Shown: one piece after another, positions 1 to 64,000 of the stretch | Position numbering within the stretch: position 1 is the first letter of the stretch | Layout: each line of letters begins with the position of its first letter | Assembly (NCBI GenBank): GCA_965221905.1 | Contig: OZ244922.1 | Location: 3,360,001 to 3,424,000 of the forward strand | Source: Chloroflexota bacterium | GTDB lineage: Bacteria > Chloroflexota > UBA11872 > VXOZ01 | DNA: 64,000 nt | Direction: 5' to 3' | Made by a program: the position numbers and the translations under genes | The notes under the pieces: generated by a model | Database searches by the model: none | Told to the model about the DNA's origin: nothing | Seen by the model: the letters and a program-made list of their open reading frames with translations, nothing else

Positions 1-326
1 AGCGTTTGCGGTGCGCCGGTGCGGTCCTTTGCGCGCTTAACAACGTGGTGAGAGGCATGCCTGCCGTTGCTCAAGACTCTGTCGCCCACGGCGAAGTCGG
101 CGACCTGGTCGCCCATACGTTCCACAACACCCACGTTGGAGTAGCCCGGGTATTTGGGAAAGGGCTGGTCCTCCCGGTCGCCTAGGAGATTGGTAAGCTC
201 GGTGCCGGCGCTGATGAGGCTGACTTCGGTGCGCACCAGCACGTCGTGGGGCCCAAGCGGCGGCAGCGTGATCGTTTCAAGCGCCACCTTGTTCCGTTCA
301 GGAAAGAATATCTGGGTTGCTTGCAT
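1..326 (-). CDS. Zinc-binding alcohol dehydrogenase-like (MDR superfamily) protein, N-terminal part; runs off the window
   Basis: Not in the ORF track. Manual translation from ATG at 326 gives MQATQIFFPERNKVALETITLPPLGPHDVLVRTEVSLISAGTEL...FPKYPGYSNVGVVERMGDQVADFAVGDRV, a typical MDR GroES-like domain; GAGGAG RBS upstream. Confidence 0.85.
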   Translation of the reverse strand, partial: MQATQIFFPERNKVALETITLPPLGPHDVLVRTEVSLISAGTELTNLLGDREDQPFPKYPGYSNVGVVERMGDQVADFAVGDRVLSNGRHASHHVVKRAKDRTGAPQT

Positions 327-351
327 GGTTATTACTCCTCTTCCGCGTTCA

Positions 352-373
352 GCGGGGGACAAGCCCCCACGCT
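352..373. repeat. REP-like palindrome (GCGGGGGACAAGCCCCC family)
   Basis: gcgggggacaagcccccacgct; the same motif recurs near 23655, 59488 and 59580. Confidence 0.6.
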
Positions 374-457
374 TCATTGCTCGTTTGCACTGCGCGCAAA
401 AAAAACCATAATAGGACGTAGTCTTGATCCTTGTCAGGTTCAATTATACGGGAAAGG

Positions 458-1495
458 ATGCAACCAAGAATGTTAGGTGTTGGTATTATCGGGTGCGGCG
501 GCATTAGCAACGGCCACGCGCGCGGTTGGAACGCCAATAGCGAACGCGCAAAGGTGATCGCCGTAGCGGACGTGGTGGAAGCAGCCGCACAAACGCGTGC
601 AGCGCAAGTAGGCGGGGCCCAAATCTACTCGGACTACCACGAACTCTTGCAAAACCCCAACGTAGACGCGGTGGACATTTGTCTGCCGCACCACCTCCAC
701 AAAGAGGCCGCGGTGGCGGCGGCAAACGCCAAGAAGCACATCCTCATCGAAAAGCCGCTCTGCTTAACAATGGACGAAGCCAAGGAGATTGAAGCAGCCG
801 TGCAGGCGAGCGGCATCACGCTCATGTGCGCCCACAACCAGGTCTTCACGGAATCGGTGCAAGAGATCAAGCCCCGCATCGAGGATGGGCTGCTGGGGGA
901 TATCTATTGGATCCATTCCGCGGACTGCTTCCTGAGCCGACCTTTCATTAGAACAGGCTCTGACGCGCTTGCATCTCATGGGCCCGGCACGTGGCGCTCC
1001 AAACGCGAACTTATGGGCGGCGGCGAACTCATCGATACCGGTTACCACCCGACCTACCGTCTGCTGTACCTGGCCGGCGCCAAAGCGTTGACAGTTAGTG
1101 CGGTGCTTACCAACCACCGCCTGCCGCAACTCGACGGTGAGGATACGGCACAGGTGCTCGTGACCTTCGACAACGGCTCGTCCGGCTTCATCCTCAGCTC
1201 GTGGGCTATGAACCTGCCGTCGGGCTACTCAATCCACGTTGTCGGCGACCGCGGCACAATCTCTGCGGGGCCGGGACGCATTGAATACAAGGTCAACGGC
1301 ATGGACCAGCCGGCAGTGCGCGAGCTCGAAATCCCCGACACTTTTACAAGGGAGATCGCCCACTTCATTACCGCGCTGGAGAATGGCGAGACCCCGGTGC
1401 AGAGTCTGGCCGACGGCATCGCCACCCTCCGTCTCATCCGGGGGGCGTACCTGTCGGTAGAACAACAGAGGATCGTGCAGCTAGATTCTGTCTAG
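458..1495 (+). CDS. Gfo/Idh/MocA family oxidoreductase
   Basis: GIIGCGGI Rossmann motif, HILIEKP, GGGELIDTGYH; start placed at ATG 458 after GGAAAGG. Confidence 0.9.
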   Translation: MQPRMLGVGIIGCGGISNGHARGWNANSERAKVIAVADVVEAAAQTRAAQVGGAQIYSDYHELLQNPNVDAVDICLPHHLHKEAAVAAANAKKHILIEKPLCLTMDEAKEIEAAVQASGITLMCAHNQVFTESVQEIKPRIEDGLLGDIYWIHSADCFLSRPFIRTGSDALASHGPGTWRSKRELMGGGELIDTGYHPTYRLLYLAGAKALTVSAVLTNHRLPQLDGEDTAQVLVTFDNGSSGFILSSWAMNLPSGYSIHVVGDRGTISAGPGRIEYKVNGMDQPAVRELEIPDTFTREIAHFITALENGETPVQSLADGIATLRLIRGAYLSVEQQRIVQLDSV

Positions 1496-1518
1496 CCCTG
1501 CAAAATAACCTTGAAAGT

Positions 1519-1559
1519 CGACGCAAGACGGGCAGTGTGCCCGTCTTGCGTCGCTTTTT
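1519..1559 (+). terminator. Rho-independent terminator
   Basis: 16-bp perfect stem cgacgcaagacgggca/tgcccgtcttgcgtcg followed by a T run, between convergent genes. Confidence 0.85.
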
Positions 1560-1668
1560 GTCCGAAAGTTGAAAAGTTGCTCGCTGTAACGACGAATCGC
1601 CTGTGGCGGCACATGCTGTTGTGAATGCGTGGCAAGCACAAGCAGGATTAGCCAGAAACGAACTCTAC

Positions 1669-3060
1669 CTACACCGCGCGTACGAAACTAAGCTCTTGCA
1701 CTATTTCCAGAATTGCAGAGAAGATTGGTGAGGGATAGATACCAAGGCCGCAGCAAACCAAGGCAACGACGATTACCATGGCTGATCCGGGACGGGAGAA
1801 GGGACGGATTCTGCCCGGGACTTGAACCGGTTGGAGGCACGCGCGCAGCGCGCGAGCATACGCTAGCATCAATAGTCCGCTCCCCGCGAGGAGGGTAAAG
1901 AGAAACCACTCGCCCTGTTGCGAAGCGGCCTGGAAGACCAGCCAGCGCCCGGGAAAGCTAGCGAAACCCGGCACGCCGACAATGGAGAAGCTGCCCACGA
2001 CAAAGGCCAGGGTGAGGAACGGAGCGCGCGTGGTCAAGCCTGCCAATTGCGCAAACGTCACGCCGCCGAGGCGCTCTTCAAGCACGCCGACGAGAATGGC
2101 GAGCAGAAAGAGCGCTGCCGCCATGGCGAGCGCCTGATAGAGAACGCCGGTGACCGCCAAAGCCGAGCGTGAAGCGACACCTATTACAATGAAGCCACTC
2201 GCGCTCACCGTGGAATATCCTAAGAGTCCGCGCAGGTCGTTTGTACTGTACGCCAAAAGCGCTCCGAGCAGGACTGTTGCTAGTCCACCCACGGCAGCCA
2301 AGGCGTTCAATTGCACATCATTGGTAAGCCATGGAAACGAGGCCATAACCGAGACTAAGAAGATCGTCGTTCCAGTATGTAGAATCGCAGCGATCAAGAT
2401 GAACCCCATCACCGGCGCCCGATATGCTACGTCGGGCAACCAGAAGTAGAGCGGCGCGGCGGCAAGCAGGGTACCGAATCCCACCGCAAGTACAGCGGCA
2501 ATGGCCCGTACGCTAATTTCCGTTTCAGGACTCACGCGGTACTGGTCTACCAAGAGCAAACCCAGCACAATCAAGGATCCTCCCAGAGTCATCATGAGCG
2601 TATAACGAATCACAGTGATGCCAATGCGCTGCGTGGGCGCCCTGCCCAAGATTCCCATGGCAGCCACAACATGCGCCAACTGGAGCAGAGCCGCAGCTAC
2701 GACGTAGCGCGTATATATCATTGCACCGGCGATGACGATAGCCGCCAACAAACACGTGGTCGCGGGAAAGAATTCGCCCTGGTTGTGAATGAGATGGAAT
2801 ACGAGCGCGAGGGAAAGCAACGTTATGACGAAAACCACCGGCAGGCGCGCCCTTGCCTCAAGTTGTAGTGTCAGGGTTAGAATCGAGCTGTCAGACTGGG
2901 AGCTTAAGATTGCCCCTAAGAAGAGCGTGAAGATTAGCGCGCACAAGGCAACTATGCCTGCGAATGCCGTCCGGCGGCGAAAGAGTAGTGCAAGCCCTGC
3001 TGCGCCAAATGGCACTATCAGTAGGTGCAACGGTGTGATCAGCGTACTATCTGCTAACAT
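1669..3060 (-). CDS. Proton-conducting membrane transporter subunit (NuoM/NuoN/MrpD/HyfF-like)
   Basis: Multi-TM protein with PLYFWLPDV, DLRGLLGYSTVS and SIVGVPGFASFPGRW motifs; ATG 3060 overlaps the upstream gene. Confidence 0.8.
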   Translation of the reverse strand: MLADSTLITPLHLLIVPFGAAGLALLFRRRTAFAGIVALCALIFTLFLGAILSSQSDSSILTLTLQLEARARLPVVFVITLLSLALVFHLIHNQGEFFPATTCLLAAIVIAGAMIYTRYVVAAALLQLAHVVAAMGILGRAPTQRIGITVIRYTLMMTLGGSLIVLGLLLVDQYRVSPETEISVRAIAAVLAVGFGTLLAAAPLYFWLPDVAYRAPVMGFILIAAILHTGTTIFLVSVMASFPWLTNDVQLNALAAVGGLATVLLGALLAYSTNDLRGLLGYSTVSASGFIVIGVASRSALAVTGVLYQALAMAAALFLLAILVGVLEERLGGVTFAQLAGLTTRAPFLTLAFVVGSFSIVGVPGFASFPGRWLVFQAASQQGEWFLFTLLAGSGLLMLAYARALRACLQPVQVPGRIRPFSRPGSAMVIVVALVCCGLGIYPSPIFSAILEIVQELSFVRAV

Positions 3061-3640
3061 TGCGCTCCAACACGCCCTCGAAGTCGATGATTTGCACCAA
3101 TGTGACCAGGAATCCCACCCCAACCAGCACCAGGCCCTCTACCGATAGCAGCGCCATGCCCTGCTGGCCTAGGAACAGACAGATCATAAAGTCCAAGCCA
3201 TGGACTATTAGCAGCACGCCCATGCTCAAGCCAAAGATGCTGGTACGCAGCACTACCGTAAAGAAGCCAAGGAGAAGCACAGCGGCCGCTCCCATAGTGG
3301 CAATGGGCGCGATCAAGGGCGGCATGCGTTCGGTTAGCAGGTACGCTGCCAAGATGCCCATTACAGCGACGCCAACCATGGTCGGGGTCTCGAATATCGC
3401 TTGATTTTGCAGCGGCCGCTCTCGCTCTACCCACAAGGCTACGGCAAGCATCACGGCGACTGTAAAGCCAATGATAATGCGCGTAATCCCCACTACGGTG
3501 CCGGTGTATGCTATGAGTAGGAGCGAGGAACCCAAGTACACGGCGATTAAACCCGCAAATGCAGGCAGCCACTGGTGCACCACCAGCACCGTACAAGCTC
3601 CGGCGAGCAAGAGGACAAGCATGAGGTGTTCCCAACTCAT
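3047..3640 (-). CDS. Small multi-pass membrane protein (HyfE/NuoK-like position)
   Basis: 197 aa, very hydrophobic, overlaps the antiporter-like genes on both sides. Confidence 0.65.
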   Translation of the reverse strand: MSWEHLMLVLLLAGACTVLVVHQWLPAFAGLIAVYLGSSLLLIAYTGTVVGITRIIIGFTVAVMLAVALWVERERPLQNQAIFETPTMVGVAVMGILAAYLLTERMPPLIAPIATMGAAAVLLLGFFTVVLRTSIFGLSMGVLLIVHGLDFMICLFLGQQGMALLSVEGLVLVGVGFLVTLVQIIDFEGVLERNVSR

Positions 3641-5511
3641 AGGGCAAGACCTTGCGTTTCCAATAGCAGAATGAAGAGCGCAAGCAAGGCAAGCATGGCT
3701 ATGGCAATGTAGTAGCGCCTTTCCGCCGCCGCGGACGTCCTGCCAAGGAACGTCAGGCAGCGACCCAAGAGCACAAGTATGCCGTTTGGCGGTACCAGCA
3801 GGCGGTCCGCAGCGCCGCCGATGGCGCGTGTCATGGATACCAGTTGGCGCCGATCCCGGGGGTGCATGCGCCGCAAGAGCATTACTGCTATCACACCGAT
3901 ACCACCCACCAAGGCGGTAGAAGCAGCGCTAAACACTAATAGTGTAGACCAAGAGAATATCGCTTGATCCGGCATTGCGGCATGGCTGATCGTTGTGACT
4001 GCCGGCCACACGAGCACAGAAAACCGCCACTGCAACACAGCCATGACAACTCCTCCCGCCACCAGCAGCCACGCGAGGTTTCCTTGATCGAGCAAGGCGT
4101 CTCGACGCCGCACAGAGGTCAACGGAGGATTTACGAACAGCCGCTGCATCCAACGCCCGAAGGTGACGACGGTTGTGATGCCGAACAGGATGATGAGGGC
4201 TTGCAGCGGAATGGCCCAGGCCTCTCTCTCTACTGCGGTAAAGAGGAATGAACGCGAAGCGGCGCTAAGCGGGAGCACAACTCCGGCTAACGCCGCAATG
4301 CCGATCAAGACGACAACCGCCGGCAAGGCCCAAAGAGCGCGCTGGCTCTGGCGGTGAATTGCCAAGAGTGACGGTCCCGCTGCCGCCACGAACGCCATAC
4401 CGACGGTGCCGCTGAGGAGTATCAGCGCCGCTCCGGCCATGGCTTGATAGGTCCCAATGGCAACCGCCACCGCGATAAGTCCGGCGTGACCGATCCAGTT
4501 TACGGCAAGAAGCGAGGCTAGCCTGCCCATCGCAAGCATTGCGGCAATTGAAAGCGCCAAACTCAGTCCGCCGACAATCAGCAGCGGATTCGACCACGGT
4601 ATGAAGGGATCAGGCCCGGCGAGCACCAGGAAGCGCGCAATCACGTACGTGGTTCCGAGCAGCATGATCCCGGCGACATTGGCGTAAATAGGCGCCAGAT
4701 GGCTGCGCAATGAGGCGGCCCAGCCGTGAAACGGCGGCCAACTTGCTCGCGCCGCCACCGCGGCCAACACTAGGCCGACTACCAACGCATCGAACACACC
4801 GGTGGGAATGTCGCCGTAGAGGTACTGATCGCTCCGGCGCGAGATAATGAGAATGGCCGCGAGCAGACCGTAGCCTGAAAAGTGGCTGACCATGAGCAGG
4901 CGCACCGCGGACGCACTTACCTGCGGGCGTTCCTCCCGAGGCAAGACGGCCAGGAAGTAGCTGGTCAAGCCCAGGGCTTCCCAAAATACATAGAGAAAGA
5001 GCAGGTTCTCCGAGAGCACCAGGCCTCCATAGGCACAGAGCGTGAGCAGCACGAAGGCGTAGGCCCTGCCCATCTGGTCCCGCGGCAGGTGGGCCGCCGG
5101 CAGTATCCACAAATGGCACAGAATTGCAGCCGCTCCCAGCCAGAGGAAGAGTATGCTCACGGAGTCCAGCCGGAAGGCCAGCACAATCGAGTTGTTGAGC
5201 AGCGAGAGCCAGGTGCCGACTTCCACTTCCAACGGGGTATCGGGACGAATCGATGCGTAGATGCTGATCTGTGCCAGGAGCCCGGCGACGGCAACGGTCG
5301 CGACAATAGGATAGACCGTAATCCACGTGTTAGATAGGCGTAGCAACACCACGAGGGGTCTTGTCCAACGCCAGCGCAGCAACCGCTGCTGCAGCCACGT
5401 GCTTCCGCGCACAACGAAGTCAGCACCGATGAGCAGCACACTGAGGATGAGGAAAATCGCCGCCGGCCCGTATAACCAGGGCAAAGGGGCATTGACTAGG
5501 AGATCCTGCAC
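3637..5511 (-). CDS. Proton-conducting membrane transporter subunit (NuoL/MrpA/HyfB-like)
   Basis: LAFRLDSVS, SENLLFLYVFWEALGLTSYFL and PPFHGW motifs. Confidence 0.8.
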   Translation of the reverse strand: MQDLLVNAPLPWLYGPAAIFLILSVLLIGADFVVRGSTWLQQRLLRWRWTRPLVVLLRLSNTWITVYPIVATVAVAGLLAQISIYASIRPDTPLEVEVGTWLSLLNNSIVLAFRLDSVSILFLWLGAAAILCHLWILPAAHLPRDQMGRAYAFVLLTLCAYGGLVLSENLLFLYVFWEALGLTSYFLAVLPREERPQVSASAVRLLMVSHFSGYGLLAAILIISRRSDQYLYGDIPTGVFDALVVGLVLAAVAARASWPPFHGWAASLRSHLAPIYANVAGIMLLGTTYVIARFLVLAGPDPFIPWSNPLLIVGGLSLALSIAAMLAMGRLASLLAVNWIGHAGLIAVAVAIGTYQAMAGAALILLSGTVGMAFVAAAGPSLLAIHRQSQRALWALPAVVVLIGIAALAGVVLPLSAASRSFLFTAVEREAWAIPLQALIILFGITTVVTFGRWMQRLFVNPPLTSVRRRDALLDQGNLAWLLVAGGVVMAVLQWRFSVLVWPAVTTISHAAMPDQAIFSWSTLLVFSAASTALVGGIGVIAVMLLRRMHPRDRRQLVSMTRAIGGAADRLLVPPNGILVLLGRCLTFLGRTSAAAERRYYIAIAMLALLALFILLLETQGLAL

Positions 5512-5671
5512 AACCTATGCGCTTTCACACTGGAGTGGGTATGCTGTTGTCTGACTCCGGCAGCAATGCGACTCTCACTACCTGCCATGTATTGTACTGC
5601 GCGCTATAGGCCAAAACCCATAGCCGCACAGTCCCTTGCCATGTTCTCAGCCGGCGGAGGTATTGGAATAA

Positions 5672-7135
5672 CTACACGCGGAAGTATTCCCGCCAGCGGC
5701 GGGTAACTAGCTCCGTGATTTCCGTACTCATTTCGATGTCCGGCGGCCACTCGCGCGTAAAGCCCTCTTCCGCTGTCTTGCGCGTGGCATCCACCCCCAT
5801 CTTACCGCCATAGTTCGGCAGAAGCGACGCGTGGTCGAGGGAATCCACCGGCCCTTCCACGATAACTGTATCCCGCTTCCAGTCCACGTTGTTTCCCATG
5901 CGGAAGATCACCTCGGAGGTATCCTGCACGTCGATGTCGTCGTCCACCACCACGATGAGCTTCACGCACATCATCTGGTGCAAGCTCCAAAGTGCGAACA
6001 TGGTCTTACGCGCGTGACCGGGAAAACGTTTCTTAATGGAAACGAAGACGATGTTGTGAAAGACGCCTTCGTCCGGCAACGCTATGTCGTGAACCTCAGG
6101 CACCATCATTTTAATGAGCGGCAAGAAGATGCGCTCGGTGGCCTTGCCCATATAGAGGTCTTCCATCGGCGGGCGGCCTACGATGATGGTGACGTAGATC
6201 GGATCGCGCCGATGGGTGATGGCTGTGACGTGGAAGACAGGGTACTCGTCCGCGTTGGAATAGTAACCGGTATGGTCGCCAAAAGGCCCCTCCGTTGCAA
6301 ACTCGCCGGGCTCGACGTAGCCTTCCAAGACAATCTCACTGTTGGCGGGCACCATTACGTCCACGGTCTTGCCCTTGACCAGTTCCACCGGCCCACCGCG
6401 CAGGAATCCGGCAAAGAGAAACTCATCGATGCCCTGCGGAAGCGGTGCAGTGCCCGAATAGACCGCGGCCGGCTCTGCGCCGAGCGCTACCGCCAGTTGC
6501 AGGCGCTCCTTCTTCTGCACGCTATCGTCGTAGTGCTCGCGTCCTCCCTTGTGCCGCTGCCAATGCATGGCAGTAGTGTTCTTGCTAAGCACCTGCAGGC
6601 GATAGACGCCTACGTTGCGCTTGCCGGTATTGGGGTCGTAGCTGCACACGAGCGGCAGCGTGATGTACTTCCCAGCGTCGAGCGGCCAGCACTTGATGAT
6701 CGGCAGCGTGCCGAGGTCCACGTCGTCGCCGGTCAGCACCACTTCCTGGCAGGGCGCAGAATCTACGACCTTGGGCGCGATGCGGGTCAACTTGAGCAAC
6801 TCGCTGCCGGCCTGCAGCTTGGCGCCTAATCCCTCCGGCGGACCGCCCAGCGCAATGCCAATCAGGCTTTCCAGCTTCTGCGGCAACTCTTCCCACGAGT
6901 CGGAACCGAGCGCCCACGCGGTGCGCTGCTCGGAGCCGAAGGTGTTGATGAGAAGCGGGATATCCGAACCTTGCACGTTCTCGAAGAGCAGGGCCGGCCC
7001 TGCCGCCTTGGTGACACGGTCGGTGATTTCCGTGATCTCGAGCTCAGGGTTTACCTGCGCCGAAATGCGCTGCAACTCCCCTTTGGCTTCGAGGAACGTG
7101 ATGAACTCGCGCAGGTCCTTGAACGTGGGTGGCAT
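5672..7135 (-). CDS. UbiD-family decarboxylase, menaquinone (futalosine pathway, MqnL-like) type
   Basis: DLREFITFLEAKGEL, EGPFGDHTGYY, VVVDDDIDV, GPVDSLDHAS, GGKMGVDAT. Confidence 0.9.
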   Translation of the reverse strand: MPPTFKDLREFITFLEAKGELQRISAQVNPELEITEITDRVTKAAGPALLFENVQGSDIPLLINTFGSEQRTAWALGSDSWEELPQKLESLIGIALGGPPEGLGAKLQAGSELLKLTRIAPKVVDSAPCQEVVLTGDDVDLGTLPIIKCWPLDAGKYITLPLVCSYDPNTGKRNVGVYRLQVLSKNTTAMHWQRHKGGREHYDDSVQKKERLQLAVALGAEPAAVYSGTAPLPQGIDEFLFAGFLRGGPVELVKGKTVDVMVPANSEIVLEGYVEPGEFATEGPFGDHTGYYSNADEYPVFHVTAITHRRDPIYVTIIVGRPPMEDLYMGKATERIFLPLIKMMVPEVHDIALPDEGVFHNIVFVSIKKRFPGHARKTMFALWSLHQMMCVKLIVVVDDDIDVQDTSEVIFRMGNNVDWKRDTVIVEGPVDSLDHASLLPNYGGKMGVDATRKTAEEGFTREWPPDIEMSTEITELVTRRWREYFRV

Positions 7136-7215
7136 CTGTAGTGTGCGCTACTCCTTCTTGCAATCCGAAATTCCGCAGGTCTCATATCTGCGCTTCCCTC
7201 GGGCATCTGCCAACC

Positions 7216-7886
7216 GCAGGTTACAAACCTGCGCTACCTGGATTCTCTTGCCAGGTTGCTTGCCGCACTGATGCCCCTGCCTCTTGGTGGGTCGCGGCGC
7301 GAGCGATTTGGCAAGCTAAGCAATTTATCGCGTCATGAAAAGCCGCAGGTTGCAAACCTGCGCTACCTGGATTCTCTTGCCAGGTTGCTTGCCGCACTGG
7401 TGCCCCTGCCTCTTGGTGGGTAGCGGCGCGAGCGTATTGGCAAGCTAAGCGCAGTGCCGCGCCATGAAAAGCCGCAGGTTGCAAACCTGCGCTACCTTGA
7501 TTCTCTTGCCAGGTTGTTTGCCACACTGGTGCCCCTGCCTCTTGGTGGGTCACGGCGCGAGCGTTTTGGCAATTCAAGCGCAGTGCCGCGCCATGAAAAG
7601 CCGCAGGTTGCAAACCTGCGCTACCTTGATTCTCTTGCCGGGTTGTTTGCCGCACTGATGCCCCTGCCTCTTGGCCAGTCGCGGCGCGAGCGTATTGGCA
7701 AGCTAAGCAAAGTATCGCACCATGAAAAGCCGCAGGTTGCAAACCTGCGCTACCTTGATTCTCTTTCCAGGTTGTTTGCCGCACTGGTGCCCCTGCTTCT
7801 TTGTGGGTAGCTGCGCGAGCGTATTGGCAAGCTAAGCACAGTGTGCCGCGCCATGAAAAGCCGCAGGTTGCAGACCTGCGCTACCC
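7216..7886. repeat. Tandem array of five ~129-bp units plus a partial sixth, each with a GTAG-type REP hairpin
   Basis: gcaggtt(a/g)caaacctgcgctacc recurs at 7216, 7345, 7474, 7603, 7732 and 7863 (spacing 129, 129, 129, 129, 131); the intervening sequences are near-identical. Confidence 0.95.
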
Positions 7887-8561
7887 GGTTCCATCCTCTC
7901 GCCGCGCCTGCATGACGGCTTCTCGCATCGCCCGGACGGAGGCGGTGACGCGATCGAACTGAGCGTCAAGGCTTTGCCAGTCCAACAATCCGGCGCCGAC
8001 GCCCAGCGCCAGCGCGCCATGATGAATATAGGTAGCGGCATTCTCGACCGTAATTCCACCTGTCGGCAATAGGGGTATCCGACCGAACGGGCCCTGCAAG
8101 TCTTTAAAAAACTGCGGTCCGACGATATTTGCGGGAAATACCTTCACAATACTCGCGCCCGCGCGCAGTGCCGTAAACACCTCGGTAGGCGTGAACGCAC
8201 CGGGGACTACCATGCAGTCGTGTTCGTTGGCGAACGCCACGATGTCGGTATCGAGGTGCGGCGAAACGAAGAATTCAGCACCGGCAGCCAGCGCGTGCTC
8301 GGCATCTTCTACGGAAAGCACCGTACCTGCGCCAATGACCATCTGCTCTCCCAGCGCCGCACGCAGCGCGGCAATCATCTCCAACGCCTGCGGCGTGTTG
8401 AGCGTAATTTCCATCACGTCCACATCCGCCGCCAGCAGCGCCTCGCCGATGGGCACCGCCCAATCAGCGGGCACGCCACGGATGATCACCACCATCCCGG
8501 CTTCTCTGGTGCGCGCTACCTGCGCTTGCGTACGTGTGCTCTGCAGCGTCTGCATGGTCAT
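7881..8561 (-). CDS. eda: KDPG/KHG aldolase family (Eda-like)
   Basis: VMEITLNTP, IGAGTV, FFVSPH, PGAFTPTE, VKVFPA, LLPTGGI. Confidence 0.88.
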   Translation of the reverse strand: MTMQTLQSTRTQAQVARTREAGMVVIIRGVPADWAVPIGEALLAADVDVMEITLNTPQALEMIAALRAALGEQMVIGAGTVLSVEDAEHALAAGAEFFVSPHLDTDIVAFANEHDCMVVPGAFTPTEVFTALRAGASIVKVFPANIVGPQFFKDLQGPFGRIPLLPTGGITVENAATYIHHGALALGVGAGLLDWQSLDAQFDRVTASVRAMREAVMQARREDGTG

Positions 8562-8934
8562 GCCCCGGTTGGCGTCCTTGCCTGTTTCCCATATTTGGTC
8601 TCTTGCGGCCCGCAGCTTCCTATAATATAGCGGAATTTGCAGGCCGTGGCTTGCGCCGATCCGACACGCGAACTGTTCAGCACTTGGAACGCGCGCCGGC
8701 TCCGCAATCGGTCACGCTGATAGCGGATTCGCCGTTCGACTTGGCTTATTCGCCGGGGGAGCTTGCTGTCTGGTAATTTGCCTGAGCCTAACGTGGACCT
8801 CACCGGAGTACCAGATTCCATTCTCACTTCTGTCCCAGACGATCGCATGAAACTGCCGAAGCGTGTGACAACGCGCTAGACGTACGATAAACTGAGGCAA
8901 ATAATCCCTAATGAGAATCAGGAGGAGCGCAGAC

Positions 8935-9861
8935 ATGGCAGGCAAAGAGCTTGGGAGACTCATTACGGCGATGGTGACGCCCTTTGCTAGCGATGGCGCG
9001 GTAAACTACGACCAACTCGGTAAACTTGCAGGGCAGCTAATCCAGGGCGGCTCGGACGCGCTGCTCGTCACCGGCACCACCGGCGAATCACCGACGCTTT
9101 CCCACGAGGAAAAGCTGGAGTGTTACCGCACGGTCATGGCGGCGGCAGACGGACGCGCGCCCGTAATCGCGGGCACCGGCAACTACAATACGGCGGAGAG
9201 CGTTGCGTTCTCGCGCGAGGCGGAAGCGCTCGGCGTGGACGGCCTGCTGCTCGTGGTGCCCTACTACAACAACCCGCCCCAAGAGGGCCTCTACCAGCAC
9301 TTCAAGACAATTGCGGATAGCACCTCGCTGCCGTGTATCGTCTACAACGTGCCCACGCGCACGGTGCGAAATATGGACGCCACAACCACGGCGCGCCTGG
9401 CCGAGGTGGATAACATCGTCGGCGTGAAAGAGGCGTCCGGCGATCTGGGCCAGATTTCGGACGTGCTGCGCCTGACACCGGACGACTTCCGCGTGTGGAG
9501 CGGCAACGACTCCGATACGTACCACATGATGTGCATGGGCGGCTACGGCATCATCAGCGTGGCCAGCCACGTGATCGGCCTGCAGATCAAGAAGATGATC
9601 AACGCCACTTTGGCTTCCGATATTCCCACAGCCGGCGCGCTCCACCAGCAACTGATGCCGTTCTTCACTTCGATCTTCCCGCCAATCTCGCCGGTAGCCA
9701 GCCCGGCAGCCATCAAGGCCTGTCTCAACGTCTCCGGCTTCAATGCCGGCGGCCACCGCCTGCCCCTGATCCCCGTCCCCGATGCGTTCGCGCATACACT
9801 CCGCGAATTGCTAAGCACCTACGAACTGGACCCGAATCTCTCGGTCATGGCAACGGCCTAG
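8935..9861 (+). CDS. dapA: 4-hydroxy-tetrahydrodipicolinate synthase
   Basis: TAMVTPF, GTTGESPTL, VVPYYN, VYNVPTRT, GVKEASG; AGGAGG RBS before ATG 8935. Confidence 0.93.
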   Translation: MAGKELGRLITAMVTPFASDGAVNYDQLGKLAGQLIQGGSDALLVTGTTGESPTLSHEEKLECYRTVMAAADGRAPVIAGTGNYNTAESVAFSREAEALGVDGLLLVVPYYNNPPQEGLYQHFKTIADSTSLPCIVYNVPTRTVRNMDATTTARLAEVDNIVGVKEASGDLGQISDVLRLTPDDFRVWSGNDSDTYHMMCMGGYGIISVASHVIGLQIKKMINATLASDIPTAGALHQQLMPFFTSIFPPISPVASPAAIKACLNVSGFNAGGHRLPLIPVPDAFAHTLRELLSTYELDPNLSVMATA

Positions 9862-10050
9862 GCGGAACACGACGACATAGACGATAGGCAACGCTCAAGG
9901 CGCTCGTGCGGCATCGCAAAGCGCGAGCGCTTTCTATTATTTTGTATGCCATTCAGTTTGCTGAATAGTATGGCGCAAGAGCGATTGTTGAAACTAGTGC
10001 AGTTTTGAGGATTTGACCAACTCGGCTTTATGTAATTAAGGGAGTGGGGG

Positions 10051-11403
10051 ATGAAACGAACAATCACGGCATTGTTGCTTGGCGTTGCCTTAGTCCTGTT
10101 CACCGGCGCGTCGGCGCAGGCCGCAGATTGCGAGTATCGCTTGGGCTTCAAGACACTCCGCGACCTTATCGGACACCATATCGTCGGCGAGTGCTTGGAG
10201 AATGAGCATTATAACGCTATAGGCGATAGCAATCAGCAATCCACCGGCGGACTTATGGCATGGCGCAAGGCAGACAACTGGACCGCGTTCACGGACGGGT
10301 ACCGCACGTGGATCAACGGCCCCAACGGTCTAGTCCAGCGCTTGAACACGGAACGGTTCTCCTGGGAGGCCGACCACATTCACACACCGCCGCCGACACC
10401 GGGTCCGCCTCCCCCACCGGCTCCTACCGCTGTGCCACGGCCAACCACAGACCCAACACTTGCCCATGCGTTCCACATCATGCGCAATACGCCGACCGGC
10501 AATAAAATCGCGGATAAGTTCGTGCAATTGGGGATGAGCGCAGTGTTTGGACACATAGGAGATTTTCGGGCCCGATATGAAACTTCACTGCGCCGCATTA
10601 TCATCAGTGAAGGATATCGATATGAGAGCTATGAGGCGCTCGCTTATGTGTTGATTTGGCCGACGATAGCGCTAATGCTCGAGGTAGAAGATGGTCCTGC
10701 GCAATCTTGGGAAGCCTGCATGCTTAGAGAAGGCGTCAGAGAGGGTTTCGGCGCCCAGTATTGGCTGGAGGCATTTGGCGCGAACGGCAAGCGGAATCCT
10801 TCGCAATTGGAGCAATCAGCAAACAACGATGCGGCTTGGCTTAACGTGAACAATCTTAAATATGTTTGGATGGACTCATATTGGAGAGATGAATGCAACG
10901 AGGTTGGAGCGGGGCCGTATATCGATCCCGACCTGGCGCAGGCGTATGTGACGGCAATGCAGGGCCAATCTGAACTCGGCCAGGCGGCGGTAGACGTGGT
11001 CGTTGAGGCAGGCACTGAGGTGGTATTTGGACGCGTCAGCGGTTGGGGTGCTTACTCTCTGTCCCGCAACCGCATAACCATAAGTGAATCGTTGAGGGGC
11101 TATAGCCGTCAGGTGCTGGCCGTAGTGCTCATTCACGAGACGTATCACGTTGAATCACACCGGTACAGAGGGGGTCGGCCAGCAGCTACCGCTGCGGAAT
11201 GCCTGCAAGAGGAGGTAGATGCGTTCAGACTGCAAGCCTCGTGGTGGTATGATCGGTACGGTCGCTACGGCAAAAGGAATCCTAATCGCGTGGAGCAAAC
11301 AATAAACAATCTCATGTGGGCGTGGTTCAATGATGATCTGCGAGAATGGGTACTGCTCAGCGATAGCTACCAGAACCAATGCCTAGGCGGCGTGGTCGAG
11401 TGA
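10051..11403 (+). CDS. Secreted protein: signal peptide, N-terminal domain, Pro-rich linker, two tandem zincin-like domains (second with HExxH)
   Basis: Signal peptide ending AQA-A, PPPTPGPPPPP linker, internal repeat with GKRNP twice, LIHETYH in repeat 2. Confidence 0.8.
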   Translation: MKRTITALLLGVALVLFTGASAQAADCEYRLGFKTLRDLIGHHIVGECLENEHYNAIGDSNQQSTGGLMAWRKADNWTAFTDGYRTWINGPNGLVQRLNTERFSWEADHIHTPPPTPGPPPPPAPTAVPRPTTDPTLAHAFHIMRNTPTGNKIADKFVQLGMSAVFGHIGDFRARYETSLRRIIISEGYRYESYEALAYVLIWPTIALMLEVEDGPAQSWEACMLREGVREGFGAQYWLEAFGANGKRNPSQLEQSANNDAAWLNVNNLKYVWMDSYWRDECNEVGAGPYIDPDLAQAYVTAMQGQSELGQAAVDVVVEAGTEVVFGRVSGWGAYSLSRNRITISESLRGYSRQVLAVVLIHETYHVESHRYRGGRPAATAAECLQEEVDAFRLQASWWYDRYGRYGKRNPNRVEQTINNLMWAWFNDDLREWVLLSDSYQNQCLGGVVE

Positions 11404-11730
11404 GGATAGTGGTGGCGCATCACCGCAGCCGTGCTGCCTGCAGAAGTTGTGTCTCTAGGCTGCTGGACTCCGTCATGTTCCCGTGTCGGTGTGCGCTTGA
11501 TCCACGCAACACGCCGTAGCGTGGCGGGTACGGCGCGGCATGTGGATGAATCTATTGAGTTATATCTTGGCTAGGGCAGCAAGCACTTTTGCAGTCACCC
11601 ACGTACCAGTAGCAACCATATGCCGTGCTTAATGCCAATCCGTCAAACCTAAACTGACTAGACGGCAGCAAGGACGGGAAGCACATAAAACCTGCCTACG
11701 GAGGACTTTCTCAGGATAGGAGTATAAAGG

Positions 11731-12432
11731 CTATTGATGTGGTCTAATTATCCCAGTGAGTAATGGAACGTTGTAGAAATCTCCTAACCATATGGTTGCA
11801 TCCTTATCGTCAGAGCATTCCCAGTAGCCGTATGCAAATACGCCTTCTTGTATGATTCTCATGTTGGCCAATGGAGAATCATCATATAGGCCTCTAAAGA
11901 AATCTACTCTTTCGCGGTCAATACCAATTTGCGATACTTTTGCTTGAACACTATGGGTTTCAGGAACTCTGTAGCCTTTTTCGTAATAGAAGAGCCCTCG
12001 GATGATTCTTTCCGCGACCCGATCGACTCTATCCACTTCTGGGAAACTGACAAGGTGAGTGCGATTTGGGATCAATAGATTACCCCTAGTGACCACAGGG
12101 ACTTCCTGCATTTCTTCGAGAATTCTGAAGGCCAGCCCATTTAAGCCAGGACGTGCCAATCTTGTGTATACTTCTTCCTTCTTGCGCTCGATAATCTCTC
12201 TATCCTGATCCGATACCTCTAAGAACCCATTAGCAATCATCCCGTCTGCGGCAAATAAAGCACCGCACATGAAATATTCATCATCCTTTGACGAACCTTG
12301 ACACTTTTTGCAGGATGGGACGGTTATGAGGTCATCGTCGTTCGGTGGTGGCTTTGGAAAGATACATCTAGGCGGAACGTGGTCCCTAGTTGCTGGGTTT
12401 TCGGTTCCACAGTAAACACAATGATTCTCCAC
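11731..12432 (-). CDS. HNH-like zinc-binding endonuclease domain protein
   Basis: CVYC...TRDHVPP...ITVPSCKKC...SKDDEYF; AT-richer than its flanks. Confidence 0.75.
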   Translation of the reverse strand: MENHCVYCGTENPATRDHVPPRCIFPKPPPNDDDLITVPSCKKCQGSSKDDEYFMCGALFAADGMIANGFLEVSDQDREIIERKKEEVYTRLARPGLNGLAFRILEEMQEVPVVTRGNLLIPNRTHLVSFPEVDRVDRVAERIIRGLFYYEKGYRVPETHSVQAKVSQIGIDRERVDFFRGLYDDSPLANMRIIQEGVFAYGYWECSDDKDATIWLGDFYNVPLLTGIIRPHQ

Positions 12433-12657
12433 TACTTCCTTGTCCTCGTTGTGCGGCTCAGATCTCTCTTAGTCCTTAAGACCTCTTGTCTATGGTGCTC
12501 GCAAGAATTGACTTCATCAGGCTACCTACCCACGTAATGTGGTCAAGAATGACCTTACTATAGCGTATTTATTCCCGGCAAATGAGAAGGGGTAACGCGC
12601 GTTAGGCTGGTTACGGCGCGGAACAGACCATCAACTGGGAGGGAGAATCGTCGCATA

Positions 12658-12909
12658 TCATGAAGGAAGAATAAATACCTCTTCCTCGGCGGTTACGTGC
12701 TCTATCAGGGCTTTCTCTATAGGTATTCCTTCTGAATTGAGCCGGCTGAGCAGCCGATCAAGGTTCGTGTCGCTCCCTACGACGGTCTGGTTTAGTATTG
12801 CGACCCACTGTTCAGGAAACTGTTGGAGAAGCCCCTCGTAGCAAGACTCGTAGTAATCAATGTCCTGCTGAAAGCGGGCGATACTTTCTTGTTGGCTCTC
12901 TGGGGTCAT
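12658..12909 (-). CDS. Small DUF5678-like protein
   Basis: 83 aa with LLQQFPEQWVAILNQTVVGSD motif; AGGAGG RBS. Confidence 0.7.
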   Translation of the reverse strand: MTPESQQESIARFQQDIDYYESCYEGLLQQFPEQWVAILNQTVVGSDTNLDRLLSRLNSEGIPIEKALIEHVTAEEEVFILPS

Positions 12910-13053
12910 TACAGGGTGCCTCCTGACTGGTCTCTAACTAGAGTATCATAGTACATTTAGGTCACTCAATGCCCTTGCCCGCTGTCCGCATGATTCTGTA
13001 CTGTAAGTGCAGAGTATCCTCATGATCATGCATGGTTGCGGTGGAGTATCCTG

Positions 13054-13722
13054 GTGGCGGATCAGACCCCTGAGCAAGTCCTAGACGAAATTGGCGCGGA
13101 AGTGCGGCGGTGCACGGCGTGTCGGCTTTGCGAGAAGCGGACTAAGGCCGTGCCGGGTGAAGGGGCGCTCAAGAGCGGCATCATGTTCATCGGCGAGGGG
13201 CCGGGGTTTCACGAAGACCGGCAGGGGAGGCCGTTCGTTGGGCAGGCGGGGAAGCTGCTGGAGGAGATGCTGGCCGCCGTCGGCTTGCGGCGCGAGCAGG
13301 TGTACATTACTAACGTCGTCAAGTGCCGTCCGCCGGACAATCGCGATCCCCAACCGGACGAGATCGCCGCCTGCAACGGCTACCTAGACCGCCAACTTGC
13401 CGCCATCGATCCCCGCATCGTCGTCACGCTCGGCCGCTTCTCGCTGGCGCGCTTCTTTCCAGGAGCGAAAATTTCCGCCGTTCACGGAGAGCCCAAATTC
13501 GCAGATGGTCGCGCCTACGTGCCCTTCTACCATCCGGCGGCGGGCCTGCGCACTCCAGCCATCAAGCAGATGCTTTTCGATGACGTTCAAAAGCTGCCCG
13601 CCATTGCCAAGCGCCTCAAAGAACTGGATGCGCAGGGATTGTTCGACCGGCAAGAGACGGAAGCCGCAGTCGCCGAAACCGCCGAAGACGATCCCGCCGC
13701 CGATCAACTCAGCCTGTTTTGA
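13054..13722 (+). CDS. Uracil-DNA glycosylase, family 4 (Fe-S type)
   Basis: CTACRLC, IGEGPG, GRPFVG, ITNVVKCRPPDNRDP, YHPAA; start placed at GTG 13054 after GGAG. Confidence 0.92.
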   Translation: MADQTPEQVLDEIGAEVRRCTACRLCEKRTKAVPGEGALKSGIMFIGEGPGFHEDRQGRPFVGQAGKLLEEMLAAVGLRREQVYITNVVKCRPPDNRDPQPDEIAACNGYLDRQLAAIDPRIVVTLGRFSLARFFPGAKISAVHGEPKFADGRAYVPFYHPAAGLRTPAIKQMLFDDVQKLPAIAKRLKELDAQGLFDRQETEAAVAETAEDDPAADQLSLF

Positions 13723-13800
13723 AAGTCCGGCAATCTCCACTTCAATTGGGAAGATCACGTCGCCCTCTGAGGGCATCTGCCGTAATTCGGCTCAATTCAA

Positions 13801-13969
13801 CTAGAATTAGCCCAATAAATACAAAGCTCTGCGCAGACCTGCCCTTCGACAGGCTCAGGGCGAACGGGAAGACGAAAAATCCGTTCGTGCTGAGTTTGTC
13901 TGTCCTGAGCTTGACGAAGGGTCGAAGCACGAAACGGCAAGTCGAATCTATTTATGAGATAGCTTCTAG
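13801..13969. mobile_element. Short CTAG-ended MITE-like element carrying a REP doublet
   Basis: Left end ctagaa-N8-ataaat mirrors right end atttat-N8-ttctag; inside are cccttcgacaggctcagggcgaacgg and ccgttcgtgctgag. Confidence 0.5.
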
Positions 13970-14039
13970 TCGATTATACGGGCCCATTACTCTCACCCCC
14001 GGATCGAGAACGGGGCAGGCTCGAGCCCACTCCCTCAGT

Positions 14040-14467
14040 GAGATCGTTGCGTAACTCCGCCAAACAGGTGGAATCGGGCTGGATCGGCGCGGACTTCCCC
14101 TCAACCCGACCCTCTCCCTCTCTCTTGTACAGACTGGGGACATAGGTAACAGTTGTTCGGGGACATGGGTTACACATTTTACTGATTGACACCTACGGGA
14201 GCTTTGGGTTGGGCGGGGATTGAGACGCAACTGGCGACACAACGTGCTCATGTTCAGCTTGCAGCTTGTGCCAGAGAAACAAACCGTGTGCACTAGGGTA
14301 TTGAGTGGATATAGCTTTCAAGGCAAGGACATTGCATTCTACGAAAACTCCCAAGTTCTATGGTGTAACCTATGTCTCCGAACATGTGTAACCTATGTAC
14401 CCGGTCTATACACTCTCAGGACGAGGGAGGTCTTCTCGCCAGCCGGCCCGGGTTATGCAAAGGTCTC
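14040..14467. mobile_element. Non-autonomous IS5/IS1182-like TIR element inserted in a REP hairpin
   Basis: TIRs gagatcgttgcgtaac and gttatgcaaaggtctc (13/16 match); flanks ctcagt and ctcaat; no transposase. Confidence 0.65.
14126..14412 (-). mobile_element. Internally deleted IS481-family remnant (MITE)
   Basis: About 50-bp imperfect TIRs TGTACAGACTGGGGACATAGGTAACA.../TGTATAGACCGGGTACATAGGTTACA...; degenerate transposase traces on the minus strand (ttg cct tga aag for MPWK, RFVSLAQ, NMSTLCRQ, KCVTHVPEQLLPMSPVCT); flanks ctctct and ctctca. Confidence 0.85.
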
Positions 14468-14526
14468 CTCAATGGAGAGGGTAGAATGCCACTTGTGTCG
14501 GGTTTACTGCTGCGCTAGTATCGAAT

Positions 14527-14720
14527 CTGGCGAAGTCCCGCGCCAAACTCTCTTTCCGGATACCTGCGCTATCTGGCGATGGCGAGAGCAAAGGGGATAT
14601 GTGTCCTCGGGAACGCACGTGACTGTGCTTATTGTTCCGTAATCGTTGGAGCGTTTCTCAAGAGAGAGGCCAAAGCGCGCAGGGCAATGGCTGATCTCCT
14701 TATGAGAAAGGGTTTCAGCA
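14527..14720 (+). promoter_or_regulatory. Candidate structured cis-regulatory RNA leader
   Basis: Six to seven complementary segment pairs in 190 nt directly 5' of the GTG at 14721, including a hairpin covering the RBS; no Rfam family recognised. Confidence 0.45.
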
Positions 14721-16034
14721 GTGACGAAGCAAAAGCACTTCAAACAGCTTGTCCGTGCGCGCATGGCGAAGACCGGCGAGAGCTATACTACCGCTCGCCG
14801 CCACGTACTCGCAGCCCAAACCAAAGGCGAATCTTCCGTGGCTGATCTTCCCCACTTTCCCGGCATTCACCCGGAGACAACGGCCCTGCGCGCGGCCTTA
14901 GCCCACGCGGGTGTCACCAATCCGCACACCGGCGAATTCTTCACGGAGCCCATGGTCTTCGGCATCGCCGGCGGCATCGGCGCCGGCGTATTCCACTTCT
15001 ACTATGCTGCCGAGGATTTCGCCAGCTTCTATATCGCAGGTCGGCACCGCTGGCAGGAGGGCGACGCGTATCTGATCGACGCTTGCCGACGGTTCGGCGT
15101 GACGCCAACGGTCCTTGAAACCGGCGCCAAGAAGCGCGCCGCTACGCAATTGGCTGAAGCGGTTGCTGCCACCGGCTGCGCCGTCGCCTGGGTGGATATG
15201 GGATTCCTGCCCTATCGCGGTATGTCTACCTGCGTCTCCGGCGGCGGCTACCACGTGATTTCGGTCTATCGTGTCACGGACGAGGAAGCGCTTATAGGCG
15301 ACCTTACCGACGATCCGATATCGATTTCGCTCGATGACCTAGCAGAAGCCCGTGCCCGTATCAAGAAGCAGAAGAATCGTGTAATGACCGTTTCCAGCCC
15401 GCAGGAGGACATTGATCTGCGTGAAGCCGTGCTGGCGGGCATACAGGCGTGCCAAGACGGACTCATAAACCAGCGCATGAAGAATTTTACCCTGGAGGCG
15501 TTCAAGACCTGGGCCGACCGCATCCACGGCAGCAGCGGCAAAGATAGCTGGGAACAGGTCTTTCCACCGGGGCACCGCCTGCTGCAAGGGCTGCGCTCGG
15601 TATACGACTTTGTCGAGCACTACCACACCGGCGGCGGTCTGATGCGCCCGCTCTACGCCGCGTTCTTCCAAGAGGCAGCCGAGGCGTTGGACGATGAAGC
15701 GTTCGTGCCGTTGGCGGAGATGTACGCCGAGCTTGGGCGACAGTGGAGCGACCTAGCTGATGCAGCTTTGCCTGATAGTGTCGCGCCTTTCCGCGAGGCG
15801 AAGGAACTGCTGGCCCGCCGAGAAGAGCTCTTTCTCAGTGAAGCACCCAACGCTACAGAGGAAATCGAAGGTATCTGGATCCAACTCACCGCTCTGGAAC
15901 AGGCCATGAGCGCCGACTTCCCCCTCACGGATGCGGATAGCGCACGCCTGAGAGCGGAGTTGAAGGAGCGCATCCTCGAAATCTACGCAAACGAGCGCGC
16001 CGCCCATGAGGCGCTGGGCGACCAGGTGACTTAG
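14721..16034 (+). CDS. BtrH N-terminal / DUF4872 domain protein with basic N-terminal helix
   Basis: MTKQKHFKQLVRARMAKTGESYTTARR N-terminus; TEPMVFGIAGGIG, WVDMGFLPY, GGYHVI, GGGLMRPLYAAFFQEAA. Confidence 0.75.
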   Translation: MTKQKHFKQLVRARMAKTGESYTTARRHVLAAQTKGESSVADLPHFPGIHPETTALRAALAHAGVTNPHTGEFFTEPMVFGIAGGIGAGVFHFYYAAEDFASFYIAGRHRWQEGDAYLIDACRRFGVTPTVLETGAKKRAATQLAEAVAATGCAVAWVDMGFLPYRGMSTCVSGGGYHVISVYRVTDEEALIGDLTDDPISISLDDLAEARARIKKQKNRVMTVSSPQEDIDLREAVLAGIQACQDGLINQRMKNFTLEAFKTWADRIHGSSGKDSWEQVFPPGHRLLQGLRSVYDFVEHYHTGGGLMRPLYAAFFQEAAEALDDEAFVPLAEMYAELGRQWSDLADAALPDSVAPFREAKELLARREELFLSEAPNATEEIEGIWIQLTALEQAMSADFPLTDADSARLRAELKERILEIYANERAAHEALGDQVT

Positions 16035-16369
16035 GCTCTGCTTGATCAGTAGTTTTCACGGGGTTAACCACAGCGCCTAACAATGTCGTGTAACCTGCAC
16101 GAGACACAGCTCCTAATGGCAGCGGTGTGGTGTCCTGCTTGGACCTCAATTAGGAAAGTATGGCGGCCAATGTCAGGAAATGACCACCGCGAATCCTTTG
16201 GGGTCTTAAGAAGGTTGACTGAAAGATCTGGTGTCATCTCCGCCAACACAATCCTCTGCTCCACTACAAACAGATTAGCTAACAAAGGCATTGACGTTTT
16301 CAATGTATCTCTTGCTGCTGTGGTAAGCTAAGGCAGTAGTTTAGAAGGTAGAGAGTTGGTGTGTTTCTT

Positions 16370-17206
16370 ATGGAAGAAAATATCTCCAATTGGACAAACA
16401 CGATTCATGTGGGAGATTGTCTTGATGTAATGAAGAATATGCCTTCTGATTCTGTTGACCTAATTGTGACATCTCCCCCATACGCCGATGCCCGACAGCA
16501 TACCTATGGTGGAATTCCCCCAAAAGCCTATGTTTCTTGGTTTTCGGATAGGGCAGAACAGATGTTGCGAGTGCTGAAGCCATCAGGTTCTCTTGTCCTG
16601 AACATCAAAGAAAAGGTTGTTGACGGTCAGCGACATACCTACGTCTTGGAACTGATACTAGCACTAAACAGAGATATTGGTTTCCGGTGGGTAGAGGAAT
16701 ACATTTGGCACAAGACTACAGCAGCTCCAGGCAAGTGGAAATACCGATTCAGGGACTCGTGGGAGAGGATTCTGCACTTTAGTAAGACGCCGGACCTGAA
16801 AATGAGGCAAGATGCCGTCAAAGTGCCTGTTGGAGACTGGACGAAGACTCGTCTAAAGAACATGAGTGCGAATGACCTTACTCGGCAGGAATCAAGGACG
16901 AACTCTAAGGTAGGCCGACGAATAGCCGCATGGGAAGGAAAGAGAACAGTTTATCCAAGCAACGTCTTGCATCGCTCGCCAATAGCCCATAACACTGGCC
17001 ACAGCGCCGCTTTCCCTGAATGGCTTCCAGAGTTCTTTATCCTATTGTTTACTGATGAGGGCGATGTTGTTCTTGATCCTTTCTCTGGCAGTGGAACTAC
17101 GTACCGCGTTGCGGAACGCCTGGGGCGAGTACCTGTAGGGATAGAGATTAACGAAGAATATGTCCAAGAACAGCTCTATTTTCGACAACAGGTCAGTGAT
17201 GTCTAA
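16370..17206 (+). CDS. Site-specific DNA methyltransferase (N4/N6 amino-MTase, beta class)
   Basis: Catalytic VTSPPY precedes HSAAFP and the SAM-binding motif VLDPFSGSGTT. Confidence 0.92.
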   Translation: MEENISNWTNTIHVGDCLDVMKNMPSDSVDLIVTSPPYADARQHTYGGIPPKAYVSWFSDRAEQMLRVLKPSGSLVLNIKEKVVDGQRHTYVLELILALNRDIGFRWVEEYIWHKTTAAPGKWKYRFRDSWERILHFSKTPDLKMRQDAVKVPVGDWTKTRLKNMSANDLTRQESRTNSKVGRRIAAWEGKRTVYPSNVLHRSPIAHNTGHSAAFPEWLPEFFILLFTDEGDVVLDPFSGSGTTYRVAERLGRVPVGIEINEEYVQEQLYFRQQVSDV

Positions 17207-17846
17207 ATTGAGTTGGATTACTGATGAAGACCTGAATCATGCAATAGTAAAATTCCGAGAATCCGCCACTAATGCGTTGGATCAAGCAAAGAGACGCCAG
17301 CATAGGAATGTAATTGACCCATTTCTATCCTTAATCATCGCCTCTACTTTTGATATTGCCAGCAAAGAGGAACTGACACGATTACAGGAGAGCGAGTCCG
17401 CACTTAGGGGGATGTCAAATGCTCTCGGCCTTTTCCATCAGGACATACTTTCTGGTGTAGCGGGGTGGGTTAACCACGATGCTGGGTACGATTTGGATTG
17501 CCAGAGGAATAAGGAATTAGCAGAGATAAAGAACAAACACAACACAATGAACGCAGACAATAGGGAAAAGGTCATCAGCAATTTGGACACTGCTGTTAAG
17601 CAAAAGGGCCAAGGATGGAAAGGGTACCTAGTTATCATAGTTCCCAAAAAGCCTCTGCGCTATGAAAAAAGCCTTGGCACTTTGCGCCCAGTATTTGAGA
17701 TTGACGGTGCATCGTTTTACCACAAAGTGACAGGATGTGCCAGTGCACTGCATGATCTATTCGATGCACTCTGCAAGGACTTAACTGAATCACATGAGAT
17801 TGCAGAGTATTGCAGAGGGTTAATGACCACCTCCATTCCCAGGTAG
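17199..17846 (+). CDS. Type II restriction endonuclease, Eco47II-like family
   Basis: NVIDPF, NALGLFHQDIL, GYDL...AEIKNKHNTMN (PD-(D/E)xK), EIDGASFY; overlaps the MTase end by 8 bp. Confidence 0.8.
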   Translation: MSKLSWITDEDLNHAIVKFRESATNALDQAKRRQHRNVIDPFLSLIIASTFDIASKEELTRLQESESALRGMSNALGLFHQDILSGVAGWVNHDAGYDLDCQRNKELAEIKNKHNTMNADNREKVISNLDTAVKQKGQGWKGYLVIIVPKKPLRYEKSLGTLRPVFEIDGASFYHKVTGCASALHDLFDALCKDLTESHEIAEYCRGLMTTSIPR

Positions 17847-17938
17847 ACGTAAGCGATTAGTATGCTGCCAATCATGTCCCCTCTCTTGGCATTGCGTATA
17901 ACTGTTGATTTACTGTTATGTTGACCTAGTTTCTGGCG

Positions 17939-18520
17939 TTATTGCCGAAGCCCGCGACGCACTTCGGCAATGAGCGTGGGATCAGCCTTCAGGCGGATTG
18001 CGCTTTGCAGGTCTGCTTGGGCTTCGGCAGTACTTCCCATGTATCCATAGCAGAGCGCCCGAAAGGCGTACGCGCGCGCATGCCGGCCGTCGAGTTGAAT
18101 GGCACGGCTGAACTCTGCGATGGCGCCATCGAAGTCACCGAGATCGTAGTAGGCGAGACCGCGCGCGAAGTGCCGTGCAGCCGGATTTTCCGCTGGCGCA
18201 GCACTTGGCTTCGCCGATGTGCGCGCCGCGGGCTCTCTCTTCAAGGTGTAGTAAGCAAGTGGGTGACTGGTGTAGGCATCGGAAAGGAGTCTAGGCGGAA
18301 TCTCTCCGCTGGCATAGGCCCTCTGGCGGCGATAGTAATCCGCGTAAATGAAGACGTTGGCGCGGTCGAAGTGCCCCGCCAACTCCGCACGCGGAGTCGT
18401 AGCCACCCAGCTATAGTCCAAGGTCGGCCGCTGCGTCTCCGGCGCAGGCTCGCGGGCACCGTCACAACCCGCAAGCGTGAGTGTCAAGAGAAGAATCAGC
18501 CGGAGACATGACCGGTTCAT
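17939..18520 (-). CDS. TPR-containing lipoprotein
   Basis: Lipobox LAGC; TPR-like RGLAYYDLGDFDGAIAEFSRAIQL. Confidence 0.8.
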   Translation of the reverse strand: MNRSCLRLILLLTLTLAGCDGAREPAPETQRPTLDYSWVATTPRAELAGHFDRANVFIYADYYRRQRAYASGEIPPRLLSDAYTSHPLAYYTLKREPAARTSAKPSAAPAENPAARHFARGLAYYDLGDFDGAIAEFSRAIQLDGRHARAYAFRALCYGYMGSTAEAQADLQSAIRLKADPTLIAEVRRGLRQ

Positions 18521-18752
18521 TATTGATTCGCACCCCCTTTCCCTCGCGTCCGGTTTGTCATCATTTCACCACGTTGCCGCGTACTTTTCCACCCCCATTC
18601 TCACCCTTTCGCTCAAAATGCTCGATTACTTTGGAGGCGTGGGGCAATCTCGTGCCGTTAATTACTGTGCGCCTGGGCATACTGTGGAACGGCAAGGTGA
18701 GCCAAAGTCTATATAATGGCAGAGAGGATTCTGCCATAGGAGGTACCATTTA

Positions 18753-19973
18753 ATGTCGAAGCCGAAAGTTGCGATCGAACGCTGTGCGATTAGTGCCAGT
18801 CAAGAGGAGGTGAATGCGGCAGTTGCGCAAGCGGTGGAAGCCATCGGCGGCATTCCCCAGGCTGTGCGCGATGCCAAAAGCATGGTAGTGAAGCCTAACT
18901 ACGTGGGCATTATGTCCAGAGCGAGCAACGACGACGTTCGCATGCACAAGGGCCGGCACGCGCACAATACGGAACCTGCCGTCTGTGCTGCCGCCATCAA
19001 GCAGATTCGGGAGGCAAACCCCAGCGCGACCATATACTACGGCGATGGGTTGGACATCCGCCACGCGCACCGCACGAAAGAAGACATCTTCGACTTCATG
19101 GGAGCAACGGCGCTGGCGAAGCAGTACGATCTCACCCTTCTGGACTGCAACGAAGGTGAGTTCGTGCGGGTGCCTGTCCCGGACGGCGTGATGCTGCGTT
19201 ATCTCTGGGTGCGCCGCGAAATCGCGGAAGCCGATACCTACGTCTCCCTAGCAAAGCTCAAGTGCCACCAAACCGCTGGCTTCACACTATCGACGAAGAA
19301 CATGTTTGGCTTGCTGCCGCGCGTGCACTATGGCGCAGGCAATCGGGGGTTCATGCACCAAAACGCCCACCGTCTGATGCGAGTATTCGTCACGGTCAAC
19401 CAGGCGTTTCCGCAGTCGTTCCAAGTAATCGACGGTATCGTGGGCACGAATCACGGGATGAGCGGCGAACCGAAAGAGGCCGGGCTCGTAATGGCGGGCA
19501 CCAATTCTATCGCCACGGACGCTGTGGGCATGAAGGTGATGGGCTTCGATCCGCAGGCCGATTTCGGTACGCCGCCCTTCTTCATTTCCGAAAACCATAT
19601 CAAGCTCGCTGCCTTAGCCGGCCTTGGCACCACGCAGCTCGATGAGATTGAAGTCCGGGGCGAGTCGCCGGAGTCATTCGGTCTCCAGTTCGAGACCCGG
19701 CCGGAGTCGGAGTTTTCCCACGCAAAAGCCGCGGCAATCCTCGAAGCGACGCGGGCGCAGGCGCGCGTCTATCTCAAAATGCGTGACGAACTGCTCAAGA
19801 CCCACACCGGTAAATTCGTATTCCTGGTAGACGGTGAGGTGGTGCAGAGCGTCGATACGATTGCCGAGGCGGCCAAACTTGACTATTTCAACAATGCGCA
19901 CGGCTTTGGCTTTGCCACACAAGTGCTGCCGCCCAGCGAAGCGGCTGAGAAGATCGAGGCGTATCTCTCTTAG
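18753..19973 (+). CDS. DUF362 domain protein with C-terminal DUF5678-like domain
   Basis: VVKPN, TEP, SLAKLKCH, TLSTKNMFG, VIDGIVG, ATDAVG; C-terminal RDELLKTHTGKFVFLVDGEVV. Confidence 0.82.
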   Translation: MSKPKVAIERCAISASQEEVNAAVAQAVEAIGGIPQAVRDAKSMVVKPNYVGIMSRASNDDVRMHKGRHAHNTEPAVCAAAIKQIREANPSATIYYGDGLDIRHAHRTKEDIFDFMGATALAKQYDLTLLDCNEGEFVRVPVPDGVMLRYLWVRREIAEADTYVSLAKLKCHQTAGFTLSTKNMFGLLPRVHYGAGNRGFMHQNAHRLMRVFVTVNQAFPQSFQVIDGIVGTNHGMSGEPKEAGLVMAGTNSIATDAVGMKVMGFDPQADFGTPPFFISENHIKLAALAGLGTTQLDEIEVRGESPESFGLQFETRPESEFSHAKAAAILEATRAQARVYLKMRDELLKTHTGKFVFLVDGEVVQSVDTIAEAAKLDYFNNAHGFGFATQVLPPSEAAEKIEAYLS

Positions 19974-20066
19974 CAACAGCGCGCGCTGACGCACCGCAAT
20001 GAAGCAAGAGCAGCTCTATTCATGTTGGAGGCAATCGCAAGCGATGATGCGCGGTGGGGCAATTGC

Positions 20067-21458
20067 ATGGACCCCGTAGAAGACCTGGTCGCGTTCGTTT
20101 CGCAGTTGCGGTACGAGGACCTGCCGCCAACCACGGTAGAAGCCGTTAAGGTGCAATTGGCCGACGCTTTGGCATGCGCCCTCGCGGGGTCGGCGGCTCC
20201 GTTGAATCCGGAGATTGTCGCGCGCCATGCCCAATGGGGCGGCACCCCGGAGGCGACGGTGCTGGTATACGGACACCGCCTGCCCGCGCCCACGGCGGCC
20301 TGGCTGAACGCGGCCATGATTCACGCCCATGATTTCGACGATTCTCATCGCGCTTCAAATCAGCACGTCTTCGTTACGCTCCTGCCGGCGGCGCTGGCCA
20401 CAGCCGAAAGTCTGCGCCAACCAATTGCAGGAAGGGGCCTCATCACTGCGCTTGCAGGCGCGGCGGAGTTTCAGATTCGCCTGGGCCTCTCCGTACTGCC
20501 CCACATGCACGTCGGCTGGCTGCCTACGGCAGTTTTTGGCGGACTGGGCGCAGCGGCGGCCGGCGCCAAGCTGCTTGGCCTGTCACAGGAAGGCATTGCA
20601 AACGCTGTCGGCCTCGGCTATGCACAGGTACAAGGGAACCGGCAGGGCCTCCTGGAAGGGAACATTGCTAAGCGCCTGACACCGGCGTTCAGCGCCCGTG
20701 CGGGCGTCCATGCCGCGGCGCTGGCTGAAATCGGCGTCACCGGACCCCACGCAATTGCAAACGGTAGCTACGGACTCTACGCGCTCTTCGGCGACGGCAA
20801 CGGCGATGCATCTATGCTCACGTCCGGACTCGGCACACGCTTCTTTGTGAATGACATCGCTCTGAAACCGTATCCCTGCTGCCGCGCAGCGCACCGGCCG
20901 ATTGACATGGCGCTGGTGGCCAAGGCGAACCTGCAACCGTTTGAATCTGCAGCAATCGCCGCCGTGGACGTCTGGCTCCATCCGCGTGGGTACGCGCTGA
21001 TCGGTCAGCCCTTCCAAATACGGCAGAATCCGCAGGTGGACGCGCAATTCAGCGCGCAGTGGACGGTGGCGTTTGCGCTGCTTCACGGCGCGCTGACGCT
21101 CACAGACTTTGATCCGAAGGCAGTGCGCGCAGCAACGGACGTGCGAACACTGGCGGAGAGAGTGCGAATTCACAGACTGCCCGATGCCGATTCCGGTACG
21201 CAAGAGCGCCTCACGCTGCGGCTGCAGGACGGACGGCAGGCAACCATCAGCCACGCCGACATCAAAGGCGAGCCGGGCTTGCCGCTATCGCGCGCAGAAC
21301 GCTTGGGGAAATTTCTCGCCTGCGCCGCCTACGCGCACTATCCTCTAGAACCAACAACGGCGAAAGCCGTGTTTACCGAAATCGAACACCTCGAGGAAAA
21401 CGACGACATCCGTCCGCTCATCGCACAATTCACAACGCATCGCAGTGGTATGTGCTAG
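20067..21458 (+). CDS. MmgE/PrpD family protein
   Basis: HAHDFDDSH, LKPYPCC, AQFS, IKGEP. Confidence 0.88.
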   Translation: MDPVEDLVAFVSQLRYEDLPPTTVEAVKVQLADALACALAGSAAPLNPEIVARHAQWGGTPEATVLVYGHRLPAPTAAWLNAAMIHAHDFDDSHRASNQHVFVTLLPAALATAESLRQPIAGRGLITALAGAAEFQIRLGLSVLPHMHVGWLPTAVFGGLGAAAAGAKLLGLSQEGIANAVGLGYAQVQGNRQGLLEGNIAKRLTPAFSARAGVHAAALAEIGVTGPHAIANGSYGLYALFGDGNGDASMLTSGLGTRFFVNDIALKPYPCCRAAHRPIDMALVAKANLQPFESAAIAAVDVWLHPRGYALIGQPFQIRQNPQVDAQFSAQWTVAFALLHGALTLTDFDPKAVRAATDVRTLAERVRIHRLPDADSGTQERLTLRLQDGRQATISHADIKGEPGLPLSRAERLGKFLACAAYAHYPLEPTTAKAVFTEIEHLEENDDIRPLIAQFTTHRSGMC

Positions 21459-21648
21459 CCGTATGCCACGAGAGACGGGTTTCGGCCCCGGTTCTTGCGC
21501 ATGTGAGTGAGATGGTACGCTAAACGCAAACGCATGGTTCGCGGCATAATCCACTGCATGGGACACATAGTGGGCGGCGGTCGGTAGGTACTGGGGAAAG
21601 AAGTGGAAGAAAGGCAAAGTAGCATTTCAACTGACGAAGGAGACTCTT

Positions 21649-22422
21649 ATGAGCGCACTTGAGGGGCGGCGGGCGCTGGTGACCGGCGCGGGAGTTGGGA
21701 TCGGCCAGGGCATTGCGTTGGAGCTGGCCCGCCAGGGGGCGGCGGTGGCGGTGCACTACTATGCCGACAGCGTGGCCGGCGGGCAGGAGACCGTGGCGGC
21801 CATTGAGAAAAGCAGCGGCGTGGCGATTCCGATCGAGGCCGACCTCACAGCCGTGGCGGCGTGTCGCCGCGCGGTGGATGAGGCGGCAGCGGGCCTCGGC
21901 GGTCTCGACGTGCTGATCAACAACGCCGGTGTTACCGTGGAGCGGCCGTTTCAAGAGACCACCGAAGAGAACTTCAACCTGATGTTCGACCTGAATGTAC
22001 GCGGCTACTACTTCTGCGCGCAACAGGCGCTGCCCCACATGCTCGCCCGCGGCGGCGGCAGCATTGTCAATATCTCATCCGTGCACGGCTATGCAGGTTA
22101 CCCGTCCCACGTGGCGTATGCCGGCACAAAAGGCGCTGTCAATGCTCTGACCCGCACGCTGGCAGTCGAGCTTGCTCCGCTGCATGTCCGGGTGAATACG
22201 ATTGGACCGGGTCTGATCGAAGTACCCCGCTATTTCGATAATCCGTCGTATACCACCGAGAAGGGCGCGCAACAGGTGCCGTGGGGACGGGTGGGACGTC
22301 CCGCGGACATTGCGAAAGTGGCGGCATTCTTGGCTTCAGACGGCGCGGACTTCGTCACCGGACAGGTGGTCTACGTGGATGGCGGCACCACTGCGCGCAT
22401 GTCGCTCATGCCGGTGGAGTAA
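21649..22422 (+). CDS. SDR family oxidoreductase
   Basis: [35 protein letters not shown]. Confidence 0.92.
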
Positions 22423-22685
22423 TGTGGTGGCGAGTGTCCTTACGTATCGTGCACTGGTGACGCCTGAGCTATGAGCGCATGTTGATCCGATACAAAGTGC
22501 GCCGACCGCTGTTGGTCTTCGCCCGTTGACTCCTTTGGACAACCTTCTTAGCGATGAGAATATCCTCTCCTTCAAGGGTGAAGGAAAGGATGAGCGTGAA
22601 ATAGGTTAATTCCGCCAAAACAGCAGAGGTGCGCAGGTTCCTCTCGGTGAAGCACTAGGTCTGCAACCACGCACAATGAGGGAAT

Positions 22686-23003
22686 TGTAAGTGTCAGGTG
22701 ACTCGTTGACAGAATGGGAGCATGAAACGGCAGAAAGTAATGGATATCAATAGGCTGCCTTTCCCAATAGGTAGTTCTGTCACGAGCAGTGACAGCTCGT
22801 GCATGAAAGACGAATAGGGTAGGCGGCACGAAAACCGTCACTCCGACGTAAAGCCTGCCCCATACTTGATACGGGGCCGGAGTCTAGGGGGTGCAGTGAA
22901 GATGGATTCCGGCTTTCGCCGGAATGACGGAACTGACCGTCCTCAACTTTCCAGAGCATCAATTGGATTGACGAATTTGTCAACGAATTAGTCAACACTT
23001 ACA
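22686..23003 (+). mobile_element. 318-bp MITE, copy 1 (TGTAAGTGT termini, GGAAT target duplication)
   Basis: TIRs tgtaagtgtcaggtgactcgttgaca and tgtcaacgaattagtcaacacttaca; ggaat on both sides; colinear with 47753-48070. Confidence 0.88.
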
Positions 23004-23086
23004 GGAATGACAAGAGAGAGCCGGCTCAATGTTACCGGTAGGAGGCATGGAGACTGTGACAAAGCGTACTAAAGGCAATTCCTGCT

Positions 23087-23515
23087 ATGCCGAAAGATAA
23101 GAAAGAGAGCGTCGAAGGGCCCTCGCCGCACATTCAGCACTACCGGCGCCTCGCCTGGGCACTGATGCTCCTCTGGACCTTTGTCTGGGGCATTTTGGGT
23201 GTCGGTCCCTGGGTAGGTATTCCCGATCTCCCGCAGGATAGCCTCGCCGTACACCTTATACCGGTGGGCATAGGGATTGCCGGCGGCCTAGCCACACGTC
23301 GTCATCCGGTTGCAGGCGGTGTGTATTGGCTGATCGCCGGGTTCTTACTCTCTTCGCTGCTCGTGGTGCGCATGCAAAGCGTTGCGGACATGCTCATCTG
23401 GTGTCTCGCCGCTCTTCCCGCGCTCATCACGGGTGTCCTCCTCATCGTCAACCTAACGCCGGCAGAGCGCGCGGCACTGCTGTCTTCGACAAAATCGCAG
23501 AAACGCAAGCGCTGA
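23087..23515 (+). CDS. Small four-TM membrane protein
   Basis: 142 aa with four hydrophobic segments and charged termini. Confidence 0.7.
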   Translation: MPKDKKESVEGPSPHIQHYRRLAWALMLLWTFVWGILGVGPWVGIPDLPQDSLAVHLIPVGIGIAGGLATRRHPVAGGVYWLIAGFLLSSLLVVRMQSVADMLIWCLAALPALITGVLLIVNLTPAERAALLSSTKSQKRKR

Positions 23516-23589
23516 GAAGGGCACGGAGATCGCTGTCGTCGGTGCAAATTGGGACACTTGACCGCTATGTACAGCGCGCGGTCAGGGTG

Positions 23590-23718
23590 GTCACTCCCGC
23601 GCACACGGGAATCCATCTTCTCTGCATCACGTCAGTTCGTCATCGCCTAGAAGAGGGACAAGCCCCCGCGTTACGTAACTCCGCCGATAGGGGTGCAGGT
23701 TTGAAACCTGCATCTACC
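23590..23718. repeat. Cluster of three different REP-like palindromes
   Basis: gtcactcccgcgcacacgggaatcc; gggacaagcccccgcgttac; gtgcaggtttgaaacctgcatctac. Confidence 0.7.
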
Positions 23719-23874
23719 CGGACTAGAGACGAATTAAGGGGTTGCCCAGCCTTTCATTTCCCGTCTTCCACACACTGCATAGAGACTTTGCTCTTTCAGG
23801 CACAGGGAACCGCGGCGGGTATTGCCGAGAAAAGCACTCAGGGTTGCAACTAGCGCCCTTCAGCAAGAAGCCGG

Positions 23875-25695
23875 CTATTCGAGCGATGACTCTTGTGTTG
23901 CCGGAGAGGCAGAAGGGGCGGGAAAATTCGTCGGCTCTACTATACCTAAGCGTCTTAGGCGATTGCTGGCTGACGCTATCACGTTTTCCATCCAGCCTGG
24001 ATCGATTGGGATTACGGCGGGATCATCGCGGTGTTGGTACACCCACTGCAGCACAAAGTGGCGAATCGTATCCGCTGACGCCGCGCTATCGGGCAGCGAG
24101 AGGTAGTGAGCAAAGAATGATTCGAGCTTCTCTTCGCATACCGCTTCTGAAGCCGGCCCCAGCGTCTCCTGCCCCAAAATCTGGCCGTTGCGAACGAAGA
24201 AGAGATGCACCTTGCCCGGTGGATCTGCCGGATAGATCAGCAGGATGGTGTGTCCGGCGAATCCTCCTGATATCGGGCGGTGGTGCGCCCGGAGACGGCG
24301 CAGAATCTGCGGAACCGCGTCGGTTGCCGGCAGTCCCCGCTCTTGCCAATGACTCAAAACTGCGTCCGGCCCCTCGGATAAGAACTGAAACACGAGGTTC
24401 GCCTGGTCTTGTGGCCAAAGGTCTGCCGTAACATCCAGTAGTCGGCGTGCCACGCGGGCATTCCAGCTAGCCGCCGCGCGGTTGCTGTATGGCCCAAAAT
24501 ACGCTGAATCATCCGGCCGCAACCGACTGCTCGTCCGTACTTTGATGCCCGCTTCCTGGCTGCGCCAAACCCGGACGTACGGCTGCATGGGGCGATACTG
24601 CTGTTGCACGTTGTAGACCGGCTGCAGTTCCTGGATCATCCGCGCTTCGCGGAGCAGGGCTTCAAACTCGGAGCCGGTGACTTCCACGTCAATGCGGTCA
24701 AGCCGCTCTATCAGGCCGTCGAAGAGTCGATCGGGGTCCGAGAGGTGACTGCGCACCCTGCGCTGGAGCGACTTGGACTTGCCTACATAGAGCACAGCGC
24801 CCTCGCTATCGCGAAAGGTGTAGATGCCGGGAAGCGCGGGAAGAAGCCGCACTTGCGCTTGCAGTGCCGTGCGGTGGGCGGGCAGGCGTTTCCCCTGGCC
24901 GTCCAACCACGCCAAGAACGACTGCATGCTTGTGCTGTGCTCGGCGGGAACCCGGTCGAGCAATCTGGCAAAGCACTGTGCGGTCACGCGCGCGTCGATG
25001 AGGGCTCGGTGTTTTGGCGCATCGTTCAGACCGAAATGCCGCGCCAAGCGTTCCAGGCTTGGCCTCTTCAATTCCGGAGTGAGCCGCGTGCTGAGAAGCA
25101 CGGTGTCTATAGTGGCGTTTGTAAGCGGTCGGCGTTTTGTCCACAGCGCCTCATTGCGCAAGAAGCTGAGGTCCGAGGCAATATTGTGACCCACGACCGG
25201 TACGTGGGCGACAAAGGCATAGAAATCGTCGAGCACCGGCCCGGCCGGCGGCGCATCGATTAGCATGTCGTCGCTAATACCGGTGAGCTGCCAGATGCGC
25301 TTGCCCACCGGTTGTCCGGGGTTAACCAGAGAGTTGAAACGTGCGATTTCCTCACCGTTGCAGACCCGCACGGCGCCAAGTTCGATGATGCGGTGGCGGC
25401 CCGCAATGCCGCCGGTGGTCTCGACGTCCAGTACTACGAATACCTGGGAAGCAAGCAGCTCTTCAGCATTCTGCTGCCATTGCTCCAAACCCCAAAGCCC
25501 CACGGCACTTTGGGTAAAGCGGCCGTCGGCGATAAGCCTCTCTTCAACGAGGTGCAGCAAGGCGGCGGGGAGTTCACCATTCATCTGCATTGCGGCACGC
25601 GCAAGCGCCGCAATACTCATATCGCTGCCGCTCTGCTCCAAGATTAAATAGGCTCGTTGGACGAGAACCTGGCGTTCGAATGCTGGGAGTGCCAT
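23875..25695 (-). CDS. DEDDh 3'-5' exonuclease (DnaQ-like) fused to a UvrC-like GIY-YIG nuclease domain
   Basis: VLDVETTG, GHNIASD, HRALIDA, followed by PGIYTF...VLYVGKSKSLQRRVRSH. Confidence 0.88.
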   Translation of the reverse strand: MALPAFERQVLVQRAYLILEQSGSDMSIAALARAAMQMNGELPAALLHLVEERLIADGRFTQSAVGLWGLEQWQQNAEELLASQVFVVLDVETTGGIAGRHRIIELGAVRVCNGEEIARFNSLVNPGQPVGKRIWQLTGISDDMLIDAPPAGPVLDDFYAFVAHVPVVGHNIASDLSFLRNEALWTKRRPLTNATIDTVLLSTRLTPELKRPSLERLARHFGLNDAPKHRALIDARVTAQCFARLLDRVPAEHSTSMQSFLAWLDGQGKRLPAHRTALQAQVRLLPALPGIYTFRDSEGAVLYVGKSKSLQRRVRSHLSDPDRLFDGLIERLDRIDVEVTGSEFEALLREARMIQELQPVYNVQQQYRPMQPYVRVWRSQEAGIKVRTSSRLRPDDSAYFGPYSNRAAASWNARVARRLLDVTADLWPQDQANLVFQFLSEGPDAVLSHWQERGLPATDAVPQILRRLRAHHRPISGGFAGHTILLIYPADPPGKVHLFFVRNGQILGQETLGPASEAVCEEKLESFFAHYLSLPDSAASADTIRHFVLQWVYQHRDDPAVIPIDPGWMENVIASASNRLRRLGIVEPTNFPAPSASPATQESSLE

Positions 25696-25741
25696 TGCGC
25701 GAAAACCAAAACTGTAGGGGTGCTAGTACGAACCAACTACG

Positions 25742-26881
25742 TCATGCTTGTTCCGACAGCGTGATACCCGTTTGGGCGGAGAGTTGCCTGAGATCGGCGA
25801 GCACGGCCGAGTCAATTGGCACGCCGTTTGCTCGGCGGTCTTGCAAGTGTTCCGCTTCGATCTCGCCGGGCAGAGCAATCCGGTCGAATCCCGGTGCCAG
25901 CGGCAGCCCACGCATCTCCATCAATAGGGCCTCCAGCCGTTCCTTGAATGACTCGATTTCCACGAATGCCGCAATGTCAATTGCAATGAAGAGGTGCGCC
26001 ACGTCGGCGGGCCGGCTCATATCGCTAAAGAACCCTGCGGAATGCACACCCAAAGTCGCGCCGGTGAGCAGTGACGTGAAAATCTCGATCATCAGGGCGA
26101 GACCGGAGCCCTTGTAGTCTGCCAACGGGCGCGCTCCGCCCTGCCTGGCCAGTGTGGGATCAGTCGTGGGCAGGCCGTCAGGCCCGACTGCCCATGTGTC
26201 GGGAATAGACTGTCCCCGCTTCTCAGCCAAGACCACGTGCCCCATGGCCACAACACTTGTCGCCATATCCAGAATGAGCGGTTCGTTGTGGGTTGGCGCG
26301 CCAAAGCAGATGGGGTTAGTGCCCAGGAATTTCTTTGCCGCGCCCCAAGGCACCATGGCCGGGCTCGAATTCGTCGTAACAATGCCGAGGCATCCGGCAT
26401 CGGCCATTTGCAGCGCGTAATCGGCCGCCATACCGAAGTGGTTGCTATTGCGAACGCCTACGGTGGCAATGCCCTGATCTCCGGCGAGCCGAATCGCCAG
26501 TTGCGTAGCATATGTGCTCACCGGCACGCCTAGCCCGTTATCACCGTTCACCAGGGCAGAGGCGGCGCGTTGGCGCTCGACGTGGATGTTCGCGCCGGCG
26601 TTCACGACACCGTTGCGGATGCGCTGCGCCAGCGCGGAGAGGCGTGTGATACCGTGGGTTTCGACACCACGGAGGTCGCACAGCACAAGGTGGCGGGCCG
26701 ACTGCGCCGCATGCTCCAGCGGGATGCCCGCATGCATGAGCACCTCGCACGCGAATTGCTCCAGCCGTGGCGCGGGAATGCGCTGCGCAGCGGCAGGTGA
26801 AGCGTGCGGCGTGTTCCCGCCTATTCTAGGCGTGTTCCCGCCTTTGCTCGGAGTGCTGGCGCCTTCGCTAGGCGCGCTCAC
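25742..26881 (-). CDS. Ldh_2 family (malate/L-lactate/ureidoglycolate dehydrogenase-like) oxidoreductase
   Basis: LRGVETHG, NSNHFG, GTNPI, LDMATS, YKGSGL, LPGE. Confidence 0.9.
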   Translation of the reverse strand: MSAPSEGASTPSKGGNTPRIGGNTPHASPAAAQRIPAPRLEQFACEVLMHAGIPLEHAAQSARHLVLCDLRGVETHGITRLSALAQRIRNGVVNAGANIHVERQRAASALVNGDNGLGVPVSTYATQLAIRLAGDQGIATVGVRNSNHFGMAADYALQMADAGCLGIVTTNSSPAMVPWGAAKKFLGTNPICFGAPTHNEPLILDMATSVVAMGHVVLAEKRGQSIPDTWAVGPDGLPTTDPTLARQGGARPLADYKGSGLALMIEIFTSLLTGATLGVHSAGFFSDMSRPADVAHLFIAIDIAAFVEIESFKERLEALLMEMRGLPLAPGFDRIALPGEIEAEHLQDRRANGVPIDSAVLADLRQLSAQTGITLSEQA

Positions 26882-27768
26882 GCCTTTGCTACCTCTACCT
26901 TGGCAAGCTCTTCCAGCGGCTTGACCACGGCCGTCTGGTCTTCGTCGGCCAGTCCCTGCGCGATTGCCTCTTCATAGACGAGTTGCGTGAGGTTGCTGAT
27001 AAGCAGCCGTACGCTGGCCTGCTGACCGAGCTGGGTGGCCAGACGCAAGTCTTTCACGAGGAGCTTGATGGCGAAGGCCGGGTCAAAATTGCGTTTCAGA
27101 ATGAAGTCCGGCATTGCGCGGTGCAGCATGCGGCTGTCGCCCATGGCGGTGCCGAGCACTTTGTAAGACACTTCGGGATCTACCCCGTTCTTGGCCCCCA
27201 GCACCATTGCTTCCGCAATGCCCGCCAGATTGATGCCCACGAGCAGTTGGTTCTGGAGCTTTACCACCGAGCCGGCGCCAAGGGGCCCGACGTGGAATAT
27301 GTTCTCGCCCATAGCCTGAAACAGTGTCTCCGCTTTAGCAAATGCGTCAGCCTCGCCGCCGGCCATGATCGCAAGCGTACCGGCCTCAGCTCCCATGGGG
27401 CCGCCGCTGATGGGGGCATCGATGAATTGGACCTGCTTTTCTGCCAGCGTGGCACCCACGCGCTGGGCCGTTGCCGGGTCAATAGTGCTGTGGTCTACGA
27501 AGACTTGTCCCGGTCGCGATCCGTGGATAGCGCCGGCATCTCCTAAGAAGACTTCCTCGACGTCTTCCGGCATCGAGATGCAGGAGAGCACGAAGTCTGC
27601 CTGCTCTGCCGCTTCTCGGGGGCTCTCCACGAGTGTGCCGCCGGCGGTGACGAACGCTTCCGCTTTGCTGCGCGTGCGGTTATAGACATAGACGTCATGG
27701 TCTGCCTTGCGGAGGTTGACCGCCATATGCATACCCATTGTGCCGAGACCGATAAAGGCAACCTTCAT
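26878..27768 (-). CDS. 3-hydroxyisobutyrate / 2-hydroxy-3-oxopropionate reductase family NAD(P)-dependent oxidoreductase
   Basis: FIGLGTMG, DAPISGG, VKLQNQ, KDLRLA. Confidence 0.9.
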   Translation of the reverse strand: MKVAFIGLGTMGMHMAVNLRKADHDVYVYNRTRSKAEAFVTAGGTLVESPREAAEQADFVLSCISMPEDVEEVFLGDAGAIHGSRPGQVFVDHSTIDPATAQRVGATLAEKQVQFIDAPISGGPMGAEAGTLAIMAGGEADAFAKAETLFQAMGENIFHVGPLGAGSVVKLQNQLLVGINLAGIAEAMVLGAKNGVDPEVSYKVLGTAMGDSRMLHRAMPDFILKRNFDPAFAIKLLVKDLRLATQLGQQASVRLLISNLTQLVYEEAIAQGLADEDQTAVVKPLEELAKVEVAKA

Positions 27769-28355
27769 TTCACATGTAGCTCCTCTTGTGTTGTTTGTGT
27801 TTTGGAATTTTGTGACCGGGCGCTATTCACGTCCCGTATTTTGCGAATACCGCTATACACGTACTCCGCTCCGGAGTAGACCGTCAGGATCAAGGCAAGC
27901 CAGAGGAGTATATCACTCACGAGGCTCTGCCAAAGGATGAGGACGAGGAGGGCGATAAAGGTGACGGCAGTCTTGAGCTTGCCGGCGCGACCCGCCGGTA
28001 TTGAGACGCCCTTTTCCGCTGCCTGCACTCGCAGGCCGGTTACCGCCATCTCGCGACTAACGACCACCGCCGCCCACCAGCCCGGTAAAAGTCCTACCTG
28101 CACGAGCGCGATCAATACCACTGTAACGAGGATTTTGTCGGCTACCAAGTCGAGCGATGCCCCAACCGCTGAGACGGTATCGCTGCGGCGAGCCACGAAG
28201 CCATCGAGCCAATCCGTTGCCGCCGCTACCGCGAGCAATGCTGCTGCCAGCCAATACAACTCCGTCTTGCCCTCGCCCCAGATGACAAGAAACATGATGA
28301 GGGGGGCAAGCACTATGCGCACGAGTGTCAACTGGTTGGCAATGCCAACGGGCAT
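27765..28355 (-). CDS. pgsA: CDP-diacylglycerol--glycerol-3-phosphate 3-phosphatidyltransferase
   Basis: ANQLTLVR, TDWLDGFVARR...GASLDLVADK CDP-alcohol motif, GKLKT. Confidence 0.88.
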   Translation of the reverse strand: MPVGIANQLTLVRIVLAPLIMFLVIWGEGKTELYWLAAALLAVAAATDWLDGFVARRSDTVSAVGASLDLVADKILVTVVLIALVQVGLLPGWWAAVVVSREMAVTGLRVQAAEKGVSIPAGRAGKLKTAVTFIALLVLILWQSLVSDILLWLALILTVYSGAEYVYSGIRKIRDVNSARSQNSKTQTTQEELHVK

Positions 28356-28914
28356 GAAGAAATCCTCTAGCAGTGCGGCACTCTGCCGCTCGCCGCATGG
28401 TTCTATCCTGGCTTCTCACGATACCGCTATTGAGGCGGCACGGCAACCCCGCGAGTGGGCGTGAGCGATCAGCGGCGCGTGTTTGGGCAACCGATAAGTC
28501 GCCAGGGCTCGGAATTCGCAACATCTCCGCACTGGCGCCAACCCGGTCGGCACGGCAAGCGCAAGGGGTGCAGGAGTTTCTTACTCACACACTTCGTAGG
28601 CAGGAGGCAATTTGGCTTTTGCTTATTCTCCGGTACCGGAGACACGGATTGGGACGATTTCGCGAGCGAACGCTACTGGCACCGGCAAGGGAACTCGGCA
28701 AGTCAGCACTCTCGGTCCAATAGATGCGCTGAACGGTTCGGAACATAGATGTGCAGAATGCGGACGGCGTCAGCATGACAACGCCATTTGTCTATATGAG
28801 CGAGCAATGTCTAGCGGCGCGTGCGCTTCTCATCCATTCCTGCCCGCATCACCGTGCCAGTCTGCTCGAAACTCGCAGTCATCCTTTTGCCAGGCGCTCT
28901 CTGACGCGCGGCCG

Positions 28915-29763
28915 CTATGGCGAGTATGGAACTAGCGTATCATTTATTCTGACGGTGAATTCTATTTCCCCATCTTCGGTCTCAACCGCCTCAAACAGCA
29001 CCGGGTCTTCGCTTTCTACCAATGGAGCAAGGTCCTGCTCGTTTACGGAGATTTCAACGCCGCCGGTGCGCCCAAAGAGTATGCCAATACCCTCCTCGGC
29101 GTTCCATGTCAGCGGATCCGTTCCCTGATCGGTTTCCGGCCCGATTATACCTACGAAGACGATAATGGCGTCGACGGTTACTTGGACCCAGACCTCCTGG
29201 TTTGTCGACCGCAGTGTTAAGTTAACTCCGGTGATGGGGCTGGGCGTTGGCAAAGGTGTCGGCGACGGGGTAGGAACCGGGGACGGGGTAACGAGCGGCG
29301 GTAGCTCGATCGACTGCTTCTCAGTGCTCGTTGGTGCCGCTTCGGTCTCATTCTCCGAGGCCACAGGCGCCGGCCCTGCCGACAAGAACTCCTGCCAGAC
29401 GAAATTAAGGATTATGCCAAGCGCAATTACGAGCACTATCGACCACAAGAGTTTGGAACTGAATATAGATGAATGTCGGCCCGGTTCATCCTGCGGGGCT
29501 GCAATTGAAAACTCGGTGCCTGCACGCTGTTGGTGGTCGAACTCTTCCAGAATCTCTTCTGGAATCAGTCCCAGGTACCGGGCGTAATTGAGCAGGAAGC
29601 CACGCGTGTAGACGGCTGCAGGAAGCGTATCGAAATCGTCATTTTCCAACGACTGCAAGGCAGAGCGGCGGATGCGCGTGGCCGCGGCAGCCTCTTCAAG
29701 CGAGACGCCTTTGGCTAAACGCGCCGCGCGCAGCCTATCGCCTAATCGCCGCGGCTCTTCCAT
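28915..29763 (-). CDS. rodZ: RodZ-like HTH-TM protein
   Basis: LGDRLRAARLAKG...YTRGFLLNYARYLGL HTH, single TM, Pro-rich linker, VWVQVTVD C-terminal domain; lies upstream of pgsA. Confidence 0.8.
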   Translation of the reverse strand: MEEPRRLGDRLRAARLAKGVSLEEAAAATRIRRSALQSLENDDFDTLPAAVYTRGFLLNYARYLGLIPEEILEEFDHQQRAGTEFSIAAPQDEPGRHSSIFSSKLLWSIVLVIALGIILNFVWQEFLSAGPAPVASENETEAAPTSTEKQSIELPPLVTPSPVPTPSPTPLPTPSPITGVNLTLRSTNQEVWVQVTVDAIIVFVGIIGPETDQGTDPLTWNAEEGIGILFGRTGGVEISVNEQDLAPLVESEDPVLFEAVETEDGEIEFTVRINDTLVPYSP

Positions 29764-30512
29764 GAACTTGCTCCACTATGGACCGGAAGCGCGCGCAACC
29801 GAGGTTCAGTTGCAGCGCTTTCGCTCCTATCGCCTAAGGATCATCAAGCCCTAGGACGATTCGTACCTTCCCCATCTTTATTGTACGAAATCTAGCCACT
29901 CTATGAACTTGCTCTCTGGCCTCAAAGTCGAAAAAACCGCAGGAACCACTACCCTTGCAACGCTGCACGGCGCCGGTTTTGAATCCCGGCCCAGCAACTC
30001 GTCCGCAATGGAAGGAGGCGTAACCGATGTGCCGAAAGCCTCCAAATTCTACATAAGGCACAAAACGGTATAATTTCAAAGGGTCCTGGAAAGTCCGAAC
30101 GCCTGGCATCTGCCTCACTCAACTGCGCCGCACGTGATACCTCTAACGGCAAGATATCCTTATGGAGTTTTGCAACGTGCTGCCTCACAAAAGGATAGCA
30201 GACTTTTACAACTGTTGCGTAGGAATCGCCCTGTAGCCTAGCGAGCATGTAACGGCCCTGCCGCAGGCCGGGAGGTAGTGTGGTTTGAAAGTATCCCACT
30301 TCTTCGATCCTAGCGGACTCACACAGCGCCACTTGTTAAATCATCAGGAACTAGCAGCGCGCCCATGAATAAACGTCGGCCCCATTGTTTCGACTTAGGT
30401 TCTTAATGGCATTCACACGTACAGGACACTTAACGAGCGCGCAGTTGATTTTTCTTTCTATTGCAATATTACCGTATATTACTTAGAGAAACGTGAAAAG
30501 GAGTGCGGCACT

Positions 30513-31361
30513 ATGGGCCCAATAGTTGACACCTGGATGCAACTTCCCACAGAGAAACTGCAGCGGGAAGCGAAGGTGCCCGTGCGCATCGTGCCTGACC
30601 GCCCGGCCCTCTACGCTGCCTTTGCCCGCGAAATTGCCGACGAGATAAAGGCCCATAACGCCGCCGGAAAGCCGACAGTCCTCATCTTGCCCGTGGGGCC
30701 GATCGGCCAGTTCTCGGTGCTTGCCGATATCTGCAACCGCGAGCGTATCTCATGGCACAATGTATGGACGTTCAACATGGACGAGTATTGTGATTGGGAA
30801 GGGCGCTCGATTCCGCTCGACCATCCGCTAAGCTTCGAGGGGTACATGCGCGGAAAATTCTTTGCACGGCTCGACCCCGACTTGCGCATACCGGACGACC
30901 ATGTTTTCTTTCCACGCATCGAGCGCATCGACGAGGTAAGTAATACCATCGCCGGGCTCGGCGGCGTGGACTCCTGCTACGGCGGGATCGGCATCCACGG
31001 CCACGTGGCCTTCAATGAGCCGCCCATCAGCCGCTTCTACCAGGTCACGCTGGAGGAATTTCGCCAATCGCGCACCCGCGTCCTGCCCCTGGCCCCGGAG
31101 ACGATGGTGATGAATTCCATCCGCCGCATGGGCGGCAACTTCTATACCTTCCCACCCATGGCAATTACTCTCGGCATGAAGGACATCCTGGAGTCGCGCC
31201 GCATCCGCCTCTACTGCGACGGCGGCGACTGGCAGAAAGCCATCCTGCGCATCTCCCTGCTCGGCGAGGTCTCCACCCACTACCCGGTCACGCTGCTCCA
31301 AGAACACCCGGACGCCCTAATCACCGCCGACGCCGAGACTGCTGCTCCGCTGGCAATCTAG
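30513..31361 (+). CDS. Glucosamine-6-phosphate isomerase/deaminase (NagB-like) family
   Basis: FNMDEY, GGIGIHGHVAFNEP, AITLGMKDIL, YPVTLLQEH. Confidence 0.85.
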   Translation: MGPIVDTWMQLPTEKLQREAKVPVRIVPDRPALYAAFAREIADEIKAHNAAGKPTVLILPVGPIGQFSVLADICNRERISWHNVWTFNMDEYCDWEGRSIPLDHPLSFEGYMRGKFFARLDPDLRIPDDHVFFPRIERIDEVSNTIAGLGGVDSCYGGIGIHGHVAFNEPPISRFYQVTLEEFRQSRTRVLPLAPETMVMNSIRRMGGNFYTFPPMAITLGMKDILESRRIRLYCDGGDWQKAILRISLLGEVSTHYPVTLLQEHPDALITADAETAAPLAI

Positions 31362-31400
31362 GGTGTGTCTGCGCCGCGTACTAAACTGGTCTGGTGGCAG

Positions 31401-32018
31401 CTATTGTCCGCTTATCCTTTCAAGCTCATTGAGAAAGCGGGCCGCGTAGGGAGACTTACAGCGCACCTTTACTGGATTTAGTTCTGCTAGTATTTCGAAA
31501 CTGTGTTTACCCTTGTTTTTGTAATACCCGCCTTTCTTAGTATCGCGAGTAGCCTGCTCTAATCTATTCTCGATGTCTCGTTTAGAAACTTGCTCAATTC
31601 TCTGATTCTTTGGAAGCACGTCTATGCGGAAGTCCTTGCCATAATACGACTTGAGCGCTTCCGGATCTGCCAGAAGCCAGGATTCCATCACTTGCACCAT
31701 CAAATGACATTGATGATCGGTTGCAACTCTAGGACGATTCCAGTTGTCAGGTGCTTCTTTCAGATGTTGCCATGGCTTGGCTCTTGTTGCCGGTGCCTTT
31801 ACTGGTCTCTCGGCATCAACTAGCAGAAATGCAACGCAGTCCCTATCAGCGAGACCAGCCTTGAAGTCTTCAAGAGCGTCCGTGCGTCTGCCACACGGAA
31901 CAATCTCAAACTTTCTTCCGTCTAATCCAGCTTCCTCAAGAAACTTCCGAAAACTTCTGCGACACGTCGGGTTCAGCGCCTTGCTACCGCCACCTTCTAC
32001 GAAAACTCGGACTTTCAC
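31401..32018 (-). CDS. DUF4276 family (TOPRIM-like) protein
   Basis: VFVEGGG, LLVDAE, HLMVQVMESWLLAD; GTGA overlap with the ATPase stop. Confidence 0.8.
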   Translation of the reverse strand: MKVRVFVEGGGSKALNPTCRRSFRKFLEEAGLDGRKFEIVPCGRRTDALEDFKAGLADRDCVAFLLVDAERPVKAPATRAKPWQHLKEAPDNWNRPRVATDHQCHLMVQVMESWLLADPEALKSYYGKDFRIDVLPKNQRIEQVSKRDIENRLEQATRDTKKGGYYKNKGKHSFEILAELNPVKVRCKSPYAARFLNELERISGQ

Positions 32019-33334
32019 CAAAGGTTCCCTCCGAGTTGTCCCCGCGTCCAAAGTTCGCCAAGACGGTATTTCTCCAGCCAGACTTGGAGGTCGTCTGCAT
32101 CAAGGCGCCGCAGTTGTGTCGCCCCATCGACCCTTTCACAAATCACCACTGCCTCAGGTGTTTCAGAAAGTGCATCCACGAGGACGTCGGAATGGGTCGT
32201 GACGACAATCTGACTGCGCTCAGATGCTTCGACTAGCAGTTTCGCCAAACCAGGTATTACATCAGGGTGTAGGCCCATTTCCGGTTCTTCGATACAGACA
32301 ATTGGCGGTGGCTCTGGGTGACACAGTACAGCAAGTAAGCAAAGATACCTAAGTGTACCATCGGACATTCGTGTTGCTGGCACTGTTTCGTGCAGGTCTC
32401 TCTCATGAAGGGACACTTGTACTAACCCGCCTCGCACGACAGAGACAATGTCTCTTACCGTAGGACAGAAATCCTGCAAGTGCATCAGGATTGTCTCTTT
32501 TGTGCGCGGACGGTCCAGTAGATCGCTCAAGACCACTGCAAGATTGGAAGCATCCTCAGCCAGGAAGTCCTGAGGTAGGTCGGCGGGCTGCGGCTGCCGT
32601 GGCCGCGCATTGTGACCGAGCTGAAACTCTCGATACAAGCGTATACGCTCAAATTGCTTAGCTAAGTGCGTCAACTCGGGGTATGACCTTGGATCCCTTC
32701 TCTGGGACAAGATGGACTGGTCGTGCCTTACATCTTCCACCCGCACCAGGCCTTGTTCAGCTAGGTCCTCATACCTTCCGTCTATCGTCCTTGGAAGAGA
32801 TTGTCGTTCTTCCTTGGGCCGTTGTTCATTGTCGTCATTCTCGGAATCGTTATCTTCGGTATCGACGTGGACTTTTATGGCTGGATAGCCGCCCCGATAG
32901 CTGTAATGGCAAGGGGTGACTTGACTCTCTGGCCACCACACCGGTGTGTGGGCCTCTTCGTCTCTTAAGTCAAACCGTGCTCTGACCTCGGAAAAGGACA
33001 GCCAGTACTTTAGTGGACTAGGCCTTGCAGGCATGACTACTGGGCCGCCGAAGGCTACTTCCGGGTATTCGACCAGAACTTCGATGGTTGCAGTTGGTGG
33101 GTATTGGGTACCCTTCCAAAGCCACTCATGGACACCTCCTGTCTCATGGAATGGAGACTGAAGATCCCGGGGTGCTGCGTGAAGTAAAGACAACGCCTCA
33201 ATGAGGTTCGACTTTCCAGAAGCGTTCGGTCCTACCAACACATTCAGTGGTTCTAGTTTGAACGAGGAGGAGTCCGGGCCGTAGGAGAGGATATTCTCCA
33301 GACGAATTGAATACAAGAACCTTCTGCCGTTCAT
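32015..33334 (-). CDS. AAA_21-type ABC-family ATPase
   Basis: Walker A GPNASGKSN, signature MSDGTLR, Walker B IEEPEMGLHP, VTTHS, C-terminal LGELW...GG. Confidence 0.88.
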   Translation of the reverse strand: MNGRRFLYSIRLENILSYGPDSSSFKLEPLNVLVGPNASGKSNLIEALSLLHAAPRDLQSPFHETGGVHEWLWKGTQYPPTATIEVLVEYPEVAFGGPVVMPARPSPLKYWLSFSEVRARFDLRDEEAHTPVWWPESQVTPCHYSYRGGYPAIKVHVDTEDNDSENDDNEQRPKEERQSLPRTIDGRYEDLAEQGLVRVEDVRHDQSILSQRRDPRSYPELTHLAKQFERIRLYREFQLGHNARPRQPQPADLPQDFLAEDASNLAVVLSDLLDRPRTKETILMHLQDFCPTVRDIVSVVRGGLVQVSLHERDLHETVPATRMSDGTLRYLCLLAVLCHPEPPPIVCIEEPEMGLHPDVIPGLAKLLVEASERSQIVVTTHSDVLVDALSETPEAVVICERVDGATQLRRLDADDLQVWLEKYRLGELWTRGQLGGNLW

Positions 33335-33727
33335 GTGGTTAGCCTTTGCTTATTCATCGATATGAACGACCCCAAATGGAGTACTGAATTCTGGCAATAG
33401 AATTGCTATCCTATTCGCTCATCTAATGGAACAGTGCCATGTGCCCTATGTCAAGAGGAGGCGATTCACTTCAGGATGTGAATTGCAGTGAAAGTGCAAT
33501 TGAACAGCTCTTGCCGGGTAGGTAGATAGACTCGAAGCTGCATTTCCTTTGTTTTGCCATCTTTTGACTACGGGATTTCAACCTACGGACGCAAATCGAC
33601 TAAAGCGGTTCAAGCCGTTTGGTAGAATTGTACTTGTGAATACGAGATCGTGCCTCTAACTGCAATTTGGCAGTTAGTCTCAAAAAAACAAGCGTATCAA
33701 ACGAATATTTGAGGAGGATATAATCCC

Positions 33728-34735
33728 ATGGCAGTGCAACAGGATCCGATTAGGTTTGGCATTATCGGTTTAGGAGTGGGCAAGTCGCGGGTTAAGCAGG
33801 CGGCGAACACGGCAGGGGCGCAGTTGGTGGCAGTTTGCGATTTGCAGGAATCGCTCGCCACGGCGCAGGCGGCGGAATACGGCTGCGACTGGCACACCGA
33901 CCACCGCGCGTTGCTGGAGCGGCAGGACATCGACGCGGTAGGCATCTTCACGCCCAGCGGCACCCATGGCGACCTCGCTATCGAAAGCCTCCAGGCGGGC
34001 AAGCACACCTTTACGACCAAGCCCATGGACGTCACCACAGCGAAGATAGACCAAGTGCTTGCCGCCGCGGAGGAGAGCGGCCGCTTGCTGGCCGTGGACT
34101 TCCAACGCCGTTATGAGCTGACCACGCGCCTGATTAAGCAGGCAATAGACGCGGGCAGGATCGGCCGCCCGATATTTGGCGACTTCCGGCTGAAGTGGTA
34201 CCGCGCCGACAGTTACTTTGCCGGAGGGAATCCGCCCGGGTGGCGCGGCACCTGGAAATACGACGGCGGCGGCTCGGCGGCAAACCAGGGCATTCACGGC
34301 ATCGACCAGACTCTTTGGTTCATGGGGCCGGTGCAGAGCGTGCGTGCGCGCATCAATATCTTTAACCATGACATTGAGACCGAAGACGCCTTGGAGGCAC
34401 TGGTTACCTATGCGTCCGGCGCGTGGGGCATCATTCAGACAACGACAACCGTCTACGGTGGCCTAGGGCACGAGCATGAGATTCACGGCACCGACGGCAC
34501 CATCCAGATGCGGCAAGAGGGTATCACAACGTGGGAATTTCTCGACAGCCCTGACGGCGGCATGCCCGACCCCGCAGAGCTTCCGCCCGGCCCCAAGAAC
34601 ATCATCGAAGATATGATCCAAGCGTTAGTAGACGGCAAGCCGACGGCGTGCACCGGCCCGGAAGGCCGCAGATCCGTTGAGTTGCTGGAAGCCATGTACA
34701 CCTCGGCGCGCGAGGACCGCGAAGTTACGCTCTAG
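33728..34735 (+). CDS. Gfo/Idh/MocA family oxidoreductase
   Basis: FGIIGLG, TPSGTH, WRGTWKYDGGG..NQGIH. Confidence 0.9.
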   Translation: MAVQQDPIRFGIIGLGVGKSRVKQAANTAGAQLVAVCDLQESLATAQAAEYGCDWHTDHRALLERQDIDAVGIFTPSGTHGDLAIESLQAGKHTFTTKPMDVTTAKIDQVLAAAEESGRLLAVDFQRRYELTTRLIKQAIDAGRIGRPIFGDFRLKWYRADSYFAGGNPPGWRGTWKYDGGGSAANQGIHGIDQTLWFMGPVQSVRARINIFNHDIETEDALEALVTYASGAWGIIQTTTTVYGGLGHEHEIHGTDGTIQMRQEGITTWEFLDSPDGGMPDPAELPPGPKNIIEDMIQALVDGKPTACTGPEGRRSVELLEAMYTSAREDREVTL

Positions 34736-34891
34736 AGTGGCCTCGGGATTTTTCGTGGTCTGCTCGGATTCCAAGGCGCGCAATATGCGGGCGCGCCTTG
34801 CGCACCATTAGCCATAGATCTGCCGTATGGCAGGCAACGTGGTACCATTGCCGCTAAGAAATAGACTTCGGCAGTCAAGGATTTGTGATCT

Positions 34892-35728
34892 ATGGCATTC
34901 CGTTATGCGTTCTGCAATGAAGCCTTCACGGACTGGGATTTTGCGCGCATCTGCGATTACTTGGCGGAGCACGGGTATCAGGGCGTCGAGGCGGCGCCGT
35001 TTACGTTTGAACAGTCGGTCTTCGACATTTCCGCAGAGCAGCGGGCGTCTGCACGTCAGGCGGCAGCGAACGCCGGACTGGAAATCGTGGGGCTGCACTG
35101 GCTTCTCGTCGGGCCCGATGGTCTGCATCTCACGCACCCCGATTCGGCCGTGAGGCAAAGGACTGCTGACTACCTGCGGGGGCTCATTGCTTTCGGCCAC
35201 GACCTAAATTCTCCCTACCTCGTCTTCGGCTCACCCAACCAGCGCAACTTGCCGGAGGGCGTGAGCTTCGAGCAGGGCATGGGGTATGCCACGGAAGTAT
35301 TCCAGAGCGTCTGCGACGAAGCGCAACAGGCCGGTACCATCATTGCCATCGAACCGTTGGCGCCGCCGCTGTGCCAGTTCATCACCACCGCGGCGGAAGG
35401 CGCGGACCTCGTGCGCCGGGTCAACCACCCGAACTTCAAGCTGCACCTCGACGTGAAGGCGATGGAGACAGCGGAAGCTGAGCCATCTGCCGACATCATC
35501 CGGGCCCACGTGGACGAGTTCCCCCACTTTCACGCCAACGACTTCAATCTAAAAGCGCCCGGCTTCGGCGATACCGACTTTGTTCCCATCATGCGCGCCT
35601 TGCACGAAACCGGCTACGACGGCTACGTCTCTATCGAGATTTTCGAGTTCGAGCCGCACGCGGAAGTACAAGCACGCGACGGCATTCGCCATCTTCGTGA
35701 GTGCGCGGCGCAGATCGGGGGCGACTAA
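34892..35728 (+). CDS. Sugar phosphate isomerase/epimerase (D-tagatose 3-epimerase-like)
   Basis: GVEAAP, GLHWLL, VFGSP, AIEPL, HLD, HFHAND, YVSIE. Confidence 0.88.
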   Translation: MAFRYAFCNEAFTDWDFARICDYLAEHGYQGVEAAPFTFEQSVFDISAEQRASARQAAANAGLEIVGLHWLLVGPDGLHLTHPDSAVRQRTADYLRGLIAFGHDLNSPYLVFGSPNQRNLPEGVSFEQGMGYATEVFQSVCDEAQQAGTIIAIEPLAPPLCQFITTAAEGADLVRRVNHPNFKLHLDVKAMETAEAEPSADIIRAHVDEFPHFHANDFNLKAPGFGDTDFVPIMRALHETGYDGYVSIEIFEFEPHAEVQARDGIRHLRECAAQIGGD

Positions 35729-35792
35729 CCTGCCACGCCGCTGCCTCTGGATTGCGCTGTGCTTTTCAAAGCGTTGGCTCGCTGGATCTAGA

Positions 35793-35816
35793 CGCAGGTT
35801 ACAAACCTGCGCTACC
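35793..35816. repeat. Solo GTAG-type REP identical to the core of the 129-bp array
   Basis: cgcaggttacaaacctgcgctacc. Confidence 0.75.
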
Positions 35817-35896
35817 GGATGCCAAAGTACACTTTCTAATGGGCAAGTCAACCGCCATCCATGGTTGCTCGCCAGCGCTTGGCTTATGTCCCAAAC

Positions 35897-36709
35897 CTAC
35901 GCTTCGAGAGCCCCTTCCAGATAGCAGCGAAAGGCCTCCGGCGTGAAGACCAGCGCATTGATCTCCATTGAAGGCAGGCGGTAGGGGTCGGAATCGCGTG
36001 TGATGTAGCGCGCGGCGTGAGGCGGGCCGCCGTCCGCTTCGTCCGTTCCAGGCACACCAACGAGGTCCGCGTAGCGGGTTTTCTTGCCGTCAACCTGGTA
36101 CTCCGCACCGACGATCCATAAGCGCCCAAAGCGGTAACGCGCCTTTACTTCGCGCTCGGCGCTGCTGCTCCAGCTCGTGCCGGTGAAGGCAAAGTCCTGC
36201 GGCGTGATGCCGAGATGCTCCTTGATCGTAGCGTCGCACTGCTCGAGTTCGGCACGCAGCTTCTCGCCGGTGGGGTCTTCCTGGCTGAGCTGCGAGAGGT
36301 TGGGGTGCGTGACCGTGTGCGCGCCTATCTGCCAACCGGCCGCGGCCAGTTCGCCGGCCTCTTCCCAGAGCAAGAACTGCCGCTCGGCAAAGTCCGGCAC
36401 GCCCGTACGGTACATGTCATCCATCAAGCCGGTGTTGATGAAGAGGTTCGCCGTGTACCCGTAGCGCTGGAGCACCGGCAAGACCTCGTGGCGCATGGAC
36501 TTCATGGGATGGTCGAAGTCGAACATGATCGGCCGCTCCGGCAGACTGCCGTCCTGCCACATCCATGCTGCTAAGTCGTCGTAGCTGATGGACTGGAAAC
36601 CCAGTTCGCGGGCTATCGCAACGAGTCGGGCGAAGTGTTCCTGCGTCAGCGGGTTGCGCTTACCCGGTATCTGGTCGGTGCCGTGCGACATCGTAATCGG
36701 TATCTTCAC
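35897..36709 (-). CDS. Polysaccharide deacetylase family protein
   Basis: IMFDFD, NLFINTG, WQIGAHTVTHPNL. Confidence 0.8.
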   Translation of the reverse strand: MKIPITMSHGTDQIPGKRNPLTQEHFARLVAIARELGFQSISYDDLAAWMWQDGSLPERPIMFDFDHPMKSMRHEVLPVLQRYGYTANLFINTGLMDDMYRTGVPDFAERQFLLWEEAGELAAAGWQIGAHTVTHPNLSQLSQEDPTGEKLRAELEQCDATIKEHLGITPQDFAFTGTSWSSSAEREVKARYRFGRLWIVGAEYQVDGKKTRYADLVGVPGTDEADGGPPHAARYITRDSDPYRLPSMEINALVFTPEAFRCYLEGALEA

Positions 36710-36774
36710 GGGTCCGATCTCCTCGGCTCCTAAAGTTTACGTCTCCGTTCAGTGTACCGGAGAAGTCGGAGACA

Positions 36775-37745
36775 CCGTTCGTGCTGAGCCCGTCGAAGTA
36801 CGAGTGAAGGGGTGAGAATTGCGGAGTTCCCGTTCACCTTTCGACAAGCTCAAGGCGAACGGTGTGGTTGGCGTTTTGTGAGGCTCCAGGCGAACGGTGA
36901 GGATGGCTTTTTGTGATGCTCCGGTCGAACGGTTGAGTGAGGGGGCATTGCGACGCTGAATGCAAACTTTCGTGTGGTGAAGTGGCCGCGGCTCCGTTCG
37001 TGCTGAGCCTGTCGAAGCACGGGCGAATGGGTGCGAGTTGTGGAGTTCCCGTTCACCTTTCGACAGGCTCAAGGCGAACGGGAAGGTTGGTGTATCGTGA
37101 GGCTCAAGGCGAACGGTGAGGATGGCGCTTTTTGATGCTCCGGTCGAACGGTTGAGTGGGGGCATTGCGACGCTGAATGCGAACTTTCGTGTGGTGAAGA
37201 GGCCGTCGCTCCGTTCGTGCTGAGCCTGTCGAAGTACGAGCGAAAGGGTGCGAATTGCGGAGTTTCCGTCCACCTTTCGACAAGCTCAAGGCGAACGGAA
37301 AGGTTGGTGTATCGTGAGGCTCCAGGCGAACGGTAAGTATGGGACTTTGTGAGGCTCAAGGCGAACGGTGAGGATGGCGCTTTTTGATGCTCTGGTCGAA
37401 CGGTTGAGTGGGGGCATTGCGACGCTGAATGCTAACTTTCGTGTGGTGAAGAGGCCGCGGCTCCGTTCGTGCTGAGCCTGTCGAAGCACGGGCGAATGGG
37501 TGCGAGTTGTGGAGTTCCCGTTCACCTTTCGACAAGCTCAAGGCGAACGGTAAGGTTGGCGTTTTGTGAGGCCCCAGCGAACGGTAAGTATGGGACTTTG
37601 TGAGGCTCAAGGCGAACGGTGAGGATGCGCTTTGTGATGCTCCGGTCGAACGGTTTAGCGGGGGGCATTGCGAGGCTGAATGCGAAATTTCGTGTGGTGA
37701 AGAGGCCGTGGCTCCGTTCGTGCTGAGCCTGTCGAAGTATGAACG
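36775..37745. repeat. Tandem array of four REP-doublet units (219, 217, 252, 251 bp) plus a partial fifth
   Basis: ccgttcgtgctgagcc at 36775, 36994, 37211, 37463 and 37714; the four full units each also carry ctttcgaca(a/g)gctcaaggcgaacgg. Confidence 0.93.
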
Positions 37746-37961
37746 TGATTAGTACCCGTCAGGAGTGGGACCGGCCCCTTTTCGCGGGCGGATGCCATCG
37801 TGCGCAAGGCCTCCTCGCCGATGAACCCCAGGGGTTGTGCGGCATCATGATTTCTCAGTAGCGTGCCTTCCCCTTTCCTTGCCAATGGGTCGCAGCGCCG
37901 CACAGTGTATAATCACTTCTAATTGAGCAGAAGCAGCGTTCATGAAGAGAAGGACCACGTT

Positions 37962-39122
37962 ATGCCAATAAAGAAACTCATAGTTCATGCAGGGAATCAC
38001 GACCGCAATGAGTGCCCGGTTTGGGCAGCAGCCGACGGGCTGGACGCCGGGGCAAGCTACGTTGTGCGCGACGACACCGGCGCTGAATTGCCCGCGCAGG
38101 TTGTGCCGTCCGCCTCCGGCGCGCATCTGGTGTGGGTAGTGCCTGCCCTGGCGGCGGGTGCTTCGCGCATCTACTCCGTGCAGGAAGGATCGGCGGCAGG
38201 CGGTGTGTCGGTTACCGACGGCGAGCACGGTATCGATGTCAGTTTCGGCGGCGCACTCTTCACCACCTATCGGTATGCGTCGCCGGTGGTGAAGCCGTAT
38301 CTTTACCCCGTGATCGGGCCTACCGGCGAGGGCATGACACGCAATTATCCTATGATCCCGGATGTGCCGGGCGAGAAACACGATCACCCGCACCATAAGT
38401 CCATCTACGTCTCGCACGGTGAAGTGAGCGGCGCCGACGTGTGGAGCGAAACTCCCGGCCACGGCTTCCAGCGGCACCTGGAGTTCTTGCCGGCCTACGG
38501 CAATTGCGGTGGGCACGTCAGCGGTCCGGTGCTGGGCGCCATTCGCTCAACCAACGATTGGGTCGGGTCCGATGAGCAGAAAGTGGTGGAAGACGAGCGG
38601 CGGTTCACTTTCTATCCCTTGGCTTCCGGCGCGCGGTTGATTGACGTGGAAATCACGTTCCGCGCCACGGCGGGTCCGGTGCACTTCGCCGACACGAAAG
38701 AAGGCGGCATCCTCTCGCTGCGCGTGGCAACCAGCATGGACGCCTCCGGTGACGGTCGCATGGAGAACGCTGTTGGCGGCATAGGCGAAGCGGAGTGTTG
38801 GGGCAAGCGGGCCCAGTGGCTTGACTATACCGGCCCGGTGGAGGGACAGACAGTGGGTTTCGCCGTCTACGACCACCCAACCAGCTTTCGCCACCCCACC
38901 TACTGGCACGCGCGAAACTACGGCCTCTTTACCGCCAACCCGTTCGGACTGCACGACTACTACGCCAATCCTGGTGTGGACGGCAGCCATGTGCTACCCG
39001 AGGGCGGCCTGCTGCGTTTCAAGTACCGCATCTACGTCCACGCCGGGGATACGGCCTCCGCCCAGGTCGCGCAGCGATATCATGACTACATCACCCCGCC
39101 GGAGGTTACTGAGGCGGAGTAG
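37962..39122 (+). CDS. 'PmoA family' (DUF6807-like) protein, not a methane monooxygenase
   Basis: KPYLYPV, DHPHH, DTKEG, WLDY, WHARNYGLFTANPFG. Confidence 0.8.
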   Translation: MPIKKLIVHAGNHDRNECPVWAAADGLDAGASYVVRDDTGAELPAQVVPSASGAHLVWVVPALAAGASRIYSVQEGSAAGGVSVTDGEHGIDVSFGGALFTTYRYASPVVKPYLYPVIGPTGEGMTRNYPMIPDVPGEKHDHPHHKSIYVSHGEVSGADVWSETPGHGFQRHLEFLPAYGNCGGHVSGPVLGAIRSTNDWVGSDEQKVVEDERRFTFYPLASGARLIDVEITFRATAGPVHFADTKEGGILSLRVATSMDASGDGRMENAVGGIGEAECWGKRAQWLDYTGPVEGQTVGFAVYDHPTSFRHPTYWHARNYGLFTANPFGLHDYYANPGVDGSHVLPEGGLLRFKYRIYVHAGDTASAQVAQRYHDYITPPEVTEAE

Positions 39123-39359
39123 GTCGGAAGTCGTATGGGTCTCATGCGAAAACTCTGCAGGCTTCTCACAAGTGTGGGCGCTGCCGCAACTGTCAGCCGC
39201 TTGCGCTGATAGTTGCCGCGTTGTGGTTCTTAGGTGGGTTGATTAAGAGCGAGTGGTAGGGGAGCTTCCAGGAGACTGTCCGCCGTACACGCCCTGCTAA
39301 TTGGCGCTCAATTTTCGTGGTTGGCAACCAATTGGACCGTGTGGGTCTGAAGTGGGTAG

Positions 39360-40670
39360 ATGAGAATACCAGTGCTTACACTCTTACGGCGAGCCGATAT
39401 TGTCGCTGTCTTTGCGCACCGTAGCTATCGCTACCTGGCTGCCGCATACATCATCAGTATCGTGGGCGACGCGGTTTACTTTGTTGCCGTTCCCTGGCAT
39501 GTGCTTAACGAACAGGGACTTGGCGAGTCCTTAAGTTTTGGCTCGGCCGCAAGTCTTGTGCTAACAGCGGCCACGATTCCGATCCTCATCATGCCGCCGT
39601 TGGCTGGTGTGCTGGCAGACCGCATGGACCGCAAGTTTCTCATGCTCTTTTCGCACGTGGTGCGGATGTTGATATTGGCAGTGCTCATCATACTGGGGCA
39701 CGTGGGGGAACTGAATACGCTGGTCCTTGCTGTAGCCGCGTTCTTGCTCACGGCAGCCGGACAGCTATTCTACCCGGCTCGCGCGGCTATGCTGCCGAAT
39801 CTGTTGCCGAGGAATGAACTGGTAGCAGGAAACGCGGCGATGGCGGCAGGATTTCAACCTATTGACATTGCCGAAAGAGCCGCAGTGGGATTCCTCATCG
39901 CCGCTGTGGGAGGGCTGAATGCTCTTGGTGTCGCTCTCGTCATGTACGGCCTCGCAGCGTGGTTGCTTAGCAGAATTGAAGCGCCTGAGCAAATCGGAAA
40001 CCAGAGCATGGCCGGCAAGGATGCCAAGCCGCACGCATGGCCGCTTGAGATGGTGAAAGTCGGGACTCGCGACCTGGCATACTCGGTGTACTTCTTAGTT
40101 AGACACCCTCTACTTCGTGCGATTGCCATTGCCGGGCTGACGCTCAGTGCGTTGCAAAGTACCGCAATTCTCATAGCGATTCATATGTATTTCAGGGATG
40201 TCCTAAGCGAGGGACCGGAGTCGGTGGGTACGTTTACTGCGATTAAGTCGGTCGGGATGCTTCTTGCTTTGCTTGCGGTGCCGTGGCTTGCAAGACGATT
40301 CGGCGACGGCAAGATTAGTTTACTTGCGCTATCAGCCATGGGTGTGCTTGTCGGTGGGTTGGCCGGTGTGGGGCAGCTTTGGCAAGGTTTAGCTGTTGCA
40401 GCCCTTATGGGTGTCCTGACCGCCGGGATGTTACCCCTTGGGAGTATCGTGCAAGCGGAGACTCCCGATCACCTGCGTGGGAGAGTGGTAGCAGTTCTTG
40501 CCACGATCAACATTTTGGTTGCGATCTGCTTCGCGCTATTGTTTTCGGCTCTCATTGAATTTACGGGGCCAAGGTTCATCCTCCTCGCTACTGGAACCGT
40601 GATTGTTCTTTCAGGCGTTGCGCTCCTGAAAGTGAAAGAGGTTCGGCTGGCGCGCCTCGCCACGCTCTAG
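39360..40670 (+). CDS. MFS transporter (DHA3-like)
   Basis: About 12 TM, AGVLADRMDRK, TPDHLRGRV. Confidence 0.88.
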   Translation: MRIPVLTLLRRADIVAVFAHRSYRYLAAAYIISIVGDAVYFVAVPWHVLNEQGLGESLSFGSAASLVLTAATIPILIMPPLAGVLADRMDRKFLMLFSHVVRMLILAVLIILGHVGELNTLVLAVAAFLLTAAGQLFYPARAAMLPNLLPRNELVAGNAAMAAGFQPIDIAERAAVGFLIAAVGGLNALGVALVMYGLAAWLLSRIEAPEQIGNQSMAGKDAKPHAWPLEMVKVGTRDLAYSVYFLVRHPLLRAIAIAGLTLSALQSTAILIAIHMYFRDVLSEGPESVGTFTAIKSVGMLLALLAVPWLARRFGDGKISLLALSAMGVLVGGLAGVGQLWQGLAVAALMGVLTAGMLPLGSIVQAETPDHLRGRVVAVLATINILVAICFALLFSALIEFTGPRFILLATGTVIVLSGVALLKVKEVRLARLATL

Positions 40671-40853
40671 CAAGCGCACAGCGCAACCAATCAAGGCGGA
40701 CCTCTCACTACTAGTGGCGAATGTGAAGGTTGTTTCGCTGAGCGCTATGGACTTGGCACACCACTTTGTCGCAGCAACTTCTACGCAGCGCTGTCTTGAT
40801 AACTGGCTGGGCAGTCGTGGGCATGTGTACCTCGTGGTAGCGCCCGGAAGCAA

Positions 40854-42344
40854 CTAATCTGTTGCCCAGGACCGCGCGCGTTCGACGGCGCGTTGCCAGG
40901 TGGTGTAGCGCGATTCTCGCTCGTCGGCGCTGATTTGGGGTTCGTAGCGCCGGGCAACGCGCCACTGCGCCGCTACGGCGGCAGCGTCCGGCCAAAAGCC
41001 CACGCCAAGCCCGGCCAGATACGCCGCGCCGAGCGCTGTGGTCTCCGCAACTGCGGGTACCACCACCGGGATGCCGAGCAGATCGGCTTGGGTCTGCATC
41101 AGAAGCGCATTTGCCACCGCGCCGCCGTCCGCCCGGAGTTCTTGCAGCGCAACGCCCGATTCCTGCTGCATCGTCTCTACCACGTCGCGTGCCTGCAACG
41201 CTATTGCTTCCAGGGTGGCGCGGACCACATGGGCTTTGGTCGAGCCCAGCGTCAAGCCAAGAATGGCGCCGCGTGCCTGTGGGTCCCAGTAGGGCGTGCC
41301 CAAACCGGTGAACGCGGGCACCACGACCACACCGCCCGAATCGGGGACCTGACGGGCAAGCGTTTCGCTCTCCGCTGCCGTGGCGATGACGCCTAGCTTG
41401 TCCCGCAACCACTGTACGGCGGCGCCTGCCACGAAAACCGATCCTTCCAACGCATAGGCGGGGCCTTTCGGCGACGCCGCCACCGTGGTGAGCAAACCGG
41501 CGTGTGACGCCGTAGCCTGAGCGCCGGTGTGCGAAAGCAGGAAGCAGCCGGTGCCGTAGGTGTTCTTGGCGTGACCGGGCTCCCAGCAGGTTTGGCCGAA
41601 CAGCGCCGCTTGCTGATCGCCCGCGATTCCGGCAATCGGAACGGCGGCGCCAAACACCGCCGGATCAGTGTTTTCTATAACCCCTGATGAGGGCACCACT
41701 CGCGGTAAGGCCTCCCGTGGGATGCCAAAGAGCGCGAGCAGGTCGTCGTCCCAGGCGTGCGCGTGGATGTCGTAGAGCATGGTGCGTGAGGCGTTGGTGG
41801 CGTCGGTCACATGCTGGGCGTGTCCCGTGAGCTTAGCGATGAGCCAGGCGTCTACGGTGCCCAGGCAGAGGTCGTCCTGGGCGGCAAGCTCCCTGGCGCG
41901 CGGGACGTTCCGCAAAATCCACTCGAACTTCGGGCCTGAGAAGTAGGCGTCCAGCACCAGGCCGGTTTTCTGCCTTACTGTATCGGCCAGGCCCCGCGCC
42001 TCTAGTTCTTGGCAGCGGGCCGCTGTACGGCGGCACTGCCAGACAATGGCGTTACAGAGCGGCTCGCCGGTCGAGCGTTGCCAGGCAACAGCAGTCTCCC
42101 GTTGATTGGCGATCCCAAGCGCCACAATCTGAACGGGCGCAACACCGGACTTTTCTAGCAACGCCTGGATAGAATCGCGCTGAGTATTCCAAATAGCGTT
42201 GGGGTCGTGTTCCACCCAGCCTGCTTGCGGGTATATTTGCGGTAATTCCCGGCCGGCGCTCGCGACGATCTGCCCGGCGGCGTCAAAGAGAATAGCCCGC
42301 GAGGAAGTGGTGCCCTGGTCGAGGGCGAGAATGTAATTACTCAC
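40854..42344 (-). CDS. glpK: Glycerol kinase
   Basis: LALDQGTTSSR, GIANQRET, IVWQCRRT, GDQQAALFG, KNTYGTG, DGG; true start GTG 42344 (the longer ORF runs into a REP). Confidence 0.95.
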   Translation of the reverse strand: MSNYILALDQGTTSSRAILFDAAGQIVASAGRELPQIYPQAGWVEHDPNAIWNTQRDSIQALLEKSGVAPVQIVALGIANQRETAVAWQRSTGEPLCNAIVWQCRRTAARCQELEARGLADTVRQKTGLVLDAYFSGPKFEWILRNVPRARELAAQDDLCLGTVDAWLIAKLTGHAQHVTDATNASRTMLYDIHAHAWDDDLLALFGIPREALPRVVPSSGVIENTDPAVFGAAVPIAGIAGDQQAALFGQTCWEPGHAKNTYGTGCFLLSHTGAQATASHAGLLTTVAASPKGPAYALEGSVFVAGAAVQWLRDKLGVIATAAESETLARQVPDSGGVVVVPAFTGLGTPYWDPQARGAILGLTLGSTKAHVVRATLEAIALQARDVVETMQQESGVALQELRADGGAVANALLMQTQADLLGIPVVVPAVAETTALGAAYLAGLGVGFWPDAAAVAAQWRVARRYEPQISADERESRYTTWQRAVERARSWATD

Positions 42345-42385
42345 TGTATCCCCACTCCCGCTCCGGGCACCAAAGCGCTTCCTCC

Positions 42386-42413
42386 CATCATTCCGGCGCA
42401 AGCCGGAATCCAG
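42386..42413. repeat. CGTC-type REP palindrome
   Basis: cattccggcgcaagccggaatccag; related copies at 43745-43772, 47664-47691 and 59524-59551. Confidence 0.75.
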
Positions 42414-42460
42414 CAAAGCTGGAGATGTATGAGGAAACGCTTCTTAGGCAGGCGCACAGA

Positions 42461-43480
42461 TTACGCATTTTCCGCGGCGCTAACCCGTACTTCCTGCCCG
42501 TCGGCCACAGCCATAGTAAACCGTATGCGGCCTTCCGCAAGCGCTGTCACTCCGGCCACCGGCGCGCCGTCGCTGGTAACTTGCGAACGCTGCCACGCGC
42601 GCGGCGTATCCAGGGTGAAAGTGATCTCCCGGTGCCGGACTCGCTCCGGGATTCGGGGCGCTTCCATGTGAAACGTGATGGCCTCATCCGTAGTGAGGAG
42701 AGCGCGTGGATGGGCGGCGCGGCGCATCAGAATGTAGTCAATCACTTCGTCCGGCGTCGCGCGCCACACGTCGCCAACTTCCGCTACCTTCTCGAAGCGT
42801 TCGGCAAGCAGCGCGGGCGTAATGTTGCGTTCTGGGTCTGCCGGACTCTCGGAAACAACCCGGGCGCTGTCCACCAGCCAGCCGCCGGTATCCCACGCCT
42901 GATGCAGCCGCCAGTAAGGATCGTACACGCGTAGCGGCAGCACAGTGCTTTCCACGGTGTACATCGCTGCTCGCCCTAGCGCGTTCAAGTCCTCATCGAC
43001 GTGATTGTAGTTCAGGCGGTCTTCAAGCGTAAAGACACTAAGGTATCCGGCTTCCTGTATCTCCTCGGGCGTGAAGCCGTGATGATGGTCTTGCCGCGAG
43101 ACCACGAGAGCCGTAATCGGCGTTCCCACGAGTTCCTCAAGTGTTTGCGAAGTCAGCACCGTAGGGGCACCCCTCGTGGGCGCCCGATCACCATCGCGCG
43201 CTTGTTCGCGTGTCGGGCCCAGACCGGCAACACTCCAGCCGTGGCGTTGCAGCTCTCGGACCTCGTTCAGGTTGAGGTAGCGTCCGTGCTCACCTTCGTT
43301 CGCGTCTTGCCGGTGCTCTTCACCGTCTGCAATGCGTTCTGCATCCAGCGCTACCGTGCCTGGCATGGCGTGTTTTCGGTGTAGCGGCAAGGCATGCTGC
43401 AGCAGCGTGGGCACCCCTTCGTCATACGTGACGGAATATACCCAACGCCAACCGTACTTCCACGTCTCAACTCGCAGCAC
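42461..43480 (-). CDS. Polysaccharide deacetylase-like protein (divergent)
   Basis: WVYSVTYDEG NodB-like start, VRELQRHGWSV, VWRATPDEVIDY; GTG 43480 after AAAGGA. Confidence 0.65.
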   Translation of the reverse strand: MLRVETWKYGWRWVYSVTYDEGVPTLLQHALPLHRKHAMPGTVALDAERIADGEEHRQDANEGEHGRYLNLNEVRELQRHGWSVAGLGPTREQARDGDRAPTRGAPTVLTSQTLEELVGTPITALVVSRQDHHHGFTPEEIQEAGYLSVFTLEDRLNYNHVDEDLNALGRAAMYTVESTVLPLRVYDPYWRLHQAWDTGGWLVDSARVVSESPADPERNITPALLAERFEKVAEVGDVWRATPDEVIDYILMRRAAHPRALLTTDEAITFHMEAPRIPERVRHREITFTLDTPRAWQRSQVTSDGAPVAGVTALAEGRIRFTMAVADGQEVRVSAAENA

Positions 43481-43934
43481 GAGGTTTTTCCTTTGTCTAA
43501 TTGCAGCGGACTTTGAGGTGATTATAGAGCCACCTCCCTTGACTATCAATTTAAGTGCTACTTTAGAGTAGCGTCCGACGCTGGGAGACGTGAAGGGGGT
43601 TCAATGGGCGGGCTAACAGGAAGAGCTGTAGTATAACCGGTAAGATAGAGCGTGAGTGCGCAGCAGATTGTGTAGGTTTCAGAAGAGAGCAGGCGGCACT
43701 CTGTGAGTGAGGCCAAGACGGTGGGAAGAGAGACACTGCCGGCCCGTCATTCCCGCGCAAACGGGAATCCATCTTCCCGGAGACACGTGGACACTCCCGC
43801 GAAAGTGGCAGTGACGACAGGGAGGCTGCGGGTTTCGCTTTGTTGACACCTGAACTCAACAGGATTCCCCTGCTCATTCTTCACCTGAAAGACTAGAGGA
43901 CTGCTGCCATCCTCAAAACTGAGGGAGGTCCCAA

Positions 43935-44741
43935 ATGACGAACCTAGAACTCACCGTGCGTTTTCTGATTCACGAGCCGCGTGCGCCGGGCCTGCCGTAC
44001 CGGGAAGAGCACTTTGGCTTCAAGCACAATCCCGTGAGCATTCCGCCAACCCAAGCCGCCATTGTGCTCGTGGACTGCTGGGACGAGCCGACCATCGAGA
44101 GTCACGGCGAGCGCTCCTCCCAGATCTGCCGTGACCTCATTCGGCCTCTGCTGGACGTGTGCCGCGCGCTGGGAATTGCGGTGATCCATGCGCCGTCGCC
44201 GCCGGTGGCGCAGAAGTTTCCCCAGTGGTTGCGTTACGCGGGTGATAGCGAGCTCTTTCCGCAGCAGAAGCCTGCGGCGGACTGGCCGCCGCCGGACTTT
44301 GCGCAGCGCCAGGGAGAATGGGCGAACCTGGAGGCGCACTACAGTGACGAGTGGCTGCCTCTCCGGCAACAGCACAATGCGGTGCGCTCGATTGACTGCT
44401 CGGTATGGCCGGCGGACGAGGACTACGTGATCGCGACCGGCGAGCAACTGCACCGTCTATGTCGAGACAGGAACCTACGCTACCTCTTCTACGCCGGCTT
44501 TGCTACCAACTACTGCGTGCCGCACCGCGACTACGGCGTCTTCGCCATGCGCGAGCGCGGCTACTGCATCATGGTGCTGCGGGACTGCACGACCAGCATC
44601 GGCGCGCCCGGCCTGCCTCACAATCTCTGCACAGAGGAAGTATTTCATCACCTTGAGTCGCGCAGTCTTGCGGGTTCGATCACCTCGGAGGAATTTACCG
44701 AGGCTTCCACCCTTGTGACGGGATCAGCCAAGGAGACTTAA
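43935..44741 (+). CDS. Isochorismatase/cysteine hydrolase family protein
   Basis: VLVDCWD, VIHAPS, YAGFATNYCV, VLRDCT; GGAGG RBS. Confidence 0.82.
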   Translation: MTNLELTVRFLIHEPRAPGLPYREEHFGFKHNPVSIPPTQAAIVLVDCWDEPTIESHGERSSQICRDLIRPLLDVCRALGIAVIHAPSPPVAQKFPQWLRYAGDSELFPQQKPAADWPPPDFAQRQGEWANLEAHYSDEWLPLRQQHNAVRSIDCSVWPADEDYVIATGEQLHRLCRDRNLRYLFYAGFATNYCVPHRDYGVFAMRERGYCIMVLRDCTTSIGAPGLPHNLCTEEVFHHLESRSLAGSITSEEFTEASTLVTGSAKET

Positions 44742-44862
44742 CGCGCTGGAGGGAGGCAACGCCCCCGTGCCTCCCTCCTCGATGAGTTTCTGTGCTTTTC
44801 TACGCTCACAGGCTTCGGCTGATGCTACCACAGCCCAGGTGTGTGCACAGCCAATCTGTAGC

Positions 44863-46236
44863 TTACTGGTTCTCCGCCTTCCAGTCCGCAATAGCCTGCT
44901 CGAGCGCCGCGAACGAGTTATCCACCGCCTCTTCCGACGTCAGATTGTCCTCCTCCCGGAAGTGCGGCCGCAGGTGCGTATTGAGGGCGCCAGTGAAATT
45001 TCTGTACGCCGGGTGCGGCCAGAACGGCGTAGCATAGCCCGCGCTGCGAGCGAATGACAACTGGTTGGCTGGGCGCGGATCGTCTTCCGGGGGGCCGAAG
45101 GCATGCTGCGAGGGAATATGAACCGGAATGGCGTCGCCGCGATTGCCCATCCACTGCTGAAAGTTCGGCTTCGCAAACCATACGACGAGTGTCTCGGCAT
45201 CCGGATTGGTGCTGCTCTCCAGGACGAAATGTTCCTCCTGGCCCATGAAGGCGCCCCTCGTGCGTCCGCCGCCGATTTGAAGATAGGGCGGCTCGAAGGA
45301 ATCGAACTTGAGCTCGGCCTGATCGCGTGATGGCACGATGCCCCAGGTGCCGAAGATTACCTGGCTGAGTTGCTGGTTGCCGAACGCATTGATGGCAAAG
45401 CCGCTCAGATCGATGTCGTCGTTGTTTGGCCCCGGCGCCGCCTGCCGCCTGACCCACGCATCCTTGATCATGAGCACCATTTGCAAGGCGATTTCGCGGT
45501 CGGCAGCCAGTTCACCGTCTTCGTCGAGCATGCCCGCATAGACGAACGGCAAGTATTGCGGAATATAGGAACTGGTGCTGATACCCCAAGCAGTATTCTT
45601 CTCCTGCCCCTGGTTGAGGGAAGCCGTCAGCTTCTCCGCATCGTCGAGGACCTGCTCCCAAGTTGTGTCGTCCGTGGGATAATTCAGCCCGGCCGTATCG
45701 AAGTGCTGCTTGTTGTAGAAGAGGCTCGTCGTGTTCAGACCGTACGGCACGCCGAGCAGCTTGCCCTGCCAGGTATTGCCCTTAACCACCGGCTCGACAA
45801 ACTCGCTGATATCGATGCCGTGCGCCTTCAGAATCGGGCGGTGGTCCCTGACTAAGTCGGCCACTTGATGCGGGGCTACGCCCCACCAGCAGACGTCCGG
45901 CGGGGAGCCGGCTGCCAAGAGCGGCGGCAACTCTCGCGGCGGGTAGCCCAACTTCCAGGCAACATCGACCTCCGGATGGTCCAGATCGAATTGCTCCAGC
46001 GTGGCCGCAGTCTTCGCAATCGTGCTCTCGCGCTGACTGATCAGCAGAGCCACCACCGGCGCGTGTTCCACGACCGTCGGCTGACTTGCTTCTTCCTTCG
46101 GGGCGTCTGCTGCCTGCTCCATCGGCGCTCCCGTGGTCTGTACTTGCCCGCACGCCGCCAAGACCAGCCCGGCGGAGCCGACGGCTGCCGACGAACCAAG
46201 CAGACTGCGCCGTGATAGGCGATGGACGTTTTTCAT
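44863..46236 (-). CDS. Extracellular solute-binding lipoprotein (Tat signal), carbohydrate ABC type, without adjacent permease
   Basis: SRRSLLG...LAAC, GKLLGVP, LFYNK.F..AGL.YP..TW. Confidence 0.85.
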   Translation of the reverse strand: MKNVHRLSRRSLLGSSAAVGSAGLVLAACGQVQTTGAPMEQAADAPKEEASQPTVVEHAPVVALLISQRESTIAKTAATLEQFDLDHPEVDVAWKLGYPPRELPPLLAAGSPPDVCWWGVAPHQVADLVRDHRPILKAHGIDISEFVEPVVKGNTWQGKLLGVPYGLNTTSLFYNKQHFDTAGLNYPTDDTTWEQVLDDAEKLTASLNQGQEKNTAWGISTSSYIPQYLPFVYAGMLDEDGELAADREIALQMVLMIKDAWVRRQAAPGPNNDDIDLSGFAINAFGNQQLSQVIFGTWGIVPSRDQAELKFDSFEPPYLQIGGGRTRGAFMGQEEHFVLESSTNPDAETLVVWFAKPNFQQWMGNRGDAIPVHIPSQHAFGPPEDDPRPANQLSFARSAGYATPFWPHPAYRNFTGALNTHLRPHFREEDNLTSEEAVDNSFAALEQAIADWKAENQ

Positions 46237-46386
46237 CGTTGCTCTCCTTTGTGCTATTGCTCTCTCATCGGGAACGGCTTTGGATCCTTCCCAGCCAATT
46301 TCCACTGTGGCTAAGAGTGTACTTCTCAATATTGCACACTGTCAAGGCAACGCTAGGATTCTGGGACAGCCCCATCACATTACTTT

Positions 46387-46750
46387 CAGGGAGTTTCCTG
46401 CAATACCTGCGGCAAGTAAATGAGAGAAGAGACATGCAAGTGAAGAGAAAAATAGACCGAGCAAACTTGGCCCTGACCCCTATTGAGAGGCTAATCCGCA
46501 TGTCATTTCGAGCGAAGCGAGAAATCTAGAGCCCAAGCAAAGTAGATTCTTCGTCGCGGAGTCTATCCTGAGCTTGTCGAAGTGCTCCTCAGAATGACGG
46601 GCCAAAGGGCGAGGCTGCGCGGCGGTTGGCAAATTGCCCAGTATCTTGAGACCGACTACGTCCAAAGCCACTAGTTGCGGTGAGAATAGCTTAGTCGGCG
46701 GGCTTCGCACAGCAGCGGAGCCGGGCGACAAGGATCGCAGAAGTTCCCTG
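46387..46750. mobile_element. Possible degenerate TIR element carrying a REP doublet
   Basis: Ends cagggagtttcctgcaat and atcgcagaagttccctg are imperfectly inverted; inside is tgtcatttcgagcgaagcgagaaatct...agattcttcgtcgc...ctcagaatgac. Confidence 0.4.
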
Positions 46751-46751
46751 G

Positions 46752-47525
46752 CTACGCTTTTCGCACAGCCAGGATACGTTCCATGTTGCCGCCCATGATG
46801 AGCGCGCGCTGCTCTTCTGTCAGTCCCGCTGCCCTAATCTTGCCAACACCGGCGGTAAAAGACGTATCGCAGCCGAAGAGCACGCGCTCCGCGCCGACGA
46901 CGCGCACAGCCGTCTCCACCATGCCGCTATCGAAAACGCTGCCGCTAGTATCCAGGTAGAGGTTTGGCGTAGCGCGCGCCGCTTTGACGGTCCACTCCCA
47001 GTCACCGCCGCCGCCGATGTGGGCGACTATCAGCACTGCTTCGGGGTAGCGCGCTGCCAGTGTTGCCAGGTCGCCGCTGTCTGAGATGTTGGGCTGCTTG
47101 GGTATCGGCCGGTGCGGATGTCCGGCGTGATGCAGAATAGGCACGCCGAGTTCGATAGCCAGTTCAATGATGGGAAAGAGGATGGGATCGGTGCACTTGT
47201 ATTCGTTGTAGAGCTTCACGCCGATGAATCCTTGCTCTTCCACGTAGTAACGAATCTCGCTCAGCGCTTCCCGCGTGTAGCCGGGATTCACATAGCAATA
47301 CCCTCGCACCGCGGTGGGGTAGCGCCGGGTCGCGGCGGCCAGTTGCCGGTTGCATTCTTGGAAGTCCTCGAGTGGGGCGGGCATTGCGGTGGTCAGAATT
47401 GAAGCACAGCTCATGCCGATGCCCACCCGCTCTGCCGCCTCAATCAGGGCGGCGTCGCTGGACCCCCAGATCCGCGTGATACCGGTGTGCTCACCGGTCA
47501 GGTGAGCGTGACAGTCAATTATCAT
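46752..47525 (-). CDS. Amidohydrolase_2 family protein
   Basis: IDCHAH, GVKL, ILHH, VAHIGGG, YLDTSGS, LFGCD. Confidence 0.88.
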   Translation of the reverse strand: MIIDCHAHLTGEHTGITRIWGSSDAALIEAAERVGIGMSCASILTTAMPAPLEDFQECNRQLAAATRRYPTAVRGYCYVNPGYTREALSEIRYYVEEQGFIGVKLYNEYKCTDPILFPIIELAIELGVPILHHAGHPHRPIPKQPNISDSGDLATLAARYPEAVLIVAHIGGGGDWEWTVKAARATPNLYLDTSGSVFDSGMVETAVRVVGAERVLFGCDTSFTAGVGKIRAAGLTEEQRALIMGGNMERILAVRKA

Positions 47526-47752
47526 CGGTAGTACCTCGTACCTAGACCTTTCGTCCGCACTTTCCAATTCTCCCGCGCTGTTTGCCACCGCCCCGACAGT
47601 CACTTCCGGCCGCCCTAACCACCACTATTCTCCACGCCGACCGTCACGTTCGACCGCCCTATCCGTCACTCCCGCGAAAGCGGGAGTCCAGGGTTCTTGG
47701 AGAAGATGGATTCCCGCCCCGAATCAAGTACGGGACAAGCTATCGCGGGAAC

Positions 47753-48070
47753 TGTAAATGTTGAGTAGTTCGTTGACAGAGTTTTCAATCCAGTTAATGT
47801 CATGGAAAGTTGAGGACGTTCACCTCCGTCATTCCGGCGAAAGCCGGAATCCATCTTCACTGCACCCGCTACACTCCGGCTCCGAATCAATCTGGAGGCA
47901 GGCTATGCGCCGGAGTTGCGGTTTTTGTGCCGCCTACCATGTTCGTTCTTAATGCCTGCGTTGTCTTTGCTCGTTACAAAAAAACCCATTGGGTAAGGTA
48001 GCTGATTGGTAGCCCAAAATTCCTGCCGTATCATGCTCCCATTCTGTCAACGAGTCTCCTGACACTTACA
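47753..48070 (-). mobile_element. 318-bp MITE, copy 2 (inverted orientation)
   Basis: Reverse complement aligns end to end with 22686-23003; flanks ggaac and ggaat, inside a cgcgggaatgac REP arm. Confidence 0.88.
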
Positions 48071-48194
48071 GGAATGACGGACTATAGAGCGCCTTTCTAC
48101 TCGATCCCGCCATGCCTGCAATCCAAGCGTCCCCGCGCTACGGTTCATGACAAGCGAGAGACAGTTACCCGGTGCCATGATCCGCCAAACACGT

Positions 48195-48974
48195 TTACTC
48201 TTCGCCCAGCAGACGACTCGCATTCTGCCATCGAATCCGATCTTTCACCGTTTCCGGCACGTCGAGGACCTCCAGCTTGTAGAGCGGCACTTCAGCCGAT
48301 GTGAGCGGCATGCCGCTGCCAAAGACCAGCCGCTCCGGTCCCAGGTCCGTGAGGAGCGTGGGCAGCTCTTCCTTTACGAAAACCGAGAGCCGCGAGATAT
48401 CCAGGCCGTAGTTGGCTTGCACGGCGCCACGTACGCCAAGGGGAGTTTCCGTGAAGCCCAAGCCGTAGTGAAAGACGAAGCGCCCGTCTGGATGCGCTTG
48501 CGCCAGTGCTGCCATGTCCGCTATCGGCACAATGCCGGGTTGGGCAATGAGCCACGACCGCTCGCGGTCATCCTCGACCCAATGGGGCACGGAAATCACC
48601 AAGTTTCGGGCAATGGCCGCTTCCACAAGTTCACGGCAGGCGGGATCGCGCAAGGTGTAGCGATGGTAAGGCGGGTAGAGCCGTACGCCCCGACACCCGA
48701 ATTCCTCTTGGCAGACCGTTAGGTCGTGCTCCCAATCGGCATATGTCGGGTTGATGACGGCAAAAGGTACCAGGCGATCATGGTGCTGACGCACCTCGGC
48801 GTGGAGCTCCTCGTTCCCCGCATGAGCATTGCGGTAGAGGATTGAGCTCGCAGACGATACCCACGCCTGGTCGATGCCGTGACTGTCCATGGCGCGCAAT
48901 AGGCCGCTGGCTGAGCGCCACTGCAAGGGACGAAACCCCCAGTGACCAACGTGAACATGTGTATCTATCAGCAT
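48195..48974 (-). CDS. Amidohydrolase_2 family protein
   Basis: IDTHVH, GVRLYPPYH, RLVFGSGMP. Confidence 0.85.
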   Translation of the reverse strand: MLIDTHVHVGHWGFRPLQWRSASGLLRAMDSHGIDQAWVSSASSILYRNAHAGNEELHAEVRQHHDRLVPFAVINPTYADWEHDLTVCQEEFGCRGVRLYPPYHRYTLRDPACRELVEAAIARNLVISVPHWVEDDRERSWLIAQPGIVPIADMAALAQAHPDGRFVFHYGLGFTETPLGVRGAVQANYGLDISRLSVFVKEELPTLLTDLGPERLVFGSGMPLTSAEVPLYKLEVLDVPETVKDRIRWQNASRLLGEE

Positions 48975-49147
48975 CAGCCTACCCGATCACGTTTGATGTC
49001 TACCTGCCTGTTAGCCGCACGAAAGAGGCGATCAGCAACTTGAAGAAAACTAGAGATTCCGCCATGTGCCCAACCCTCGTCACGATTCCGGCTGGATAGT
49101 GAGTGTGTACAGCGCATTATTAGTGACACTACATGTGAAATTTTAGG

Positions 49148-49219
49148 TGACCCGCCAGGGACTCGAACCCCGAACCCACTGATTAAGAGTCAGTTGCTCT
49201 GCCATTGAGCTAGCGGGCC
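49148..49219 (-). tRNA. tRNA-Lys (CTT)
   Basis: GGCCCGC TAGCTCAATGGCAGAGC A ACTGA CTCTTAA TCAGT ... GGGGTTCGAGTCCCT G GCGGGTC A; complete cloverleaf; followed by CCT, so CCA is not fully encoded. Confidence 0.95.
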
Positions 49220-49292
49220 GTTACCGTGCTGTGGACTTGCATGCATTGTAGCATTCGATTATGGACACGGACAAGATAGCATACTGTTTTGC

Positions 49293-49410
49293 GGCCGTTC
49301 GTGCTGGGCATTTCGCCAGGCTTAGCATAGGCTTGTCGATGCATGAACGGCGTTAGCTGCACTGTGTTCGTGGTGCAATCGTTCGCCCTGAGCCTGTCGA
49401 AGGGTGAACG
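49293..49410. repeat. REP doublet (CGTTCG...CTGAGCCTGTCGAAG family)
   Basis: ccgttcgtgctg...gcttgtcgatgcatgaacgg and cgttcgccctgagcctgtcgaagggtgaacg. Confidence 0.65.
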
Positions 49411-49533
49411 ATTGCCAATCGCGCGAAAGAATCTTCACAGAAGGACTGCCGAGACGCCCCAGTGCCGGACCGTCCTTGCATTGCTTCTCACCATACTCCT
49501 GGAGTTTGTTCCACTGAGCCTCGTGGTTTCGGA

Positions 49534-50214
49534 TCACTGCTCTGAAGCGTCTCCCGATATTGCTATCTCACGCTCGAAGTGCGGCTCGGTGCGTTCGCCG
49601 CGATGCCAGGCGAACGCCTGGGGCACGCGGTCGCGGGCGCCGGGCGTGAGTTGCGGCAGCGCGTCTTCGGAGTAGTACCCCACGTCCAGGGCTTCACTCG
49701 TCGGGTGCGGTGTGCCTGAAACGTATGAGCACATGAAGCCGACCATATAGACCTGAAACGGCGCTCGGCCTCCGTATGCCCGGTTGTCATAGATGCCAAG
49801 CAGGCGCTCGGCGCGCACGTGCACGCCGGTCTCTTCCCAAAATTCCCGTTCCGCCGCCTGGGCCGCCGTTTCGCCAACTTCCACCATGCCGCCCGGCATT
49901 GCCCATAGACGGTTGTCCGACCGCTGCATGAGCAACACGCGACCCTGTGCGTCGAACAGCGCGCCAAAGGCCGCTACTTTCGGCGTCTGCACGCCGATGT
50001 CTCCGTTGTAAAGCGCCAGAATCTCCTCTGCTGAGCGTGTATCGGTGTGCGCAAAGAGCCGCGCCGCCAACGCCAATACCCGCTCGTAACGGGCAATTTC
50101 GTACTCATCATCCTCCCGCCGCGCGTAAAAGAGCCCGGTCTGCCCAATAGCCCGCAACTGGTCGGCAATATCCTGCAAATCTTCGCGTATCACGTTGTTT
50201 TCTTCATTAGCCAT
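49534..50214 (-). CDS. NUDIX hydrolase with Nudix N-terminal domain
   Basis: LRAIGQTGL..Y, TPKV, WAMPGGMVEVGETAAQAAEREFWEETG Nudix box; ATG 50214. Confidence 0.9.
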   Translation of the reverse strand: MANEENNVIREDLQDIADQLRAIGQTGLFYARREDDEYEIARYERVLALAARLFAHTDTRSAEEILALYNGDIGVQTPKVAAFGALFDAQGRVLLMQRSDNRLWAMPGGMVEVGETAAQAAEREFWEETGVHVRAERLLGIYDNRAYGGRAPFQVYMVGFMCSYVSGTPHPTSEALDVGYYSEDALPQLTPGARDRVPQAFAWHRGERTEPHFEREIAISGDASEQ

Positions 50215-50221
50215 GTGGTAC

Positions 50222-50908
50222 TTACCCCAGCATTGCTTTCTTGAACTTCTCCAACGAAAACGCCGGATCGGCGAGGGCCTCGAGGAGTCCGGATTCGTCC
50301 TGGCGGACTTCATCGGCTTTAGCGGCGACTTCGCCTGCGATGGCGGCGGGAATTTGGACGACGCCATTCAGGTCGGCGTGGAGCAAGTCACCTTGGTTGA
50401 CGGTGAGGCCCGCGACGGTCACGGGCGTGGCAAAAGATTCTACCGTTACCTGGCCGTGCGAAACGATCACGCCGGAGGCAAAGTACTGCAAGCCGAGGGC
50501 GCGCACTTCGTTGACGTCGCGCACGGCGCCATCGGTGATTACGCCCACAAATTCGAGGCGCTTGAGCAACGTGCACATGATCTCGCCAAAGAGCGCCGCC
50601 GGCACATCCGGCGAGGCGTCATGGGCCACCATGATGCGCGGCGTGGGCACTTCAGCGGCGTGTTCCAAGGCGTTGACCCACTGCTGGCGCATGGGCGGAT
50701 CCTGCGGCTCACGATTCTTGAATGTAATGGTAAAGGCGTAGCCCACGATTTCACCAAGTTCAGGATAGAGGCAGCGGATAGAGCTATCCATGTATCCCGC
50801 GCGACGGTCGCGTGCGTCGAACTCTTCGATGGCATTTGCAATGGTTGGGCTGTCGATGGCGCGCAGTGCAGCCAGTTGCGCCGTAGTTAAGTGTGCCAAA
50901 TCGGACAA
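50222..50908 (-). CDS. RraA/HMG-aldolase family protein
   Basis: DSPTIANAIE, VGYAFT, FGEIM, TDGAVRD, GDLLHADLNGVV. Confidence 0.85.
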   Translation of the reverse strand: MSDLAHLTTAQLAALRAIDSPTIANAIEEFDARDRRAGYMDSSIRCLYPELGEIVGYAFTITFKNREPQDPPMRQQWVNALEHAAEVPTPRIMVAHDASPDVPAALFGEIMCTLLKRLEFVGVITDGAVRDVNEVRALGLQYFASGVIVSHGQVTVESFATPVTVAGLTVNQGDLLHADLNGVVQIPAAIAGEVAAKADEVRQDESGLLEALADPAFSLEKFKKAMLG

Positions 50909-51042
50909 GGCAAAACTCCTTAGTCGATTGATTGAAATACTTTAGTACACGTAGCGGGCGCTGGCGTGGTCCAATTCTACTTCTAAAATCCCATCGTAAT
51001 TCCACCAAGTGAGTTGGATTGGGCTGAATTGCCAATGATTCA

Positions 51043-51077
51043 CCCTCACCCTTACCCTCTCCCTCAATGGAGAGGGG
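51043..51077. repeat. CCCTCACCC...CCCTCTCCC/GGAGAGGG REP hairpin
   Basis: ccctcacccttaccctctccctcaatggagagggg; matches the reconstructed empty site at 14026-14481. Confidence 0.75.
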
Positions 51078-51168
51078 ATTCTGCGCCTCCGAGCCAAGTC
51101 AAAGTAGGGTCATTCCTGGAAAGGCAAGCTTGTCCGATGGAAATGCGTCGAGCTCGCTCCTATGGTAC

Positions 51169-51951
51169 CTAAGCCAGACAACCATCGAGGAGACGCTGCA
51201 AGCTTGCTCCCGCGATCCCTGCGCGCGCTTTGGCATCTAAACCGCTGTAAGAAAGCGTTGTAATGGGAAGTGAAGGCTCAAAGGTCGGCAGGCCGGTGCC
51301 GAATATGAATCGCTCGGCGCCCCACCGCTCTACGAGTTCCAACAAGGAGCTGTGCCCGCCGAGATATGAGGTCTCGACGTAGAGGTTTGGCGAACGGTCG
51401 AGCAGCGGGAAGAGCACGCGAAAGTCAGCGTGGGACTGGCGCAAGAGGATAACCGGCAGGTCTGGAAATGCGGCCAAGAGCCAGGCAATGAAGTCCCAGT
51501 GGCGCGGCTCGCTATAGTGCGCGTTGTCGAAGTCGAGCAGCATAGGTACTCGCTTCTCGGCGAGCGCCTCCGCGAGTGGTTCGATCACCCACGGTTCCAG
51601 CACGAGAAAATGAGCTACCGGACATAGCCGCGCGGCGCGCGCGCCTGCTGCCAGCAACTGCTCCACCTGTTCCCGTTCCGGCGGTACTTCGCGCGTGGCA
51701 GCGGGCATCACGACCCAACAAGGGGCAAGGCGCGGCTCGTCGGCAATTGCTTGCAGCAACCGCTCGTTGCCGGTCGTGGGATCGTGCCACTTGGCTGCGG
51801 TATGCGTGACCAGCGCTTGCGCAATGTCGTAAGAATCCAGTAGCTCCAGCAATTCCGCGGCGTCCGCAGGCGCCCCCGGTGGGCGGTGTGGGAACGGGCC
51901 AAGCGAAACGTTCACGTCGAAGAGTTTTGGACGCCCATTTGCTTCCGCCAT
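51169..51951 (-). CDS. Amidohydrolase_2-like protein lacking the HxH motif
   Basis: FDVNVSLG in place of DxHxH; NLYVETS, RFIFGTGLP. Confidence 0.8.
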   Translation of the reverse strand: MAEANGRPKLFDVNVSLGPFPHRPPGAPADAAELLELLDSYDIAQALVTHTAAKWHDPTTGNERLLQAIADEPRLAPCWVVMPAATREVPPEREQVEQLLAAGARAARLCPVAHFLVLEPWVIEPLAEALAEKRVPMLLDFDNAHYSEPRHWDFIAWLLAAFPDLPVILLRQSHADFRVLFPLLDRSPNLYVETSYLGGHSSLLELVERWGAERFIFGTGLPTFEPSLPITTLSYSGLDAKARAGIAGASLQRLLDGCLA

Positions 51952-52205
51952 TGCCAGAATCTCCCATTTTGTGATTCAACTTTGTTGCCGGCCTACCCGG
52001 ACGCATCCGGATGAGTGCCCCGCGAACGGCCAAGACACGCTGTATTCTTTTCTCATATGCTAGACTACCCGGCTGCGTTCCGCAGACTTCGCTCGCGTGC
52101 GCAGTCTCCCTCGGTCAAGTGCCTACGCTCTCGCTCTGGTCCCACTTTGCCTTCCTTCGCGTGTAAGGAGAACCTGGTGCAAAGCTTCCGCGCAACCGGT
52201 GGCCG

Positions 52206-54788
52206 TTACATCTTACTGCCACCGGACGCTGCTTGCCTAGCAGATTGGGACTTGGGCGGCAGGCCGCGAAGGTGCAGGAGCGTGCCCGCTAGAAGTGCCA
52301 GCAATCCAAGTGCCGCAAGACGCAACCCGAGTGCAAATCCCGGCGGCGTGTAGCGAATCTCAACCCGCTGCGACTCCGCAGTGATCGGCACCGCCATGCC
52401 GAGCACATTCGCCGGGATGATTTTCGCCGGTTGGCCGTCTACGTGCGCTGTCCACCCATCTAGGGGCGCTTGGAGCCAGACCAGTAGGCCCGCGCCGTCG
52501 GTTCGCACCATAATCTCGGCGTGATGGTTACCCAAATTAGCGACACGCACCGTTGAGCCGGACGGCGTCAGGCGAGAGCCTAATGCAAGGTCTGGCTCGC
52601 GTTCAAGCACAAGCCCCTCCGCGCCGAGGATGGATAACGACTCGTCCAGACCGCCGGCAACCGCGTATTCTCCCGCGAGAAAGAGCAGTGGCGCGGCTTT
52701 TTCAAGTCTATACGTGTACACCGTGATCTGCCCGCCCGTCAGTGGAATGGTCTCCAGTGCAATCAGGGTGAGCAAGGGCGAATCGAGCACTTCCAGGGAT
52801 GTGATGAAGCGCACTCCCAGCTTTGCCAGTACCGGCAGGCGGCTGAGGAAAATCTCGCGTTTTGCGGCAGCATCGCGCGTGGAGTCGCCCACAAAACCGG
52901 GCGTATGGGCTCGTTCGCTCCCAATGAAGTTCAGTACTGCGTCCTGACTAGCCGTCATCAAGTTCTCGTATCCATCCAGGCTCGGAATACCGTACGCAAC
53001 ACTGCGGTTGGGAGCCAGCGCCGCAATGGTTGTCCGGTACTGTAACGAGAAGTAATCAGCGCCTGTGGGATCAAGGCTCTGCGAATTCTCGAGTTCATGG
53101 CGGAGTCCGCCCAGTCGCCATCCGAAGATTCGTCCCGGTGCGGCGTCTGCACGCACGGCCTCCACCGCCGCGGGCAAGGTATTCATGAAGCTGCGCGATA
53201 CGCTGGGCACGAGATTTCGATTGCCCACCAGCAGCGTGCCGGCCGCCACGACGACTACTAAGATGATCGGGAGCATGTGGTTCTGGCGGCGGCGCAGCCA
53301 CAGCAGGGCCAGACCCGCGCCCAGGAGCGAGAGAGCATAGAACGGCACTAGGGGTTCGTCGAGGCGCACCGACCGGCCGACCGCGGCGATCTCGTTCGCC
53401 ATTGTGTTGTAATAGAACGCCGGGCTCTGTAGTTTCGTTGGGTCGGTGAGTACAACGCGGTCGACATACGAACGGCCTGCCGCCGCAATCTGCGTATCGA
53501 ACAGTCTGAAAGCGAGGGTGGCAAGGAGACCGCCAAGCGCGAGAAGAGCGGATAACACAATGAACGCACGCTGGGAATAGCGGACTATGCGTCCCGCAAG
53601 CAGTGTGGTGTCAGCAAACAGCCTATCTACACCAAAGGCCGCGAGCAAGGCGATACTCGCATTCACGGTGACAACGGCGCGATGCGGATCGCGGAAGAAG
53701 CTGAATCCAGGGACCTGCTGGAGAAGGCCGTAGACCGGCGTATACGCGCCAAGTGCCATGATAGCGCTGGCGGTAAATGTGACTACGAAGGCGCGCACCG
53801 GCAAGCTGGACCGCCAGCCGGTAGCGCCGACAATTGCAAAGATAACCGGAAGTGCCCCCACGAATAGCAGCCCTTGCGCGGTGAGCAGACGCGGAATATG
53901 AAAATCGAGAAAGACAAACCCAAGGAGGAAAGACCAAGGCGCCACTGAGACTCCACTAGCAGAATCCCCACCGCTGCGGGCAGATTCCGCAAGCAGCGCG
54001 AGGGTGGGGAGCCAGCGGATTAGGCTAATCGCACCGCCAACTGCGAAAGCAGTTCCGAGCGAGAGTGCAAGGCGCAGACCGTGCAGGCGGCTAAGCCGCA
54101 TCGCCGCTGCGATTCGTGCAAGCGCGTACACTCCCGGCACAGCGAAGAGATAACCAAAGAGTTGTGGGTGACCGCCCAGGAGCGCCAGGGCAATCGTAAT
54201 GCCTAAGAGCGGCCACCCCCACCAGCGCCGGTCGCTGAGACTTTGGACACCCAGCAACGCCAACGGCATCAATGCGATTAGAGGAGAAATATTATCGAAG
54301 TGCAGGGTGCCGAGCGTGAAGGTATTCAGCGCATAGACGCTTCCTCCCAGATAGGCCGCGACCGGACGAATGCCCAACACGCGCAAAAAAGTGTATAGTC
54401 CCAATGCGCCGATGCAGAGGTGGACTATCATTGAGACTGCGTAGCCCGTGGACGAGGGCAGCAGCAGGAGAAAAGGCCAGTGCAACGGGTAAAACCACGA
54501 ATACTCGCTGAAGGCGATGGGAAAGCCCCCCAGGATGTCTGACGTCCAGAAAGGGAATTCGCCGCTGCGAATGTGCTTTGCCAGCCACTCGGCCCAAACC
54601 TGGTGCGCAAGAATCAGGTCGCCATTCAGCCAGTGCTCACCCAGCGCCAGCAGACGCCAAAACGGCCACAGACAAAGGAGCACAAGCGCCACAACGGCGT
54701 AGCGGTCCGCGTTGCCCTTGCCGCTGAGGCGCTGCAGGAGAAGCTCGATTCTTTGCGTCACGAGTGGGAGTGAAGCTGGCTGCCGCAT
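52206..54788 (-). CDS. YfhO family multi-TM protein (GT-C glycosyltransferase-like)
   Basis: GEFPFWT...GGFP, FYP, GGHPQ, FRDPHR, C-terminal GWTAHVDGQ...RVEIRYTP. Confidence 0.82.
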   Translation of the reverse strand: MRQPASLPLVTQRIELLLQRLSGKGNADRYAVVALVLLCLWPFWRLLALGEHWLNGDLILAHQVWAEWLAKHIRSGEFPFWTSDILGGFPIAFSEYSWFYPLHWPFLLLLPSSTGYAVSMIVHLCIGALGLYTFLRVLGIRPVAAYLGGSVYALNTFTLGTLHFDNISPLIALMPLALLGVQSLSDRRWWGWPLLGITIALALLGGHPQLFGYLFAVPGVYALARIAAAMRLSRLHGLRLALSLGTAFAVGGAISLIRWLPTLALLAESARSGGDSASGVSVAPWSFLLGFVFLDFHIPRLLTAQGLLFVGALPVIFAIVGATGWRSSLPVRAFVVTFTASAIMALGAYTPVYGLLQQVPGFSFFRDPHRAVVTVNASIALLAAFGVDRLFADTTLLAGRIVRYSQRAFIVLSALLALGGLLATLAFRLFDTQIAAAGRSYVDRVVLTDPTKLQSPAFYYNTMANEIAAVGRSVRLDEPLVPFYALSLLGAGLALLWLRRRQNHMLPIILVVVVAAGTLLVGNRNLVPSVSRSFMNTLPAAVEAVRADAAPGRIFGWRLGGLRHELENSQSLDPTGADYFSLQYRTTIAALAPNRSVAYGIPSLDGYENLMTASQDAVLNFIGSERAHTPGFVGDSTRDAAAKREIFLSRLPVLAKLGVRFITSLEVLDSPLLTLIALETIPLTGGQITVYTYRLEKAAPLLFLAGEYAVAGGLDESLSILGAEGLVLEREPDLALGSRLTPSGSTVRVANLGNHHAEIMVRTDGAGLLVWLQAPLDGWTAHVDGQPAKIIPANVLGMAVPITAESQRVEIRYTPPGFALGLRLAALGLLALLAGTLLHLRGLPPKSQSARQAASGGSKM

Positions 54789-55002
54789 GTCTGTAATTAT
54801 GACACGATAGATTCAGGAAGTTGAATTAGACCTACCCCTTCATGAGGTTCCGCCGCGTCCGCGCACAGCGCTAAGCGCGCTTTACGGGCAACGAAGGGGT
54901 TTCCCAATACGAGCCTGAACGTTGAGCCGCAGCATTGAGATAGCTTATAGTATTAGTCAGTACAGATGAATAATTGAGATAACGAATTAAGGACCCATTG
55001 CG

Positions 55003-55287
55003 ATGGGAGTGAGAGTATATATTCCGACGCCCTATCGTCGTTTCACCGGCAACCAATCGCGAGTGGAAATTGAAGCGACAACGGTAGAACAGCTTCTCCA
55101 GGAACTGGAGCGACAATTTCCCGGCATCGGCGCACAGATCGCAGACGAAAACGGTGACATTCCCGGCTACCTCAACGTCTACGTAAACACTGAAGAAGTG
55201 CGCACCCTCCAAGGCAAAGACACAGCCCTCGCGGACGGCGACGAAATCTCGGTGATCCCCGCCATGGCGGGGGGAGCAAGAGCGTAG
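55003..55287 (+). CDS. MoaD/ThiS/CysO-like ubiquitin-like sulfur carrier with GG-ARA terminus
   Basis: IPTPYRR, LNVYVN, DGDEISVIPAMAGG followed by ARA. Confidence 0.88.
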   Translation: MGVRVYIPTPYRRFTGNQSRVEIEATTVEQLLQELERQFPGIGAQIADENGDIPGYLNVYVNTEEVRTLQGKDTALADGDEISVIPAMAGGARA

Positions 55288-55593
55288 CATCAGCTATTTG
55301 CTTCCGTTGCGCTTGCACAGAGGCCAATGAATATCGGCTCCAAGTGGATGCTTGTGTGGAGCCATAGCATTCTCGTTCGCTAACCAGAAACGCGTGGATG
55401 TCACTGATTCCTGGTTTGGTGGGCTGCAATTGAAATTCAACTCATGCTTTCGGCCTTTTCTCGCACTGCCTTCTTGTGCAAGGGTTGGCTCCACGTAGAT
55501 CTAATCGACGGCGCTTTGCTATAAAAGACAACCGGCTTCTTGCGGCGCCGCACATCGCTGCTCACTGCTACTTAGACCCACAAGAGACCTGGA

Positions 55594-57879
55594 ATGAGTG
55601 CCAAGGGCTTTAATCCTATGCGCCGACAGTTCTATTCACTCAAGCTGGCGCACGCACTCTTCGTGTCACTGCCAAATTGGATGGCAGCTGGAATAAGTTC
55701 TCTGCGCAATGAGACCGTGAAATGGGCCTTCCTTCTGGGAGGCGCGGCATTTCTGTTGTCATCGCTCTTTGTCTTCCTCGTCGCGCAGCCAACGATCGAT
55801 GTGGTGGATGGCCCAATCTACCACACGATTGGCTACCACTTGGCGCAAGAATTTCAGTACAACGGGGGAGCGTATCCTTATCCGCTCTACCCCATCTTTC
55901 TCGCGGTCATCTATGCGCTGGGGGGAGCCTACTTCGCCGTCTATCTTGTGCAAGGACTGCTTCTTGCTCTAACTGTCGGTCTTAGCTACTGGTTGGCACG
56001 TCACCTGGCCGGCCACGGCGCCGGATTGTTTGCTGCGCTGCTTGTAACGCTCGATGCGACGTTGTTGGGAAACGTCGGACTGATTGCTACCGAGAATCTG
56101 CAAACACCGCTGCTTTTGTTGGCGGTGATTCTTTCTCTTCATTCGTTGGGTCAAGAGAGGGCACGCTACCACATAGGAGCGGGAGTTCTATGGGGTATAG
56201 TGACCCTGGTAAAACCCGCAACGCTTCTCTGGCCGCCTTTACTCTTGCCGGTTTACCTTGTCACTAGAGGTCGCCTCGGATGGCGGCCATGGCTCTTACT
56301 TGTGCTTGCTTTCATGCTGACTCTTTCGCCTTGGCTGCTGCGGAACCAGCTTGCATCGGATGCGACGGAAACGGGCCAATTCTACAATCTCAACAAAGAG
56401 GGCTATTCTACCCTGTTAATGCACATTGCTGACGAAGGTGAGGTGAAGTATGACGCGAATCAGTTGTGGCCAAAGCTACAAGCTATGGTCGAGGAGGCGC
56501 GAGCACAAAGTATTGAGCCCGGATCTACGGAGTTTGAACTCTATACACTGCGTCTACTTTGGCAACGGATTGGGCATTCACCGAGAGCGTATTTCGGGCA
56601 TCTATGGAGTAACTTTTCATACTTCTGGACAGAGCCGCCGATAGTTTGGGTAGTTTCGGTTAACAACCATCGCTTTTTGCATGGGTATCGGCAAACGCCT
56701 GGTTACGGCGAACACGCCCGATTACATATGGCTTTAGCGCTAATGGGGCTTCTCTCAATATTGCTTCTGTACCGACAAAGACCGCGTGCAGCTTTATGTA
56801 TCACAGCCTTTCTCCTCTACTATGCACTCTTTTACACCATGTACATAGTGGAGCCTCGTTTCAGTGTGCCCGTAATGCCACTGACGCTCGTTTGCGCGGC
56901 AGTGTGTCCCACATTGGCGGTCAATGCCCTCAAGGAAAGATTTGAAGGTCTTCGAGTACTTGGCAACGTGTGCTTGGCAGCGATCGCCGTGGGGCTTGTG
57001 ACCGGCGTGGCAGTCCATCAGATTCTGCAAAGACCGAACTATATTCAGGGGGACTCTTTTGAGACACCCCAAGCGGAGGAGGAATGGGTGTTTGTGGAAC
57101 AGCTTGGTGAACCCAGAGCCCCGCTGGTAGTGGATCCTTATCACGCGCGTGATGGCTTTCAGTCTGCCGTGTTGCACATTGGTCCAAATGAGCGTGGTGC
57201 CGAGACACGGTTCTTTCAAGAGGCAATCGTTTGGTTCGATACGAATTATCGGCTTAAGTTTTCCTATCTCGTTACTGAGGGTAAACCGCAGTTTTACGTC
57301 CTGGTGCTGGAATGGGACGCTTTCAAGGAGGGATGGAAGGAGGTGGGGAAGGAATTTCTACCAGTGGTATCGAACATATGGTCGGAGTATGAGTACGAAT
57401 TCGAGGTCAGCGGTTCGGCGCGGATGGTTTCGGTGTTTTTTGGACTATATATCGAGCCGGGCACGGTATTGATAGATAACGTTAGTCTGGAACTAGCCGA
57501 GCCGATCGGCGAGATAGCGCGGCGACAGTATTTATTGACTGATCCGATGACAGTCAATCGGTTTAACTACTTGCCGTTGGAGATGTGGGTAAATACGCAA
57601 CCTGAAGAGAATCGGACCTTCCTGCTCAACAATCCAAATGTCTCACAAGAGAACGGCTGGCGGGGCAGTGATGCGGGACTTGAGAGAGTGCCGTACATTG
57701 TAGGCGCGGTAGTGATGGTAGTTTGGGTCTTTGTGTCGATGCTGTTCATTCGACTGCAGGTGATTAGGTTGATTGTAAATAGGGGGCTGCTGGATTTGGC
57801 CAAGATGGGCGTCATAGTTGTGATAGTGGCAGCACAAGCTGCGACATGTTATCTGCTGCTCTTTAGTCGCCCCCAATAG
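55594..57879 (+). CDS. GT39/ArnT-like membrane glycosyltransferase with CBM-like domain
   Basis: YPLYPIFLA, ATENL, TLVKP, PWLLRN, EPRF; C-terminal NYIQGDSFE...LIDNVSL beta-sandwich pattern. Start uncertain. Confidence 0.75.
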   Translation: MSAKGFNPMRRQFYSLKLAHALFVSLPNWMAAGISSLRNETVKWAFLLGGAAFLLSSLFVFLVAQPTIDVVDGPIYHTIGYHLAQEFQYNGGAYPYPLYPIFLAVIYALGGAYFAVYLVQGLLLALTVGLSYWLARHLAGHGAGLFAALLVTLDATLLGNVGLIATENLQTPLLLLAVILSLHSLGQERARYHIGAGVLWGIVTLVKPATLLWPPLLLPVYLVTRGRLGWRPWLLLVLAFMLTLSPWLLRNQLASDATETGQFYNLNKEGYSTLLMHIADEGEVKYDANQLWPKLQAMVEEARAQSIEPGSTEFELYTLRLLWQRIGHSPRAYFGHLWSNFSYFWTEPPIVWVVSVNNHRFLHGYRQTPGYGEHARLHMALALMGLLSILLLYRQRPRAALCITAFLLYYALFYTMYIVEPRFSVPVMPLTLVCAAVCPTLAVNALKERFEGLRVLGNVCLAAIAVGLVTGVAVHQILQRPNYIQGDSFETPQAEEEWVFVEQLGEPRAPLVVDPYHARDGFQSAVLHIGPNERGAETRFFQEAIVWFDTNYRLKFSYLVTEGKPQFYVLVLEWDAFKEGWKEVGKEFLPVVSNIWSEYEYEFEVSGSARMVSVFFGLYIEPGTVLIDNVSLELAEPIGEIARRQYLLTDPMTVNRFNYLPLEMWVNTQPEENRTFLLNNPNVSQENGWRGSDAGLERVPYIVGAVVMVVWVFVSMLFIRLQVIRLIVNRGLLDLAKMGVIVVIVAAQAATCYLLLFSRPQ

Positions 57880-58118
57880 GCTTCCGAACGAGGGTTGTTT
57901 GAGAAGTGTCATTCATGACAGGTGTCTGCTTCCGGAGCTTCCCCTTCAAAATTCGTCTACTCTCCTAATTGTCCTAGAGTACTGATTCATTCGCTAGCGC
58001 ATCGATTGTTTCGCCGAGACAACGTTGGACAGGCCTCGGCCCTTCTCCTAGAATGGCAAGTGGATCAGCAGATTCCCTATTGCTCGTGTGACAGTTGCAG
58101 GATTTAAGTAGCGCATCG

Positions 58119-59414
58119 ATGATTCCCCGGTATACCCGCCCCGCAATGGGCACAATTTGGTCGGAGGAGCACAAGTTTGCCACCTGGCTCCAGGTAGAGC
58201 TTGCCGTGTGTGAAGCGTGGTCGGAGCACGGTAGGGTGCCGGCAGATGACATGGCGAAGCTACGGAAGGCTCGGCCCCCGTCCATGAAACGCATTGCGGC
58301 GATCGAGCGGGAGATCGACCACGACCTGAACGCTTTTCTCATGGCGGTAGCGGAGCAATTGGGCGACGAGAGCCGGTTTCTCCACCTGGGCTTGACCTCC
58401 TACGACGTGGAAGACACGGCGACCGGTATGCGTTTGCGGGACGCCGCCGATCTGCTGCTGGAAGGTATCGCCGCGCTGACACAAGTGCTGGAAGAAGCAG
58501 CGGTTGCCTACAAAGACGTGCCGCAGATAGGGCGCACCCACGGCGTGCAGGCCGAGCCGATTACGTTTGGCTATAAGCTGCTCGTTTGGGTGGATGAGAT
58601 GCGCCGCAACCGGCGGCGGCTGGAAGTGGCGCGGGCGCAGGTGGCGGTGGGCAAGGTTTCCGGCGCGGTGGGCACCCACGCCAACGTGCCGCCGGAGATC
58701 GAGGACCGCGTGTGCGCCATGCTCGGCCTGGCGGTTGCGCCCACCTCGACGCAGATTATCCAAAGGGACCGCCATGCTGATTTCGTCACCACGCTGGCGG
58801 TGATTGCCGCCTCACTTGAGAAGTTTTCCACCGAAATTCGCAACCTGCAGCGCACCGAGATCTTGGAGGTGGAAGAACCCTTCGAGCGCGGACGCGTAGG
58901 CTCCTCCGCTATGCCGCACAAACGAAACCCCGCCCGCTGCGAGCGTATTTCCGGCCTGGCGCGCTTGATGCGGTCCTATGCGCTCACGGCGCTGGAGAAC
59001 GTGGCGCTCTGGCACGAACGGGACATTACCAACTCCGCTCCCGAGCGCGTCATCCTGCCCGATTCGTGCACTATCCTCGACTATATGCTCGATCTATTCA
59101 CCCGCGTCATGGCGGATCTCCGCGTGTACCCCGAGAATATGGCAAGGAATATCGAGCAGACTCGCGGTCTCGTCTTTAGCGAGGCGGTGCTCTTGGCGCT
59201 GATCGACCACGGACTCACGCGGCAGAATGCCTACGCCATTGTGCAGGAACACGCCACTGCGGCGTGGGAGACGGGCGCGGACTTCGCCGCCCTCCTGAAA
59301 GGCGATCCGCGGGTACGCGTGCACCTGGATGAGGCTGAGATCGACGCGCTCTTTGACGCGCGCCACCACCTGCGCCACATCGATGCGTCATTTGAGCGCA
59401 TGGGGTTGTCCTAG
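58119..59414 (+). CDS. purB: Adenylosuccinate lyase
   Basis: MIPRY, HLGLTSYD, GRTHGVQAEP, SSAMPHKRNP, LWHERD. Confidence 0.95.
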   Translation: MIPRYTRPAMGTIWSEEHKFATWLQVELAVCEAWSEHGRVPADDMAKLRKARPPSMKRIAAIEREIDHDLNAFLMAVAEQLGDESRFLHLGLTSYDVEDTATGMRLRDAADLLLEGIAALTQVLEEAAVAYKDVPQIGRTHGVQAEPITFGYKLLVWVDEMRRNRRRLEVARAQVAVGKVSGAVGTHANVPPEIEDRVCAMLGLAVAPTSTQIIQRDRHADFVTTLAVIAASLEKFSTEIRNLQRTEILEVEEPFERGRVGSSAMPHKRNPARCERISGLARLMRSYALTALENVALWHERDITNSAPERVILPDSCTILDYMLDLFTRVMADLRVYPENMARNIEQTRGLVFSEAVLLALIDHGLTRQNAYAIVQEHATAAWETGADFAALLKGDPRVRVHLDEAEIDALFDARHHLRHIDASFERMGLS

Positions 59415-59487
59415 TAATCGCTGTCGCGCGGGGTAAAGTACTCTGAGTCCGATGCCGCTTGTCGGCCGCGATTGGCGATGGCTTCCC

Positions 59488-59698
59488 GGCGGGGGACAAG
59501 CCTCCGCGCTACGGTCTCAGATACGTCTTTCCCGCGAAAGCAGGAATCCATCTTCTCTGCGCCACCTACCACCGACCCCGGCGGGGGACAAGCCCCCGCG
59601 CTACAGGCTTACTTTGAGTTGAAGTAGCACATCTACCGTTCGTGCTGAGCCTGTCGAAGTACGAACGGCATGACGGGCTCAACACGAGCGGCAAAGTA
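59488..59698. repeat. Mixed REP cluster
   Basis: Two ggcgggggacaagcc(t/c)ccgcgctac copies, one cgtctttcccgcgaaagcaggaatcc and one ccgttcgtgctgagcctgtcgaagtacgaacgg. Confidence 0.75.
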
Positions 59699-59919
59699 GG
59701 CTTGGCACGTACGGCAAGTCAGGCTCAATACGAACGAAAAAAGAACGCGCCAAGAACGGTAAAAAGGCTTCAGCACGCACCGCAACTAGCAACCCACCAA
59801 GAACTGCATGATGGGTTTGACGCGGACTTCAGAATACGGTGTAAAGCCAACGTCAAGAAGGGAACGACCCGAATTGCAAAACGGGAATCACACCCTTAAT
59901 CGGGTCTCCATATCTCGGC

Positions 59920-60714
59920 CTATTCGTCGTGAGGCGCCGGCTCGATGATGGTGCAATAGGCCCCTTGCGGATCGCAGATGAATGCGAATTGCCCCACGCC
60001 ATCCACCGCCATGGCAGGGGAAATCTTTTGCCCGCCGAGGCTTTGCAATTTCTCTAGTGAAGCGTCCAAGTTGGCAACAGCGAGGTAGATAGACCAATTG
60101 GGGGGAATCGGTCCCCATTCCTCCCGAATCGCCATCATGCCCGCAGCCGGTCTATCGCCAAGACTAAACAGATTATACTCGCTGCCGTCGCCGCTCTGCG
60201 TCTTCTCCACCGACCAGCCGAAGAGGCTCGTGTAGAACTGCGCAGCGGCTGCGGTGTCGCGAGTATACAGTTCGTTCCACGCCAGCGCGCCCGGCTCGCC
60301 AAAGACCTCGGCGCCGATCTGGTTGAGAGGCTGCCACACCGAAAACCCGGCGCCGGTGGGGTCCTGGGCGACGAGCAGCCGTCCCGCGTCCATGACGTCA
60401 ACCGGCTCCTGCGCCACCGTGCCGCCCAGCTTCTTGACTGCGGCCGACGTTTCGTCGGCGCTCTCCACCGTGAAGTAGCTCTGCCACACCGGCCGGCCGC
60501 CGGTCATCTGCTTCATCTCTGCCGGCATCGTGTAGAGCGAAAAGACGTTCTTGCCTCGCTTCCGGAGCATGCAGAAATCCACGCCGTTGGGAAGCGGCAT
60601 GACGTTTGCTTCTAGGTCCAGAAACGCCGTATAGAATTGCTTGGAGCCTGCAAAATCGGGCGTTCCCAAATCCGCCCAACTGAACATGCCGGGTTCATGC
60701 TTCGTTACGTCCAT
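59920..60714 (-). CDS. VOC (glyoxalase-like) family protein, two domains
   Basis: PGMFSWADL, WQSYFTV, DPTGA, WNEL, WSIYLAV, DPQGA; GAGG RBS before ATG 60714. Confidence 0.9.
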   Translation of the reverse strand: MDVTKHEPGMFSWADLGTPDFAGSKQFYTAFLDLEANVMPLPNGVDFCMLRKRGKNVFSLYTMPAEMKQMTGGRPVWQSYFTVESADETSAAVKKLGGTVAQEPVDVMDAGRLLVAQDPTGAGFSVWQPLNQIGAEVFGEPGALAWNELYTRDTAAAAQFYTSLFGWSVEKTQSGDGSEYNLFSLGDRPAAGMMAIREEWGPIPPNWSIYLAVANLDASLEKLQSLGGQKISPAMAVDGVGQFAFICDPQGAYCTIIEPAPHDE

Positions 60715-60826
60715 CGTCACCTCGTTTTGGTAGTGCGTGTCACTGTGTGAACTGGTTAATCCCACACAGTATATAGTAGAACCTGAAGATTGAGACGGGC
60801 AACAAGACTGGAGAATTTGGCTCAAT

Positions 60827-61708
60827 ATGGATGACGTAATTCTGGAAACGGCGCTCCCCATACCCCTGTTCGCGCGCGGGAAAGTGCGCGACATGTACGA
60901 TCTCGGCGACCGGTTGCTGATCGTCACGACCGATCGCATTTCGGCCTTTGACGTGGTGCTGCCGTTGGGGATTCCTGAGAAAGGCCGGGTGCTCAATCAA
61001 CTCTCTGCATTTTGGTTCCAGCGCATGGGACACCTCATCCCAAACCACCTCATCACCACAGACGTAGCGGCATACCCGGCTGCACTGCAGGCCGACCGTG
61101 AAATGCTGGCGGGGCGCAGCATGCTAGTGCGCAAAGCAGAGCGGATCGATGCCGAGTGCGTGGTGCGGGGCTATCTCGCGGGTACCGGCTGGCGCGACTA
61201 CGTACGCACCGGTGAAGTCTGCGGCCACAAACTGCCACCGGGTATGGTGGAGAGCCAGGAGTTTTCTGAGCCCATCTTTACGCCCGCTGCTAAGGCCGAG
61301 ACCGGCCACGACGAGAACATTTCGCGCACAGAACTGGCCTCGTGTATCGGCACGGAGCTCGCGGCACGCCTCGAAGAGGCATCGCTTGCCATCTACAACT
61401 TCGGGCGCGCAGAGGCCCGAAAGGCCGGCCTGATCGTGGCTGATACGAAATTCGAGTTCGGCCTGTGCGGAGACGAGCTAATTCTGATCGACGAGGCATT
61501 TACGCCGGATTCGTCGCGCTACTGGGATACTGACATCTACGAGCCCGGTCGTCCCCAGCCGAGCTACGACAAAGAATTCGTGCGTGAGTGGCTGCGCCAG
61601 AGCGGCTGGAACATGGAACCCCCGGCCCCCATGCTACCGGACGAAATCGTGCAGAAGACGAGCGAGAAATACCAAGAAGCCCTGCGCCGCATCACGGCGA
61701 TTCCCTAG
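60827..61708 (+). CDS. purC: Phosphoribosylaminoimidazole-succinocarboxamide synthase
   Basis: GKVRDMY, TDRISAFD, ECVVRGYL, ADTKFEFG, TPDSSRYW, SYDKEFVR. Confidence 0.95.
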   Translation: MDDVILETALPIPLFARGKVRDMYDLGDRLLIVTTDRISAFDVVLPLGIPEKGRVLNQLSAFWFQRMGHLIPNHLITTDVAAYPAALQADREMLAGRSMLVRKAERIDAECVVRGYLAGTGWRDYVRTGEVCGHKLPPGMVESQEFSEPIFTPAAKAETGHDENISRTELASCIGTELAARLEEASLAIYNFGRAEARKAGLIVADTKFEFGLCGDELILIDEAFTPDSSRYWDTDIYEPGRPQPSYDKEFVREWLRQSGWNMEPPAPMLPDEIVQKTSEKYQEALRRITAIP

Positions 61709-61738
61709 AGCAACCAGACATACAATTCTGGTCAATCG

Positions 61739-62194
61739 TTACAGAATGTGTAATCTGCGCATTGTCCACTTACAAATTGAGTGCCAGACGTATTTCCACA
61801 ATACCGGTGATGTTGCGTCTTTCACTATGCAAGTGCCCAGGCCAATGACTCCGCCAAATTCCTCTGCCTTCTTGTAGCGGTCCTGGATTCGTATTCTTGT
61901 GATCCGCTCTTCAGACATGGCTGGTGCCCACTCAACCTTATTGCGTTTGATCCAGTAGTGGGATCGACACGCAATGCTCCAGTTACCAATTGACGGCTGA
62001 AGAGAAACGGACTTGCCGTCGAAGGTCATTTGCCAGTCAGTAGGGTCTAGGGGCGTGACTACTTCGATCCCGCAACCGCAACAACACTTGTGGACTACTG
62101 TTGCGAAAGGAATTGACACGTACAGTACACCCTCGACTAGGTCTTCAGGGATGAAATGAACGAACTCGTGGAAGAGAGAGTTGATTCGAGTCAC
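61739..62194 (-). CDS. DUF6527-like protein
   Basis: GVLYVS...HKCCCGCG..VVTPL..DW...SLQPSIGNW..ACRSHYWI; GTGA overlap with the upstream gene. Confidence 0.85.
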   Translation of the reverse strand: MTRINSLFHEFVHFIPEDLVEGVLYVSIPFATVVHKCCCGCGIEVVTPLDPTDWQMTFDGKSVSLQPSIGNWSIACRSHYWIKRNKVEWAPAMSEERITRIRIQDRYKKAEEFGGVIGLGTCIVKDATSPVLWKYVWHSICKWTMRRLHIL

Positions 62195-63363
62195 GTTTGG
62201 TTCTCGTTGATCAGACTGTTACCATCTATCTCGTAATAGCAAGAGTGCTCACTCTCTAGGTCTGTATAGAATCCCATGAGCTTTTTCCACTTGATCACAG
62301 CCAAAGCTGCATTCAAAGCGTTGAGATCGGCAATCTGAATGTTGCGTAAGTATTCATTCTCGCCATTTTCATCTGAGAACGGTATGGTCGAGTGAATGTG
62401 GCTGCGTTCGTCAACTGTACTTGTTGTAACTCTCAACACGCCAAGCAGTGAACCGTCTACTTCGTTCACCCCCATCCCTGCATCTATGAATGGCACGCCG
62501 AACTCACACAGCTTCTCAACCACGAGTCTCCTGCTAAATCCCCTATCGACCGCTAGAAAGACAAAATCCATATTGCGAAGCCTATCAATTGTCGATTCTT
62601 CAAGGAAGTCATGGGCGAAAATGCGGTTCCGCATCTGAGAATAAACGTTGCAAAAGTACTCGGCTTTCTGTGGCGCCTTTACCAGGGTCTCCAAAGACGG
62701 CGCTCCGGGTGAGCGAAACGCGTTATGCTGCCCAAACCTGTCACCATCGAATAGATGGATTTCTTTCACGGGCGTCTTAGCTACTAGGTCAAGAATGTAT
62801 GAGCCAGTGCCCCCCAGTCCAACAATCGCTACTGCGCCGATGGCAAGTTTATCGGTCACAGCGACGATGCCAGATCGGCTCGACGCCGTATCAATATACT
62901 TAAACACCGAGTCGTCACCTTGAGGCTCGACAATCGAGAAGGTTTGGATCTTCAAGTTAGGATTGATGGATAGAGCGGGCCCAGAAACGATATGCGCGTA
63001 GGTGGTCATCTTCTCGTAATAGTCGTGGTACCCTTCACTTGGCTTGCTTGAAAACGTATGGTCAATCACTAGACCACTAGCTAGCTCCCTGCGGGTGCTG
63101 GAGTTATGGATCTGCGTTAGTGGACGTCCCTCTTGGTCGCAAGGCATCTCTCCGGCGAACATCACAACATGAGTACTCGGTCTTGCTGTGACATTGCCTG
63201 CTAACGACAATTCTGCAACCAAAGTGCCTCGGGAAATGTTGCGCTCGCTCGTGACGTAAGGGATGCCTCTTAATAGAAGATGGCCGGATCGGATCTCAAC
63301 TTCGTGCCCTTCGCCTTGAAGCCGACTGAGGTCCGGGCTAAGACTTATCAGTGATTGTGACAT
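62191..63363 (-). CDS. E2-like (DUF6791-type) domain fused to ThiF/E1 adenylyltransferase
   Basis: N-terminal LLLRGIPYV...HVVMFAGEMPC...FSSKP..GY.DYYEKMTTY; C-terminal VGLGGTGSYILD, LFDGD, HNAFR, DFVFLAVD, PFIDAGMG. Confidence 0.88.
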   Translation of the reverse strand: MSQSLISLSPDLSRLQGEGHEVEIRSGHLLLRGIPYVTSERNISRGTLVAELSLAGNVTARPSTHVVMFAGEMPCDQEGRPLTQIHNSSTRRELASGLVIDHTFSSKPSEGYHDYYEKMTTYAHIVSGPALSINPNLKIQTFSIVEPQGDDSVFKYIDTASSRSGIVAVTDKLAIGAVAIVGLGGTGSYILDLVAKTPVKEIHLFDGDRFGQHNAFRSPGAPSLETLVKAPQKAEYFCNVYSQMRNRIFAHDFLEESTIDRLRNMDFVFLAVDRGFSRRLVVEKLCEFGVPFIDAGMGVNEVDGSLLGVLRVTTSTVDERSHIHSTIPFSDENGENEYLRNIQIADLNALNAALAVIKWKKLMGFYTDLESEHSCYYEIDGNSLINENQT

Positions 63364-63592
63364 TAAAGATTGTTCCTTTCTGAATCTTTACCTTTTGGTC
63401 AGGAAAGAGCCGCCCATTTGGTGGTCTACCCGCGCCGTCGCGATAGGTGACAGTTATCTCGATATACGGACCCGATGGCACTGGATCGTAGGCGAGTAAG
63501 ACGACGACGTCGAAAGATATTTCATCAGAATTGACTACCTTCTTGCGGCCGTTCACGATAATCTGTACTTTTTCCTTTTCGTCAATCATCAT
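63338..63592 (-). CDS. Single-domain Multi-ubiquitin-type ubiquitin-like protein ending in DKS
   Basis: IIVNGR...ISFD.VV.LAY...TVTY...VKIQKGTIFNVT.TDKS; AAGGAG RBS. Confidence 0.85.
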   Translation of the reverse strand: MMIDEKEKVQIIVNGRKKVVNSDEISFDVVVLLAYDPVPSGPYIEITVTYRDGAGRPPNGRLFPDQKVKIQKGTIFNVTITDKS

Positions 63593-63600
63593 TAGACTCC

Positions 63601-63703
63601 TTGCAATGTTGCAAAAACAATTATCAGTACCATATGTGGTACACTTTCAATCTACACTGTGCGTACTGCCCGTGTCAACCCAAAATGGTACTTGTACCGT
63701 TTT
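63601..63703. promoter_or_regulatory. Divergent promoter region with palindromic operator candidates
   Basis: ttgcaa-tg-ttgcaa (63601-63614), gtacca-tatg-tggtac (63627-63642), aaaatggtac-tt-gtaccgtttt (63682-63703). Confidence 0.6.
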
Positions 63704-63719
63704 AAGTACAGGAGGTTTT

Positions 63720-64000
63720 ATGGCTGCAGGTAAGATAGAGCTTGGTGACCTAGGCCGTCTTGTCGCGGCTGAGCGGGATCGACGCGGCCTAAGTCTTCGC
63801 GAAGCGGCAAGTGCGATTGGAATTCCCTTCAACACCCTGGCGCGAGTGGAAAAGGGACACGTGCCTGACCTTCCAAAGTTCAAGAGGCTCGTGGAGTGGT
63901 GTGGTGCCGATATAAACCAGTTCTTTGAATGGCAGGAGAAAGCTGCGTCGACAACAGACATTATCGCTGAACACCTTCGATCTGATCCAAGTCTGCCTGC
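63720..64000 (+). CDS. XRE-family HTH transcriptional regulator (runs off the window)
   Basis: Not in the ORF track. AGGAGG RBS, then MAAGKIELGDLGRLVAAERDRRGLSLREAASAIGIPFNTLARVEKGHVPDLPKFKRLVEWCG...; no stop before the window end. Confidence 0.88.
   Translation, partial: MAAGKIELGDLGRLVAAERDRRGLSLREAASAIGIPFNTLARVEKGHVPDLPKFKRLVEWCGADINQFFEWQEKAASTTDIIAEHLRSDPSLP

Follow-up and report, generated by a model that had tools for sequence, protein, structure and literature searches.

A structured leader RNA and a conserved N-terminal peptide travel together ahead of unrelated bacterial proteins: a candidate case of autogenous translational control

Architecture of the locus

The window considered here (the whole stretch of 64,000 nucleotides of Chloroflexota DNA that was analysed) holds at 14527–14810 a representative of a unit that is widespread and has no name, made of a promoter at a fixed distance, a leader of ~170–250 nt and the first ~30 codons of a gene. 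In this copy, a structured 5′ leader of ~195 nt (14527–14720) is followed by a conserved N-terminal peptide of 30 amino acids (14721–14810). A first-pass annotation, made from the letters alone, had placed the region and the peptide correctly, and the first 30 residues of the product are as quoted there. The features are listed below in window coordinates, with helices (P) and pseudoknots (PK) named according to the comparative structure.

14493–14521, + strand: putative promoter (TTGTGT 14493–14498, 17-nt spacer, TAGTAT 14516–14521)
14529–14544, + strand: P1 hairpin, GGCG 14529–14532 with CGCC 14541–14544, nearly invariant
14536–14612, + strand: PK2, P1-loop UCCCG 14536–14540 with CGGGA 14608–14612 just 3′ of P4, covarying
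14548–14588, + strand: P2 (CUCUC 14548–14552 with GAGAG 14584–14588) enclosing P3 (14556–14562 with 14570–14576)
14563–14683, + strand: PK1 kissing loops, CCUGCGC 14563–14569 with GCGCAGG 14677–14683, loop–loop pairing of 7 bp
14593–14608, + strand: P4 hairpin, GGGGAU 14593–14598 with GUCCUC 14603–14608, double changes in four of six pairs
14610–14638, + strand: variable hairpin GGAAC...GUUCC, apparently optional
14645–14719, + strand: 3′ domain, with P5 (14645–14659 with 14704–14719) and P6 (14663–14672 with 14688–14697)
14704–14723, + strand: Shine–Dalgarno (SD) region GAGAAAGGG (14704–14712) and GTG start
14721–14810, + strand: conserved basic N-terminal peptide, 30 amino acids, with nine residues invariant among 36 peptides
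14721–16034, + strand: peptide-bearing gene, GTG start codon at 14721–14723
14811–16034, + strand: linker, then BtrH_N (amino acids 50–194, Pfam E = 2e-13) and DUF4872 (amino acids 205–356, E = 8.9e-25)

The start position is kept in 20 orthologues, and an in-frame stop lies five codons upstream of the GTG. Both Pfam matches of the product exceed their gathering scores (PF14399, 51.1 bits for a cutoff of 29.7; PF16169, 87.9 bits for a cutoff of 28); the NCBIfam model DarH_acyl reaches 48 bits, far under its cutoff of 300.

Transcription is predicted to start ~6–8 nt past TAGTAT, at the foot of P1. Of 98 distinct upstream sequences, 89 have a TANNNT hexamer that ends 5–13 nt before P1 (80 of them at 6–7 nt), and none has one in a control window 20–28 nt upstream. 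Across 20 leaders, conservation sets in abruptly here, and upstream of the −10 none was found between lineages. A consensus promoter scan found no sigma-70-like site. Metatranscriptome contigs from relatives ~95% alike span the leader and the gene start (X1, 14438–14785; X4, 14584–14831; X2, 14640–14744). As evidence on the transcription start they were set aside: one already covers sequence ahead of the predicted start, and such contigs show no start, strand or level and are thus uninformative on this point.

Structure of the leader

Folded as a single sequence, the window's leader is no better than chance, with an MFE of −71.8 kcal/mol (shuffles, −67.6 ± 4.5; z = −0.93) and equally good folds in 30 of 200 shuffles; the support for structure is comparative. 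Comparative analysis yields six helices (P1–P6) and two pseudoknots (PK1 and PK2). In the covariation count, based on 94 distinct leaders (a separate MAFFT-based version was also made), 95.3% of cells are paired and both-sided changes are found in 21 of 25 pairs; none of 500 shuffles matches the observed value, and slid controls reach a maximum of 0.123 vs 0.419 observed. Covariation in the leaders of peptide-bearing genes, which the first-pass annotation had proposed to look for, is thus found, extending to both pseudoknots.

The 5′ part of the leader comprises P1–P4. P1 is almost without variation (only two compensatory exceptions to GGCG/CGCC among the 94 leaders), and its loop forms one arm of PK2. 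P2 and P3 show both-sided changes in all of their pairs (5/5 and 7/7), with 99.6% and 97.6% of cells paired, respectively, in the 94 leaders; P3 carries the 7-nt loop CCUGCGC (14563–14569). The CCGGAT/ATCTGG pairing seen at first pass is P3, with its compensatory changes, but two other early pairings were near misses. CGCCA at 14541 had been matched with TGGCG at 14580, a copy that is not conserved; what relatives keep is its pairing with the TGGCG copy further upstream, at 14528, as in P1. Similarly, GTCCC at 14535 does not pair with GGGAT at 14594, although the P1 loop UCCCG does pair, with the CGGGA of PK2. P4 is preceded by a nearly invariant CAAAGG junction, and one of its G·U pairs, retained in 87 of 94 leaders, is compatible with the gene's strand only. 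The hairpin proposed as GGAAC-GCAC/GTGC-GTTCC (14610–14638) is a genuine local hairpin in the window; within the genus it differs in both length and sequence (three species have inserts of 45 nt), and a second genus (g5) lacks it.

PK1, the long-range pairing of CCTGCGC (14563) with GCGCAGG (14677) first suspected from the window alone, is a loop–loop pseudoknot. Compensatory changes occur at 5–6 of its 7 positions. Among 47 non-redundant leaders, all seven positions are paired in 42 (by Watson–Crick pairs only in 38), in at least eight complementary classes, vs 89 Watson–Crick 7/7 pairings out of 1784 in a cross control; the remaining five leaders were missed through the loop-picking rule, and PK1 is complementary there by eye. 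Two more complementary classes were found in a further comparison, and the 3′ partner lies within a hairpin loop in 73/73 leaders. For PK2, 46 of 47 leaders have a self score of at least 4; the mean is 5.38, vs 3.98 for cross-pairing, and there are many distinct complementary variants such as UCCUU/AAGGA, CCUGUG/CACAGG and GCCCGCG/CGCGGGC.

The SD sits in the closing helix P5 of the 3′ domain. Covariation favours the pairing of UUUCUC with GAGAAA of the SD region in P5 (columns 197/254 of alignment A1 read UA 11, CG 6 and UG 3) and that of GAGAGGCC with GGCUGAUCUC in P6, which covaries too. The GTTTCTC/GAGAGGC helix proposed earlier gives way to these pairings, and the GCTGA/TCAGC helix thought to enclose the ribosome-binding site is lost as well, its pair being broken in some genus-1 leaders (A1 alignment, by eye). 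In predicted pairings, 70% of the SD-region positions find their partner in the 5′ arm of the 3′ hairpin, vs 38% in 730 flank shuffles, and such modelling indicates that the SD is sequestered across lineages. The predicted stability of the 3′ hairpin averages −40 kcal/mol. In the window sequence no U-run terminator follows this hairpin, and a terminator scan gave two terminator-like matches, which are P1 and the variable hairpin. Pairing of the peptide codons ACCGGCGAGAGC with the 5′ strands of P2 and P3 was considered and rejected: it is found in genus 1 only, and the change of P2 to CCUCC/GGAGG is not followed (by eye).

The leader has no counterpart in Rfam 15, in line with the first-pass view of it as a candidate new structured RNA: none of the 4227 families gives a + strand match inside 14527–14720 at E ≤ 10, nor a match at E ≤ 1 to the leaders of 14 loci from other phyla.

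Co-occurrence of the RNA and the peptide

A profile of the peptide matches 4164 cluster representatives (50% identity clusters) at E ≤ 0.001, and among the best 150 of these 4164 matches most align from residue 1. Searches of the peptide against Pfam, NCBIfam, PHROGs and PADLOC gave no relevant match, and the profile searched against all PDB chains (E ≤ 10) returned one weak, unrelated hypothetical protein only. The match to P0268, a repeat protein of 2317 amino acids, was discarded as due to chance. Forms of 55–63 amino acids on long contigs were rejected as a stand-alone version of the peptide, their Arg/Pro-rich tails resembling a frameshifted reading. Small stand-alone proteins related to the peptide do occur on viral contigs (L168 and L172). 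The R2 model of the RNA finds no match at either locus at E ≤ 1, a plain SD lies immediately ahead of the L168 start, and the neighbouring genes of both give no clue.

RNA and peptide imply each other almost without exception. From peptide to RNA, 61 of 61 peptide loci carry the RNA where it is expected and on the expected strand (59 of them with E < 0.01); these loci belong to Actinomycetota, Gemmatimonadota, Acidobacteriota and other Chloroflexota, and the RNA model was built from two Chloroflexota genera only. In 151 sampled Actinomycetota genomes, the RNA lies upstream of the peptide for 30 of 31 peptide matches (24 clear, six weak but correctly placed). From RNA to peptide, 24 of 25 RNA matches in the same 151 genomes precede a peptide, the sole exception being a decayed fragment, as do 6/6 RNA matches in five genomes. 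The R2 model gives exactly one match per locus in 100 loci, and at all loci examined the RNA reaches exactly as far as the start codon of the gene that bears the peptide. In the genome to which the window belongs, RNA and peptide each occur once, and no second target was found. Two orthologues from the same genus (L015 and L016) are without both RNA and peptide and have a plain strong SD instead. The joint loss in these two could be a single deletion of adjacent DNA.

The proteins behind the peptide are unrelated; they contain BtrH_N/DUF4872, DUF4287/SRPBCC, DUF1835, WD40, LRR, FHA or other domains, or no domain. With such diversity, the downstream genes do not form the coherent metabolic or transport set looked for in the case of a riboswitch. 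The first-pass statement that the peptide heads otherwise unrelated proteins is borne out by these domain searches, and so is the idea of a portable module: RNA and basic peptide travel as one unit before unrelated proteins across at least four phyla.

Candidate autogenous control and its alternatives

The strict co-occurrence in both directions, the sequestration of the SD and the one-to-one copy number together suggest that the peptide may bind its own leader and hold the SD closed, a form of autogenous translational control. This candidate reading, which we infer from sequence comparison, has in our estimation an even chance of being correct. The N-terminal peptide would be an RNA-binding module for its own folded leader; it would recognize the kissing complex or else the invariant junction, and its binding would stabilize the P5 state in which the SD is hidden, so that the protein would limit its own translation. 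Being first out of the ribosome, and close to the leader of its own message, the peptide may work chiefly in cis. A more ambitious version can be put forward only tentatively. The cassette would be a self-contained expression limiter, in which the nascent peptide clamps the kissing-loop fold of its own mRNA by shape, in the manner of Rop, allowing few proteins per message, and in which promoter, leader and peptide have been transplanted as a set to unrelated genes and have spread among four or more phyla.

Several observations run counter to autogenous control. The peptide matches no known RNA-binding family, the stand-alone relatives L168 and L172 have no RNA match, and the two pseudoknots and invariant junctions equally resemble a small-molecule aptamer. 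In addition, the very stable predicted 3′ hairpin may keep the SD closed without protein, so that an activating signal would fit better than a repressor. A further point against is that the kissing loops vary and the peptide hardly does, so that any recognition must target shape or the invariant junction. The main rival, close to the unnamed riboswitch that the first-pass annotation had offered as its alternative, is a leader acting as a riboswitch-like sensor of a small molecule, an ion or a trans factor that gates the SD helix, with the peptide providing a shared property (e.g. a nucleic-acid tether) linked to the signal, without leader binding. Such a sensor would account for a complex covarying fold with two pseudoknots and invariant junction bases, for the predicted masking of the SD by an expression platform, for a 3′ hairpin so stable that it needs an opener and for peptide relatives that stand alone without the RNA. 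However, it should also be found before peptide-less genes, yet the peptide is carried in 24/25 and 6/6 cases, with a decayed fragment as the exception, and the regulated proteins have only the peptide in common. We consider this possibility rather unlikely.

It is improbable that the peptide is a small DNA-binding domain, ribbon-helix-helix (RHH)-like or helix-extension-helix-like, that represses its own promoter (e.g. at the GGCG-N8-CGCC palindrome opening the transcript), the RNA being a separate matter. P1 is nearly invariant and lies just past the −10, so it could equally be a DNA operator, and two predicted helices of the peptide are joined by a G-x-S turn, as in RHH domains. A precedent is PutA, an enzyme with an N-terminal autoregulatory DNA-binding domain. 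However, the P1 loop takes part in the covarying RNA pseudoknot PK2, which argues that P1 acts at the RNA level; besides, no RHH family appears among the Pfam matches of 36 peptides at E ≤ 10, and the region upstream of the −10 is not conserved between lineages.

Strictly one-to-one with the peptide and much more elaborate than SD masking needs, the leader might be thought of, perhaps after processing, as a lasting RNA partner that controls the activity, folding or location of the protein, in the manner of type III toxin–antitoxin RNAs. This is very unlikely: the host proteins are unrelated and are not known to be toxins, neither a repeat array nor a processing signal turned up, and the location of the SD inside the structure points to translation. 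Lastly, chance complementarity, or conservation due to close kinship or an upstream coding frame, would agree with a single-sequence fold no better than shuffles and with the leader being read through by some gene callers (e.g. P0226), but it is contradicted by covariation across at least four phyla, by indels that are not multiples of three and by the in-frame stop ahead of the start, and its probability is negligible.

Significance and comparison with known systems

If the peptide binds the leader, the pair would be a compact, modular RNA–peptide combination reused on many unrelated proteins, which would constitute a new design principle in autogenous control and a part for synthetic biology. 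Even without binding, the leader is a widespread structured RNA absent from Rfam 15, marked by a clear genetic signature and by covariation in both of its pseudoknots. The reach of the system is broad (the peptide in 4164 protein clusters at 50% identity, the RNA in at least four phyla), and it offers a first handle on the domains of unknown function DUF4872, DUF4287 and DUF1835.

Riboswitches with long-range contacts share with the leader a conserved multi-helix fold, covarying tertiary pairings and an SD within a helix; unlike them, the leader matches none of the 4227 Rfam families, and the downstream genes have no common function beyond the peptide. In PutA and NikR-type proteins, an N-terminal ribbon-helix-helix on an enzyme or sensor domain binds DNA operators. 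The likeness lies in a small N-terminal nucleic-acid-binding module (here a candidate) by which an enzyme regulates its own expression, and the difference in the conserved partner, which is here a transcribed, covarying RNA, and in the lack of any RHH profile match.

The arginine-rich N-terminal peptide of lambda N binds the boxB hairpin and acts in antitermination. In both systems, a short basic N-terminal helix recognizes (here, would recognize) an RNA hairpin that is encoded ahead of the helix-bearing gene. However, boxB is small, whereas the present RNA is ~190 nt long with two pseudoknots and is found with diverse cellular proteins; a similarity in sequence was not found. Rop/Rom of ColE1, a 63-amino acid dimer of a small helical hairpin, binds the RNA I–RNA II kissing complex by shape and not by sequence. 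The leader likewise has two fully complementary 7-nt loops that kiss, and shape reading would fit variable loops combined with a constant peptide. In contrast, Rop acts on two separate RNAs, and the profile search of all PDB chains (E ≤ 10) revealed no sequence relation of the peptide to solved Rop chains; the likeness to Rop is only an idea.

Autogenous operators, among them those of ribosomal proteins L20 and S15 (pseudoknotted leaders), ThrRS and T4 gene 32, are also parallels to the candidate mechanism. As would be the case here, the product limits translation by binding to the structured 5′ leader of the mRNA that encodes it, and this leader often has a pseudoknot close to the SD. In these systems, the repressor is an entire protein whose principal RNA target lies elsewhere and is mimicked by the leader. 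Autogenous translational operators of RNA-binding proteins are the subject of at least part of one article (PMC10931766). In contrast to these operator systems, no second target was found in the genome of the window, and the candidate binder is a 30-amino acid module carried by unrelated proteins.

The gene and its leader

The peptide-bearing gene of the window has a GTG start codon and a product of 437 aa, of which residues 50–356 are covered by BtrH_N and DUF4872 and residues 1–40 match no domain. It follows a gene-free gap of ~1 kb, whose final ~195 nt form the candidate leader.

14721..16034, + strand, peptide-bearing gene
14527–14720, + strand, candidate leader
14136–14180 and 14363–14403, GTAACCyATGT-type repeat, inverted and direct copies, in the gene-free gap 5′ of the leader
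13847–13901, strong hairpin
13036–13722, uracil-DNA glycosylase family gene, within 11731–13722
12658–12909, − strand, DUF5678 small protein gene
16361–17206, N6_N4 DNA methylase gene
17160–17846, Eco47II-type endonuclease gene

The overlapping methylase and endonuclease genes constitute a restriction-modification pair directly 3′ of the window gene (16361–17846). The DUF5678 gene adjoins a 233-aa Cys-rich ORF (within 11731–13722) that matches no family. The hairpin, ~125 nt 3′ of the glycosylase gene, may be the terminator of that gene; its miRNA match is at chance level (E = 0.26). The repeat core has ~15 copies genome-wide, and it looks like a small dispersed repeat since RNA-library contigs stack on 14360–14412 with many different flanks.

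Single-sequence folding of 14527–14720 does not surpass that of shuffles (z = −0.93). The window protein is present in 27 of 41 related genomes, and the peptide is carried by 14 orthologues of the same genus (the window's own counted) and by six of a second genus, whose protein is 61% identical. All 20 share a strongly conserved stretch of ~200 nt up to the start codon, with an abrupt onset at a promoter-like TTG...TAnnaT. Two same-genus orthologues without the peptide (L015 and L016) begin near residue 40 and are preceded by a plain, strong canonical Shine-Dalgarno sequence (SD) and unrelated, repeat-rich upstream DNA. R1, a covariance model of the leader built from the two Chloroflexota genera only, found no leader in these two, in four more distant orthologues or in peptide-less paralogues. 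One paralogue of the same genome (L030, G000:C1:777330-778502; 33% identical) has neither peptide nor leader.

No Rfam 15 family matches the leader RNA (E ≤ 10 for 14527–14720), so the novelty proposed in the first-pass annotation is not removed by an existing Rfam family. The motif strings were not found in the literature searched, and the publications retrieved by domain name and by RNA-motif terms do not describe the leader–peptide unit; nor do the matching passages of Breaker and Weinberg survey papers, whose supplements could bear on novelty.

Structure of the leader RNA

The layout, obtained from RNAalifold and hand inspection, comprises from 5′ to 3′ helix P1, P2 enclosing P3, P4, an optional variable hairpin and a long P5/P6 3′ hairpin. 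The P3 loop has 7 nt (CCUGCGC), the P6 loop includes GCGCAGG and the 3′ strand of P5 includes the SD region. This fold is established by covariation. Among 20 close leaders, 96.5% of cells are paired and 35 cells carry double changes; the observed score is reached by 0/500 shuffles. In A4, a MAFFT alignment of 47 non-redundant leaders from several phyla, 92% of cells are paired and 17/25 pairs have changed on both sides (score 0.379 versus 0.185 in shuffles and ≤0.122 in slid controls). For 94 distinct leaders aligned to a second model, R2, and hence biased toward it, the corresponding values are 95.3% and 21/25 pairs (308 cells), with a score of 0.419 that 0/500 shuffles reach, versus 0.174 in the shuffles. 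One G–U pair, compatible with the gene's strand only, is retained in 87/94 leaders.

Two pseudoknots complete the structure. In PK1, the P3 loop pairs with the P6 loop 35–47 nt (mostly 39–41) upstream of the start codon; all seven positions pair in 42/47 leaders, by Watson–Crick pairs only in 38 of them, and the five misses are due to the loop-picking rule, the complement being visible in their sequences. When loops were confronted with the 3′ regions of other leaders, Watson–Crick 7/7 pairing occurred in 89/1784 cases. The long-range CCTGCGC/GCGCAGG pairing suspected at first reading recurs in several complementary variants: CUCACGC/GCGUGAG (13 leaders), CCCACGC/GCGUGGG (11), CCUGCGC/GCGCAGG (7), UCCACGC/GCGUGGA (3), CCCCAGC/GCUGGGG, CCCGCGC/GCGCGGG, CCCCCGC/GCGGGGG and CCGCCC/GGGCGG, to which two viral contigs, inspected by eye, add CCCACAC/GUGUGGG and CCCGCG/CGCGGG. 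The GC end of the loop, otherwise constant, is changed in the new class from viral contig L170. In PK2, the P1 loop pairs with the 5–7 nt directly 3′ of P4, and the score is at least 4 in 46/47 leaders (mean 5.38 versus 3.98 for cross pairs). The cross control is high because similar loops are common to many leaders, and the variety of compensated variants, with many different complementary pairs, is therefore the stronger argument.

Masking of the SD is predicted from folding the last ~90 nt of 73 leaders with the PK1 partner forced unpaired.

Table. Predicted folding of the 3′ region, compared with 730 mononucleotide shuffles of the flanks
Feature; 73 leaders; 730 shuffles
PK1 partner inside a hairpin loop; 73/73; 50%
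Loop with PK1 partner ≤9 nt; 81%; 20%
Positions −17..−5 paired to the 5′ arm; 70%; 38%
Mean folding energy (kcal/mol); −40.4; −31.1

A TANNNT hexamer ends 5–13 nt before P1 in 89/98 distinct upstream sequences (6–7 nt in 80) and is absent (0/98) from a control window 20–28 nt upstream; given this fixed distance, the transcript probably starts at P1, as predicted from sequence. RNA-library contigs of relatives span the leader into the gene start, though such contigs cannot reveal a 5′ end.

Co-occurrence of RNA and peptide

A search with residues 1–40 yielded 172 proteins of 240–765 aa and 159 shorter ones. The peptide does head unrelated proteins, as stated at first reading: behind it stand BtrH_N/DUF4872, DUF4287 with AHSA1/SRPBCC, DUF1835, LRR, FHA and WD40, and also regions belonging to no family. 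With a profile from 36 peptides, E ≤ 0.001 was reached by 4164 cluster representatives and 1e-10 by 1178; the majority of the top 150 matches begin at residue 1, and the offset ones look like start codons annotated too far upstream. The peptide has nine invariant residues and matches no known family or solved structure. Six peptide-bearing ORFs of 55–63 aa on long contigs (P0182, P0185, P0188, P0191, P0192 and P0207), with Arg/Pro-rich tails, look like longer genes read out of frame, perhaps because of assembly errors.

From peptide to RNA, each species was represented by one genome in a pattern scan, and the best 80 of 531 confirmed stretches were used. R1 matched at 61/61 loci outside its two source genera, on the right strand and ~100–190 nt upstream of the start (E < 0.01 for 59; 0.057 and 0.19 for the others). 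Hosts are Actinomycetota (Lentzea, Micromonospora, Dactylosporangium, Streptomyces, Nonomuraea and others), Gemmatimonadota, Vicinamibacterales and Limnocylindrales. From RNA to peptide, the peptide follows 6/6 RNA matches in five large actinobacterial genomes and 24 of the 25 found in 18 of 151 sampled Actinomycetota genomes; RNA and peptide, proposed as a pair at first pass, co-occur in both directions. The exception (L160, minus strand, 1501–1580), upstream of the ribosomal protein S15 gene rpsO, is a decayed copy with the 5′ domain only. Of the same 151 genomes, 23 contain matches to the peptide profile, 31 in total: 24 coincide with RNA matches, six show a weaker R2 match (19.6–36 bits), correctly placed and oriented, and L197 alone lacks one. 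Without the six unpublished genomes (G239, G256, G286, G358, G320 and G386), the counts are 20/21 from RNA to peptide and 25/25 from peptide to RNA.

The window's genome has one RNA and one peptide. The unit is patchy in Chloroflexota, being present in 23/98 genomes of the class (three genera) and, in a phylum-wide sample, in 4/151, all of the window's genus. The third genus (L053) has the RNA before a peptide whose fusion partner is a DUF4287-like protein instead of a BtrH protein.

Viral contigs carry seven peptide-like stretches, two of them weak partial matches, with the RNA at three (L169–L171). In L169 and L170, leader and peptide precede two further large proteins of no clear family. 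L168:1501–1665 and L172:1495–1656 encode stand-alone proteins of ~55 aa with a variant peptide motif, at loci lacking an R2 match at E ≤ 1; L168 has a plain SD immediately before its start. It is therefore probable that the peptide fold is not confined to the unit, and these two proteins may be related to the ancestor of the module.

Function of the unit

A sensor RNA could serve any gene and a generic nucleic-acid-binding tag any protein; RNA and peptide nonetheless are almost never apart across repeated domain swaps, which points to mutual dependence. We infer that the peptide binds its own leader; autogenous control by such binding has about an even chance of being correct. Against it, the 3′ hairpin may be closed unaided, the RNA is as elaborate as an aptamer, and no known RNA-binding family includes the peptide. 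A riboswitch-like sensor is rather unlikely, DNA-level autoregulation by the peptide improbable and a lasting RNA–protein partnership very improbable. The chance of an artefact is negligible. Under autogenous control, the N-terminal position of the peptide, beside its leader, would suit action in cis.

Follow-up and report, generated by a model that had tools for sequence, protein, structure and literature searches.

What do the three overlapping genes lying 30 nt past the purC stop in this Chloroflexota genome encode, how might they be switched on, and what purpose would they serve? An earlier note, made from the letters alone, had described an AT-richer islet carrying a Multi-ubiquitin-type ubiquitin-like protein (Ubl), an E2-like domain fused to a ThiF/E1 domain and a Cys-rich DUF6527-like protein beside a divergent XRE regulator, and had proposed a Bub-type operon. 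ORF calling on the minus strand and HMM searches bear out this description (Table 1); the Pfam matches of BubA, BubBD and BubE all exceed the curated cut-offs. Among the bacterial relatives of ubiquitination, Bub pathways have diverged furthest, and their conjugation biochemistry has been worked out in two enterobacterial examples, E. coli and Citrobacter (Ye et al., PMC11601596). The probability that the present locus is an intact Type II Bub (6E.2) Ubl-conjugation operon with a CapH/M78-type switch, acting as in the mechanism proposed below, is put at roughly 85%. The locus adds an example to a known family and leaves the picture of that family unchanged.

Table 1. Features of the bub locus and its surroundings; positions are those of the window, i.e., the whole stretch of 64,000 nt that was analysed.
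Feature	Position	Strand	Description
purC	60827-61708	+	SAICAR_synt 9.2e-72; stop 30 nt before bubE stop
bubE	61739-62194	-	151 aa; Pfam DUF6527 8.5e-26; putative Zn-binding Ser-His peptidase
bubBD	62191-63363	-	390 aa; DUF6791 5.6e-56 and ThiF 4.7e-12
bubA	63338-63592	-	84 aa; Multi_ubiq 6.6e-13
Putative operator O2	63627-63642	.	GTACCATATGTGGTAC; GTACC-N6-GGTAC; 6 nt downstream of bubA -10 box
Predicted bubA promoter, sigma-70-like	63649-63678	-	TTGACA 63678-63673, 18 nt, TAGATT 63654-63649
Putative operator O1	63694-63709	.	GTACCGTTTTAAGTAC; GTACN-N6-NGTAC; abuts capH ribosome-binding site
capH-like XRE/HTH repressor gene	63720-64190 (window ends 64000)	+	156 aa; HTH_31, HTH_3
capP-like M78 metallopeptidase gene	64177-64731, beyond window		184 aa; Peptidase_M78 1.1e-17; overlaps capH

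The three bub genes overlap by 26 nt (bubA/bubBD) and 4 nt (bubBD/bubE), and with the two regulatory genes they form a cassette of five genes in 3.1 kb. GC content is 0.499 over its 3139 nt, versus 0.583 genome-wide, and only 0.31% of the genome's 3.1-kb windows are as low. The five reading frames are all intact, with lengths typical of their families. As previously noted, the window (positions 3360001-3424000) is devoid of a JAB gene, Prok-JAB having no match in it; the two matches genome-wide are at 3157426 and 1626677. Among 80 related loci, bubE adjoins bubBD in every one and the order bubA-bubBD-bubE is found in 78, the other two ending at a contig end.

BubA consists of one beta-grasp ubiquitin-like domain with the C-terminal end TDKS. 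Its family profile matches residues 142-222 of PDB 9cd2, the Ubl3 protein of E. coli ZDHYS365 (E 8.9e-17), the chain of which likewise ends in TDKS. As the match is confined to domain 3 of the three-domain E. coli protein, BubA here is without the other two domains, which have been linked to dimer and Ca2+-dependent filament formation (PMC11601603). The locus is a minimal intact example, its Ubl having one domain and its five genes occupying 3.1 kb. A C-terminal Ser is present in 22 of 23 aligned BubA homologues and in 77 of 78 bubA ORFs adjoining BubBD genes of other genomes; these counts and 9cd2 make it the family norm and rule out a local oddity. The phrase "C-terminal serine" is absent from the main text of both Bub preprints, the supplements or journal versions of which may discuss this terminus.

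BubBD comprises a DUF6791 E2-like part (residues 1 to about 140) and a ThiF E1 adenylation domain (about 160-390), and is spanned as a whole by NCBIfam PRK06153.1-4 (4.9e-167). The nucleotide loop is intact, reading GLGGTG at residues 182-187. In the E2 domain, His65 and Ser105 are invariant in 39 of 39 homologues, and Lys107 and Cys75 are kept in at least 90%. In the E1 domain, Arg217 is found in 33 of 33 aligned homologues and the crossover-loop Tyr338 in 32 of 33, the exception being the second BubBD copy of this genome, in which the Tyr is one column off. Cysteines occur only at positions 75, 238, 286 and 375; none lies between 286 and 375, i.e., the crossover loop is Cys-free. In canonical E2s, the distance from the HPN motif to the catalytic Cys is 10 residues, and Cys75 is likewise 10 residues past the invariant His65, the two exceptions in the alignment being His and Arg. 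Cys75 was rejected as the essential E2 nucleophile, as the diverged BubBD2 clade, with His and Ser in 15 of 15, does not retain it, and the S106A mutant of the E. coli Type II protein is reported to be inactive (PMC11601596).

The suggestion that the N-terminal domain is E2-like, which the earlier note proposed to check by HMM and Foldseek, stands. The HMM searches assigned the families, and the full BubBD model, which is of middling confidence (pLDDT 75), has Citrobacter BubCD as its best Foldseek match (4.4e-11). With the E2-domain model alone (pLDDT 89), Foldseek gave nothing at E <= 0.001, the best being Atg3 (0.08) and Atg10 (0.09). The best structural match of this model is Citrobacter BubB (9eav_D; Z 9.2, with an rmsd of 3.5 A over 120 residues); E2 and UEV proteins and Cap2 come next, with Z 4-5.7. 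An E2-like fold of the domain is therefore supported by the predicted structure.

BubE is putatively a peptidase of the Ser-His type. In an alignment of 29 homologues, Cys37, Cys41, Cys76, Ser64, Ser78 and His79 are invariant, and Cys38, Cys39 and Ser68 are kept in at least 90%; the protein also has an amphipathic C-terminal tail. The spacing of Cys37/Cys39/Cys41/Cys76 and His79 fits the published C57/C59/C61/C99 and H102, as judged from the residue numbers. Two residues are candidates for the nucleophile, Ser64 (29 of 29) and Ser68; the latter is nearer to the published spacing, yet aligns to Thr in the second copy of this genome. Searches with phmmer found no relatives of BubE in the PDB. 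The predicted BubA-BubE complex scores 0.64 versus 0.01 for the best control; in calibration, 58 of 80 solved complexes attained the mark, as did 2 of 110 mismatched pairs. Prediction runs share at least 95% of their contacts, and the partner has a pLDDT of 81 or more. The predicted interface joins BubA residues 75 and 77-83, i.e., its tail, to BubE residues 43-48 and 67-74.

The nearest studied relative is the Type II Bub operon of E. coli ZDHYS365 (Ye et al., PMC11601596), which has the same gene order, E2-E1 fusion and absence of JAB. Residues S105/R217/Y338 correspond to S106/R219/Y342 of the E. coli protein, the E2 Ser being accompanied by His and Lys in both. Gene order and the catalytic residues that could be compared agree with the Type II Bub operons of that study. 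The E. coli operon differs in its setting: the present cassette is not located at a tRNA gene and is without mobility genes. Type I Bub of Citrobacter sp. RHBSTW-00271 (BubAB, BubCD, BubE; PDB 9ea4, 9ea5, 9ea8, 9eae, 9eav) provides the best structural matches for the E1 and E2 parts, and shares the DUF6527 partner and, by homology, a Cys-free Tyr/Ser chemistry. In Type I, the Ubl is fused to the E2 and a JAB peptidase to the E1, cleavage by JAB leaves the Ubl with a Gly end, and the E2 triad is Asp/Ser/His (PMC11601596), whereas the present system is without JAB, has its Ser tail as translated and has a His/Ser/Lys triad.

Two other systems share parts of this architecture. Cap2 of Type II CBASS (with Cap3) is an E2-then-E1 fusion, as is BubBD, and appears among the structural matches (Z 5.2 for the E2 domain; Foldseek 1.7e-08 for full BubBD). 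It differs in using Cys thioesters, in having a CD-NTase, not a Ubl, as the protein that is conjugated, and in having a JAB peptidase partner (PMC11601596); such genes are absent here. Neither BubA nor BubE is matched by any model of PADLOC 2.0.0, and its "E1-E2" matches are weak and cover only the E1 part of BubBD (best 3.5e-07). The Bil (bacterial ISG15-like) operon also encodes a Ubl, E1, E2 and peptidase, and conjugation to a phage protein has been proven for it (PMC11601596), but its separate E1 and E2 with catalytic Cys, JAB peptidase, Gly-ended Ubl and lack of DUF6527 set it apart.

Divergently from the bub genes, an XRE ORF (HTH_31 2.6e-08 to 3.3e-08) runs past the window end. TTG 63531 was considered as its start, but ATG 63720 behind AGGAGG is likelier. 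A metallopeptidase partner had been expected just beyond the window, and an M78 gene does begin 177 nt past its end, overlapping the capH-like gene by 14 nt. Its HELAH motif lies at residues 97-101. The arrangement resembles CapH and CapP of CBASS (Lau et al., 10.1101/2022.04.27.489752), in which a divergent HTH repressor gene overlaps an M78 HExxH gene at an operon promoter with palindromic operators; the Deinococcus DdrO/IrrE pair is kin to CapH and CapP. At least 11 of the 80 related loci have both capH- and capP-like genes, at least two the peptidase alone and at least one the HTH gene alone, these being lower bounds obtained with the CapH of this genome's second Bub operon as query.

The predicted bubA promoter matches the consensus at 10 of 12 positions, although promoter-like sites are no commoner in the region than in shuffled sequences (3 found versus 3.1 expected). 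On reading of the alignment, an exact TTGACA stands at the matching position in eight of nine close loci, and a site of O1 geometry, GT[AG][CT]N-N6-NG[GA]TAC, follows the complement of the capH ribosome-binding site in the nine. In 9 of 9 capH-carrying loci of the close clade, an inverted repeat equivalent to O2, with a varying spacer, follows the promoter and precedes bubA, one of these loci being cut by the extraction. O1 and O2 are conserved putative operators that flank the predicted bubA promoter. Their positions, downstream of the -10 box and at the capH ribosome-binding site, and their GTACN-N6-NGTAC form differ from those of CBASS CapH, which uses a 22-bp site upstream of the -35 box (10.1101/2022.04.27.489752).

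The CBASS-associated proteins are the only ones known to be activated by single-stranded DNA, with CapH being cleaved (10.1101/2022.04.27.489752; 10.64898/2026.05.16.725639). The studied CapP is a three-domain protein of peptidase, HTH-like linker and GAF (10.1101/2022.04.27.489752). The M78 peptidase here is of a different make-up: its mere 184 aa, with the Peptidase_M78 match covering residues 76-172, leave no space for GAF. Peptidase ORFs are short (181-218 aa) in all 15 aligned, i.e., those of 13 related Bub loci and the genome's two. Searches of PDB chains with phmmer gave no useful match for the capP- and capH-like proteins, and none for the peptidase. As it is without a GAF domain and without a solved relative, single-stranded DNA sensing is not simply transferable, and because the peptidase is short and lacks the GAF domain of the studied CapP, the operon can only be supposed to be stress-inducible.

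We infer the conjugation chemistry, inducing signal, target and biological role of the locus by homology to the E. coli and Citrobacter systems. CapH would bind the two operators and keep the operon off. The M78 peptidase would cut CapH in response to stress, the signal probably being damaged DNA or an infecting phage. The E1 domain of BubBD, through GLGGTG and Arg217, would then adenylate the C-terminal Ser84 of BubA, and the Ubl would be handed as an oxyester first to the crossover-loop Tyr338 and next to E2 Ser105, aided by His65 and Lys107. From Ser105, the Ubl might be transferred to a lysine of a target. BubE, as a Zn-stabilised peptidase using Ser68 or Ser64 with His79, would grip the BubA tail and remove conjugates.

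An anti-phage role of Bub operons is a proposal. The same machine might instead serve a DNA-damage or general stress response by tagging host proteins, e.g., in repair, growth arrest or membrane remodelling, and this alternative holds a considerable minority share of the probability. No Bub operon is reported to be protective against phage, and the authors themselves raise such a reading (PMC11601596; PMC13373217). The setting of the cassette is consistent with it, between housekeeping purC and a remnant upstream of pnp, and no other defence gene was found among the neighbouring genes examined. Synonymous divergence is also in line, since dS of the cassette genes versus the G007 copy (0.9-1.4) is like that of purC (0.92), which fits long residence rather than rapid turnover. 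The distribution argues the other way. The cassette has low GC and is patchy: one further species of the genus carries it at the matching site, sister species have that site naturally empty, and searches for DUF6791 found it in 2 of the genus's 16 other species and in none of 24 further genomes of the class. In addition, regulators of the CapH/CapP kind accompany known defence systems (10.1101/2022.04.27.489752), and a second, more diverged Bub operon elsewhere in the genome, with its own CapH/CapP pair, adjoins a NotI-like restriction-modification pair and a DndB-like gene. The readable promoter-operator layout and the natural empty site make the locus a convenient small system for studying Bub targets and the Bub switch.

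A tentative extension, doubtful as it stands, is that Type II Bub Ubls are ready-made with an obligatory Ser end (T-D/N-K/R-S), in contrast to the Gly of the other Ubls that the cited papers describe, that Ser84 is the residue joined, and that the two operons are orthogonal. If Ser84 were adenylated and joined to targets, an unusual Ubl terminus would be combined with Tyr/Ser oxyester relays. The two diverged operons would then be separately switched tagging systems, and a five-gene cassette would have spread without mobility genes. The closest BubBD relatives are from Chloroflexota MAGs; a search of the published Bub operon table by name strings found no row with a Chloroflexota-type name.

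A biosynthetic adenylation of the ThiF/MoeB/MccB type, for a sulfur carrier or peptide modification rather than protein conjugation, is very improbable. The E1 part does match ThiF, MccB and PaaA structurally (1e-8 to 2e-9) and the small protein ends in Ser, not Gly-Gly, but the best match is BubCD, the E1 is fused to an E2-like domain with invariant Ser and His, and a rhodanese domain and biosynthetic neighbours are absent from the locus. Furthermore, the E. coli Type II homologue with its TDKS-ended Ubl makes ATP-dependent adducts in vitro (PMC11601596). That the cassette is a decaying, non-functional remnant of a horizontal acquisition, as its low GC, the absence of mobility genes and a truncated neighbour might suggest, is scarcely credible given the intact frames, the full set of conserved residues, the kept promoter and operators, and the purifying selection on all five genes (dN/dS 0.11-0.18 versus the G007 copy).

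At the insertion site, ARAGORN placed no tRNA gene, the cassette carries no mobility genes, and no direct repeats are seen by eye at the cassette borders. An element of about 95 nt follows the cassette, and 14 of the genus's 16 other species have it conserved behind purC. It was suspected to be a small RNA or tRNA, which was rejected, since ARAGORN found no tRNA in it and a search of Rfam returned nothing at E <= 1; in the alignment it proves to be the 3' terminus of a protein-coding gene that runs convergently. The reduction of this gene to its 3' remnant indicates that the region has been rearranged.

The locus that follows purC adds a new member to the Type II Bub family, intact and unusually compact, with a short-form CapH/CapP-like switch. 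Type II Bub operons are defined by BubA (a Ubl), BubBD (an E2–E1 fusion) and BubE (DUF6527), usually without JAB, and CapH and CapP adjoin 168 of 544 Bub operons (PMC11601596). As the earlier note had read them, three overlapping minus-strand genes lie past purC, separated from its stop by a 30-nt gap; their products match Multi_ubiq, DUF6791 plus ThiF, and DUF6527 in Pfam, in all cases above the curated cut-offs, and the divergent XRE regulator that it described is likewise present and runs off the window end. bubBD and bubE overlap by 4 nt, and bubA and bubBD by 26 nt. Because the match to NCBIfam PRK06153.1-4 (4.9e-167; residues 1–390) begins at residue 1, the start codon of BubBD is fixed. 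The bubA–bubBD overlap (63338–63363) is kept across phyla: by reading, the same geometry (bubA ending at 5026, with BubBD residue 1 aligned at 5001) occurs in 51 of 78 loci of L005–L084, the BubBD loci of other genomes, which hints at translational coupling.

Features of the locus (window, G000:C1:3360001-3424000), of its continuation in L001 (the stretch extending past the window end; add 61000 for window numbering) and of a second operon in L004 (G000:C1:126001-142000)
Feature	Coordinates	Strand	Characteristics
purC	60827-61708	+	SAICAR_synt 9.2e-72
bubE, 151 aa	61739-62194	-	Pfam DUF6527 8.5e-26
bubBD, 390 aa	62191-63363	-	Pfam DUF6791 5.6e-56 and ThiF 4.7e-12
bubA, 84 aa	63338-63592	-	Pfam Multi_ubiq 6.6e-13
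Operator O2 (predicted)	63627-63642		GTACCATATGTGGTAC, 6 nt past the -10 box
Operator O1 (predicted)	63694-63709		GTACCGTTTTAAGTAC, abuts the capH ribosome-binding site
XRE/HTH gene (capH-like)	likely start ATG 63720, end 64190 (past the window end)	divergent	AGGAGG box before the ATG
M78 peptidase gene (capP-like), 184 aa	L001:3177-3731		overlaps the HTH gene end; Peptidase_M78 1.1e-17
Second operon, capP-like	L004:4578-5174	-	
Second operon, capH-like	L004:5178-5576	-	
Second operon, Ubl	L004:5630-5887	+	Multi_ubiq at cut-off; ends EHVS
Second operon, E1 fusion (BubBD2)	L004:5877-7064	+	N-terminal domain unrecognised by Pfam, including DUF6791
Second operon, DUF6527	L004:7083-7499	+	

In BubBD of E. 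coli ZDHYS365, the key residues are Ser106 in the E2 domain, with an invariant Lys/His, Arg219 in the adenylation domain and Tyr342 in the crossover loop (PMC11601596). In the BubBD studied here, His65 and Ser105 of the E2 domain are invariant and Lys107 is kept at 90% or more among 39 N-terminal domains from many phyla, the E1 domain carries GLGGTG at residues 182–187, and Arg217 and Tyr338 are conserved in 33/33 and 32/33 homologues, respectively. Its only cysteines are residues 75, 238, 286 and 375, and the crossover loop has none. Cys75 (codon 63139–63141) reaches at least 90% conservation across the same 39-domain alignment, with two exceptions by reading, and lies exactly 10 residues past the invariant His65. 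In canonical E2s, 10 residues also separate the HPN histidine from the catalytic cysteine. Cys75 is probably not catalytic, as its equivalent is not conserved in the diverged clade of BubBD2, the E1 fusion of the second operon.

Citrobacter BubE has Cys57, Cys59, Cys61 and Cys99 together with a Ser92/His102 dyad (PMC11601596). In BubE here, Cys37, Cys41, Cys76, Ser64, Ser78 and His79 are present in 29/29 homologues, and Cys38, Cys39 and Ser68 in at least 90% of them. The three-residue step from Cys to His is the same in both proteins (Cys76/His79 and Cys99/His102). As candidate nucleophiles, Ser68 best fits the published spacing and Ser64 is the invariant one.

BubA needs no model because its profile (a 23-member alignment) matches residues 142–222 of 9cd2, the solved structure of BubA from an E. 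coli Type II operon (E 8.9e-17). In Foldseek, the whole-BubBD model (pLDDT 75) finds Citrobacter BubCD 9eav_B best (4.4e-11), followed by UBA5, MccB, ThiF and Cap2. The model of residues 1–155 (pLDDT 89, pTM 0.83) has no Foldseek match at E ≤ 0.001, its best rows being the non-canonical E2s Atg3 (0.08) and Atg10 (0.09). In an exhaustive VIA search with this N-terminal model, Citrobacter BubB 9eav_D is top (Z 9.2, rmsd 3.5 Å, 120/128 residues), well ahead of UEV and E2 proteins and Cap2 (Z 4–5.7); this supports the claim of an E2-like domain. Ser105 would lie near BubB Ser333, His65 near Asp299 and Lys107 near His335, a pairing obtained by arithmetic on the aligned ranges (model 1–132, BubB 236–361) rather than by residue-level alignment.

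BubA ends in TDKS, not Gly. Ser is the last residue in 22/23 close homologues, in the solved E. coli BubA and in 77/78 bubA ORFs upstream of BubBD genes in the 80 loci of other genomes (two of the 80 are cut by a contig end); the lone non-Ser ORF, in L061, is short and possibly miscalled. A terminal Ser is, as these sequences indicate, a family rule for BubA. The terms 'C-terminal serine', 'terminal serine' and 'S222' are absent from the main text of both Bub preprints. A predicted complex of BubE(1–100) with BubA scores 0.64 (best control, 0.01), a mark reached by 58/80 solved complexes and 2/110 mismatched pairs, counts that apply only roughly here, the input alignments having been built separately. 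Agreement between runs is at least 95% of contacts, with partner pLDDT of at least 81, and the predicted interface places the BubA tail (75, 77–83) against BubE 43–48 and the Ser68-bearing loop 67–74. As a PDB search for a BubE structure returned none, the prediction does not simply reproduce a solved complex; it supports binding of BubA to BubE.

Layout, residues and folds thus uphold the Type II Bub interpretation of the earlier note, whereas its anti-phage component remains a proposal, and a stress response is equally possible (PMC11601596; PMC13373217). The molecular mechanism would be carried over, by analogy, from two studied systems.

The metallopeptidase partner predicted past the window is found in L001: the prediction is correct, since a 184-aa Peptidase_M78 gene with HELAH (residues 97–101) overlaps the HTH gene. 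Unlike the studied CBASS CapP, which has a GAF domain, this peptidase has no room for one, and phmmer against the PDB gives no match for it; the inducing signal is therefore only inferred. Cys122 lies in FL[ST]C[DN], between HELAH and a downstream Glu-rich motif. It is shared by the nine closest short peptidases linked to Bub loci but not by more distant ones, and might be a counterpart of the CBASS CapP 'cysteine switch'.

The 127-nt bubA–capH spacer holds the bubA promoter TTGACA-18-TAGATT; over the whole region, promoter-like sites show no excess relative to its shuffles. Two 16-bp inverted repeats of shared geometry, O1 and O2, lie in the same spacer. By reading, half-sites are kept and the six-base spacers vary in nine capH-bearing close-clade loci (this locus, L005–L010, L017, cut short in the extracted stretch, and L049), and exact TTGACA occurs in eight of the nine. 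The conserved half-sites are the phylogenetic footprint of a predicted dimeric repressor site.

The AT-richer islet of the earlier note is confirmed: from purC to the next conserved sequence, 3139 nt have a GC of 0.499 versus 0.583 for the genome, a value as low as this being seen in just 0.31% of 3.1-kb windows across the genome. DUF6791 occurs in 2/16 other species of the genus and 0/24 other class genomes searched. G007, another species of the genus, carries this five-gene set at the corresponding site (DNA 77% identical), with dN/dS of 0.11–0.18 for all five and dS of 0.9–1.4 (purC, 0.92). The five genes are, judging from these ratios, under purifying selection, and the cassette at this site may be as old as the split of the two species. 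In two further species (G010 and G011), a convergent gene ends ~30–45 nt after purC, an arrangement that represents the empty site. A ~95-nt 3' remnant of this convergent protein gene is left in the genome under study (L001:3848–3943; 64848–64943), with a second copy of the sequence at G000:C1:896748–896817; convergent-gene 3' sequence lies within ~1 kb after purC in 14/16 other species. The region is rearranged, as purC–pnp adjacency occurs only here and in the closest species, G005. There, an 858-aa leucine-rich-repeat gene (L094:1886–4462; repeats judged by eye) lies between purC and pnp, so this spacer looks like a variable spot. No tRNA, Rfam match, integrase or border repeat was seen in the cassette region. 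On the 3' side of the peptidase gene, ~600 nt without a long ORF precede pnp, dapB, a Uma2 gene and asd. The pnp leader (L001:4140–4290) contains a run of GTTTCA/TGAAAC-containing repeat units, without an Rfam match. About 6 kb past the cassette, a minus-strand gene block (L001:10312–16000), in which an SU10 adaptor-like protein is the sole Pfam match, points to a possible prophage or tail-like element.

Cluster representatives related to BubBD number at least 7992 at E ≤ 1e-10, and relatives are confirmed in at least 567 stretches of the species-genome collection; the best 80 of these stretches span Chloroflexota, Actinomycetota, Cyanobacteria, Proteobacteria, Bacteroidota, Acidobacteriota, Planctomycetota, Patescibacteria and archaea. 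Among the matches listed, the closest are from Dehalococcoidia and Chloroflexota MAGs (68–74%). Table S1 of Ye et al. lists 405 'Type II Bub' occurrences, roughly one per row (PMC11601596); none of the Chloroflexota-type strings tried is present in it, and other genus names could occur.

A second DUF6527 match in this genome leads to another Bub-like operon outside the window (L004:4578–7499; G000:C1:130578–133499). It is much more diverged, the two Ubls being 25% identical, has its own capH/capP pair and adjoins a NotI-like endonuclease, a D12 methyltransferase and a DndB-like gene. The BubBD2 N-terminal domain is covered by ~13 of the best 150 representatives; in its clade, His and Ser are kept in 15/15 and Tyr is kept beside an R/N-N-x-Q motif. 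This domain belongs to a rarer clade that keeps His, Ser and Tyr.
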